Position numbers and translations under genes: made by a program. The notes beneath the pieces are model-generated. The model had not been told where the DNA came from and did no database searches. It saw only the letters and a list, made by a program, of their open reading frames with translations. A DNA stretch of 63,242 nucleotides, filler included, from Intoshia linei (taxonomy: Eukaryota > Animalia > Orthonectida): assembly GCA_001642005.1 (NCBI GenBank). It is 4 parts of 4 records of this genome, joined end to end, with 100 filler letters (N's around TTAATTAATTAA, not from the genome) between each part and the next. Parts side by side here need not be neighbours in the genome. Positions count along the whole stretch, not along the records: positions 26,610 to 51,722 come from LWCA01000514.1; 3 more parts are not named here. One strand, 5' to 3'. Numbering within the stretch: the first letter of the stretch is position 1; every line of letters starts with the position of its first letter. This document shows, one piece after another, positions 1 through 63,242 of this stretch.

Positions 1-199
1 GTTAATCATTCTATGTTAAAATATAATTACACATAAATACACATTAACATACCTGGTAATAAATTAAATTATTTTTATAAATTTCAGTAAGATAAAATGA
101 AAATAAACAATAGTAAAAATTAACAAATGTAAATAACACGCAAGAACGTTAATAGAAAATATAAATGTTTGTAAAATTGCTATAATCTATTTCATATTT

Positions 200-757
200 G
201 AATTGAGTACGAGTGGAATTAAATATATAACTAAGAAACGACATTTATTCATTGTATTTCATATATAAATTCCAGACAAATAATAATAATGAGAAATTTT
301 TATTTATTTACTCGTGCCATTTTGAATTGAAACGAGTAGACAATTTTTTATAGAAATTCATATGATAAACTTTATCATAAAGTATAACAAAATAATAATG
401 TGAACTTTTTATTTATTTACTCGTGCTTAACTTAAGCCTTAGGTTAAGTTATATTATCGAAGCAATTCTGTACATTACTGGTGTGTAGAAAATTGTCACA
501 AATTCTATAATTTTTATGAATTATACATTTAATTATAACTATTATTTTATAATTTTATTAGTAATAAATTATTATGTTATCCTTATTATTGATTGTTTAT
601 CAGTATTTTAAAGCCAAATCACTGAGTAATATTTTCTCATTATAATTTAACAATATTGAAATTAAAAATTTAAATTGTGAAATTATTAAATTTATCAACT
701 TCGCAAAATGTCTACTCGTGCTGAGCACGAGTGGCACGAGGTGGAGAGTCGCCACTG
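200..757. mobile_element. Right end of a DNA transposon/MITE with CACGAG/CTCGTG subterminal repeats
   Basis: Repeated (T)ACTCGTGC / GCACGAG motifs at ~208, 310, 419 and 715-740; ~45-bp direct repeat (276-318 / 387-427); terminal GAGTCGCCACTG at 746-757 (CAGTGGCGAC-type TIR). The left end was not identified. Confidence 0.45.
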
Positions 758-1024
758 TCAGTAATAGAAAGTATTTTGTCAGTATTAAATTACATATTTG
801 TCAGTTTTAAATTGCTTTCTTGTTAATACATAATTCCATTTTTGTCAGTAAATATATTAACTAGATCAGACCCAAGTTCAAACTGAAATATTAAGATACA
901 ATATTATACCTACAAACCATATTACAAAAAAATTAGAAATATTCTATGGTCCCTGAAAATGAGGTTACAGGAAACCAGAACCAAACATAATAACCTCAGA
1001 ATAGCATTAATTATTTAATTTTAG

Positions 1025-4024
1025 ACGTCAAAAAATAAATGAAAAATTTGATGATCCAAACGAAGAGGTAATTTTTATTACTGAAAAATATTGACTAGTA
1101 TGTAAATTCAACCTGTTATAATAATTAATTTGTGTAATTTAAAGTATTTAGCTCATGTTATTAACGGCTTTTCCAATGTAAGTAAATTTATATAAATTAT
1201 ACAATTAATAGGCTTGGAGCACCTGAATTCACTTACCCGGAATACAAAATTTCTCCTGAAACAAATATTGTATCAAATTCGCTTTATTTTCCAGATGAAG
1301 CCATTTTTAGTGGACATTCCAGATTCAAGCAATTTAAATTTATGACAAAAATTGATAATTTTATTTTAGAAGTTTAACTCGTAATATACGTCAAAGACGT
1401 CACAAAAAAGTGGCTATAAATATACCTAGTTTATATTTTTTCTTATTTTAACATTTCATTTTATAGTTTATCAAGACAAATTTACTAAAGATCCTTACGA
1501 AGATGTACATATGAAACCTCTCGGTGCAATTCCAAATCACATTCATATGGATGCGTCAGGTTTTGGCATGGGATGTTGTTGTCTACAAATGACGTTTCAG
1601 GTTTTTAGTTATTAGTTACGAAACATTTCATTATATAGGCCCGATGTATTGAAGAAGCGCGTCATATTTATGATCAATTGGCTGCTTTTACTCCAATTAT
1701 AGTAATTTTAGTTTTTTCCTTAGGGGTTTGTAAAAGTGTATTTTTCCCTTAAAGGTTGGTAAATTTTGATTTTTAGTAAAATTTGAATTTTTCCTTTTAT
1801 GGTTGGTAAAATTGGATTTTTCCGTTAAAGGTTGATAAAACTAGAATTTTCCTTTTAAGGTTGGTAAAACTGGATTTTTCCGTTAAAGGTTGGTAAAACT
1901 AGAATTTTTCTTTTAAGGTTGGTAAAACTGGATTTTTCCTTTATAAGTTGTTAAAACTGAATTTTTCCTGTTAGTGTTGGTAAATTTTGATTTTTAGTAA
2001 AAATGGTTGAATTTAATTAAAAATGATTGGATTTATGTAAAAATGGTTAGATTTAAGTAAAAATGGTTGGATTTAAGTAGACACCCTATAAAAAATACGT
2101 TTAATTCAAAAATAAATCTACTTCAAATTTAGGTAAATTTAAAAAGTATGCAGTTAATATTGAATAGATAATATTAATCTTAGAGTCTAAGATGTATCTC
2201 TCCAGAGAATGGACGTTAATTTTAAGTTTTGTCAACTTTTTTTTGAAAAAATATGCAACAATTTTCGTTATAAATTTTAGAAATAACCTTGTAATGCATG
2301 AACACGATTTTTTATAAAAAATGCTAATCATAATCAACAAATACTAAATATTATAAAATAGACATTTGAATAAAATCTTATTTTTAGTTGGCTCTTTCTT
2401 CAGCTTCACCCGTTTATAAAAGTTATTTATCAAATATAGATTGTAGATGGAATGTAATTGCAGCATCAATGGATGATCGAACCGACGAAGAGTTGGGATT
2501 ATCAGTTTTTAATATATAGAATTGATAAATATAAATTTGTAGCCTCTGAAAAATGACGAGTATAAAATTCCAAAATCTCGTTACGGGAGTATTACTTCGT
2601 ATTTAACCGAAAAGGGCCGCAAATTTAATGATGTCAAAATTGTTAAAAACGAAGAATACTATCAAAACTTATTAGACAATGGTATATTTTATATTAATAA
2701 AAAATGAAAAATTGGACCCGAAGAATAATAAAAACTTGTCAGGATAATGCGAAAATATGGATTTTTCATTTTTTCAACCTTTATCAATTTATTGAATAGA
2801 TAAAGTATTTTGAGCAAGCACCCGTATCCAGTGTAACCGTAACAGCTTGGAAACATATTGAATACAATGATAAATAGATTTTAATATTAATTTTAGGAGT
2901 AGATGATTTATTAGCACAACATATTGCACATTTATTTATTAGAGACCCGATCAGCTGTTACAGGTTATTATTTATATTGATTGAAAATAATTTTAATCCT
3001 TCTTACTGTATGAGTATTTTTACTGAAAACGTTATTGACTGTGCCCTAATATTAACTAAAGTCAGAATTGATGCCATCAAATCACCATTATAGATAAATG
3101 TAATTGTCAAATTAGAGAAAAGTTGAATATTGATAATGAAAATGACACGGATCATTTCGAAAACATACAATCCACAAATTGGCAATCACTACGCTTTAAA
3201 CTTCCACCTCCAAATTCACCAATTGGCTGGCGAGTGGAATTTAGAACTCCAGATTTGCAATTCACAGACTTTGAAAATGCAGGTATATGAAACGAAATTT
3301 TAGATTTATAAAATATTTAGCTTTCATAACCTTTGTTTCGTTAATGACACGCGTCATCATTTACAACACAAAACTAAATTTTATAATACCAATATCAAAA
3401 TTGGACCAAAACATACAAAGAGCCCACACACCCAATGCAGTAGTAGACGAAAAATTTTATTTTAACAAAAACTATGACAAAGTAGGTGCACCAGAAAACA
3501 TTGTTGAAATGACGATAAACGAAATAATGAATGGGTGTGAAAATTTTCGTGGAATGATAAATTTAATGTACGTCCACATCAACAAGGGATGTATAAACGA
3601 TAAATTACGTCACATTCTAGCTGGATATATGCAATTGATTCAAAAAAGAAGCAACGGTGAACTCGTTACAAATGCTACGTGGATTCGAAATTTTATCACA
3701 TCACACCCGGAATATCAGCAAGATTCCAAAATTACTCATTCCATCAATTACGATTTGTTATCAACAATCAGAAAAATTTCCAATCTAGAAATTTTTGACT
3801 GTAAACTCTTGCCATGTATTTATATTTGCGATCAACAACTCGTCAAGTCAAAAAACTACAATAGAGATAAACAAGAAGAAATTATTGCTAAAAATAAAAA
3901 GTGTGTTGAAATTGCCATCAAATATAAGAGATTAATTTATTCTAGCACTGAAAAAATTGATAAATGCAATTGGGAAATATTTCACGATGAACACTGTGAA
4001 TGTAGATCTGTGGTGGATTGCTGA
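1025..4024 (+). CDS. GCLC: Glutamate-cysteine ligase catalytic subunit, multi-exon, 5' exons not found (probably upstream of the window)
   Basis: Exons ~1025-1067, 1152-1177, 1212-1328, 1370-1428, 1467-1600, 1639-1701, 2388-2504, 2543-2681, 2897-2963, 3116-3282, 3321-4024 join in frame. They give the GCLC motifs [108 protein letters not shown] and [20 protein letters not shown]. Confidence 0.96.
1715..2087. repeat. Degenerate ~28-30-bp minisatellite (TTTTCCTTTAAGGTTGGTAAAACTGGAT) in a GCLC intron; arm of a foldback-like element
   Basis: About 9 tandem units ending in AAAATGGTTGGATTTAAGTAGACACCCT. The same array and terminus recur at 55480-55676, with related arrays at 5300-5400, 7190-7350, 18240-18540, 36860-37030 and 61340-61537. 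Confidence 0.75.
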
Positions 4025-4488
4025 TGCAAATTTTTACAAATGTTATCATATTTATTAATCTTTCTAATACTATATAGTATATATATTTTCAATTTTAAAT
4101 ATATCAAGTTATAAAAATTGTAAAAATATAAAATAAAAATACCTAGTATTACTGAAAAAGTAAGGCTATTCTATTTTCAACGTTTTTTAAAATTTAGAAA
4201 AAATTTGTATAGGTAATAATGACCATTTAATTTGCTGTGTAATAATATAAATATTTTTCAGTTTGGTAAAAAACGTTTTTTGTGTTTTTACCTTTTTTAT
4301 TTTTATAACATTTTTTATAGTAAAAAAATATGGCAACATTTTTTCTCAGTTTCCATTCATTTCCCCTAATATTCGCATATTTTATAGAAAACATGCCACT
4401 AATTATGCTGATTCAAAAAATAGAAAATATAATATATTCTAGAGTCTAGACTAGGGGTTTCCACAATTTTTTCATTGCGGACCGGTAA

Positions 4489-5095
4489 TCCTTACGTATA
4501 TAGTAATAATATGCTATGCAATATTTATGTGTGTGTGTTAACGTTTATTTCAATAACTACCAGTCTGAGAATTTTATAAAGTCCACAGTTTACAGTTTAC
4601 ATTACAGTTTTTTCTGGGTGTGTTAGCAAAATAAATTTCAACCTCCCAAACTCACATTTTACGGGTCCAAAAGCTCAATTGTCCTTTTTTTTTTTTAAAA
4701 TTAAACGAGTTAGAGAAGTTAAAAAAGTATATACAATGTACTCTGATACTGATTTTATAATCATTAATATTATGATAAATTTAAATTTAAAAAAATATAT
4801 ATGTAGCGCTAAAACTACAAATTACCCTTTTTTTTAAGTAAAACAGCCCTATAATTTAAAAAAATTTACAGATGGTACAGTTGTATCCTAATAACACACA
4901 CAAAAAATTCAATCTAATATAAATGACGCCTTCACGGTGAAAAAAGCATTTTAGTATTTATGTAGGATTTTTTTTCGAAATATTTTATTAAAAATGTGTA
5001 AAACAAAAAATGTGAAATAATTAACGTTCCGAATATTAAAAAATAAGATTATTCTGATAGAGCTTATTCCAGTCGATATAAATACAAATTTTGGG
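4489..5095 (+). mobile_element. Non-autonomous Helitron, 3'-truncated copy
   Basis: Starts A|TCCTTAC.TATATA..ATGCTATGCAATATTT..GTGTGTG, the family 5' end; body matches the copies at 35567, 39700 and 58610. Confidence 0.75.
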
Positions 5096-5543
5096 GTTGA
5101 AAGAAATGGCCAAATATTTTGTTAAGTGACTTATTTTTGGAGCGACATAATCATCGATTTTACTAATTTATCATATTATTGATTTTTTGATCAAAATTTT
5201 GTGGATTTTATTAGGGGGTGAATACGAAAATACGAAAATGTCAGATGATTGGGGGGAATGATAAATTTTTAGCATATTTTATTGAATTTAGTAAAACGTA
5301 TGAAAAAAAACTAAAATTTTACCAACCCTTAAAGAAAAAATCCCTCTATCTGATCCCAAAAGAAAAAACCTAATTTTACCAACACTTAAGAAAATAAACA
5401 GCTTTTGCTAATATTGTAAATAAAAATAATTCATATTGTTCTGAAGGCTGCACCAAATATTCAATAAGGCCGCACTTTCCCCACATCTGGTCTAAGATGT
5501 ATCGCTTCAACAATACATCGCTTAAATAAATGTGGCTCTAGAG

Positions 5544-5858
5544 CAGGGGTATCAGACTCAATTTGCTTGGCGGGCCAAATGTGAAAAAAATATTACGCGG
5601 GCCGCACAAAAAAATCTTAGCTCAAAAAATTACGTTAAAACTAACAGATTTAATTAATTTTAATTCATAAAATGAAATATCAATCAATAAAAATGGAGTA
5701 AGTGTACAAATGTTAAAATTGTAATAATAAAAAATCATGCAAAATATATGAAAAAACTGTGAAATAAGAAATATGTGTAAAAAATTGTAATAAAAAATAA
5801 AAATTTATACTATAACGCTTCCATTCCATAATCGGGGGCCGCATAATTGATACCCCTG
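5544..5858. mobile_element. hAT (Buster/Charlie-type) MITE, 315 bp
   Basis: TIR CAGGGGTATCA / TGATACCCCTG; perfect 8-bp TSD CTCTAGAG (5536-5543, 5859-5866). Confidence 0.9.
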
Positions 5859-6762
5859 CTCTAGAGTCTAGAATGGACGTCTATTAAGTGGTTTTTATCA
5901 TAAAATTTGGTAAAATCGTGTTTTTATAAAAAATATCGGAAAAAGGGGTTTTTTCATAAGAGTTGATAAAATTAGATTTTTTATTTTGGAGTTTGAGTAA
6001 GTGGATATTTAAAAAAAATATTTGCAAAAATGGATTTTTCCCTGAAGGTTATAAATATATTTTTTATAAAGTTTTATGAATGGTGGGATAAAAGTTAGAT
6101 TTTTGAAATAATAATGTAGAGATTGTTTAGATTTTAGGATAAATTCCCAATATCTGTAAAATCTATAATAAATATTAAAAATTTTATAAAAATAAACAAA
6201 ATCGATAAATTTTTTTTTTTAATCTCAGGCCCCAGGTATATAGTTTTGAACACCCAATCGGAACCCACTTACAGATACCAATTCAATTATTTTACTGATG
6301 AAATTTTCAAATAATTTCTATACTCGAGTTATAAAATAAATTAAAAATTAATATATTTAAATTTTAAATTATTCATTTATTTATTCAAAATTGTCGTAAA
6401 CGTGGTAGTGATAAATTAAATTAATTACAACTGATAATTATCGATAAATTTTTGAAATTGACACGTCAACCAATATTATTAATAAAATAATTAAGAAATA
6501 ATAAAATGAAAGGCTCGTGTTTTTTTTGCAAAATGTAAAATATATATCTCATTCTGCAGTAACTTAAATCTATATCTTTTTTGTATTTCTAAATAGTACA
6601 AAATGGAATAGGCTAGTTGACTATATAACTACATATACCTCTACCTAACTATAACTATACTAATAACCTAGTTACAATATACGAGTAGACAGAAATAATA
6701 TAATCCAGTCGATGTTAAATCTCCACGGACCCTTAAAAATTCTTAAACCACTTGGACTAGAC

Positions 6763-7747
6763 CAGGGGGTGCACAACGTGCGCAATACATCTGATCATAA
6801 TGCAATATATCATTTTACTTACAATTGAACAGTTAATGCGAGATTTTATTCAACGTCTATTTAAAACATTTTAATCAAAAAATTACATTCTTGACTTTGC
6901 CCCAGTTTCTCAAATGTTAGCGAAGGGCACACAAAATCAAAGCAGTCACTGACATATTTTTTTATGTCTTCCACTCTAATGTATCAACAAATCAGTTTTT
7001 AATGGAACTTTTTTCTGTTGTCCAACCATGCTTAATTATTTACCTAAAAATTAATGATTAATGTTTTTTCAAAAAAATATTAGTAAAAGGAGATTTTTCA
7101 AATTTTTTTTAAATCAGGTTTTTTCTTATGTGGAATCAGTCAGAAAAATTATTGATCTAAAAATTTCGTAAAATGAGATTTTTCATAAAAATATTGGTAA
7201 AAGCGATTTTTTTCTTTAAGGCTTGGTAAAATTTGGTTTTTTCTTTTGGAATCAGATAGGGTAGTTTTTATTCTAAAACTTAGGTAAAGATGCATTTTTA
7301 AAAAAAATATTGGTAAAAAGGATTTCTTCCTTAAGGGTTGGTAAAATTTTGGTTTTTTCTCGTAAGATTATATTAAATTGGATGATTTAATGAAATATGT
7401 TGAAAATTGTAGATTAGCCTACATCATCTTAAATTTTCGTATTTACCCCTTGGGTGACTGGTCACACTTATGAGAAGCACTGCATTAATCCTACTATTGC
7501 TATTTATTCCGATTCAGATAAATGACAAATATGGTGTTAATTTATATGAGTAAATTAAGGATTAGTTTTAATTGAAAATTATTAATTAAAACTTGCTGAT
7601 ATTAAAATTTAAAGAAAACTATTTTATTAGACCTAAAATTTAGGTCCAGAGTAAACTTTCTCAATGTCGAAGTAAATTTTGTGCGGTCATAGTATCAATG
7701 AAAAAAGTAGCATGTAGCTGAATTGATTGAAAAATTGTGCACCCCTG
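6763..7747. mobile_element. hAT MITE, ~985 bp
   Basis: TIR CAGGGGGTGCACAA / TTGTGCACCCCTG; TSD GACTAGAC / GGCTAGAC; inverted homologue at 36696-37484 and a partial copy at ~25970-26210. Confidence 0.85.
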
Positions 7748-7933
7748 GGCTAGACATTGGTTAATGTAAAAAACAGAGGCCAATGAGACTGTAACAGATT
7801 TTTTAATTCATAATAAAAAAGGTTCCATCAATCAGAGGCCAAGTGAAATTAAAAGTAGACTAAAAATTTTCAGTAAACAATGCGTATAGCGATATTGATT
7901 AATGTACAAATAATGTATTGTACATTGTACAAT

Positions 7934-9988
7934 TTATTTAACTTTTTTTTCAGACAACTTGTCAACTTTTGTAGTGTTCAGAGAGTTTTGTGGCAGCAGG
8001 TCCATAAATAATCCAACAAAGACCAAAAATGTTCCAAACCATTGACTATTTGTCATAGGATTACGATATAATAAAACGGACAGTAAAATTGTAAATAATT
8101 TTCTAGTTGTAGTAATTATTGAACAATATAATGGGCCAATTTTTTCTACTGCCATAAACACGAAAATCTAAAAAATACATTTATTATTTATATTTTTAAG
8201 AATATAAATTACCTGTCCGATTGAACTGGAAATTGCCCAAGTTATAATTGTGGGAATTATAAAATTATTTTGAACAATAAAATTCAAAAATGGAGTTAAG
8301 GTTGCAGAGTACCATAAGACTAGAATATAACATTACATTAATGAGAATTTTATATGGATGGATTCAGAATTAAATTACCAATAGACATAAAGATTGTGGC
8401 CCACATGTTGACGTATAACATTATTTGGTGTCCGGCAACAGTTGGCTCACCGTGTAAAATCCATGAATCCCTCAATTTATGTTGTAATGATCCTGTTGCT
8501 CCATCGAGTAATAGAGATATTATCTGTTTTATATAATTAAATATTGTATGTCAAATTTTAACTAAAATGACTATCACTGACTTTATTAATCACTGTACAA
8601 TAGGGTATCACACCGCTCTCAGAAACAAGGGTGCTTAGTACTCAATGTCATAAGTTGTACGCTATAAATATTATTACAAAATTAAGTTACTTAAAATGTA
8701 ATATTGAATTATGCAAAAACACCAGTGTGTATTTGACCGGAAAAACGCAAATTTCTGAGGTTGGAATTTTTTATGTATATTAGGGTGTCAAGCCCATCAA
8801 AGAATCAAGGATGGTTCGTGCGCTAGTGGCATATTTGAGTGAAATATAACATAAATTTAATAACTTTCACATGTAACTTTGCGAAAAAAATTGTATAAAA
8901 TTTACATAATGTATCTATAATTATAAAAATTGCATATAAAAAATATAAATTACCAACAAAATATGACCAAAATTAAGATCGAAACTCTTTTGATGCATAG
9001 TATGATCAAATCGATTAGAAATGAACAAGATGACTCCACAAACAATGGTCAGAATGTACATAATTTTTTTGAGCGAATATTTTTTCCTGGCAAAAATGGC
9101 TCCCATCATTAAAACACAAATAGGTTTCAAAGATTTTCCGACAACTTGAGACGGGTAATCAATGAATTTCAGGGCAGTATTACTGGCCAGCATTGCTCCA
9201 ATATACGTGAGAGACATGGCGCTAAATAATGTTTGGTGTTTTTTCGAAAAATTATGATTTTTAGATTTTTCATTTGGAGGAAACAGGAAATTAACTAAAA
9301 TGATATGTAATGTATATAAATATGAATTAGGTCTGCATATCGTTTCCTTTCTACGAGGCCAATTTTGGATTATAATGTCAACAGTTTTTACCAATTTTTA
9401 TTGAAAGTTTTTTCTACTTGAAAAAATACACATTATCTAGGCAGGTCATTTTAAAAGTGTATTATAAAACAAGAAAAAATGTCAACTTTTACTACCAGTG
9501 ATTCAAAAATTGCCAATAAAATATTGTGATCAATCTGAGTTATGGAATGTTTCATAACATTCATCATGATTACAATATTCGATAGGAATATAACCGGTAA
9601 TTTGATACTTAAATGAATAATGTAAATGTTAAAATGAAAAATAAGTACCTATACGAGCAAACACTACATTAGTCATGCATTGTATAAACACGAGTGGGAT
9701 GAAGTAAACAAACTTGTCTTTATTTGGGCCGTATTTTGTTTTGGTTCTAAAGGATCAATATTTAAATGTAAATAATTGAGTTTTATATCAACAAAGCCAT
9801 GATTGGCACCTGGGTATAAATAGGATCTGATTACACCAAACGTTTAAAGAAAGCAGGTGACGTTAACATCTGTTTTTACATATCATAAAATAAATTTACA
9901 TTTTTTCCTGCTCCAATCCAAATAAAAGATAAGATATGAAAATTCCACAAAAGCAAATTAACAAGTATCTTATATTGACGCTCTCCAT
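7934..9988 (-). CDS. SLC35B1: Solute carrier family 35 member B1 (UGTrel1/HUT1; ER nucleotide/nucleotide-sugar transporter)
   Basis: Exons 9988-9900, 9746-9649, 9294-8954, 8523-8379, 8319-8213, 8167-7934 give [72 protein letters not shown] and [21 protein letters not shown]. The C-terminal KKVK is a dilysine ER-retrieval motif. The frame is open ~30 codons upstream of the ATG, so the start is uncertain. Confidence 0.93.
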
Positions 9989-10409
9989 TTTTTCTTCTTT
10001 TTTAGTTGATTCAATTTTATTATTTTCTTGTATAAACTTGTTTTTCAAAGCTTTCTTACTACGTAATGTTTGATATTCTTATATATGTGAGAACCTCTCT
10101 CTTCTAGACACGTATTTGTTATGACAATTTCTAGCATTATATGCATTTCTCTAGTTTTAATAAACAGTACATTGTATATCGCCAATGAAATTATAATTTA
10201 AAGCTCCATTATCGTATTTGTCCATGTACTCATAGTGATACAAACTGTATTTGTTGAGAATTTAACTTAAATTTTAAGACGAAAATTTCTATTCGTCATC
10301 ATAGATAAGTAGTTTTGGCTTTACATTTATCATCAAATAAACTAAAATTGATAGTACGTCTTTTTTCTGGCCACACTAAAAATTTAAGTGATTTTCTCAA
10401 TATTTTTTA

Positions 10410-11410
10410 TCCTTTACTTACATAAAAATGAATGTCTATGTGTGTGTGTAACCATTTATTGAAAAAATCGACATCGTAGGATTTAAATAACCCAATTTCT
10501 AATACAGTTTTTCCCAGAGCGTGTATTTATCTATTTTTCAGTTTCAGAATTTGAGTCCTTCAGGGTCAAAAACCCAATTTTGCCTTTTGTTTAAAAAAAA
10601 AATCAGCCCAAAAATTTAATAAAACATACATTCTGGAACGCATTATAAAATCATTAACATTGTCGTTAATCGTAACCTCAGAAACGCATAGCTTAAGGGT
10701 CAAAACCCTAAATTACCCTTTTTTAAAATTGACACATGTCCTTAAATTTTTTTGTAAAACATACATTCTGGGATAGTTTTTAAAACATGAGTGATTAAAA
10801 CATGTCTATGATGACATAAGATACAAAAGTTAAAGTTGAATAATTGGTACATTTTGTTTTATATTTTTCTGTTATTAAACTTATTACGTTACAATTGATT
10901 CCTTCCGATTTTTTTTCATTGCTACGCAATTTTTAATTCTCAAATACTCATTTTCAAAAAATTTAACATACAACAACGAAGTACAAAGTAAAAGTTGATA
11001 TAATTTTTAATTTTGATATTTTTTACTCATCAAAAGCAGATACTGAATATATATTATCACCTTGAAAATGACAAAATAGGTTTTTACAATTTTATTTTTT
11101 CAGATATTTAAGCTATTTATGACAATTTTTAGGATTGTACTGTTTTGACTTTATTTTTAAAATTATGCATAATTAAGAATAATATACACTCGTTCTCTCT
11201 AATAAATTAAATACATGGGATTATAAAATTGTTTTTAAAATCGGTTACACAAATGCTAACGAAATAAATTTAAGTGAGAATAATTAACTTTATATTAATA
11301 GGTAATATGAAATTCAAATTTATGGCCTAATTTATTTTTTTGGGTATAATTACAAAAATTCGCCCTGGACAGAGCTAGGATGATGTTTGTATGAAGTACA
11401 TAACAGTTAA
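10410..11410 (+). mobile_element. Non-autonomous Helitron, near full length (second subfamily)
   Basis: 5' A|TCCTTTACTTACATA..GTGTGTG; 3' CGCCCTGGACAGAGCTAG (to 11378) followed by a degraded hairpin TGTTTGTATGAAGTACATAACA. Confidence 0.7.
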
Positions 11411-12233
11411 ATTGAATCTGGTTACTAACAATGCAGAAATAAGCTATACTACAGATTCCGTACTACGTAGAGAAATGAATTCATTTTTATTTGAAAGTAC
11501 AATTTACTGTTTCAATGTGGCTAACCTCGTACAAAATTTGAATTTTAAAGCTTTCAATCTAAATAAATTTTGTGATTCTCACCAGACGTCGACAGAACAA
11601 GAACTAAAATAATTCTACATTTAAATTTCAAGGTTCAATATGATAGAATTGGTTTCTATAAACCCAAGTTAAGACTGAAACCCTGCAGAACCAACTAATA
11701 TTTAAAAATGAAACATTTTATAGCGTTTACTTACCTATCCCAGGGATAGGAAAATTTCTGAAATAGCGGACCGGATTGTCATTTCAAATGGTTGTGTGAG
11801 CCAGACAAAAAATTTAAGAATTTTAAGAATTTTTTTGCTGTTGGAAGATACAAAATTTTACTTTAATTATATTCGTAATAAAGTAGTGTGCCAATTTCTA
11901 AACAAATACAATAATATACAAATGTATTTTAACTGATGTTAGTGTAATTATAAATAATCTCAACAAAAATTGCTAGAAAACTATAAAACTTGAGCTTTGA
12001 TCTTTAGAAGACTATTATAATATTTAGAAAACAATTAAAGTGTATAATTTCGTAGGGTGATATTTATTTTTTCTCCGTCACTTCTTCAAACGATTGTGAT
12101 ATTAATTTTAAAGATAATGTTCGCAACAATTTTTTAAAAAAAAGTAATCTGGTGTTTTGATCATGAAAATGAACTTTTTTGAGGTTAACATTCATGATAA
12201 TGCGTATGATTTTAAAAACTATTCTATAATTTA

Positions 12234-12625
12234 TCCTTACTTATATAATATGCTACGCAATATTTGTTTGTGTGGGTGTGTTACCGTTTATTTCAATAAC
12301 TACCAGTCTTAGAATTTATAAAGTACATATTTCAAGTATAGTTTTTTCTGGGGTGTTAGCAAAATAAATTTCACCTCCCAAACTCACATTACGGGTCAAA
12401 AAGCCCTATTTTTTTTTTTTGAAAATCAAACGAGTTCAAGAATTTAAAAAATATATACTCCGATACAGTTTTAAAATTATAAAAATTAGCATAAATTTAA
12501 AAAAATATATCTTTAGGGCCAAACCCCCAATTACCCTTCTTTTTTTTATGATAACAGTCCTAAAATTTAAAAAAAAGTACAGGTGGTACAGTTGTATCCT
12601 GTTAACACACACAAAAAATGTTTTA
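12234..12625 (+). mobile_element. Non-autonomous Helitron 5' half, followed by an inverted related fragment (12625-12830)
   Basis: A|TCCTTACTTATATAATATGCTACGCAATATTTG start; the short ORFs called here are repeat-derived. Confidence 0.75.
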
Positions 12626-12869
12626 TAAAATTTTAGACTTGTTTCATTTTTCAATAAAGGATAATTTGTGGTTTTGACCATGAAGGTATGCGTTTTGGTG
12701 GCTAAGATTTATGACAATGATAATAATTTTACAACGCGTCCCATAAAAATTTAAATATGTTTTTTTAAATTTTTGGGCTGATTTTATATTTAATAAAAAG
12801 GAAAATTGGGTTTTTGAACCTGAACCAATCAATGTAGGAAAATTAAAAAAAGATAAAAACTTTGCACGC

Positions 12870-13092
12870 GAAAAATGTAATGAAATCGCCATCGAAGCCT
12901 CCTGGCCTAAATCCAATTTAAAACCCATGGGAAATTTTGGCAAGGTTTGTTATAAAAATGGCAGGCAAATTAAAAATATTAATCAGCTGACTCAGCTTAT
13001 ATTAAGAGAATGGGAAAATATCCATAAAGATGTTATTCAAAACTTGGTGTATTGAACTTGTGGTGAATAAAGGAGGAAAAACACATTATTAT
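12870..13092 (+). pseudogene. Tc1/Tc3-like transposase C-terminal relic
   Basis: Reads NVMKSPSKPPGLNPI*NPWEILAR..YKNGRQIKNINQLTQLILREWENIHKDVIQNLV..ELVVNKGGKTHY, a decayed WPxxSPDLNPIENLW...GGxTxY tail. Confidence 0.75.
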
Positions 13093-13628
13093 ATTGTATA
13101 TAAACTATTTTTTATTTATTTGAGGGGTTCATCAATTTCATCTGCGTTTGATCTGACCACTTAAAAAACATAAAACCTTTTTAAGAGAATACAAAAAAGC
13201 TCAATCGGTATAGAAGATTATGAACCCTGACATTAGAATTTATAGTATGCATTTAAAAGAAAAAATTCTAATTTGCAAATGTCTTATGTAGGTTAAGTAC
13301 ATATTGCACTTAAAATTTAAATTTCATTATCTCTGTGTGTGATAAAATTTTAAATTTGTTAACATTTCTATATTTTCCAACTACTACAACTGCATTCTAA
13401 AAAATAAAAAGAATAAATTTCGTACTGCCTTGATCCCAAATAATGTAGATGAAATAAGAGTCCATATGTACATTTTCGGGACCCCTGGTTTAATATTAGA
13501 TTCCGAATCTACATGAATATATGCTAAATAAAGTATGGTTACTTAAATTAAAAGTTCAAAATGTACATAATACTTAAAAGTAATATAAATAAAGGTAACA
13601 TGTGCCAATTTCATTCTATTTAGTTATT

Positions 13629-14354
13629 ATGTATTTCTACATCAATTTGTTAATTTTGATAGTAGCTATCAGGGCTGATTTTAATGCGAATAATGATACA
13701 CGCCAAACATACCGTTACAATATTAAGGAAGGAAAGAAAATTTTGTTGATAATGGAAGTTGGACCATCAAAAAATTGTCTAGATACACAAATATGCTTCG
13801 TCAACCACCTTTACATGCTTAATTTGGTATCGACATTGAGCTCTGCAACCCCAATAAAATCTGCTTTGGACCGTATGTATGAGCAAATTAAAGTTCAGGC
13901 GCGCAGTCATCTCTCAAATAACAGAATGTATCCGGCCATTAGATGGAAATATATGAAATTTGATTTAACCATAAAGTTGCTAAAGTCGTACGGTTATAAT
14001 GATCTACATATATTAGATCAAAACAATATAAAATATATGATTAAAACGTATCTTGGTCTATATCAAAATGATACAGTATCGGATGGGTTTAAAGTTCATT
14101 TTGAAGGTGAAACGTTCCAGATAGAATCTGGACCTTTATATCGAATGCTGAAAATGAATAAAGAAACTGCACAAAAATATACTGAAACATATAGTTCATC
14201 CGTTTATATTAGACCTTATGACGGTATTCTCACTCAACATTATATGCTCCCTGAAGAAAATCAATTGCTCAAAAATTCTAGAGAGATGACGAAAGAATTG
14301 CATATGAAGGAGACATTACCCGCTAGTCTGGTTGAAAAGGAAAAAGTATCTTAA
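13629..14354 (+). CDS. Intronless orphan protein (~241 aa) with predicted signal peptide
   Basis: Long ORF in AT-rich DNA; first ATG at 13629 gives a hydrophobic leader MYFYINLLILIVAIRA|D; two NDT sequons; no family motif recognised. Confidence 0.7.
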   Translation: MYFYINLLILIVAIRADFNANNDTRQTYRYNIKEGKKILLIMEVGPSKNCLDTQICFVNHLYMLNLVSTLSSATPIKSALDRMYEQIKVQARSHLSNNRMYPAIRWKYMKFDLTIKLLKSYGYNDLHILDQNNIKYMIKTYLGLYQNDTVSDGFKVHFEGETFQIESGPLYRMLKMNKETAQKYTETYSSSVYIRPYDGILTQHYMLPEENQLLKNSREMTKELHMKETLPASLVEKEKVS

Positions 14355-16021
14355 AAGTTAAAATATGTTAAATTTTAATTAAAATTATTTATTTATTTTT
14401 TTGTTTTCATCTGCAATGATTATCAAATTTACTTTTCCCTTCAGCTATTAGTTTAAACTGTAAATCGACATTTTCTGATAATCGTATACTTTTCCAAGGT
14501 TGGCAAACAATTTCTTAAAGGTAAAATCGTGTTTTAATTTTAATTTAAATAGTATTTCAATTATTTTTCAAAACTGGAAATTTTTTCGTTCAATGTTATA
14601 CAAACATTATTTTCGAATGTCAAATCATATCACATGTACAATGTACATAGTAATCCTACCATTTGTCATAGAATTCGTATGTTTAAAATTTTATTAAACC
14701 TCATATGTGGGTAGTTGTGACTTTTCAGTACTGTCCACTTTAAGATCCGGGTTTTTTGAATAAAAATAAAGCCATGATTTACGATGTATTTCTATTTTTA
14801 GTTGTTTGAAAAATTTTTATAATTGTAAACTGATGATAAATTAACGGATTTCTTCAAAAATTGATAAGTGACAATCCAGAACCCATTTACGGTTGAGTCT
14901 GTGGAGATGGGTACTAGGGTCATACAATTTATTATTCTTAATTAGAAATCAATCGGAGATGCGTTTTATTATGTGCAAAAATATCTGCTCTAATCTAAAT
15001 ATTCTCGTCGAAATTCTTCTTTTTATGCTGTGTAAATAACCAGATCTGACACACCATATCTGAAATTCCGAATATATATCTCGACCTCTAAGACAGTGAT
15101 TCTTAACTAAGGCTACACTGAGCTGTTTTTATGTTTTTATTAATTACGTTAATAAATTAATAAGATAATTAAAAAAACCAGTAAGAATTGATGTATAATA
15201 TTAGACATAATTTTCCAATTTTAAAGAACAAAAAATTTAAAAACCCACTCTTAGATTTGATTTATTTCGTAATTTAATGCCGTATAGATGTTATTATTGA
15301 AAATTGTGGCAATAAATTTATTAAGTAGTTTAAATTAACGCTTTTAAACCACCGCTCCGCTGACAATATGCACAATATATATTTTAACGAAAAAAATAAG
15401 AAATATCGATGTCAAACGTTAACATTTTTAATTTCAATTTAGACAAAATTTTACATACCAAACTTTAATATTATGCAATTTAATTTATGATTTTTATCAC
15501 TTTATGGTCACAAGTTTATATACATGTAATTAATTTTTGAATCTTGTACAATGTACACATGTCATTCCAAAAAATATCTGTATTTACAGATTACATGTAT
15601 ATTAGAATTGATATATACATTGTAGTGTAAATATTATTGAAGGAAACATGAAGAGTAGTTGTGAATCCTTCAATGTCAATTCAGACAACCCCTAAACTCA
15701 CAATAAATAAATATAAAAATTGCTTACTTATAATGCATGATCGTTAAAATGTTACGGTTCTGCCCAATTTGCAATATACAATTCCATGAACCCTATAAAA
15801 CAAGAAATACTACATCCTAAGTTGAGGTTCCCAACGAATCAACATTTTATTAATTAAGCTCAGGGTACATGTCGTCTTTGACAACTCCTACTTAAAGATA
15901 TCAATACATTTTATAATATGTAGGAACTACAGTGTAGGGCCTTGATATGTAGTGCTAATTTCAATAATTCATTTAATTTTAATGAAAAATTATTATTATC
16001 TACTAAAAATAAAAAATATTA

Positions 16022-19000
16022 TCAATCTTTACAAATTTGAATATATGCATCTTTCCAAATACGTGAAATGATGGATAAATGATATTTGATTACATTGTAG
16101 TAATTCAGTTTTCCTAGACTGTAAATTTCAATGTAATTATTTTCATTTTTTGTATTATGATAAATAACAGTATTGTAGAATAAATTAGCTTCTTCGGTAT
16201 ACAAAAGTGATTCTTCAATATTTTGAATATTCAACAGACAAATATTAGAATAATCTAAGCGTTCTATACATTCGTCGTTTAAGGCACACACTAAATAATA
16301 AAAAATGTGATTTATAATTTTGCCACATCCTTTTTCCAATTTTATGGTTATATATATTTTTTTCAAATTTATTGTATTCTTTAAATCTTTAATGTCATCA
16401 TTATTGTGCCATTTAACCAACTTTACTACAATGTAATTTTCAAAATGTCGTTTTTTTATATTTGACAGAACTTGGGAAACCATTTCATTTGGAGCAAAAC
16501 ATTTACATTGTGCTGGTACTATAAATATTGGATCGTGGGCTGATTTGTTATTTTGGTTTTCTTGATTAGGAGTTACCTTGTAAATCAATCGTAAATCTGC
16601 TAATATATCAATCACCTAATTAATATAATTACAATATACACAAATGATAGGTACGACATAATGTACTCACTAAATTAATGGTTATCGATTTGGAGTTCTA
16701 GAATCTCTTGGGGTGCAAAACTATGATCGGAAACTCTGTTGCGAAAATTTAATGTTAGGATTGTGACAAAATTCATAAAAATACAAATATCCAAATTAGA
16801 CTCTGATTGAATAATGAAAAATTAAGATTAATACATTTCTAACCAATTAATATACAGAAAAATATTACAATTTCAAAAATAAACTCCTTCACGCTCAAAA
16901 ATGTACTATACTAAAATAGTAATATTGCAAACATTTTTTAAATTGCAAATATTACTATTATTATTACAAATAAAAAATATTCAATAAACCAAAGATCGGA
17001 AACCTTGATCCTTTGAATTGAAGGTTGGCCCTTTGAGTTAATAGGTAAATTATTTATTTTTAAACTTATAAATACAGTTTGAAACATTTTCTAATAAAAT
17101 TAACTCATTATAATCATTTCAATATTGAATTTTAAAATCTCCCTGGATTTTATTTTGTAGAATATACTAGAACCGTTTCTCTTTCATTAAAATTGAAATG
17201 TATCATGTGTAAATTTTCAAAAACGGGACTCGTAAAATTTTTTGATATCAGATATGATACCACTGTTTTACAAAACGTTACCGACCCCCGCAATAAACCT
17301 TACTTATATAAAATAATTTAGTTAAAAATGTATGTCTATTTATTTGTCTTTTTATTTATTTGTTACCATTTATTTAAGAAATTAATAAGCTTCGAGTTTT
17401 AAGAATACACATTTCTATTGTAGCGTTTCGAGTGATGGTGATGTTTTATCGTAAATTTCATCATAATAAATTGAGTCTTTTAAGGTCAAAACCCCAATTA
17501 TATTATTTTTTTTTTAAATTCAAACGAGTCCTAGAATTATAAAAAATACACAATCTGATAAACATTTTAAAACCATCAACAGTATGATAAGTTTTAATTT
17601 CAAAATTTTATATCTTCACGACCAAAATACAAATTAACCTTTTTTGTAAAAATAAAACATGTCCTAAAATTTTATAAAACATAAATTTTTAAAATCAAGC
17701 ATTATCATAAATGGCAATATCAAAAAAGTGCATTTTCATGTTCAAAACCAATATTACTCTTTTTTTTCAAAAATGATAATAGTCCTAGATTTAAACAACA
17801 TTACATATAAATTAATAAATTTATATCCAGTTGATATAATTAAAGTGAAGCCTTCACGACCAAAAAAGCAGTTTAGTATTTATGTTTGTTTTTTTTTTTA
17901 AACTTAATTTTTGTATTTTAAAAATTGTATAACAACTTAGCTTTTAAATTCATTTTTAATATTTTTTGACTACAGAATTACTCTAAAGCATTGATTTCCC
18001 ATTGAGGGTCCCTGGACCCCATGGAGTCAAAAACTATATTCCTGGGATCCGTGAGATTTAAATAAAATATAAAAAAAATTTATCAACTTTTGTTTATTTT
18101 TATGGGAGAATTTTTAATATTTATTACAGATTTGACAGATGTTGGGACTTGACCAATACATCATTATTTCAAAAGTCACACTTTTATCAATCATTAATAT
18201 AAAATAAAATATAATAAAAAATACAATTTGAAACACTGGTGAAAATCGACTTTTACCGATATTTTTTTGACAAAGTCCCTTTTTCCAATATTTTTTTGAA
18301 AAACCAATTTAATTAAATATTATCAGAAAAACCTCTTATTCCGACTTGAAAATAAAAATCTAATTTTAGCAATGCTTAAGAGAAATATCCTCTTTTTCAA
18401 ACATTTTTTTGAAAAATCCTATTTTACTAAATCTTATGAGCAATAACTTCCTAATACAAAATCCAATTTTACCAACCTTTAATGGAAAAATCGCCTTTTT
18501 CCAATATTTTTTTCAAAAAAACGATTTTACCAAATCGTATAAGAAAAACCTTCAATGTATTTATAAATACTTTAAAATGGGGATCCGTATAATATTTGAA
18601 TCTGGAACCACTGCCTTAAAGCACCATTTAAACATTTCATAAAAAATTACCCTTAAAAGGCATTTTTTTTAAATTGTGGATAGAAAAATAAACTTTATTA
18701 AATCCAGAATATTAAAAAAATTTAATTACAAATTTAACCGTAAACCACTCCTTTTTTAAATTATTACTAAAAAAAAGTACCCAAATGACAGTCTAAAATC
18801 ATAAAAATTAAATTATTAATAAAAACATCAAATTAAAAAATAACCATCAAATCTTAGTTCAATTTTTTTTTAAAAATGACCATAGAAATGACCAGTAAAA
18901 CATGCATTACATAGTATGCATATTAGGGGTGTGAACGAATTTTTATATCAAAAATGCACCCTTCCACCATATGAACATTTTATTAATATTAAATTTGCTC

Positions 19001-22000
19001 AATCTTACCTCTGAACTGTTTAAAAACCCCTGGGGCATCGCCTCTAAAGTTTTGAACAATATATCGCTCACAGTAACTAATATATGACAATTTTCTTAAA
19101 AATATTATTTTAAATATAAATTTTTTTATACAAATAGCTATAAAGATTATCGTATATTATACATATTATTATAAATTATCGTCTAGCGAATCATGAACGC
19201 CGAATTAATAAAAAAACCGATTCCAAGAGAAAACTGAAATAAATAAAAAAAAAAATATAAATTGAAAATTAATTGTTATGAAAATAATTATTATTATGAA
19301 ATTTACTATACAAAATAAATTAAATTTTGCTCATTATTCATATTTTGAAGTGCTTTGCTCCAGGGTTTTTTTTAATCTTTTTTATATAATTTTTTGATAA
19401 TTGTGTATCATTCAACCCTATCTTCCACGTATGAGGTGGCACTTTTGTATTTTCGCAAAAAAAGTGAAAAAATTCACACCCCTAATGCACTACATTACGT
19501 AATTTACACACATGTAACATTGATTTTAGAAATGTAATCAAATATAATAAAAAAAGTGCCCGCTTCCAAATATTGAATAGAACAACAAATTACCAAATTA
19601 ATATTTGCATCATTCTGATACTTTTGAATGTGAGTAAAATTAATATCTGCTGCAAAAATGGAACACAGATAAAGTCTCCTGGAGTACTGTCCATAATTTA
19701 AAAGATTAAATCTTTCTTTAACGAAACTTTCCCTGGACATGTTTGATATAAATTTAAAAATGAGATTATCATCATAATCTAAAAATGTTTCAATGTCGTC
19801 TCTATAAACACTTCTAACTATGAGCCTTAAAATGTGAGGTTTAAAAAAGATGTACTTATCGAGTAAAGGCTGTTGAGAAGCAATAATGACGGATGAATTA
19901 TGTAGCATTTGAATGGACCTTTCAATTAATTTTGTATACAATGCATTACTGTTTGTGACATTTGGTTCCTTGTTAACCTTCAAATACGAATCAAATATTA
20001 ATTGTACAAAGTCTTGACGATACATGTAAGTATCTTGTAAATTTTTTATTGTACTCGTAATAAAATTGTGTAATGTGGGGTTTACTTCATAGGATACTTT
20101 GTCTGTAGATTTAACAAATTTGTGTAAATCAATACAAATCATTTCTAAATTGAATATCAAAGATTTAATAGAATTTACATCGTTTGAATTTGAAACGAAA
20201 TAAACGTTCTGGACGAGTCGAGTGTTTTCACCAATATTACAATAATTAATTAAAGATTGGTATTGATCAAATTTAGGATCATTCAATGTTTTAGTGGTGT
20301 CATTTTCAATTTTAAAATTGTCGAGATGAAAATTGATTTCAAAGTTCAATTTTTCCAAGGTTTTTTGGATTTCAGTCATTTTATCAGAGTCTAGGAATAA
20401 ATTTATGGAAAGCCTAGCGTCTTTAATTTTTTTTTTCGATTTGTTGGGATTAGAGCCATCTTTACAAAACCATGAAGCGTGTGCAACTTTTCGTATTAAA
20501 CTTTGATGTGTTTTGAAATTTTTATTTATAATTGATTTTTTGGGTACCAAATCTTTTTTTTTGATAATTTCATTAATAATATCAATTTTCGTTCCAACTA
20601 AAACTATCGTACTGGATTCAGTCATCATTCTGATTTTTCGAATGTGATTCCCTATGAAATGATTAAAAATTGATTCCGAATTCATTTTCTCTTCCCTTAT
20701 ATGCGACATGTAATCATGCGTGTCAAATATGATGAGATATACTGATTTTTCATTGAAATACATAAATTGAGGATACGAAAAAATGTCTTCACTGCTTAAA
20801 TTGTATATAATGGTTTTAATTTTTCTTGGAGTAGTCCAAAGACATTGTTTAATAAAGCATTCGGTCGTTCTACGCAAATACGCAATAAAATTATTAGTTG
20901 CATTGTAATTTATGATTGATTCTGTATTAATTGAGGTTGAATTTGGAGTATTCTCTTTGATCAAATTTCTATTTGGTTTTGCCTGATTGATTTTCTTGAT
21001 AGGCACAGATAAACTGCATTTACTTTTAATCAAATTGGAAATTGTGTTACTAACTCCACAATGAGGTGAACCAAAAAAAATTAACTTTACCCTATTCAAG
21101 CTTTCAAAAGACTTGACACTTAAATCGGTTAAATGTTGCAAAATCGGTTCAATTTTATCACTTTTCCAAATATTTGGAGGTGGTGTTTCTAAAGGGTTTT
21201 TATGTAACCACAGCCCAATTTTTTTAAATCGGGCATATTCATGAACTCGGTCTAAATTTACCAAGTTTTCCAAGTTTAAATCCAAAAATGTAATGTCATT
21301 GTCACACAAATTTAATGTTGACAAATTTGTACATTCATACAGAGATGTCGGCAAATGAACCACCTTATTTGATTCAATAGAAAAAAACTCCAATCGCTTT
21401 AAATTACCAATATTTTCAGGTAAATTTTCAATTTTGTTAAAACCCAAATTAATGTATTTCAATTTTAACATGTTGCACATTTTAGTAGGTATCAGTCTAA
21501 TACGATTGTGATCCAAGTGTAAATTAACCAAATTTTTCAAATGTACAATATCATTATCAATACACTCAATCACATTTTTACACATGTTTAAGGTTTCGAG
21601 TGTTTCAATCATGTATATTGAATCTGGTATTATATTGAAATAATTTTCTGATAGTACCAATCGACTCAAATTTAAAAATTGAGTTTCAGGTAAATTGTTA
21701 ATGTGTGTTTTGGTTAAATCCAATTCTTGTATTGATGGTAAATCAAATATTACTGGTGGTAAATGCTCCGATTGTATTTTCCCGTTTTTTAGTAAAGTGT
21801 CCATGTATTCATCTACAGATGTACAGAATGAGAGGTAATTGATTTTTAAAATTTTCAATCTTTTCAGTTCAACTAATGTGTCGGGTAAACTGGTCATTTT
21901 ATTGCCCCATAATTTTAATATCGACAAATCTTGACAAAATGCCAATTCGGCTGGTAGAGTATCTATACCAGTTTCCTCCAAGTTTAGTTCTTTTAGATTG

Positions 22001-24122
22001 TCAAAATTTCCAATTCGTGTTGGAATTATAGTGAGTTTATTTCGGGACAGGTTTAATGTTTTTAATGATGTTAATTCGAAACATACTTGGGGTATATGGA
22101 TCAGATTACATTCTCGCAATGATAGGTATTCCAATTTTTTCAGTTTCATTAATGTCTCAGGCATACATGTGTTGTCGTTTGGGTGGGTACATTTTAGTGC
22201 ATTTTTTTGCAAATTTAAATGTCGTAAATTTTCTAAATTCCCCATGTTTTCAGGTAGTGAACGTATGTTGTTGAATGAGAGGTCCAAATGTGTCATTTGT
22301 GTTTCTATATAATAATAATATAATATGTAAAAAAACTCTGAGTCAACCCGATAATAAAATATATTCGTAAAATAATGTTTTATCATAAAAAAATAAATTT
22401 CCGCTAAATCATAATAACAAATTCTGACAATTATTTTATACAATTCTCGATTACATACCATTTTCGATACAAAAAGGATGAAAAAATTTAAAAATGAATG
22501 GTTTTAAATGGTATTTGTTAATAATTTTTTTCAGTTGGCTTTATAGTTATTTTACAGCCTTAATTTTAAAAAAAGGGATTTTAAGTTGAGAATAATGTTT
22601 TTTTATAAAATTTTAAATGTGAAATTATGAGTCATTTTTTGATAAAAAAATTAAAAAATGAAAAGTATTAGAGAAGGAAATTTATGAAAATTTTGAAAAT
22701 CTAGGACTATAATCATATAACAATAAACAAATCATATAAATATGCCGTACTGACCCGTTTATATAAAAATAAAAATAACTGGTTATTTATATCAGTATTC
22801 TCCACCCTTTTTCGCTTTTAACCACTACGATGGTATTGAAATTTAGAGTCCTAAATTTAAAAATACCCCAATTGCTAATACAGTTTTTCAAGAGTGATGC
22901 AGTATTTAATTATTATTAAATTCTACTATAACAAAGATATAAATAATACCTCATCAAAAAATTAAAACATTTTACAAAAAAACAATAAAATATAAAATCT
23001 ACGATAATAAATGAGTAGTATTATAGATATTACCTGTAATAAATATTATTTATCCATTGCGCCATGCTAATTTATAATAAAATCAACTTAATCATAAATA
23101 TTAAGGCCCAAATAGTTAATAGTATATTACAAGCAATATTTGTTGCTTTTTAATTTGTGTTATTTAATATATTTCATAAAAATCGTTGCATATTATCTTA
23201 CTTATGGAGAATCTGCATATTTCAATTCAAAACATGATGATGGTTCAGATCTTATAGGGATTTTTATTTTAATTTATATAAATTTATATTTTTATTGTTA
23301 TCAGCTCAAAATGTATTATATATCTAGCTAAAATCCTTATTTGGTAGGTTAATTTTAGTTTTTATTCAAAACGTTTCGATACTTTTTATTTTTTTGTTTG
23401 TCTCACAGGTTCCGTAGAAAAAATTAAGAAATACATTGGTTTCCTGTGTTATATTATATATAATACATATATACTAATATATTATACATTGTAATATGAT
23501 TTACACCTATATCATATTAAAAAACCCCAATTTCAATCTTAAAATTAAAAAAACATATAATCTGGGACTCGTTTGATATTCATTACCATGGTCATAAATC
23601 TTCGCCTCAGAAACTTACATCCTTATAGTCAAAATCCCAAATGACCCTATTTTTAAAAAATTAAAAAAGTTTTAAAATTTTATAAAACATAAATTCTATG
23701 ATAGTTTTTAAACCCCAAAAAAGTTCATGCTCCAAATCGATCAATGGTGAAACAAGTTTTTGAACCACAGGAAAAAAACTGTATACTACAATATATTCCT
23801 AATTTTAGTTTTTCTGGTATTTATGTTTTTTATTTGTTAGGTTTGTAATTATAATTTTTCATGAACCCCAAAAACTGATGTGGACCGCCAGGGTCCACAT
23901 GGAGCTCGTTTAGAATAGTTGATTTATATTTTATGAAATGTCCACCTGTCCAAGAAAATAAAAGCGTTGGATTGATTTTTAATACATTTTTAATTAGAAC
24001 AAATTACTGGACAATATCGCCATTGGAACATTGGTTAATCCTTTATTATTGTAGACTATATTTTTTTTAATATTCTCATCTTGATTATCTTGTTCAGTTT
24101 TGATATTAACGATTTGAATCAT
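16022..24122 (-). CDS. ROCO protein (LRR-Roc-COR), MFHAS1/MASL1-like, ~1140 aa
   Basis: Phase-compatible exons 24122-24008 (MIQIV...YNNKGLTNVPMAILS), 22304-19594 and 16615-16022. Exon 2 has ~14 LRRs, WLHKNPLETPP, Roc KLIFFGSPHCGVS, IIYNLSSED, SVYLIIFD, IVLVGTKID and the N-COR region. Exon 3 (VIDILADLRLIY..IFIVP..IFYYLVCALNDECIERLD) is C-COR-like. Extra 3' micro-exons at ~15640-16002 are possible. Confidence 0.85.
17298..17900 (+). mobile_element. Non-autonomous Helitron fragment in ROCO intron
   Basis: CCTTACTTATATAAA..TTAAAAATGTATGTC start; body similar to 31606-32019. Confidence 0.6.
17989..18613. mobile_element. Degenerate hAT MITE carrying the minisatellite
   Basis: Ends CATTGATTTCCCA / TGGAACCACTG; flanks CTCTAAAG / CCTTAAAG. 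Confidence 0.5.
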
Positions 24123-24732
24123 TTTGTTTACTAATATTTTCTAACAATTTAAAATACTAAAATCTGAAATAATTTCATTTTTTATGATCCTATATGAATG
24201 TATTGTTTATAATCAAATCATGTTTAATAAAAATTGCTTAGTAAGTATATAGAAAACAAATAGTGAAATTTAAAATATCTAAATTGTGCCGTGTAAAATC
24301 TACACTGTAGATTATGATGGATATTTTTTTGATAAAACGATAACGGCATTAAATGTATTCCGTTTTAAAAAATAATGATAATTGAAATATTAAATGTATA
24401 CTTTTTAAATATACCTAAATTTGAAGTAGATTTATTTTTAAATTAAATGTATTTTTTATCTATCACAGGTAATATCATTAAAATTTTTTTAAATAAATTT
24501 ACACATCATATTGTTTGGGCGGAATTTATTTAACAGATAATTTTTTATCATTACAATGATAACAAATTAAAATTAATCACGAAAATTGGTGGCAACGTTG
24601 ATCATCGCAGCGATATGATATTTTAGGTAACTTTTACTTACAATTAAAGTTTAAAGATCATATATTACATATCGCAAAACATTGAATCATAATATGGGTT
24701 TTTCATTCTCTCATTTCATTCATTCTCTAGAG

Positions 24733-25409
24733 CAGCCATTCTCAACGGGGTCCACAGCACTTTTTTGGGGTCCATGAAAATTATATACATTTATTACATA
24801 TTATAAACATTTTCAATAACATAAAGTCGTTTTTAAAACATAAAGACTCAGAAATACTAATTATATAACGTAAAAACCATGTAAAAGTAAATTCTTTGGT
24901 ATTAAATTAAATTACTTACAAGTGTAAAAACTTATTGGGAAACCTCCATTGTTCTATTTTAGGAGCAGCGTTTTTATTTAATTATTTAATTAAAATTTAT
25001 GACCGAGCCAAGTTTCTAGTCATAAAAAAAGCTTTAAATTTCAAATTGAAAATGGGACAAAAAATCAGTCAATATTCATGATTCTATGAAACATCAACCA
25101 AAGGATATAAAATATTAATTTTTCACAGGGAAGATAGATAATATAGACTTTTTATTGATCTGATAAAATATCTAGTAAACAATTAATAATATACTGTAAA
25201 CAATATCTGAAAAACATGTTCCATTTTGGGAACATTGACGGGTTAAAGGTTAATATTAATAGTTCATCAAGTTTATCATCTCGCAAAAATAGAGTATTCC
25301 ATGTCTTTTGACCATCATTCGTTTCACCCAAATGTAATGATTCATTAAAAATTGTCATTATTATTAATTTTTTTTAGGGTCCACAGCGAAAAAGGGTTGA
25401 GAATGCCTG
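24733..25409. mobile_element. hAT MITE, 677 bp
   Basis: TIR CAGCCATTCTCAAC / GTTGAGAATGCCTG; perfect TSD CTCTAGAG (24725-24732, 25410-25417). Confidence 0.9.
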
Positions 25410-25550
25410 CTCTAGAGCGACATTCATTTGAGCGATGTATTGTTGGAGCGATTTCTCTAAGAGCAACATAATCATCGATTTTACTAATTTATCATATCAT
25501 TGATTTTTTCAAAAATTTTTAGTGGGTTCTTGATACATATTTTATTATTA

Positions 25551-25755
25551 CAATCAATTCTTTTATATATGAACATCCTAGAATATGAACTCAGCTCAAT
25601 ATGAACACGACAATTTTGTTTGAACAAACATTGATTGGACATTTCGAAACTTTTAATTATATTATTATCGCCATTCATATATGTTCATATTACAGTATAG
25701 TATGAACATGATCAAAACCTGGTCCCTTCATGTTCATATAGAACAAAATTGACTG
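25551..25755. mobile_element. Tc1/pogo-type MITE (TA target)
   Basis: TA-CAATCAATTCT ... AAAATTGACTG-TA ends with ATATGAAC subterminal repeats; inverted copy at 54399-54585. Confidence 0.75.
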
Positions 25756-26509
25756 TATTTTTATTATCTTATATTCATTATTTTTGACCCGAAATTGCCT
25801 TCAAAGTTTTTAAAAAATCATAAAAAAATGATCCCATAATAATCCAATAAATTTTTCGTCATTGTAATTAATGAAACAACAAAAATATGGTCAAAAAATC
25901 AATATTATAATAAATTAACAAAATCGATGATTATGTTGCTCAACTTAATGTTCGCCGTTTTCACCTAGAAAATGGGTGCATAACGTGCGGCCGTAAGAGC
26001 GTTTATGTGCGGCCGTGGGCAATAAATCTGATCATAATGCAATATATCATTTTACTTCAAATTGAAAAGTTAAAATAAGATTATATTCAAGGTCTATTTA
26101 AAATATTTTAATCAAAAAGTTATATTCTTGACTTTGCCCCAGTTTCTCGAATGTTAGCTAAGGGCACACAAAATCAAGGCAGTCACTGATATCTTTTTTT
26201 ATGTCATTATTAGGGCGATTTTTTTTAACCTATAAAAACAAAAAAATTTAAATTACAAATCAAATTTATTTAACTTTTGGAAAAAAAATCACGTAGTGTT
26301 GTTTTTTTCGTTAAATTTTTTTCTAAACTGTGATGAAATCTCTTAGTCGCCATAATAATAATATTTCTGGGGCCTTGTCGGCTGTAGCACTGTTATATAA
26401 ATTTTAAGACATAATTTTATTGCCATTATTAGATAGTTGTCGTAGAACAAGCAGTGTTGTCTTATGTCCGTAAATATCTAATTCAGGGTTTCATAACCTT
26501 TTTTAAATT

Positions 26510-26609
26510 NNNNNNNNNNNNNNNNNNNNNNNNNNNNNNNNNNNNNNNNNNNNTTAATTAATTAANNNNNNNNNNNNNNNNNNNNNNNNNNNNNNNNNNN
26601 NNNNNNNNN
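26510..26609. other. Assembly spacer (N44-TTAATTAATTAA-N44)
   Basis: N run with a six-frame stop linker; same design as the other two gaps. Confidence 0.98.
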
Positions 26610-27427
26610 TATTTATAAAAATTTTTAGGATTGGACTGTTTTTACTTTATTTTTAATATTATATATTCATTCGTTCTTATAAATTTCAAAAAATGGAATC
26701 ACAAAATTGTTTGTAAAATTCTTTAGACAAATATTAACAAAATAAAATTAAGTGGAATAATTCAGTTTAAAGTAAAAAGGTAATGTGAAATGACGAGTCT
26801 ATGGAGAAACAAGTTTAGAAAACACTCCTTTAAAGGATTAATAAAAATAAATAGTAGCATTTTTAAGTAGGGTTTTATTATTATATTATTTTTTGAATGG
26901 AATTAAAAATATAATTTAAAATTATACAAGTTTAACTTAAAACTTAAATTTCAGATGGTCAGTGAAATGGTTAAATAAATAATTAAGTATCGTAAAAGCC
27001 TATGTCATAGTATTACAGTGTACAATAACAAAATGTTACTAGCAGAAGGTGATAAATAGCTATTTTCAATAATAATTGTCAATTGACCTATTTATCATAT
27101 ATCACTCCCCCGTAAAATTGTTTTAAAAATATAACTATAAAATATATAATCACAAGTGTTAAAAACGTTGGTGTATTTACTTTACAACGTAATGCATAAT
27201 CGTGTCAACATTGTTTGAATTTACAATGTTATATTTATATTCAATAAAATTTTATATGTAGATTGTACATTGTATTAACAGGAAACAAAATATCTAGTCT
27301 AAACTAAAAGAAACATTACATTGGACAGTGGAATTGAACCAAAATCGAAAATAAATAAACGACTAAATTCTCAAATATAATATCTTTGGATACATTTATT
27401 ATAAAATAATATTTGTTTAAATAAAAC

Positions 27428-28233
27428 ATGGATTGTGAAACAAATTTACAAAAAATTGAAGATTGTAAGGTTTTAAATGTCCAAGAAGATAAAAAGGTAT
27501 TTTTGAAAAATAACATATCACCCTGTTTAAATCTAGGAATTATCTGCATCAGTCATGTGGAAAGATGATAAACATGACTATCATTTAATATATTTTATGC
27601 GCCGTTTTGGTTGACTATATTGTAGAAATTATCTTAATCTAATAAACAATCAAAAAAATATTTTGACTAATAAAAATGTTCGTATAGTAGTCTGCTCACC
27701 ATCATTTATTTCATATCATAATTATAAAAAAAGTAACACCATTGAAACTGGTAACAAAAATGTAAATTATATTGTATAATTATTTAGATACCTATGTGAA
27801 CAAGTCTGGCGAAATTTACAATCTTCTAGATTTTATAATGTAATCTTTATACCAGTACAAACTTTTGTTTTTAAATTTGATTTATATCATAATTAGAATG
27901 AAAAAAACGGATTATTTGAGTTCTTTGATAGGAGTTTTGGCTCACCCCAGAGTACCATTTATTAATCATTATAATTATTGTTGTTGAAATTTTAAATATA
28001 TACTAATAGGACTTGATTAAAAATAAAGGATTTGATATGCAGGGAAATTTATTCAGAAATGGTGGACTTTTATTGATTGACAAAGGTTATACAAATGTAT
28101 ATGAATCTTTAATACAATTATCTTTATAGATCAAAATGTTCTCGTTCACTATATCCAAAAACACCCTAAAGAACATTATACAATTGAGCAAATTTTTGAA
28201 AAATTATATATTGACAAGACACAAATAAAATAA
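27428..28233 (+). CDS. PRXL2B: Selenoprotein U family / peroxiredoxin-like 2B (FAM213B, prostamide-PGF synthase homologue), 189 aa, UxxC with Sec codon TGA at 27612-27614
   Basis: Six GT-AG exons 27428-27496, 27537-27750, 27788-27839, 27897-27951, 28010-28085, 28130-28233 total 570 nt in one frame. Motifs: MWKDD..LIYFMRRFG-U-LYCR, TYVNKSGEIYNLLDF, FDMQGNLFRNGGLLLIDK, VLVHYIQKHPKEH. These match the FAM213B pattern RRFGCxxCR...GDLLQSGGLLVV...VLLHFVQKSPGD. SECIS downstream. Confidence 0.92.
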
Positions 28234-28251
28234 TGAGCAATTTTTATTAAC

Positions 28252-28309
28252 TTGAAAGAACATGATAAATGTAAGACAAAATTAATTTATACATTTTGAT
28301 GAATTTCAA
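28252..28309 (+). promoter_or_regulatory. Eukaryotic SECIS element
   Basis: Helix I TTGAAA (28252-57) / TTTCAA (28304-09); core ATGA-T (28262-66) / TGAT (28297-300); helix II AAATGTA.GA / TT.TACATTT; unpaired AAAA in the apical loop (28278-81); AATAAA at 28311. Confidence 0.9.
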
Positions 28310-28347
28310 TAATAAATATTTATTGTTATAACAATGTAGTTAATAAT

Positions 28348-31300
28348 TTATTTTTTTGGGGAGTTTTTAATGCATTCTTTTATTGCTTTCTTTGAGCCTT
28401 CGTTGTTTTGAAGATATGCAAAATATACAGCTCTCATGTTTCTACGAATGTTTTTGGAGTATTTGGTGAATTGATCTAAACCGGTTGAATAAAAGTATTC
28501 TTTTGTCTGTTCATATTGATGTTGAATGTTTTGACTTGCACCGTTGCTGTATTTATCTTTTATAACTTTTCTAATTGTAATTATTTTATTATACACTCAG
28601 TATTACAAAAACGAAAGATTAATTTAAAAACCTCAACATTGCAGTGTCGTCATGAGATAAATTTTTATTTTTTTTTACTGGAATTAACGGCATTTCCAAT
28701 ATTGGTATTTCTGGTTGTTTTACTCCATGTTTGATGTGTCTATATCTAAAAAATATAATTATTAAAATTAATCATGATTATTAATTATTTTTATATATTA
28801 GCAGTCAAATTTTCTTTGTTTATATTGTTCATATTAAATACGGAATTTAGTTTCCGCTACCGCAAACGGGTTACCGGTAGTGAAAAGTAGAAAAAGTACC
28901 GTCTCCAATAAATAATTTAATATTTTAAAATGCTTCATACACATATTTTTGTTACGATTTAACATAATTTGACCTGAATTTGATGATTTAAAATATATTT
29001 TAAAATAGACTGCTTAAAATATAAACAATTGACATACATAAGCTTTAAATGTTAGTCAGTAACTAATAGATAAAAGTAAATAAGAATTGAAATTATTCCT
29101 AATATTAAATAAATTTTTATCTATTAAAGTGAAATAACATCAAATTAATACACTAATATATAAAAAAATTTACATGTCCGCTTCGAATTTTCAATGTCTT
29201 TACATAACTCGAAGTTGGAAAGTGAAAATTCTGCACTAGACATGTAAATAACTATTATTAATATTGAAATGTTTCACCGTATAAACTAACCGGGACTTTA
29301 GTGTAGAAACTATTTTAGTTGATTTAACAAATTCAATGTTAATTTTTAAATTTGTTATTCTAATTTTGTTTTGAATCGGCACAGTATTTTTAATGCTCTC
29401 ATATAAGATATCAATATAATTCTAACTTATATAATATGCTACGCGATTTTTGTTTGTGGGAGTCTGTGTGTTGCGCTTTATTGAAATAACTACCAGTCTT
29501 AGAATTTTTTGAAGAACACATTTCAATTACAGTTTTTTGCGGTACGTATATTAAAATAAATTTCAACCTACCAATATAGCATTTTACGGGTCAAAAATCT
29601 TAGTTGTCCCCCTTTTTGAAAATCAAACGAGTTGGAAAATTTAAAAAAATATATACGCTGATGCGGATTTTAAAATCATAAACATTATCATAATTTTAAA
29701 TGCTGATGCGGATTTTAAAATCATAAACATTATCATAAATTTAAATTTAAAAAAATACACTGATGCGGATTTTAAAATCATAAACATTATCATAAATTTA
29801 AATTTAAAAAAATTATATTTTCAAAGTCAAAACCACAAACTACCCTTCATTTTTTAATGAAAACAGCCCTAGAATTTCAAAAAATTTACAGGTGGTACAG
29901 TTGTATCCTGTTAACACACACAGAAAATTTCAATCCGAATAAGTGACGACTTCATGGTCAAAAAAGCATTTTATTAGTCATATATTTTTNATGCTCTCAT
30001 ATAAGATATCAATATAATTCAATATAAACAAAAAATGTGAAATAATTAACGGTCAGAAAATTAAAAAAAAAGATTATTCTGATAGAACTTATTCCAGTTC
30101 ATATAAATACAAAATTTCAATCCCAGAAATCTAGCATTCCCGGTGAAAAATAATTTTTAATATATTATCAACCAATATTTTTTTTTAAATTTGTCCATTA
30201 AAATCAAAAATTGAAAATGTAAATATTGATTTTACAATTTCAAAAAAAATGTGTAATAAACGTCTACACATTTCCAATAAAGAAATATGGGTGAAAATCT
30301 ATATAATTCATTCCTTCGAAATTTTTATTTTCAAAACAACAACGAAACTAAAAGTAATACAACTTTGTTATTATCATTTTTATATTTATTACAATCCTTT
30401 GCAATATTTGTAAAATTCGACTGAAATGTTTATATTGTGAAGATTCGGTTAATTATTGATACATAATTGGTATTCTTAGGTATTTATTAAATTGTTACTG
30501 CATATGTATCATTACATTGAAAATGACAAAATAGGTTTTTATAATTTTATTTTTTCTGGAATTTATGCTATTTTGACAAATTTTTAGGATTGGACTGTTT
30601 TTACTTTATTTTAATATTATACACATTCTGTTTAATAAATTTAAAAAAATGGGATAACAATTGTTTTTAAAAAATAGAATTTGTAGAATTTCATATGTAA
30701 ACATTTATATTGTACGTAATATACTTGTTTGTTGTTTTAAAATTTAAAACATAAAATTTTTTAGAATGTGAAAAACACTAATAAATAATAGTATGTATGA
30801 TATAAATTACTTTGTATGTTTTTTAATAGAGGGTTTTTTGTATTTCACCATTTCACTATCATCGTGGTCTAATGAGTAGTCCTTCCATGGATCACAAATT
30901 TCGTAAGCTGTGTTTTTAACATAATAGTCATGATCTTTGACAACATTTTTCTGTAAATTTAATTAATACTTATTCATTATACATGACTGCGTGTGGGTTT
31001 AAAAGGTACAGTAATGGAAGATTGTAAATGTTACAGGCAAAATTTGAATATTTGAAAATTGCCTGGATTTGAATTTTACGGGCATGCAACAGGCAATTTT
31101 CAAATTATAAACGTTGTATTCAATTTCAATTGATGTAAAACATTAAGTGTTGATAAATATTTGGAATATTATGAAAGACTGATAAAATTACAAAATAATG
31201 TAAATGAACCCAGAATAAAAAATGATTGGAACATTTTGAACAAGTATTATTTCAATTTTGGTTACACTCATTAATATTAAATTAGGTACAAATTGATAGC

Positions 31301-32772
31301 TGAATTGATACATTAATTATTTAGGTCAAATTTGCAATGTTAAATTTTTTATATTATATGTTAATTTTAAATGTTATATATTTCATTTTTATTTAACTGT
31401 AGTTTATGTAAGTAATGGTAACTTTATTAAATTCTTAGCATAATTTGAACCGAAAAAATTTAAATTTAAAGAATAAGATAGTAAAATGTCTTATTGACAA
31501 GGAAGAGTGAAGTTTTTGAGATTAAAATTTATCTTACGTTTTTTGTCGAATAAAACTGACTTATAAAATTGGTTTTTGAAATTTATTCTATTAATTCCCT
31601 TCTTATCCTTACTTACATATAAAGTAAACTGGTTAAAAATGTATGTTTGTCTGTTTATTTGTTCCAGTTTATTTAAGAAGGTAAGGGGAGCCGAGTTTTA
31701 GAAATTCCATATTTCTATAACAGTTATTCCAGAGTGATGTTTTATCGCTAATTCCAATTTCAGAAATTGATTCCTTCAAGGTTAAAAACTCCAATTGTCT
31801 TTTTTTTTGAAATTCAAACACGTCATAGAATTATAAAAATTACACATTCTAATAAAAAGTTTTAAATTGATCAATATTATGATAATTTTCAATTTCAAAA
31901 TATTATATCTTCACGGCCAAAACCACAAATTACCCTTTTTTGTAAAAATTAAGAAGGTTCTAGAATTGTTGTTAAAAAATCTAGATGCTGTTTGTACGTA
32001 GTACATAACAGTCAACTAGTATGATATAAAGGTAATGGTAACATTTTTATGAAAGATTTTATTATTAAATTTATTATATTGTACAATTAAAAGTAAACTA
32101 TATGTACTGCTAGCTAATTTTTGTACAAATTAGACAACAGTCAAGCGAGTTTCGTTGATAATTAAAAAACTTATTAGCTTGTATATAAAAAACAATAAAA
32201 AGATTATCTTATGAACTAATTTATAAGAAACCTATTATATAGTATATGTATGGTTACATAAATTGAAAAGTTTAAGAGCATCATGGACCAGTTGCTAAAA
32301 GCAGCGGACCATATTTTGACAAATACGGTCCGCTTAATCTGTATGGTCTTTAGTAAGGACTCCTTACAGTATTAGCTATAATACGACAACTGAGAAAATA
32401 GCATAATCGATAGTTATTAATTATACATATATAAATTATTCGAATATATTTAAAAGGTAGAAAACGCTTTTCAACATTATAGATTCACCATTACTTTCGA
32501 TAGGGTTCTCCAATCGAATCGTTTCCAAACGACAATTTTTGTAAATAAAAATAATTACATTTGTATTCTCAATTAAATCTAACGGTATGGAAATATCTTT
32601 ATAAGCAGTTAATGGGTTATATAGATAAGGTTGAAAATCTTGTCTGAAAATATTTTAGAAATATATAATTTCCAAAAAACCTTGATTTTTTTTCATTTTC
32701 TTCCTTCAGAATTTTTTCCATATCTTTTTCATAACCTTTAATAACATTGTATAAACTGTCCAAATTAGACAT
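28348..32772 (-). CDS. Uncharacterised multi-exon protein
   Basis: Candidate exons 32772-32681 (MSNLDSLYNVIKGYEKDMEK..), ~32643-32559, 30950-30811, ~29359-29291, ~29235-29174, 28745-28632 and 28570-28348 (KVIKDKY...RRNMRAVYFAYLQNNEGSKKAIKECI). One internal junction is not phase-resolved. Confidence 0.55.
29420..30670 (+). mobile_element. Non-autonomous Helitron with internal ~45-58-bp triplication
   Basis: Family 5' end TCTAACTTATATAATATGCTACGCG; CTGATGCGGATTTTAAAATCATAAACATTATCATAA occurs three times (29658-29800). Confidence 0.75.
31606..32019 (+). mobile_element. Complete mini-Helitron, 414 bp
   Basis: A|TC...CTAG|T termini, no TSD; subterminal hairpin CTGTTTGTAC-GTA-GTACATAACAG 4 nt before CTAG. 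Confidence 0.85.
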
Positions 32773-32923
32773 TTTTTGTTGTTAATATGTTTTGGATATT
32801 AAATTTAAATTTAAAAATAAAAAAATTTAACAATTAATTTGAAATCTAGATTACCACTCTGCGTTAATTATAAATTAGATCAAGGACTATATAAATTAAA
32901 ATTTTATTTTATCAAACAATAAA

Positions 32924-35900
32924 TTAGATCGCGTCTTTTGCAATTTCAAAGTTTTTTTCAGCAAGTTTTAACATTTTTTCCAAACTGTTTTTTAATGTCT
33001 ATTTTTTAAATGTTTTATACATGTACTTTTGAAAATGTTTAAATTAGTTTTACCATAAAATTGTTTGATCCTTGCATGGTTTTTGATGATATTTCTTGGT
33101 GAATAATTACCAAATTTTTTATATATTTTTTTAAGGCATCTACTATGTTGTCACTGACAGTACTACATTTCTTTTTATTATTTTAATTTATATTTATATA
33201 CATCATTCCCAAGTATTGGCGGTATTTTGCATCTACTATTGCGAATGATGTTCCAATTCTTTGCTAAATTTTTTTCATTATTTAATTGTCATGTATAGAT
33301 TATTTTTAATTTTTGAACTTTTTTATTATGTATTAATTATGGGGAAATTTAAAACTTCAAGTTTGGGATACATTTTAATTTAGATTGAATTGAGTTTTAA
33401 TTAATTTAGTTACTTTTCAAATGAACTAATAGATTTAGAATGTTATGCAAAATTTTATAAACCATGATCCTATTCGACTATAATCAGTAAATGTTCAAAG
33501 TAATTAATACCAAATAAATATAACATACATATAAACAAGGCTATGAACTATATATGTTATATACAATGTATATTATACCTTAGTATGCATTATTTTGTAT
33601 TATAATTATAATACAATACATTCAATTAATAAATAAGTATTTATTAAGTGATATACATTAGACCAGTGGTTTTCAACCAGGGGGTCGCAACCGCTTAGGG
33701 GTCGTGAGAATTTGAAAATTTTATGAATATATCTACATTTTATTTATTTATTTATTTTTATTTTAATATAATATTGACAGTAATAATGTCACGGAAATAT
33801 TTTTACATTCTGTATTACAATTTTAAATGTTCTTCTTCACTCAGTATATAAACTATTTTAATAAATAAATAGTTACATAAATAAACTAAATAATAAAGTA
33901 ATAGATTTAATAAATGATTCCACTGCACGAATATTTTCTATGAAAAACCATGAGTACTTTTTGGTGTGATATGATTGATTTATATCCAAATTTATTTACG
34001 ATTACTTTGAGATTGCTACTATCTTTTTTGTCGACTTATCTGTGTGAAGCAAGATTTTATACGCTTGTTCATATAAAAACAAAGTCAATAAACTGATTAA
34101 ATGTTAAAAAGCATATGAGGCTCGCCTTATCGCATATACTGCCCAGGATATATATAATTGTAGCTAAAATCCAACCTCAAATTTCACACGATAAAAATAA
34201 ATGTAGTTATTATAATAATACATTTTACTGAGCAGTGCTCAGTGAGCACAGAATAAAATATAAATAAAACTGAATATGCTTTTTTAATAATTTTGTTTAT
34301 GTGAATTTATATGATGCTTGCAATATATAGAACATTTTTGGGTGGCGAAACTAAAAAGGTTGAAAACCACTGCATTAGACGTTTTATAAATAAATGTTTA
34401 ATTGTCATTTTTTGGTATAAATCAACACTTACGCCAGTGTCTACCGGTGGGGTTAATTTAAAATTTTATCTGGGTTTCGATAGTCCTCGAATAAATATAT
34501 TTAAAAAAAACTAGAATACATCGGCATATATCAATGAACCAGCCTTAAACCACAAGAAATAATCAAAAAAAAGTGTACACAGTAGCGTGTACATTATGTG
34601 GAGAGGGCCAAGCCCTCATTACTGTCCTATCATTCTAAAATAATAGGTTGCATTAGAAAAAAAATTAGTAAGGTGGGACTAATTTTTTGCTGCATGGGTA
34701 CGGTTATTATATATATACAGTCATAGAGTAAAATAATAATAAATATAGCGGCGGTATTGATAGATCTAACTGTATATATAACGGGCAATTTTTTCAATGT
34801 TCTGTGGTGCAATGAAACGGCAAAAATGATCCAAGGAGATATAAAAATATATTTCAGGTTAAAAATTGAATTAAAATTACATTTATATCATAACCGATAG
34901 TATTTGCTCTGCACATTTGGAAAAATACGCCATATTGTATAACAGAAAGATTTGAATGAAATAGTTGGTTCGATGCTATAACGGATCTACAATTTGGTCT
35001 TGGGTCAATCTAAATAATATATAATGCACACTATTATTATTATTATGTGTATATAATATATACTATATATGCACAATATTGTATGATATGTATAATAATA
35101 ACATAATGCAATATATTATATTCAGTTTTACTCATATAAAGAAGTATACGAGACGTGCCCAAATGTGTTCCCGCGTAAAAATAGTCGTTATAAGGGATTC
35201 ATTAGAAAGGTAATAATCATTAAAGAAATAGTATTTACTTAGAGTTGGAAGGATCACCATTTAAAATGAAATGTTATAAACTAAACGCATAATAAATAAA
35301 GATTAGCATTCAATAAATAATCTCACTAAAATGAAAAATAGATTTTACTCAAGTTTAAAGTTTTTGAAACACCTAAAAGTTGATTTTGCAGATTAGGTGT
35401 GCATACACCAGGTTAAGAACCAATGATATAGATCGGAAATTTGCAACGTGTGACTCGAAAGTCATTTTTAAAATTTTATATGGGATAGTACAGTAGAATC
35501 CGCTTAGTGATCAAAAATTCGATTAAATTCAATACTCATTTTTTTGATATTGTAGGATATATATAATCCTTACTTATTATATAATATATATATATAATAT
35601 TACTTAATATATAATATGCTACGCAATATTTGTTTGTGTGTGTTCCACTTTATTGAAATAACTACCAGTCTTAGAATTCTATAAAGTCCACATTTCAATT
35701 AATTTTTTCCGGGACATATAATAAGATAAATTTTAACCTTCCAAACTCACATCTTACGGGTCAAAAACCCTAATTGTCCTTTTTTTGAAAATTAAACGAG
35801 TTGGAGAATTTAAAAAAAATACAGGTGGTACAGTGATATCCTGTTAGCACACACAAAAATTTTCAATTTGAATAAGTGACACCTTCACGGTCAAAAAAGC

Positions 35901-38900
35901 ATTTTATTAGTCATATATTTTTTTCCGAAATATTTTATTAAAACAAAAAATGTGAAATAATTAACAGGTCCGAAAATTAAAAAAAAAAATTATTCTGATA
36001 GAACTTATTCCAGTTGATATAAATTTCCGAAAATTAAAAAAAATAAAATATTCTGATAGAGCTTATTTCAGTTGATATAAATACAAAATTTTAACCCCAG
36101 AAATCTACGCATTCCCGGTGAAAAATAATTTTTAATATATTATCAACCAATATTTTTAAAATATTTCGATTAAAATAAAAATTGAAAATATAAATATTGA
36201 TCCTACAATTTCAAAAATAATATGCATTGAACGTTAAGATTACAGATTCATTGTCTATATCAATGTTTCTTAACCTTTTTTACTTTAGTGTTTTTACTTC
36301 AACTGTCAAATAAATAAAAATTGGAGCGCACCTTAAATTTTGATCAGAAAAAAACGCATCGATATTCGAAAATGTGCAAATATTAAAAACGATAAAATAA
36401 AATCATAACTACAAAAATACTTTTATATGGTAAACTTAAATATAAAAAAAAATTTAATGTATGATGGAATGTTGATATTTTTGGTGTTAACCATATTATT
36501 TAAATAATACATTATATTAAATAGTAAACCCCAAAATATTCATCCAAGAATGGTCAATGTAAAAGTTTGATGCTAATTTTTAAAAATTTATATAATACAC
36601 TCATATTTCTTTGAGCGCACTTGAAATCTACTCATGTAGTACCAGTGCGGTGGCGGACCGGTTGAGAATAACTGATCTATATTATAGACTCTAGACATGG
36701 GTGCACAACCTTTCCACCAATTCAGCCACAATGCTACTTTTCTCACAGATACTACGGCCTCACAAAATTTCGATGATTGTAGGCTAATCTACAATTTTCA
36801 ACATATTTCATTAAATCATCCAATTAATATAATCTTACAAAAAAAAAATTTAGAAAAAACCAAAATTTTACCAACCTTTAAGGAAGAAATCCCTTTTTAC
36901 CAATATTTTTTTTAAAAATCCATTTTTATCAAAGTTTTAGAATAAATACTACCCTATCTGATTCCAAAAAAAAAAACCAAAATTTTACCAACCCTTAAAG
37001 AAAAAAATCGCTTTTACCAATATTTTTATGAAAAATCCCATTTTAATAAATTTTTAGATCAATAATTATTTTGACTGATTCCATAAAAAAAACCTGATTT
37101 TAAAAAAATTTGAAAAATCTTTTTTTACTATTATTTTTTTGAAAAAACATTAATTATTAATTTTTTGGTAAATAATTAATAATAATTGGACAACAGAAAA
37201 AAATTATATTAAAAACCGATTTGTTGATACATTAGAGTGGAAGACATAATAAAAATATGTAAATATTAATAATGACATAAAAAATATATCAATGACTACC
37301 TTGATTTTGTGTATTTTTCGCTAACATTTGAGAAATTGAACAAAGTCAAGAATGTAACCTTTTGATTAAAATATGTTAAATAGACCTTAAATAAAATCTC
37401 ATTTTAACTTTTCAATTTGAAGTAAAATGATATATTGCATTATAATCAGATGTATTGGCCACAGCCGCACGTTGTGCACCCTGGCTCTAGACTCTAGACG
37501 GTATTAAAAAGTATGACCTCGTCAGAACTCATAAGAACTAGCTGCGGTTTATACAAAGTCAATAATAGTCAAGCTAGTTTATTAATAAATTGCTTTTTTG
37601 AGCGTGAAGGCATAATTTCGTGAGATTGAAATTTTATTTAATATTAATATTTTGATAAATATTACACAATTTCTGCTTTGATACAACTTTGATTTCTTCT
37701 GAGACTTTGGTTGGACTATATTAATTTTTTCCTTTTCAATTTGGTAAGAATGATTAATTTCATTATATTCTGCCCGGGTAAAATAGTTGGATATTTTTAG
37801 TATTGACAATAATTTATCATATCGTATACTGAAATCCAAAACCCAAGTTATTTCTTGATTCTACAATAAATATATTCACATAATGTCTATATCAAATGGT
37901 TCCCAAATTATGTGAAAATCTACCCCTGGAACCCTGTTGATTATAAAATACATTAACCAACACTGAAATAAAATTAAATTTAAAATTTTTCCAACTTTGT
38001 ATAAATTAATCCTTACATCTTTAGTGTCATAAAAAGTGACGAAATCAATGTTGACATAGCCAATAACATTATGATCTATACATTTTTGTACAATAAGATA
38101 AGTGTATTTGTTGAGTTTTTCGGGATTAATCGAAGTTTGTGGTATAGAATAAGTTTCAGCAACCATGGATTGATGGCTCGAATGAATTTGATCCGCTGTA
38201 ACTAATATTTTTGTAGACAAATCTGGAGAAATTTCCACTACAACCGTGCAACAAATGTAACTTTCCGAAGGAACAATAGCCTCAATGATACCGCCTATTA
38301 AAATTTATATAAAACAAATGATAATTTTTGAACCATGTTCCAAAAATTTAGAAATAAAGTGTTTCGCCGATTTGTACACTGGTTTAATTTGTTGACCGTT
38401 CTTGGAAATAAAATAAACTAATTCGGTAACTAATTTTGTAAAAGATGCTTCCTAAATCGCATTTAAATATAAATACAAAAATTAAAACCTGAGCCCATTT
38501 ATTATTCCATCTCTCCTGATATCGATTGTATTCTTTTAAAACAAAAAGATAACTTTCCATCTTGGTTACATTAACCAATAAAATACCATCTGAATTGAAA
38601 CTATTGTTTATCTTTAAAGCCCATTTTTCTACGTGTAAATTTTCAATCATCAATTGGGCTAATGATTCGTAAAGCTACATTGATTGTAAAAACATGTATT
38701 ATGACATAAAATTAATCACGGTATAACCTGATCAATATTTAGAATATCAATATCGTTTGGTGGCAAATCTAATTTAAGTTCGATAAATATTTTTTTCGTA
38801 TTTGTTTTATTATGCAGAAACTGATGTACATATGGATCACACCCAAAAATTGAAATTTTAAGTTCATTGGCAATAATAATGTCATCAAAAGATGTATAGC

Positions 38901-41900
38901 TATTCACTATGTATGCTTTTTTGTTTAGGATAAGAGTTTTTAATTGTCGCATTGATTGACTACTATATTTCAATAATGTGGATAGACTTAAATTGTGATT
39001 CTAATATTATTATTTAATTTATTTTAAAAGTTTATAATTTACTGGAAAAGAATTAATGTAATCTGGTACAATTATTTTGAATCGAGATAAAGCGCCATTT
39101 TCAGTTTTAAAGTTTAATTGATCAAGTTCAAAATCTTTAGGAATGTTTTCAAAGTTTTCTGTGGTGTTGTGTCGGTAATAGTTATCCAATAATATAAATT
39201 TTTTATAATATTCTTCAACTTCTGCATTCAATGATACTGGTGATATATAAATTACTTCGACATTTGGATCTAAATTAGTACATGTAAATTACATCATTAT
39301 GTAAATCATGTAATCAAGATATTATTATTGAATTTATTTTTTTTGTAGAATTAAAAACTCCACTCTCTCCAGAGTTAGTTACTGTTTGTACCAAATACAT
39401 AACAATCAAGCTAGTAATATAATAATATTACCCATTATATCGCATATTCTACCAATTTGAAAATTTTGAATAATGCCAATTGATTTGATATTATTACGAA
39501 TTTCCGAAGAAAATCCAAGCGAAGGCAAATGTATGATTACTCTTTTATTAGAATTGATTTCTTTCCAATTTTTTTGAAATACCTAAAAAATAAATAGGTT
39601 TCAATAAACCATATCATTTGTGTGTCAGAAGCTGTGATCCAGTTATAATGATTTAAAAAGCGTCTGTAGTCAAATCCAAATTATGTTTATCCTTTTCAAT
39701 TCTTACTAATATAAAACGCTTTGTTTGTCTGTGTGGTATTATCGTTTATTTCAATAACTACGAGTCTTAAAATTATAATTTTGTAAAGTCCACATTTCAA
39801 TTATAGTTTTTTCCGGGGGTTTTAGCAAAATAAATTTCAACCTCCCAAACTCACATCTTACGGGTCAAAAAGCCCAATTGTCCTTTTTTTTGAAAATCAA
39901 ACGAGTTCGAGAATTTAAAAAAATATATACTCTGATACCGGATTTTAAAATCATAAATATTATCATAAATTTAAATTTAAAAAAAATAATATCTTCAGGG
40001 CCAAAATCCCAAATTACCCTTTTTTTATGAACACAGCCCTAGAATTTAAAACAATTTACAGGTAATACAGTTATATTCTGTTAACACACTCAAAAAATTG
40101 GAATCTGAATAAGTGACGCCTTCACGGTCAAAAAAGCACTTTAGTATTCATATTTTTTTATTTCAAAACTATTTTATTAAAACAAAAAATGTGAAATAAT
40201 TAACTGTCCGAAAATTAAAAAAAAGATTATTATGATAGAACTTATTTCAGTTGATATAAATACAAAATTTCAACCCCACAAATCAACGCATTGCTGGTGA
40301 AAAGTAATTTTTAATATATTATCAACCAATATTTTTCAAATGTTTCGATTTAAATCAAAAATTGAAAATGTAAATATTGATCCTACCATTTCAAAAAAAA
40401 TGTGCATTGAACGTCTACACATTTCCAATACAGAAATATGCTTGAAAATCTATATAATACATTCCTTCTGATTTTTTTTCATTGCTACGCAATTTTTCAT
40501 TCTCAAATTACTTATTTGTATTTGCTTAATTATTAAATGCCTCCCTTAATTATTAATACATAATTTGTATTTTAAATTATTTATTAAATTGGTAATGAAT
40601 CATGTTAAAATTAGATAACTCCGCCCTCGGCAGAGCTAGGTACAGTATTATTATAAAATATTTTATGATAAAATGGTTTAATCAGTTTTTGACCATAATG
40701 CGTTGATTTCTAGGTTGAAATTTTGTATCTATATGAACTGGAATAAGCTGTATGAGAATAATCTATTTTTTAAATAATTATCATTAATAATTTCAAATTT
40801 TTTAATTTAAAATAGTTATTAAATAAAAAAATAAATACTAAAGTGCTTTTTTGACTGTGAAGACGTTACTTTTTGATATTAATTTTTTTTTAATTCTAGG
40901 ACTTTTCCTTTTCTAAAAAAGGGAATTTATGGTTTTGATTGTGAAAATAAACCGTTTTGAGATTGTGATTTATGATATAATACTTATTATTTAAAAATTT
41001 TTATTAAATTCTAAAACTTTTTTCATTTTTAAATAAAAGGGTAATTTGGAGTTTTAACTCTGAAGATATACATTTTTGAAATCATAAATTATAATAATGC
41101 TCATAATTTTAAAATCTGTATCAAATTGTTTATTTTTTTTAAATTGTAAAACACGTTTGATTTTTAAAAAAAAAAAATAATTGGTGTTTTTGACCGAGAA
41201 GTTGTAAGTTTCTGAGATTGAAATTTATTTTTATTTCTGCCCTAGAGAAATTTGATTGGAGATTTTTGTTTGTTAAAATTCTAGGACTCTTAGTTGTTGA
41301 AAAAAACGGAACACAGACAGACAGACATTCAATCCTAACTTATAGAAAATTGAATGTTTGAATGTGTTGTAGTTTCTAGCATATATATCAAGGGTTCCCA
41401 AAGTTGACGATATCGCCACCAGGGGGCGATTAATTCAGTTAGGGAGCGATGTTAAAAAATTATAAAAACATAAATAGAAAATTTTTCTAACATATTTATT
41501 TTACTGAATCAGTATAGTAAAGATGATGCGGTATCAAATTTAAAATATAGTTTCTTTTCAATATTCATTAATTGTTTTATTATAACATTTTAATTATTAA
41601 TTACACTGTGTATTCGAAAAACGATTTTAAATGGATAGAGTGGAGCGTCGATAAATTTTTTTGGTTATAAGAGGATATTTTTATAGAGAGTTTTGGATCC
41701 ACTGATATAAACAGTAACGGTAATAAATATATTATTTTTTAAATAACATATAATATAATTTTCAATTTTTTAATTATTACATATTGACTTCGAATATAAT
41801 GTGAATTGAATCCAAAAAAATTGGTTATTTCGAGTCGATTTCGTAGTCAAAAAATTTTTTAGTGGGGCGTTGAGAAAATATATTGCTAAAAAGGAGGGGT

Positions 41901-44900
41901 AGATAACATGAGTTTTGAAACCCCTCATATATATTATACACAAATTTATATTGTAAATCATTTTTTTGGTTAAAATTTGAAATTCGCATTAAATTCATTT
42001 TTCACTGCGTTAATCGAGGTAGACCCGTAATTTTGTTATCATACTTTCAGTTAATCACATACAATTGAATTTTTGTGTTACATTTTACTAAAAAACTAAT
42101 TCCTAAAAATTTAAAAAAGATAACAAATCCAATGTAAAAAAATCTAAATTTCAATTAAAAAGATTTAAGCTATAAATTCTACCCAATCAGTAAATATCAC
42201 AACTACAACTTTTTTAATACTTGTCCTATGTAAATGTGCATAATATCAATAAATATATAAATATTTTTAATATAAATTAGGTTTATGGATTAATAATTTA
42301 TAATTCTTATAAGAAAGGTTTAATTTTTCATTTAGCATAAAAGCTGTCGCGATTTGTAATTTAATTTAATAAAAATTTAAAATTACTTTAAATCTACTAG
42401 TGTAATGTTCATACTGAGTCCTTTGTCGTGCTTTCAATTTTTTTTTCATTACCCGATATCTTAAATTAAGTATCCATGAAATGGCTATTACACCAGATGT
42501 CCATTTATGCTTTCTGTATTCTAAATACTGTTTACGATCTTTGTACATCTAAAAAGTATTTAAATGCATAAATTTTAATGTACTGTACTACACTCAATAG
42601 TAGTGGTTCCCATTTGATACTTTTCATCAAAAAAAAGTTAGCGATCCACAAGTTAATTTAAAATTAATTTAGTTGTAATGACAAATAGCATAAACAATGT
42701 GATTCAGTTTAGATTTTAGATTCAGTGTATGATTAATATACCTTAGGACAGGGTTTCCCATACATTTTTCACCGCATCCAGTAATTTACTATGAAATTTC
42801 TTTTATATTTTTTTTAAAGAAATTCGGAGACGTTTGCCATTTATATTTTATTTATTAATTAACTTTTAATCAAATCTTTATTTATATTGTCATTTTTAAT
42901 TAATTACTTAAATTTTTCCAAACCTGGACTTAATTTTTAAAATTTTGAAACATTCCTACTAATTGTACATGTAATTGAAATGTGGACTTTAAAAAATTTT
43001 AAGAATGATAGTTATTGTAATAAACAGTAACACATACACACAAACAAATACTGAGTAGTAATATATAATATATAATATATATGATATATAAGTAAGGATA
43101 TTAAGAAACTCTGTGAGAATCATCAGGCTGTGATATCATTAATAAAAAAAAAATTACCGTTAGGTCATTTTTTGAATTGGGCCTAGAATAAAAAATGTTG
43201 GGAAACACTGATGTACATTGTACAATTTACAGTAATATCTTTATCTACGATAACACACACACACACAGAAAAACAAAGCATTACTTATCCTATCCTAACT
43301 TATATAATATACTACGCGATTTTTGTTTGTGTGCGTGTGTCTGTGTGTTACGCTTAATTTACATAACTACCCGTCTTAGAATTTCATAAAGACCACATTT
43401 CAATTATAGTTTTTTCCGGGACGTATAATAAGATAAATTTCAACCTGCCAATTTCACATCTTACGGGTCAAAAACCCCAGTTGTCCCTCTTTTTGAAAAT
43501 CAAACGAGTTGGAGAATTTAAAAAGATATATAAGCTGATGCGGGTTTTAAAATCATAAACATTATCATAAATTTAAATTTAAAAAAATTATATCTTCAGA
43601 GCCAAAACCTTCTTTTTTTAATGAAAACAGCCCTAGAATTGAAAAAAATTTACAAGTGGTACAGTTGCATCCTGTTAACACACATTTGTAAAGATATTTC
43701 AAAAAAATGTATGTCAAAAATTTTTTGCGTAACAACACTTTGTTGTTAAAGAAAGTAGAATCAAGTTATAATTGACTGATTATGTACAACAGTATCAGAT
43801 GGCTCAGTAGAGGTAAAGTTCTTGAGCGCTTTGTGGAATGCTTATCAGAAATTAAAACATTTTTAAGATATAAAGATAACTCTTACTCTTAATTAGATAA
43901 TAACGATTGGATTGTTATTCTTATGTTTTTTACTGACTTTTCCTTGCATTTAAATGAACTTAAACTTAAATTACAAGGGTACGGAAATACTATTGATGTA
44001 ATGTTTAGTATTATTAAGAAATTTGACTGTAAACTATCAATATTCTTTCGTGATATAGGAAATAAAGATTACAAATATTTCCTTAAATTAAAAAAATTCA
44101 TGATAGAATCAAATGAAATACTATTAAGTACAAAGAAGGAGCGAATCTCATTTTCTTAGATAGCATTGATTCATTTAAAAATCAATTTTCTAAAAGATTT
44201 AACCAGTTTAGAGAATTTGAAAAAGCCATAATGTTCATAAAATATCCTGATGAAGTAGAATACAAAAATTTAGAAATTCAGTTGGTAGAATTTCAGACAA
44301 GTTCCATTTGGAAGTACAAAATTTATTAAAGTGAGATCAGAAATTGAAATAATAGAACGAAATAGACTTACAAAATCATTTAAAGATGTTACCTACTTTG
44401 ACCAATCAAATATGTTATTAGAAGTTTGGAATTCTATGCCTGAAACATTTAATAGTCTGAAATGTCTAGCTAAAGCTATATTAACTATATTTTCATCTAC
44501 ATATTCTTGTGAATCGTTATTTTCCACATTTAATTTAAAATATCATAAAAGGAATAGACTTCACAAGGAAACTTGATGAAACTAGTTTGGCTTTTGTAGT
44601 GTTAAAATAAATAAGTTATGAACCTCCCATTGAAAAACTTGCAGCTCAATTTTTTTAATCTAAATAAATATAAAAATTATTTTTTTAACTCATTTTCCAT
44701 CAACAAGTTGTTCGACTTAATTGACGGTTTTAATTGACATAATATTTTTTTAATAAAAACTCACTAGAAAAAAATTTCTGAAAATAGTATTAAATTTAAC
44801 ACACCTAGTTTTAGTGGACTGCCATCCCTGTAATATACTGTTAAAATACACTAAAAATGTCACATTTAAAGAAATTAATTTTAAAATTAATATAAAACAT

Positions 44901-47900
44901 TTTATTTCTTTATATTATGTATCTATTTATTGGAGCTTATGAATAATAAAAACATATTAGACTAGTGGTTGAAATTTTTCGAAAATATATGAAACAATAA
45001 ATAATTCATGTATTTTTGATATTGTTTATTCAAAATTGAAAATACCTGTGTATGAAATGAAGAAAAAATTTTAATTTAATTTTTTGTAAGAAAAAAAACA
45101 TTTTTACCAATTTTTTAATCAATCTCAAACAGTTCTATGCGATTTTAAATTAACATAAGTTATTCAGTATAGATTGAATCACTGAGTACACGTTCATGTC
45201 TTGAACTGTAAACAAGAAATAAAATTCAGTTCAATACAAATAATTTGGACCAATTAAAAACTTTGCGCGATTTGATAAAACAGCAATAGCAAATATTAAC
45301 ATACACAATTTATTATTTTATATACATTTTAAAATTGGGTAAGGTTTTAATATTAACGATTACTGTGATGCTGTGCTACATTAACACTCCCAGGATGAAT
45401 TATACAAATGAAATTGGATATGATGCGATAACTGTAAATTCTTTTGCAATTGGGCAAAATAACGATCACGCCAATAATATATCTTTAATGAGTGATATTA
45501 TTATAATTTTTTTAATAATACATCATATATTGTATACGAACTGAACGGTACATTTTTAGCAACCTACTGAAAGAAATAGAAATGGAACTCATTATAATGA
45601 ATCGAAACATAAAGAGTATGAAATATAGATCGATTACATTTTCCTTTTATGATAAGTATTTATAATATATGAAGAGAGCATTTTTTCACTTATTAAATTT
45701 GAATTGTTTAATATGTTACATTTGGTAATATATGCAATAGCAACTCTATATAATGAATATAATTATTACATAAATTTTAGGTTTGACAATTCGGAAAAAT
45801 TGTTTTTAAATATGTTTGTGTATGGAATTTTGCATTCAGGACAAACCAATTATTTTTTTCGGAGTTTAATATGATTTCAAGAGTTGTAATCAACATAAAT
45901 GGTCAATATATACTGATTAATATCATTTATCAAACTAATTTATCATTTCCTGAAATTTTTAAATAGAATAACAAAGCCAACAATCAAATCAAAAAGCAAA
46001 GCATGAACTTTATGTATTTATTCAAGTCTTGGATTTAAAAATTTGATTTTATTGTCACAATAATAAATATTTTAATTAACAGTTTGCAATAGCCATTACG
46101 CTCCAGATTTTATAAACCTATTCGCAGTATCCTTCAAAAATATTGTATATATATACATATGTAATATATATATGTAAATATGTATAATATATCCGAAATA
46201 TTTTATTAAAACAAAAAATGGGAAATAATTAACGATCCGAAAATTAAAAAAAAAATTATTCTGATAGAGCTTATTCCAGTTGATATGAATACCAAATTTT
46301 CAAGCCCAGAAATTTACGCATTCCCGGTAAAAAATAATTTTTAATATATTATCAACCAATATTTTTTAAATATTTCGATTAAAATCAAAAATTGAAAATG
46401 TAAATATTGATCATAAAATTTCAAAAAAAATGTGCATTGTACGTCTACACATTTCCAATAAAAACATATGGGTGAAAATCTATATAATTCATTCCTTCGC
46501 AATTTTTTTCATTGCTACGCAATTTTTAAATTTCAAATTTTCATTTTCAAAACATTTTTATTAAAACATTCAAATTTAAATGTAAAACTAAACAACGAAA
46601 CTAAAAACACTTTGTTAATGTCATTTCTATATTACGATCCTTTACAATAATAGTAAAATTCGACTGAAATGTTTATAAATTGAAGATTCAGTTAATTATT
46701 GATACACAATTAGTATTTTTAAGTATTTATTAAATTGGTACTGAATATATATCATCACATTGAAAATGACAAAATATATTTTTATAATTTTATTTTTTCT
46801 GGAATTTATGCTATTTATGACAAATTTTTAATGAGTGTTTTTACTTTATTGTTAAGATTATACAACTCATTCTGTCTAATAAATTATTTCTTTAATTTTA
46901 TTTTTTCTGGAATTTATGCTATTTATGACAATTTTTAGGATTGGACGTTTTTACTTTACTTTTAATATTATAGACACATTCTGTTTAATAAATTAAAAAA
47001 ATGGGATAACAATTGTTTTTAAAATTTTTTACGCAAATGTTAACAAAAAAAAATTAAGATATAATTATTCACCGTAAAGTAAAAAGTAATGTGATATGAT
47101 GGTTCCACCTGAAACAAATTTGGGAACCACTCTATTTAAAGGATTGATAATAGTGCATAGTAGGATTTTTCAAGTTAGATTTTCAACATGAATTTATTTT
47201 TTTGGTATAATAAAAATGTTCCCTCGGCAGAGCTAGGTGCTGTTTGTACATAGTACATAACAGTAAAGCTAGTCCAAATACAAAACATACAAATGTCGTC
47301 AAAGACAATTTTCACAAATTAAATTTTTATATATATATAAATATTAAAATTTAATTTGTTATGAAAAATGTACAGTATTATAAATAGAAAAGTTACCCGC
47401 CACGTCGATTGTATTTTAGATGCTGCAATATCCAATCCACCAAATCCTCTGTATAATTGACCCTTAATTGAAATATTAGAACTTTTATGATAGAAATTCA
47501 TTCATAATAGACAGGTTGTGAAATGAGCTAACAATGAAAAAAATATAACTATAATCTTAGGTCACTTTATTGGTATAGTCACTCAGAGTGACTTACTCTC
47601 TTGGTATACGCAAATTATTATACAATATACAATGTAGATAGAAATATATTAATAAACATAATATAAAAATTCTAATTTAAATGCATTATATGAGTTTGGC
47701 CTCTAAAAATTATTTGACCCATGACTGAAAATCCTAGATCCGCCATTGATTGTGCCCTATTACTGAAACAAACCTTTTGATTAATAATTTCATATATTTG
47801 ACCGTAATTAATAATAGCTTTAGTTAAAATATCAACAGTGGGAGTAATTTGTTCATGCTTCATTGCAATATTTTTAAGTCTAAATAACTTTTATATAAAT

Positions 47901-50900
47901 TAATTTTTCCATCTACATTTTTGGGTTCATATAAGCGATATTAACATTATAAGCCTTGTATAATTTTTCATATTGTTTAAACAAAGTAATTATACTAAAA
48001 AAAATTAAAATAAAATTATACCGACTTACCTCCCCCAAACGCCGGTAGAATTTTTTTGAAATTGTTTATATGTATCATCCTTTTTAAAATTTCCATGTTC
48101 GTAAATTAGACAATTGTTACGATTTAATAATTCAGAAACACTTGCCGGTGTTGTTGGAGGAGGCTAAACATTTATTATTTATCTTATCTGTAAATTTTTA
48201 AAGCTAAATTTTATAAAAATAATTAAGCAAGTAATTCTAATAAAAAAGCAAAAAAAAGCAAAACAAAAATTACATATTACCGTACTATTGTTAGAACTAC
48301 TATATTCATAATTCTAAAAAGTTTTTAAAATACTTTATGACAGTGTTCGCCACATAAGTGTCGCGACTTGCGAGGTACATAAAAATATTTACCGATTCCA
48401 TCCAATGGTATATTAAATCCGCATTTTTCAAGAATTACAAAATACTTTTTAATGAGACATTTTAAGGGAGGCGCGAAAAAAATTTCACACCACTGCTTTA
48501 AGGTTTAAATCAGTGCTTTTCAAAGGAATAAACGTTGTGGACCCCTAAAATAGTTATATGTTATTATCGTTTTCATCTTATTATTTACTTGTTATTATTA
48601 CTTTAATTATTAAATTTAATTAATATAAATATTAATCATATTTTTAATTGAGGAATTATAATACTATTTTTTCTTTTAATTTTTAAAATATTTTTTGCAT
48701 TCAATACTTACAATTATGCTTCAGGTACAACACAAAATATTGACAATTCAAAACCGTTATGTATCGAAACATAGCCTTATGTATTTTAAAAAAAAATAAA
48801 CTATTCATTGATATTGCGAAATTCATTAAAAAAAATCAAATATATATAAAATATCCGTTAAATAAGAATTATTTTAGGTCCTAGTTAGAGAACATGGCAT
48901 AAAATTACGATTAAAATAAATTTTCTAGTGATTTTTTGAGAGTTTACTGTAATATCAGAAAATGTTAATGTAATATTACAAAGTGGATTTTTCTTTTATG
49001 GGTGGGTCAATTTGGATTTAGTGGTGTTTTCTCCTTAATAATATTAGATTAATTCTTAAAATAATACATATAGTTTAGCGGTGAACCCCTGTTATATAGC
49101 GTAGACACTTAGGTCCACATGGATCCTTTGAGAAGCACTGGTTTAAATACAGATTTAAAAATTGAAAAAATTCAATTTTTTTATTTTTTAATCATTTTTT
49201 ATAAAAATTATTAATTATGAAATTACTAGTGGAATTATTGATGTTGAAGCTTTTTTAAGGTATATAATCGGTTGTCTGTATTTACACTTTTTATTATTTT
49301 TAATATCCACTAAAGTATCTTTTTCTTTTATGGATTCTAAAAAATTAATAAAAATACCAACTGTAAATAAATATTTGTAGCAGGGTTTCTCAATCGCGAT
49401 ACTAGAGTTACAATGGTATTGTGGAAATTTAGGGTCATGGTTTGTGATAGTGAATGCATTTTCACGTTAAATTTCAAATATTTTTAACTCGACAACCGAT
49501 TTTTTTTAAATTGACTAAAATGTAAATAAGGCCTTTTATTTGATTTTGTAAAAAAATTAATATGGTCTTTTTGTATAGATTTTTTTACCGATTTAAAAAT
49601 GTCAGGTTCATTTTATCATATTTTTGTAGGTAAATAAAATTAAAGTCAAAATTTGGAAAAGTCTACAAATGCCTGGGTGGATACTATCCATTTCGAAATC
49701 ATCAAATATTTCGGAAAAAAAATATATCAATACTAAAATGCTTTTTTGACCGTGAAGTCGTCACTTATTCGGATTGAAATTTTTAAATTCTAGGGCTGTT
49801 TTCATTAAAAAAAGGGTAATTTAGGGTTTTTGACCCGTAAGATGTAAGTTTGGGCTGTTGAAATTTATTTTGCGAACACCCTGGTAAAAATTTTAATTGA
49901 AAAGTGAACTTTATAAATTCAGTAATATATAAATTTCATATAAATTAAATGTATAAATTCATATAAGGAGAGCCATCAGCAGCTCGAGCTAGATGGAAAT
50001 TATAAACCCATATAAAAATTTTTTAAAAAATGGGACCTCTATACATTTGCATTAGGTAAAAAAAGTAGATCAGATATATGGTAAAAGGGACAAATAATTC
50101 TGTAAAATATACAAAAGTATTACAGGACGATTTATTCAATTTCAAAGATTCTTTTAATGTGTTTCAACAAAACAATGCATTATTACACGTATTCACATAC
50201 ACAAAAGAGTGGTTATCAAATAAAGGAATACATTTATTAAAATCGCCTGCTTGTAGCCCTGACCTCAATCCAATCGAAAATTTATGTTGCGAAAATAAAT
50301 AACCAAAATTATGTAGGGTTTTTAAGGGAAGTTTTTTTTACCCAATTTTTAAAAATTTTGAAGATAATTTTAGTCCCAAGATTTTGTAGGGTTTTTAAAA
50401 AAACTTTTTTTTCTACCATTTGTTAAAGATTTTGAAAATGTTTTTCGGACTAAAATTATGTAAGGTTTATAAATAAATGTCACTGTCACTCAGTTTTTAA
50501 ATGTTTTGAAAATAATGTTGTGATAAAAATTTGGAAGGGTTTTAAGGGAATTTTTTGCTCACCTATCTATTAAAAACTTGAAGATTCCATAAAATTTTAT
50601 AAAATATTTACTTCAAAACACTACAAAATTTTGGTCATTGTCATTAAAGAAACCACAACAATGTTGTCAAAAAATAAATATTCTGATTAATTAACAAAAT
50701 CGATGATTATGTCGCTCAACTGAATGTTCGCCACTTGATTTTAGCAGTGTATTTATAAATTAAAAATAACTATTGAAAATCGCATTGTTATTGAAATTTT
50801 GGTATAATGAAGAAATTTTCCAACATAACCTATTAATACATTTAAAAAGTAAGCCCATCATGATTGTAGGCTCGGCCTCAAGGCCCCTAGCCTCTCCACG

Positions 50901-51274
50901 CTGAGTCTATTCGAAACTACGAGTGATGCACAAGGTTTGCGTGGTTGAGATAAATATTACAAAATTAATATTTATAATTATGTGTATTCATCGTCTACAA
51001 TAAGATAAATGTTACCCATCACCAATACCATCACTGATATAATTGACAAAATAATAATAATAAAACAAATACCATCAGCAATAAGAAACGTAGTTTTTTT
51101 ATCTTTCAATTTAATAGAAGATAATTTAAGTGGACTAGGAGAAAATGTAATGGTAGAAACTGGTAAAGTTATTGATAAATCATTTGCATTGATAATTTGC
51201 GCAAAATTTTTATTTAATTTATCATTTGAAGTGCTGGGTACATTCGAAACGTTATTGTTGAATGAGTGCATTTT
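32924..51274 (-). CDS. IQCH: IQ motif-containing protein H (about 20 exons); possible first exons at 53945-53849 and 52758-52631 beyond the gap
   Basis: Exons give TITFSPSPL, PPPTTPAS, AASKIQSTWR|MYKDRKQYLEYRKHKWTSGVIAISW (IQ motif), RVIIHLPSLGFS, RFKIIVPD, NHNLSLSTLLKYS, GGIIEA, IPQTSINP, NVIGYVNIDFVTFYD, LFHSNLSVIQYGVFFQMCRANTIGYD, IIHQEISSKTMQGSNNF; stop TAA at 32924-32926. Order is colinear with vertebrate IQCH as recalled. Confidence 0.92.
33664..34372. mobile_element. hAT MITE, 709 bp
   Basis: Perfect 15-bp TIR CAGTGGTTTTCAACC; perfect TSD CATTAGAC. Confidence 0.92.
35567..36235 (+). mobile_element. Non-autonomous Helitron, 3'-truncated
   Basis: A|TCCTTACTTA start (locally duplicated); family body; internal ~55-bp duplication at 35970-36080. 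Confidence 0.75.
36261..36674. mobile_element. hAT MITE
   Basis: TIR CAATGTTTCTTAACC / GGTTGAGAATAACTG; TSD GTCTATAT / ATCTATAT. Confidence 0.7.
36696..37484. mobile_element. hAT MITE, same family as 6763-7747, opposite orientation
   Basis: GGGTGCACAA / TTGTGCACCC ends, CTCTAGAC flanks; ~700 bp of reverse-complement similarity to 6780-7420. Confidence 0.85.
39700..40639 (+). mobile_element. Near full-length non-autonomous Helitron, followed by an inverted diverged copy (~40680-41330)
   Basis: 5' TTCTTACTAATATAAA; 3' CCGCCCTCGGCAGAGCTAG. Confidence 0.8.
41389..41704. mobile_element. Degenerate hAT MITE
   Basis: CAAGGGTTCCCAAA / TTTGGATCCACTG; flanks ATATATAT / ATATAAAC. Confidence 0.55.
43293..47272 (+). 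mobile_element. Helitron with A|TC and CTAG|T ends bracketing ~2.5 kb of non-family sequence (composite, or two truncated copies)
   Basis: Family 5' part 43293-43683; family sequence resumes at ~46192 about 75 bp further along the consensus and runs to hairpin + CTAG|T at 47272. Confidence 0.65.
43700..44650 (+). pseudogene. hAT (Buster/GTF2IRD2-EPM2AIP1-like) transposase, C-terminal half, decayed
   Basis: RWLSRGKVLERFVECLSEIKTFL, LMFFTDFSLHLNELKLKLQG and WNSMPETFNSLKCLAKAILTIFSSTYSCESLFS (hAT dimerisation domain), with stops and frameshifts. Confidence 0.88.
48511..49140. mobile_element. hAT MITE, 630 bp
   Basis: 17-bp TIR CAGTGCTTTTCAAAGGA / TCCTTTGAGAAGCACTG; perfect TSD GTTTAAAT. Confidence 0.9.
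50030..50290 (+). pseudogene. Tc1-family DD34E transposase fragment
   Basis: NSVKYTKVLQD..VFQQNNALLH..TKEWLSNKGIHLLKSPACSPDLNPIENL; QQDN and WP motifs are decayed. Confidence 0.85.
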
Positions 51275-51722
51275 CTAAATTACAAATAAAAATCTGTCAA
51301 TCGTTTTATAAGGTTAAATTAAGTCCAATAATTCGAAAAGAAAGGTGAAAACTTCTACCCAATTATGACTTATAAATTGGAACAACATACATTATATAGC
51401 AGAGGTCGGCAACCAGTGACCTATTATGTGAGTGAGTACCAGTGACCTACCAGTGAATATTTTTGGTGGCACTTTGAGTAAATAGGTAAAATATTTATTT
51501 TAAATTTTTTAACTTTTAAACACCTTTTAAAACATTTTCTACGAGAATTAGCTCATTATAATCATTTTATTAGGTGATTGACAAAGTTTATGTCATTTTT
51601 ATTGATACAATTGATTAGAAACGCTTTATCACCGATAAGATTTCACATATTTCGAAATATAAAATATATTTTAACAATCATGTGTACGACCACATCAGAT
51701 GAGAACGTAATTTATTTAAATC

Positions 51723-51822
51723 NNNNNNNNNNNNNNNNNNNNNNNNNNNNNNNNNNNNNNNNNNNNTTAATTAATTAANNNNNNNNNNNNNNNNNNNNNN
51801 NNNNNNNNNNNNNNNNNNNNNN
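51723..51822. other. Assembly spacer
   Basis: N run with TTAATTAATTAA. Confidence 0.98.
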
Positions 51823-52059
51823 CCTAATAAACCCACGTATCATTTTGAAAACTACACGCCAAATTGGCCTTATAAATTTTTTAAAAGGTTAATTTCAGAT
51901 ATATTGCTATGCCATCGATATAAATAATATAAAATTAACATAATACTAAAAAAGTGCCCCAAAATACGAGTATTCCCCACACAGAGGTTTACCCCAAAGC
52001 GGGGTCGGACTGTATTATTAATTTTTTGGATTCACAGCGAAAAAGGGTGTAGAATGTCT

Positions 52060-52201
52060 GCTTTAAATGATTTATAATAGTAAATAGTAGCATTTTTAGG
52101 TTAAATTTTGTTATTGAATTTATTTTTCTGGTAGAATAATAATGTCCGCCCTAAGCAGAGCTAGGATGCTGTTTGTACGAAGTACATAACAGTCAAGCTA
52201 G
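52060..52201 (+). mobile_element. Helitron 3' end (double terminator)
   Basis: CCGCCCTAAGCAGAGCTAG-GATG-CTGTTTGTACGAAGTACATAACAG-TCAAGCTAG|T. Confidence 0.8.
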
Positions 52202-54145
52202 TATATTATAAATAAAACCGGTTATTAACCGGTTTTGACATCTTCGCTTATTTGTCAACCTTAATTCTGAGTCGCGTTTTAAAGTAATTAACATTATCGT
52301 AAAGCTCAACCTCAGAAATTGACTATATCTTCATGGTCAAAATCTCAAAATTTAGCCTGTTCGTAATATGAGGATAGTCGCGAAATGTTTAATTATTCAT
52401 TAGGGTGGTGACTCACGACTCGTGAGATGCAAAAGGTTGAGAACCACGAATTTTATGTTTATATTAATTTGTAAAAATTTTTAAATTACACACTGCATAA
52501 TAATGTTTAAATATAAACTTTGTTCCCAATCAATATTATCAGATTTTTGGGATAAATTTTCATTTTTTTGACGTCGATAAATGTTAACTTTCGGCTAATA
52601 CACATTTTTTATAATATTTTAAACGTATACCTTATATTTTTCAGAATCAATATTGTTTGGATCTGTTTCAACATAAAAAAGCAAATCATCGCAAATGGAA
52701 AGCATTTCTTCAGAAAATATGTACAAATTAAATAAATCATGCCATTCTCCTTTTACATCTAAAATTAGTTAAAGTTTAAAACAAGTTCGGTAATCAAGTA
52801 CTATAAGCTCTAAACATAAGATACTAAATTATCTGTCATGTATTTAAACTTTTACTGTAGAATACAAATTAAATCAAATTTTGGCTATAAATTTCAATTT
52901 TTCAGTTAATAAAACTAAAAAATAATAATTAGATTCAAACCATTTTAAATTTAATCTGTTGAATAAACATTGCATTAAAATCTATTGTATTTTCAAAGTA
53001 TTTTTTGTTAATACAATGCCAGATAAATTTGGCAATTATTACGGAAATAATTCCCTAGTGGCACTGTCTAATTTATAGTTCCAACTGTATCAAATATCTC
53101 AAATATCGAATTATTTTTGAATTTACGTGATTTCGAGAAATCGAACCATAAATGTATATTCACCGTTTAAATAAAAATTTTGACTGAAAACAAAAAACGT
53201 TTAGGCAAATATGAACAATATTTAAATATTCTACAGTTTTATTAATGTAGAAACCCTCTATAACTCTAAACTCATTTAAATATAATATAATCATGAGAAT
53301 CTACTATATTAAGATGATATGTAATAAATTAGAAGTAGGGATTTAGAATCATGTAAAAAACGGGCAAAATAAAATAAATACAAATAAATAAAGATAAAGA
53401 TTTTACAATACTAATAATTTAGTACCAATGCAATATATATTTTAGTCTAGTACTTTATACACGTAGTACATGATTACCAAAAATTCATCAATCTTTTCTA
53501 AAAATATCCATAGTAGAAGGGCCTATGATTTTAGATATTAAATGAAATAAAAAATATCTATAATTAATGTTAATTAGATTATTACTTTGCAGATCAAATC
53601 GCTTAAAATATGTTTAGGATATGTTTATTTGCTATGAAGGGATAAGTATATTTACTAGTTATGCCAACAATTAAAACGTTAAAAAGTAATTTTAAAACTT
53701 TTAAAATTAACCTATTTGATACATATGACATTGTCAATAATTACTGATTATAAATGAGAAAAAATGGAATGAAATGAAAACACATGTCAAAAATGAATTG
53801 TTGTCAGACAATAATATAAAAACTTGTCATTTAAAATTTAAACCAAACCTGAATGTGTGCTTTCATCCAACTTTTTGTAATTTTTTACCGTTTCCAATAC
53901 CGTCACTAAATCCATTAAATAAGTTTCATTTACTTCTGTTGGCATAGATTTATATTAACATATTATGTTAATTAAAAAAAATTTTGTCATCATCTTTAAT
54001 CTCTTCGTTGTAACGAAAGTTGTTGAGATATTCAAGTATTTATATTGAATTTTTTATTTCAAATATCTGAATGGCTAATACGTTACAATTAATTAAAATT
54101 TAATAATTTTAACTAAAATTTATAATTTATTCTTTTATAAATCTA

Positions 54146-54297
54146 AACCTTCAGATCGTGCAGGTTCTCGTTCAGGGGAAGTAGCCGTTCTAATGACGTT
54201 TACGGAAGAATGGTCTGCTGGCACCTTTATCGGCCTTCGGGCAATTCTGGTACGGGCCTACTTTGTCTATACCGAATTTTTCTAGGTCTATAGACCT
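54146..54297 (+). ncRNA. U4atac-like (U4/U4atac family) spliceosomal snRNA
   Basis: GC-rich island. K-turn CCGTTCT-AAT-GA-CG(TTTA)CG-GA-AGAATGG; TTCTCGTTCAGGGGA and TGCTGGC can pair with the conserved U6atac segment GUUAGCACUCCCCUUGACAAGGA; GCC(TTCG)GGC hairpin; stem GGTACGGGC / GTCTATACC; Sm-like GAATTTTTCT; 3' hairpin AGGTC(TATA)GACCT. Confidence 0.65.
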
Positions 54298-54398
54298 TTT
54301 AAATAATTGTCAACATTTTAACAAATTTAGGCTAAACTTTAGCCCAATTTGACCAGTATTATTTATTACTTTTTTAACATTATTTTGAAATTTATATA

Positions 54399-54585
54399 TA
54401 GTCAATTCTATTCCATATGAACATAAAGGACCAGGTTTTGATCATGTTTATACTATACAGTAATATGAACATATATTAGTGGCGATAATAATATAATTAA
54501 GTTTCGAAATGTCCCACTCAATGTTTGTTCAAACAAAATTGTCGTGGTTATATTGAGCTAAGTTTATATACAACAGAATCGACTG
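54399..54585. mobile_element. Tc1/pogo-type MITE (family of 25551-25755)
   Basis: TAGTCAATTCTATT / AACAGAATCGACTG-TA ends; reverse-complement match to 25551-25755. Confidence 0.75.
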
Positions 54586-54590
54586 TACTA

Positions 54591-54771
54591 CAGTAATATT
54601 TCGATTTAGTCACGTTCGATTACTTAAATTTTATTTTATTTAAAAAAAATTTTTTGCAATCATTATGTATTATTTATTTTTTATGTAAATTTATTTTATT
54701 TTGAATAACCATTTAACTCCAAATAAACTAAAATTAAAGTAATCGAACGTGACTAAATCCAGGTATTATTG
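54591..54771. mobile_element. Small TA-flanked MITE with ~35-bp TIRs
   Basis: TA-CAGTAATA..GATTTAGTCACGTTCGATTACTT / AAGTAATCGAACGTGACTAAATC..TATTATTG-TA. Confidence 0.85.
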
Positions 54772-55203
54772 TATACACATTGTGTGGTTGTTTTTTGTTG
54801 AGATACTGCTATAAATTCTTAATTATAAAAAGTAATTTAATTAAGAATGTATATCAGTTTATTTTATTTTGTCTGTCTGTTTCAGTTTATTTAAAAAAAT
54901 AAGATGAATCGAGTTTTAAAAATTCTATATTTCTGTTACTGATTTTTTAGTTTTTTATCGCAAAGTTGATTTTTTGAAATTGAGTTATTCAAGGTCAAAA
55001 ACTGCAATTATCATTTTTTTATTGAAATTAAAATTATTGTTAGAATTATAAAAAATACATAATCTGATAAAGATTATAAAATTATCAACATTACGATAAA
55101 TTTCAATTTTAAAATCTTATATCTTCATGGCCAAAACCATAAAGTATCATTTTTTGAAAAAAATGAAAATAATCTATGATGGGACTAACATCATTAATAA
55201 AAA

Positions 55204-55676
55204 GAGAATATTCTTAAACTCAACCATTTTTACTAAACATCTACTTTTATCGACGTTTAAGGTAATAATTTAAATTTTATCAACCTTTAATGGAAAAATT
55301 CGGTTTTAAAAGCCCTTTTAGGGATAATTCCAGTTTTACCAACCTTTAAGGGAAAAATCCTAATTTTATGATTTTTGATAGAATCTGATGCTTTCGGGAA
55401 AACTTCTTTATCACTAATCTTTCTATTTGAGAATTTTGTTTTGTTTGTGATATTGAGTTTTTATAAGATACTTCGCAATTCTGTAAAACTAGATTTTTTT
55501 CTTAAAGGTTAGTAAAACTAAAATTTTTCTTCTATGATTGGTAAAACTGGAATTTTTCATTTAAGGGTTTTTAAAACAGAATTTTTCCTTTTAAAATTGA
55601 TAAAACTGGATTTTTTTTTTAGTGTTGGTAAATTTTGATTTTTAGTAAAAATGGTTGGATTTAAGTAGACACCCTT
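55204..55676. mobile_element. Foldback-like element built from inverted minisatellite arms
   Basis: Left CTTAAACTCAACCATTTTTACTAAA plus (TTTTACCAACCTTTAAGGGAAAA)n; right arm inverted, ending TTTAGTAAAAATGGTTGGATTTAAG. Confidence 0.6.
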
Positions 55677-55802
55677 AAAAAATTACTATTGATGGTTAAA
55701 TCCAGTTAACACACAAATAATGTCAATCTGACAAAGTGACGTCTTCATGGTCAAAAAAGCACTTTAGTATTTATTTTTTTAATTTCTAAAGTATTTTATT
55801 TA

Positions 55803-58144
55803 CAGTTCGCGACACCTTAGAGGGTAAGTTTTTTAAAATCTTATTCAGAATTAATTCAAATTTGGCATACCAATTTATCATTAGGTTAAATACATATTTC
55901 ATTAGTGCAATAAGTATTACATCTCAAAATGGTCTACATAACCTATAATTTTTAAATTCAATTTAAATTATAATAATTTTAAATTGTAAATTTACATTCT
56001 TTGTTACTATTGAGTTACACACTGAAACTGTTTTTATTATACATTCTATAATTGTAATTCCAAGCACATGAATTTAAAAGTAATAAAATTTTAGCAATAT
56101 TTTATGATTATTTTAGTTATGATCTCTTCCATTAAAATTAAACCATATAATTAATTATGTAAGATCTCAACGTTCAAAAACACTGTCATATGCAGAAAAA
56201 TTGGACATATTGATGGTACAAGCTAAAATAAGATTAGAAAATCTTGAAACAAAAAAAATATACCAATCGGACGAAAATCAAATATAATTGACCCTAATCT
56301 TCGAACTGCAACATTATTAAGTAAAAAAATAAACCTGGTTCATAATACATGGAAAACTTATGACTAAAAAATTGTCAAAGTAGCAGGTACTAAGGAAAGA
56401 CCAGATAAAATAGGGCATATTCAAAATTGTGGAATTGAAATTGTCATGTCCATCAGAATATTTTTAAGATCGCGAAGATTAAATAAAACCAGAACCGTCG
56501 CAAGAGATGTAATGATAATGCTATTAGAACACGGATACTTAAATTTTGATATATTAGATGAAATATCCTTTTCCTCTAATTTGAGAAAAACTCAAAGGTA
56601 TCTTTAAAAAAATGGTTATAAAAGGGCATAAAGAAAGGCAAACATTTTTTAAAATTATCTCAATCAATTAAGCTACTGTGTGGTCAATACATATCAAAAA
56701 TTATAGAATTTCCAAATAGACGAAAAGTCTATTTAGATGAGAGCTTTATACATCACAATTATGCTAGACATGAAGATTCACTTTTATCCAATGGATGACG
56801 ATTAACAAAATATAAGGGGTAAAGATACTACATGATAGCTGCTATAGTTAGTCAAGTCAACTATTTACTATATGGCCGAGGAAGAAGGTCACTTGGATTA
56901 TTTACACCTCCATATCATTCTGATTTACAACCAATCGAATTGATATGGGCCATAACAAAAGGTGATGTTGGGAGACAATACGATATTAATATAAACTTTA
57001 AAGATGTACTTTATAGATTGAATAATGCCTTTAATGATCTTTCCAGTGACGTTATTCAAGGTTGTATAAGAAAAACTGACTCATTGATTAAAATTCTATA
57101 TGAATAAATAGTAGAGATAGAGATGCTAGCCGAATTTTCCGAGGATTCAGATTGTTCTATTATAATATAGTTAATAATTATATTAGATTAACAAGAAATG
57201 TGAGTATAAAATGATAATATTTTAAAATATGACGATAATATTTATAGTGCTTTATATTATTTTTACTACTCTCAATGGGGATCAAAACAGAAATCTTCTC
57301 GTGCAAAAAATAATTATGTTTGCCGATGAGCTCCGTTAGTATCTACTTTGAAGAGAACCAATTCTGTTATTTTGTACTTTATAATAAATGTATTTTTGAA
57401 ATTTTTCAAAGAACGTGCTGTAACTGCTCCATATAAATAATGAGATGCAATCTCTATTTTTCCGAAACTGTATATCAAATTTCATGTTTTTTAATTATAA
57501 TGAAGTAGTTTATGTTTCATTCCAATGAATCTGTTTGTAATTTATTTCGTAGTCTTCTATTCGTTTTTTTTAATTTATTTTTATTCTTTTATCCCACCGA
57601 AGTATTCATACATCGTTCAAAAAACGTATTTTTTTTAAATTGTAAATTGATTATTTTTTTAAAATCATTTTATCTTTTAATATTTTTTTATAATTTTATT
57701 TCTTTTATTTACTTTATATTATACAACCTCAACCCTTCAGTTAAATTGAATGTAAATTTGTATTCAAATTTTTGACAACAAATAATGAATAAATCTCATA
57801 TTATTGTCTTATTTATAATATAAATAAGTGCTTGTAATTAATAGATACAAAATGTAATTTTAGTACAAAACATAATTTAAATTTACTAATAAATAATAAA
57901 ATGTGCATAATAAAAACATTTTCAATGTGTAACTCAATAGTAACAAAGAATGTAAATTTACAATTTAAAATTATTATAATTTAAATTGAATTTAAAAATT
58001 ATAGGTTATGTAGACCATTTTAAGATATGATACTAATTGCGCTAATGGAAAATGTATATTACCTAATGATAAATTGGTATGCCAAATTTGAATTAATTCT
58101 GAATAAGATTTTAAAAAACTTACCCTCTAAGGTGTCGCGAACTG
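55803..58144 (+). mobile_element. IS630-Tc1-mariner superfamily transposon, 2342 bp, ~240-bp TIRs, TA TSD, defective transposase
   Basis: TA|CAGTTCGCGACACCTTAGAGGGTAAG...CTTACCCTCTAAGGTGTCGCGAACTG|TA; transposase relic 56150-57170 with VYLDESFIHHNYARHEDSL, KGKRYYMIAAI and FTPPYHSDLQPIELIWAITKGDVGRQY; stops, frameshifts and an apparent central deletion. Confidence 0.93.
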
Positions 58145-58251
58145 TAAAACAAAATATTTGAAGTAATTAACGGTCCTATAATTAAAAAAATTAGATTATT
58201 CTTACACTATTAAATTTAAATTATGAAAAATAAGTCGATTAATTTTATTAG

Positions 58252-60479
58252 TTACAAAGTCCGCTTCATTTCAGATTGAATCCAATCAACAATGTTTTGA
58301 GTTCTACCAAATATTGATCCAGATAGGCCATCACCTCTATTGACCAACAAACTTGCAACCCCAGCAACTATATTTGAATTGTTTTTTTTAATTAAAAATG
58401 GTCCACCGCTATCACCCTATACTATATTATTTGATAAGTTATATGTAATTAAACCTGACAAATCCCAGATTTATTATTTGAAAAAACACAAAATTGAAGT
58501 TGATTTTCTTGTACAGTTAAACTACATTCAGTTGGATCTGATACATATCCGTGAGCAAAATTACTAGTCTCACTGATATCACCATCTAAAATAAAATTAT
58601 TCATTAAAATTCTTACTTATATAATATGCTATGCAATATTTGTGTCTGTGTTACCGTTTATTGCAATAACTACCATTATTAGAATTTTATAAAGTCCACA
58701 TTTCAATTACAGTTTTTTCTGGGAGTGTTAGCAAAATAAATTTCAAGCTCCCAAACTTACATCTTACGGGTCAAAAACCTGTTAATTGTCCTTTTTTTTA
58801 AAATAATCAAACGAATTCGAGAACTTAAAAAATATATACTCTGATACGGATTTTAAAATCATAAATATTATCATAAATTTAAATTTAAAAAAATTATATA
58901 TTTAGGGCCTAAACCACAAATTACCCTTTTTTTTAAAGAAAACAGCCCTAAAATTTAAAAAAAATTACGGGTGGTACAGTTGTATCCTGTTAACACACAT
59001 AAAAAATTTCAATCCAAATAAGTGAGTACAGTTGTATCCTGTTAACACACATAAAAAATTTCAATCCGAATAAGTGACGACCTTCACGGTAAAAAAAGCA
59101 TTTAATTCATATATTTTTTTCCGAAACATTTTATTAAAACAAAAAATGTGAATTAATTAACAGTCCGAAAATAAAAAAAAAATTATTCTGATAGAGCTAT
59201 TCCAGTTGATATAAATACAAAAGTTTAACCCAAGAAATCTACGCATTCCCGATAAAAAATAATTATTTATATATTATCAAGCAATATTTTTCAAATATTT
59301 CGATTAAAATAAAAATTAAAAATGTAAATATTGATCCTACAATTTCAAAAAAAATGTACATTGAACGTCTACACATTTCAAATAAAGTAATATGGGTGAA
59401 AATCTATATAATTCATTCCTTCAGAATTTTGTATTCTGATTTTCTCATTTTCACATTTCGTTTAAAATAAAGTGACCAAAAAAATACGTACTATCAATTT
59501 TAGTTTATTTGGTGTTAAATGTAAAGGCAAAACTACTGATCTATGATGACGAACAAAAATTCATCTATATTTATTTGGTAATGGAAACTGAAATTTTTTC
59601 AATTCATTCATAAATTCGACTAGAATTGTCAATAATATAATATAATTTACCATATGTTGTACATCCCCAACCAACAGAAAATCCAGATTTTGTTTCTATA
59701 GGCCATCCATCAGTTTCATTTAAGGGCAATTGAGCAATTTTATAATTTGTTTTCTCAGAAAAACTGTTCTTTAATCTTAGCAGAGCAAAATCATAGTTGT
59801 AATTAACTAAATTATTTAAAGAATAAATAATGAATCCGTGTTATAAATAAAATTTACCGCTGCTGTTGTAAAGTGGGTGAATGTGAACAGTGTAAGCATG
59901 AATTTGTTCAAATTTCCAAGAGTTTATATCAAAAAATGAACCTATTCTATTTTTAACTGCATCCATAAATCCACTCTATGAACATCAATTTAATTTTTTA
60001 AAGTTTACCTTTAATTCCACCTCTCCGGCAGTAATATGCCAAATGTCGGTATTCATATTTCTGTTTTTATTTTTATAATATCATTTACTGATAAATTTTA
60101 TAAATACATTTAAAATTATTTTATATCTTAAAGTCCATTTAAAAAATTTAATAAGCCTACTAAAAAATTACATATACTCTTCGACACAGTGAGCCGCAGT
60201 CAGGACCCAAAATTTCCCGACTAAAGTGCCTCCACAATGTACATATTGATATGACGTTGGTATAGGCAATTGTATATTAAAAAAATTATACTGGGGTATT
60301 TTACCCCAGACATTGACAAGTTCAAGATATTCACCATCATCAATTGAGTCTCCGCCCAGTATTTTTCCATATTCCACTAAAGCATTTACAATTACTAAAT
60401 TTTATTTTTACATTATAATAAACTTTTTAAATATACCCGTCAAAACAAAAAATATAAAAACAAATTTCTTCAGTTCCAT
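58252..60479 (-). CDS. Secreted S1A (chymotrypsin-family) serine protease zymogen
   Basis: Seven exons (approximately 60479-60437, 60394-60178, 60060-60009, 59975-59858, 59806-59651, 58585-58455, 58416-58252). Signal peptide MELKKFVFIFFVLTVIVNA, activation site K|ILGG, HCGGTLV..WVLTAAHC, YDFALLRL, VGWGCT, SGICQGDSGGP, DWIQ. Catalytic triad intact. Confidence 0.95.
58610..59425 (+). mobile_element. Non-autonomous Helitron in protease intron, 3'-truncated
   Basis: TTCTTACTTATATAATATGCTATGCAATATTTGTG start; 52-bp internal tandem duplication at 58975-59077. Confidence 0.8.
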
Positions 60480-61557
60480 TAAAAACAATAAATGTAACAA
60501 GAGATTCCTGTTCAAAAGTATCTATGACTACCTTTTTTCATTGACACCGCAGATTTGTTGAAATGTAGAACTCAATTAATGACACTTTTCAATGGTCTAA
60601 TAATTATCATACACTCCATGTCATACTATGACAGTTATACTCGAATTCAAAGTTGAATACAGAAACTGGCAAATAGTAGAGAAAATATTGTATGTTTATT
60701 AGGTATTATTAGGTTGTTATATAGTTATAACTTTAACGTTAAATGTGATAAATTCTTGATATAAATATGATGTGGTCAATGATCATCATTGTAATCAAAA
60801 ACGCATGTAAAAATACCTCTATAAATATATATAAATTTTAATAAAAATTGAGCTTATCAATGAATTTATAACAATAGAAAATCATTCTAATATAATCTAT
60901 TATTTTGTTATTATTACTAATTATTTTGTTTTCTAAAATTTTTAAAGCCCAACCAAATATTTACAAGCCCCAATCATATTTTCTAAGCCCCACGTTGGAA
61001 TCACTGGGCTAAATGGATTAAGGTTTGCGTGCGCTTTTTTCAATTTTCTTAATTGGAATAATTTTATTTTTAAAGATGAATATGGTTGATGTATGCCCAC
61101 TAAGTCTTAGTGACTAAAATGTGGGCAAAATTTGGAACGAAATAATTTAATATTTAACCGCACAGAGATTATTTCGATACAAATTATTTTCAGTAAATAA
61201 TGTCACTTTGAAAATGACGATATTCATAATTACTACAATTTTTTAGGAGTGTGGACAATGTCCATTGGACATGTCCGTATCCCTATTTTTAAATTCAGTT
61301 AATTAAGTATGAATTTTAATTACGGATTTTTTCATAGTAGGATTGGTAAAACTAAATTTTTCCTTTTAGAGTTGGTAAGACTGAATTTTTCATATTAGAG
61401 TTTGTAAAACTGAATTTTTCATTTTAGGGTTTGTAAGGCTGAATTTTTTTCCTTAAGGGTTTGTGAAAATGAGTTTTTCCTTAGGGATTTGTAAAAGTGG
61501 ATTTTTAGTAAAAATAGTTGGGTTTAAGAATATTCTCAATTTTAATAAATAATAGTA

Positions 61558-61760
61558 CAGGTATCCATCGATTAACGAAATTTATAAAGCCAGAATTTCA
61601 ACCGCGTTAATCGAGGAAAGTTTGATTATTTAGGTTTATTTTATACTTTTGAAAAATAACTATTGATTTTTCTTTGTTTCTTATCTATATCTTCAGATAA
61701 AAGATCTTCGTTCTCCAAGTAGTGTAGAACGAGTTTATACGTGAAAGTTGTATTTTAATT
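61558..61760 (-). mobile_element. pogo/Tigger-like element end with transposase C-terminus
   Basis: TA|CAGGTATCCATCGATTAACG terminus with an internal CGTTAATCGAGG repeat (similar end at ~42008-42029); minus frame ends ...DIDKKQRKINSYFSKV*. Confidence 0.5.
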
Positions 61761-62066
61761 TAAGTGATTTAACACGATAATGAATGTAAATAAACTTAAT
61801 GTTGTGGTTACATTACACCTTCCCCGTTAGGTTTCGGTGTTGTAATCTGAGATATTTGGGTGTCTTGCGTACTCGATAAAATAGTTGAGTTTTTTGGATA
61901 AGATTGGTTGATTATTTTCATAATTTTGGAAGTTGTAAGATTTTTTTTTGGTATCGATTTATCGTAGTTTTTTTTTTGTTCTTATATTATATTTTAATTG
62001 TTTTTCCTTCGCTTGTTTAATAATATCGTAAAAATTTAATTTATTATAGTTTTTGAAAGGTATGTT

Positions 62067-62166
62067 NNNNNNNNNNNNNNNNNNNNNNNNNNNNNNNNNN
62101 NNNNNNNNNNTTAATTAATTAANNNNNNNNNNNNNNNNNNNNNNNNNNNNNNNNNNNNNNNNNNNN
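62067..62166. other. Assembly spacer
   Basis: N run with TTAATTAATTAA. Confidence 0.98.
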
Positions 62167-63242
62167 GAAACTAATCGTTACACATGAATATTTTAAAATT
62201 CTAATAAAACTAGAAAAAATAACTTATTAACTAAAGTGAGGCCTCCGTTTGACATCATGAATAATACTTTCTTTTCCTAAACTATCAGAAATTTTTTTAT
62301 AAATAACATATCATCAATAGGTTATATCAGTGGGTGGCACTTTTTTTAGAGTGACTAAAAATTTGAAAATATATTTAGACCTGTAACTGGTAGGTTTCCA
62401 AACCAGAATAGAGGTGAAACATATTATTAGAAAAAATAAATTTAACACATTTCACACGTCCCACCCTTCAGAATAAAATATTTTTTATTATTATTAATTA
62501 TTGAAACGCATTATATCCAAATTGCGAAAGTTTTTTAAAAATTGTGAGTGGTATTTTTTAATGCACGGCGTTAGATATGCATCTATACATGCTAAAAATA
62601 TATCTTAGAATGAAAGTATAATTAAAAAAAATTAAAAAATATACTTTTTAAACCACGTGGTATTAATTTTATCATTGGTAACATTTCTGAAGATATTGAA
62701 ACTTGTTTAAATCCCATATTTGAGGCTATATCTCTGACAATTGTTTCATGCTTAAAATATCTAAAAACAAAATAATGGAGTTTAATAATATTACACTAAC
62801 CCAGGATTTCCCAAATATTGGTCCACGGACTATTTTGTGACCCGTGAAAAATTTTTTACTAATTAAAAGTCAATTTATTCCGTTGTTTATAATATTTTTT
62901 ATGGTTGCCTAGTAATTTAGCTTTAATGGTTCGCGGTAGGTTCGACAGTGAACATGTCCCACGTTGGGAAAACCTGTCTGAAATTAACAAAAACTGTATT
63001 AATTATCATATGTGACTAATATATGCATTTTACTATACTCTGCATAATTATAATTATAATAAGTCATAAAATCTATTATTCAAATAATAACAATTAATCT
63101 AGGTAAATATGATAGTGATTATCATACTTATCAAACTAAATGAATATTGTTGATAAATTAAGACGAGATACACGTATAAAAATTAGGTTATGCCATGAGT
63201 AGATCGAGAACTCAGCGAGCCAAAGCAATTAAACTGCATAAA

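What the first reader, a model, noticed from the sequence alone, without database searches (positions are those of the whole stretch)
27428..28309. Hidden selenoprotein: PRXL2B/SelU gene with in-frame UGA (RRFG-U-LY-C) and a canonical SECIS
Seen: six small exons, none in the ORF track, splice into a 189-aa thioredoxin-like protein. The only internal stop is TGA at 27612-27614, exactly at the first Cys of the RRFG-CxxC-R redox motif. A stem-loop 19 nt after the TAA has all the eukaryotic SECIS hallmarks: helix I, AUGA/GA quartet, ~10-bp helix II and apical AA. Known: mammalian PRXL2B/FAM213B is a Cys enzyme, and SelU-family members carry Sec only in some lineages. Inference: this gene is recoded to selenocysteine, the organism keeps Sec machinery despite a compact genome, and automated annotation would truncate or mis-splice the gene.
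Basis: partly seen in the sequence, partly recalled or inferred. Interest (0 to 1): 0.9.

Follow-up and report, generated by a model that had tools for sequence, protein, structure and literature searches.

The report
Mis-annotated selenoprotein gene in Intoshia
A small six-exon gene of the parasite Intoshia linei encodes a PRXL2B/SelU-type redox enzyme whose catalytic cysteine is replaced by a UGA-encoded selenocysteine with a matching signal hairpin; the public annotation hides this by cutting the UGA out, but the kind of gene is already known in other invertebrates.

Summary
The piece is contig LWCA01000514.1 of the orthonectid Intoshia linei. Spliced contigs in three 2024 runs confirm all five short GT..AG introns of a 570-nt CDS (189 codons plus TAA). 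They keep exon 2 uninterrupted, with TGA 27612-27614 unchanged. The TGA sits in RRFG-[TGA]-LY-C-R. By alignment register it falls on Cys44, the catalytic Cys of human prostamide/PGF synthase (PRXL2B; PDB 9US9/9USA, E=3e-6 for the downstream part). Eighteen nt after the TAA lies a hairpin with helix I, an AUGA/GA quartet, a 7+2 bp helix II and an apical AAAA. It is the only match to my own SECIS descriptor in 50 kb (both strands); chance expects 0.02-0.58. Rfam's SECIS models do not match it. Not shown: the Sec machinery (no genome-wide access here), the strand and end of the 3'UTR, and selenium incorporation. Sec-containing SelU3/PRXL2B is already described in non-deuterostome invertebrates, so this is a new member of a known kind. 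I found no paper on selenoproteins in orthonectids. Confidence that it is a true selenoprotein gene: about 0.87. Interest is moderate to low.

The parts
27428..27496 (+). Exon 1, with the start ATG at 27428. An in-frame TAA lies two codons upstream.
   Evidence: The joint 27496/27537 is seen in spliced contigs of X2, X5 and X6.
27537..27750 (+). Exon 2. It encodes RRFG-[TGA]-LY-C-R and the following strand VRIVVCSPS.
   Evidence: It is contiguous in the contigs of three runs with 0 differences. Translation.
27612..27614 (+). In-frame TGA, the proposed Sec codon. By register it corresponds to catalytic Cys44 of human PRXL2B.
   Evidence: It lies 23 codons upstream of the R that aligns to chain residue 67, and Cys44/Arg40/Arg41 are described in PMC12938796. 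It is unchanged in RNA contigs.
27610..27687 (+). False intron of the GenBank model OAF68100.1 (78 nt, 26 codons, GT..AG by chance). It removes the TGA and the CxxC motif.
   Evidence: P0002 reads RRF|VVCSPS. tblastn maps 45 residues onto 71 codons. GT and AG ends. No such joint appears in any run.
27788..27839 (+). Exon 3
   Evidence: Joints 27750/27788 and 27839/27897.
27897..27951 (+). Exon 4
   Evidence: Joints.
28010..28085 (+). Exon 5 (the GNLFRNGGLLLIDK region, conserved with PRXL2B)
   Evidence: Joints. Alignment to 9USA.
28130..28233 (+). Exon 6, coding part, ending in TAA 28231-28233. A tandem TGA follows at 28234-28236.
   Evidence: The QKHPKEHY stretch aligns to QKSPGDY of PRXL2B, including Pro167.
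28243..28316 (+). Whole SECIS-like hairpin, including a lower stem extension 28243-49/28310-16.
   Evidence: The RNAfold MFE has this architecture. z=-1.7 against shuffles.
28252..28257 (+). SECIS helix I, 5' strand. It pairs with 28304-28309 (6 bp).
28262..28265 (+). SECIS core AUGA. Its partner GA is at 28298-28299, and the U.U flanks are 28263/28300 and 28266/28297.
   Evidence: The quartet geometry is inferred from the SECIS consensus.
28267..28296 (+). Helix II (28267-73/28290-96, then A.A, then 28275-76/28287-88) and an apical loop with AAAA at 28278-28281, 12 nt after the core.
28311..28316 (+). AATAAA hexamer just after the hairpin, a possible poly(A) signal of the + gene (inferred).
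   Evidence: Such hexamers are common in this 76% A+T DNA.

Best explanation
This is a functional selenoprotein gene of Intoshia linei. It is a PRXL2B/SelU3-type thioredoxin-fold reductase in which the attacking residue of the CxxC centre is selenocysteine (U-L-Y-C). The mRNA keeps the UGA. A form-1 SECIS hairpin in a very short 3'UTR, about 450 nt downstream of the UGA in the mRNA, would recruit SBP2/eEFSec/Sec-tRNA so that the ribosome inserts Sec and reads on for 127 more codons. Shown here: the exon structure, UGA retention in RNA, homology of the part downstream of the UGA, the register of the UGA with the catalytic Cys, and the presence and rarity of the hairpin. Inferred: that the hairpin is on this mRNA, that the Sec machinery exists, that Sec is inserted, and the enzymatic activity.
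For: (1) Searches identify the piece as Intoshia linei contig LWCA01000514.1. (2) In one search, spliced contigs from three runs of a 2024 study show all five GT..AG introns, exon 2 uninterrupted, and no base difference at 27612-27614. The 2016 DNA run agrees. (3) Searches show that TGA is the only internal stop. The 127 codons after it stay open across five correctly phased introns in DNA where about 9% of random codons are stops (my estimate). (4) In one search, the part downstream of the TGA matches human prostamide/PGF synthase (9USA/9US9) at E=3e-6 out to the C-terminus. (5) In some searches, the ungapped register puts the TGA on Cys44, with RR matching the strictly conserved Arg40/Arg41 and the second Cys matching Cys47. 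(6) Searches show a hairpin with all SECIS hallmarks 18 nt after the stop, unique in 50 kb, where chance expects 0.02-0.58. (7) In one search, the X2 contig covers 28234-28348 without a break, while the deep contig of the convergent minus-strand gene in X5 stops at 28319. The cover of 28234-28318 is therefore best assigned to the + gene's 3'UTR (inference). (8) (PMC3473315): Sec-form SelU3 is the usual state in non-deuterostome invertebrates, and their SECIS elements are of the AUGA_AA type.
Against: Rfam's SECIS covariance models give no match, even at E<=10 on a 90-nt search. The fold energy is only modestly better than shuffles (z=-1.7). My SECIS descriptor was tuned after I had seen the site. 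The runs are kept as contigs, so neither strand, nor 3' end, nor rare isoforms can be read; in X5 the gene's contig stops at 28233, and a second AATAAA lies at 28224-28229. No tRNA-Sec or machinery gene is in the piece, and the rest of the genome could not be searched. Pfam AhpC-TSA_2 reaches only 17.8 bits against a cut-off of 27, though on the mis-spliced model.
Confidence: 0.87

Rival explanations
1. Decaying gene. The Sec machinery has been lost in this reduced parasite, the UGA now terminates translation after 61 residues, and the hairpin is a relic.
For: Orthonectid genomes are strongly reduced. The machinery was not tested. Rfam does not recognise the hairpin.
Against: 127 codons downstream stay open and conserved with PRXL2B to the last helix. 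All five introns are still spliced correctly, and the mRNA is present in three samples. The hairpin keeps every SECIS hallmark. This lineage evolves fast, so a dead gene should have decayed.
Confidence: 0.05
2. The UGA is read through or recoded without selenium, for example by a near-cognate Cys or Trp tRNA or by a lineage-specific reading of UGA.
For: Nothing direct. The ORF evidence shows only that ribosomes must pass the UGA, not what they insert.
Against: The site is exactly the Sec/Cys position of the family, and a SECIS-like hairpin lies where it is needed. The three genes checked on this contig end in TAA, and the public annotation of this contig uses the standard code. No sign of a code change was seen, though only this contig was examined.
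Confidence: 0.04
3. The GenBank model is right. A 78-nt intron (27610-27687) removes the UGA, and the real product is the 163-aa protein.
For: The segment has GT..AG ends and a length divisible by three. Contigs drop rare isoforms.
Against: No run shows that joint, and three runs show the segment retained. Removing it deletes the CxxC centre and its helix, 26 residues that keep the human register exactly. At 78 nt it is longer than all five real introns (37-58 nt).
Confidence: 0.03
4. Sequencing or assembly error created the TGA.
For: None.
Against: The same TGA appears in one DNA run of 2016 and in three runs of an independent 2024 study.
Confidence: 0.01

Closest known systems
Sec-containing SelU3 (prostamide/PGF synthase-like, PRXL2B) of non-deuterostome invertebrates (Jiang et al. 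2012, PMC3473315)
   Same: The family and the recoded site appear to be the same, both have an AUGA_AA-type SECIS in the 3'UTR, and both occur in a protostome or earlier-branching lineage, where Sec is reported as the usual state.
   Different: The host is an orthonectid, a group not covered by that survey or by any paper I could find. The sequence is very divergent: word-based searches found no relatives. Assignment to SelU3 rather than SelU1 or SelU2 rests on the RRFG motif and the PDB and Atlas matches, not on a tree.
Human prostamide/prostaglandin F synthase PRXL2B (PDB 9US9, 9USA; PMC12938796)
   Same: Both have the thioredoxin-like fold family, the Arg-Arg-x-x-C44-x-x-C47 centre, identical spacing to the next strand, the conserved GG...V.H..QK.P C-terminal part, and a similar length (189 vs 198 aa).
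   Different: The human enzyme has Cys at position 44, while this gene has UGA. Identity is low. Prostaglandin chemistry in an orthonectid is unproven, and a general peroxide or disulfide reductase role is just as possible.
Vertebrate SelU1 (fish, birds; Cys in placental mammals; PMC3316567)
   Same: It belongs to the same PRXL2/SelU superfamily and shows the same evolutionary interchange of Sec and Cys.
   Different: It is a different paralogue, PRXL2A. From my own knowledge its centre reads RRPG-U/C-xxC rather than RRFG; this was not tested here.

Membership tests
Eukaryotic selenoprotein gene (UGA-Sec plus SECIS) | In-frame UGA at a position that is Cys or Sec in homologues | tested here: met
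   The TGA at 27612 lies 23 codons before the R that aligns to residue 67 of 9USA, which places it on Cys44. RR corresponds to Arg40/41. The N-terminal part itself could not be aligned by a tool, so the register rests on ungapped spacing and the motif.
Eukaryotic selenoprotein gene (UGA-Sec plus SECIS) | UGA retained in the mature mRNA | tested here: met
   Spliced contigs of X2, X5 and X6 cover 27535-27749 with 0 differences and no joint there.
Eukaryotic selenoprotein gene (UGA-Sec plus SECIS) | Reading frame conserved downstream of the UGA | tested here: met
   127 open codons follow. They match PRXL2B at E=3e-6 to the C-terminus.
Eukaryotic selenoprotein gene (UGA-Sec plus SECIS) | SECIS structure: helix I, internal loop, AUGA/GA quartet, helix II of about 9-11 positions, unpaired AA in the apical loop | tested here: met
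   Searches give the pairs. It is the only hit of my own descriptor in 50 kb, where 0.02-0.58 are expected. SECISearch3 was not available.
Eukaryotic selenoprotein gene (UGA-Sec plus SECIS) | Match to the curated SECIS covariance models (Rfam) | tested here: not met
   There was no SECIS hit at the gathering score or at E<=10, even on 90 nt. From my own knowledge, the Rfam seeds are mostly vertebrate and insect sequences, and this element is 80% A+U.
Eukaryotic selenoprotein gene (UGA-Sec plus SECIS) | SECIS lies within this gene's own 3'UTR | tested here: inconclusive
   The X2 contig runs through 28234-28570 but merges with the convergent gene. X5's deep contig of that gene ends at 28319, which favours the + gene as the source. 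Contigs carry no strand or end information.
Eukaryotic selenoprotein gene (UGA-Sec plus SECIS) | Genome encodes tRNA-Sec, EEFSEC, SECISBP2, PSTK, SEPSECS and SEPHS | not testable with these tools
   Only this 25-kb contig was available, and it holds no tRNA.
Eukaryotic selenoprotein gene (UGA-Sec plus SECIS) | Selenium actually incorporated | not testable with these tools
   This needs 75Se labelling or mass spectrometry.
PRXL2 / SelU family (Pfam AhpC-TSA_2, PF13911) | Match to the family profile | tested here: inconclusive
   PF13911 scores E=0.0044 and 17.8 bits, below the cut-off of 27, on the mis-spliced 163-aa model. Single exons are too short to score.
PRXL2 / SelU family (Pfam AhpC-TSA_2, PF13911) | Significant similarity to a characterised member | tested here: met
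   9USA/9US9 prostamide/PGF synthase match at E=3.3e-6 over residues 67-182. The nearest clusters by features all carry PF13911, and the nearest structural cluster is PGF synthase at TM 0.73.
PRXL2 / SelU family (Pfam AhpC-TSA_2, PF13911) | RRxG-CxxC redox centre | tested here: met
   The gene reads R-R-F-G-[TGA]-L-Y-C-R, against Arg40, Arg41 and Cys44-x-x-Cys47 in the human enzyme.
SelU3/PRXL2B subfamily (versus SelU1, SelU2) | Groups with PRXL2B in a phylogeny | not tested
   No homologue sequences could be retrieved. The first Atlas hit by features was a PRXL2C cluster, and the first by structure was PGF synthase.

The most novel reading that the evidence does not exclude
Intoshia linei, one of the most reduced bilaterians, keeps the whole selenocysteine pathway for a very small selenoproteome of which this PRXL2B/SelU3 gene is a member. 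The other members would likewise be hidden or mis-spliced in the public gene set. That would make orthonectids a natural minimal-selenoproteome animal, comparable to the single-selenoprotein nematodes.
Probability: 0.25. Interest if true: 0.5.

Novelty: new member of a known kind. Interest (0 to 1): 0.35.

Why it matters
It corrects a public protein record: OAF68100.1 lacks its active site because the gene predictor spliced around the UGA. It is the first evidence I could find that orthonectids use selenocysteine. That bears on how far extreme parasitic genome reduction erodes the Sec pathway. It also warns that other selenoprotein genes in this gene set, which is used in spiralian phylogenomics, are probably mis-modelled in the same way. 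It does not reveal a new mechanism.

Tried and rejected
- Rfam searches for SECIS on the whole piece and on 401-nt and 90-nt sub-regions gave no SECIS hit, only chance snoZ40 and MIR7991 matches.
- Pfam on single exons gave nothing relevant because they are too short.
- PDB searches with the two halves of exon 2 gave nothing relevant.
- The ESM Atlas gave no usable hit with the 45-aa piece.
- The phmmer search of 1.84 billion representatives with the 45-aa piece found only the organism's own mis-spliced model, plus a 3843-aa protein with no aligned stretch, which I took for compositional bias.
- The search for homologous proteins with the GenBank model, whole and with region 95-160, returned only itself.
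- The metagenome scan found no relatives.
- Ciliate or other variant genetic codes were considered at first because of the 24% GC and the TAA-TGA tandem stop. I rejected them once the organism was known. The gene's eight Gln codons are all CAA or CAG.
The GenBank model returned by a tool served as the near-full-length proxy.

Full report
**What the sequence is**

The usable piece (26610-51722) has 21-29% GC. It has almost no long ORFs under the standard code, as expected for an A+T-rich eukaryote with short exons. A phmmer search with the part of exon 2 after the TGA returned a 163-aa protein, P0002. An exact look-up names it OAF68100.1, "hypothetical protein A3Q56_04120 [Intoshia linei]". It lies on a 25,113-bp contig, LWCA01000514.1 of GCA_001642005.1, which is this piece. 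Intoshia linei is an orthonectid, a highly simplified parasitic spiralian. Its genes have short introns, with a published median of 57 bp (PMC6543705). That fits the 37-58 nt introns seen here.

**The gene model, tested against RNA**

I laid one 2016 DNA run and three 2024 runs of another study on 27000-29000. The three 2024 runs are not labelled as RNA. Their contigs, however, skip five segments with GT..AG ends, so they derive from spliced RNA.

- The joints give these exons: 27428-27496, 27537-27750, 27788-27839, 27897-27951, 28010-28085 and 28130 onward.
- The coding total is 570 nt, which is 189 codons plus TAA at 28231-28233. A second stop, TGA, follows directly.
- Exon 2 is continuous in all three runs, with no base difference. 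The TGA at 27612-27614 is therefore present in the mature mRNA, is not TGT or TGC, and is not spliced out.
- The DNA run agrees, so a sequencing error is excluded.

**The public annotation is wrong at exactly this point**

P0002 reads ...RRF|VVCSPS.... tblastn places its residues 24-68 on 27537-27749 with 26 codons missing. The predictor invented a 78-nt GT..AG intron, 27610-27687, which removes the TGA and the whole CxxC centre. No run shows that joint.

**What the protein is**

Single exons were too short to score in Pfam or the PDB. The GenBank model, being a sequence returned by a tool, served as a proxy.

- It matches human prostamide/prostaglandin F synthase (PRXL2B; PDB 9USA, 9US9) at E=3.3e-6 from residue 67 to 182.
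- It matches Pfam AhpC-TSA_2 weakly: 17.8 bits, below the cut-off of 27.
- In the ESM Atlas its nearest clusters all carry AhpC-TSA_2. The nearest by structure is "Prostamide/prostaglandin F synthase", with TM 0.73.

The structure paper for 9US9/9USA gives Cys44-Val-Val-Cys47 as the redox centre. Cys44 attacks the endoperoxide, and Arg40 and Arg41 are strictly conserved (PMC12938796). In the window, the arginine that aligns with residue 67 is encoded 23 codons after the TGA. An ungapped register therefore puts the TGA on Cys44, the two arginines of RRFG on Arg40/41, and the Cys of LYC on Cys47. The proline that the paper calls Pro167 is also kept (QKHP against QKSP).

**The hairpin**

The hairpin begins eighteen nt after the TAA. 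Its parts are:

| Element | Coordinates |
|---|---|
| Lower stem extension | 28243-49 / 28310-16 |
| Helix I (6 bp) | 28252-57 / 28304-09 |
| Asymmetric internal loop | between helix I and the core |
| AUGA core | 28262-65 |
| Opposing GA | 28298-99 (U.U on both sides) |
| Helix II (7 bp) | 28267-73 / 28290-96 |
| A.A mismatch, then two more pairs | 28275-76 / 28287-88 |
| Apical AAAA | 28278-81, 12 nt after the core |

The unconstrained RNAfold minimum already has this architecture, although its energy is only modestly better than shuffles (z=-1.7).

I wrote a SECIS descriptor requiring the core, the helix II pairs, the AA distance and helix I. I ran it on both strands of the piece and on second-order Markov simulations. 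This site is the only hit at every ATGA setting, including the strictest. The expectation is 0.02-0.58 per 50 kb. A chance hit on the correct strand within 150 nt of the stop therefore has a probability of about 2e-3 or less.

Two cautions apply. The thresholds were chosen after I had seen the site. And Rfam's SECIS covariance models do not match it at all. From my own knowledge those models miss many non-vertebrate elements, but it remains a negative result. The invertebrate survey reports that nearly all invertebrate SECIS elements are of the AUGA_AA type (PMC3473315), as this one is. In the mRNA the core lies 451 nt after the UGA.

**Is the hairpin on this mRNA?**

This is only partly answered. 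In run X2 one contig runs from exon 1 through 28234-28570 and into the convergent minus-strand gene, whose intron 28571-28631 has CT..AC ends. The two transcripts have been merged by the assembler.

In run X5 the minus-strand gene is very deep, at 780, and its contig stops sharply at 28319. I take this to mean that the minus-strand mRNA does not reach the hairpin. The cover of 28234-28318 in X2 would then come from the + gene.

An AATAAA at 28311-28316 would fit a + strand end near 28330-28345. But another AATAAA lies at 28224-28229, and the X5 contig of this gene stops at 28233. Contigs cannot show strand or ends, so the point needs raw stranded reads or 3' RACE.

**Mechanism and rivals**

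The best explanation is ordinary eukaryotic Sec recoding. The UGA at the catalytic position is decoded as Sec under the direction of the 3'UTR SECIS, giving a U-x-x-C reductase. The ranked rivals are as follows.

- **Decaying gene with a relic SECIS (0.05).** This is unlikely. 127 codons after the UGA stay open across five correctly phased introns, although about 9% of random codons here are stops (my estimate from base composition). They remain recognisably PRXL2B to the end, and the mRNA is present in three samples.
- **Read-through without selenium (0.04).** This cannot be excluded without chemistry, but nothing supports it.
- **The annotated splice is the real one (0.03).** The RNA contradicts it.
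- **Sequencing error (0.01).** Independent runs contradict it.

The main gap is the Sec machinery. The piece holds no tRNA, and the rest of the genome was out of reach. Its presence is inferred only from the state of this gene.

**Comparison with what is known**

SelU has three animal subfamilies. SelU3 is the prostamide/PGF synthase (PRXL2B) group. Sec forms of SelU3 were found in non-deuterostome invertebrates, and all Cys forms lay in deuterostomes (PMC3473315). Vertebrate Sec forms belong to SelU1 (PMC3316567). A Sec-form SelU3 in a spiralian is thus the expected ancestral state.

No paper in the searchable library mentions Intoshia or orthonectids together with selenoprotein, selenocysteine or selenoproteome. 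The finding is therefore a new member of a known kind, in a lineage of interest because of its extreme reduction. The subfamily assignment rests on the RRFG motif and on the PDB and Atlas matches, not on a tree, because no homologue sequences could be retrieved.

**Verdict**

I put about 0.87 on a true selenoprotein gene. Novelty is modest and interest is about 0.35. The practical value lies in correcting OAF68100.1 and in prompting a proper selenoproteome scan of orthonectid genomes.

Noticed in passing
window 27306-27307: All three 2024 RNA-derived contigs read GG where the genome and the 2016 DNA run read AA, in the 5'UTR of the gene. This is either a strain dinucleotide polymorphism or A-to-I editing. 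The contigs cannot tell which.
   Followed up: no
window 28348-32772 (-): A convergent neighbour gene is annotated as a 248-aa protein with no Pfam family. It stops with TAA at 28348-28350, and its last intron, 28571-28631, is confirmed by RNA contigs. It is far more abundant than the SelU gene (depth up to 780). The 3' ends of the two genes lie within about 30 nt of each other or overlap.
   Followed up: partly
window 32924-39231 (-): An IQCH-like ATP-grasp gene (PF24923) lies on the minus strand. Three ORF pieces at 37876-38973 match it, with E down to 1e-16. This fits an animal with flagellated or ciliated cells.
   Followed up: partly
window 50078-50302 (+) and 44331-44576 (+): There are relics of transposases: a Tc1/mariner-type DDE_3 fragment (E=2e-5) and a hAT C-terminal dimerisation fragment (E=3e-6). 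Both are short ORFs in otherwise non-coding A+T-rich DNA.
   Followed up: no
run X5 (organism B), laid on window 27000-29000: A run labelled as a different organism in the same 2024 study holds the same spliced transcripts with identical sequence. I suspect it is a host sample carrying the parasite. The labels are coded, so this could not be checked.
   Followed up: no
protein P0001 (not in the window): A 3843-aa protein scored E=5e-9 against the 45-aa exon piece but had no aligned stretch reported. I took this for compositional (N/K-rich) bias and did not inspect it.
   Followed up: no
window 28231-28236: The gene ends in a tandem stop, TAA then TGA. This is unremarkable in itself, but together with the low GC it made a ciliate-type code look possible until the organism was identified.
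   Followed up: yes
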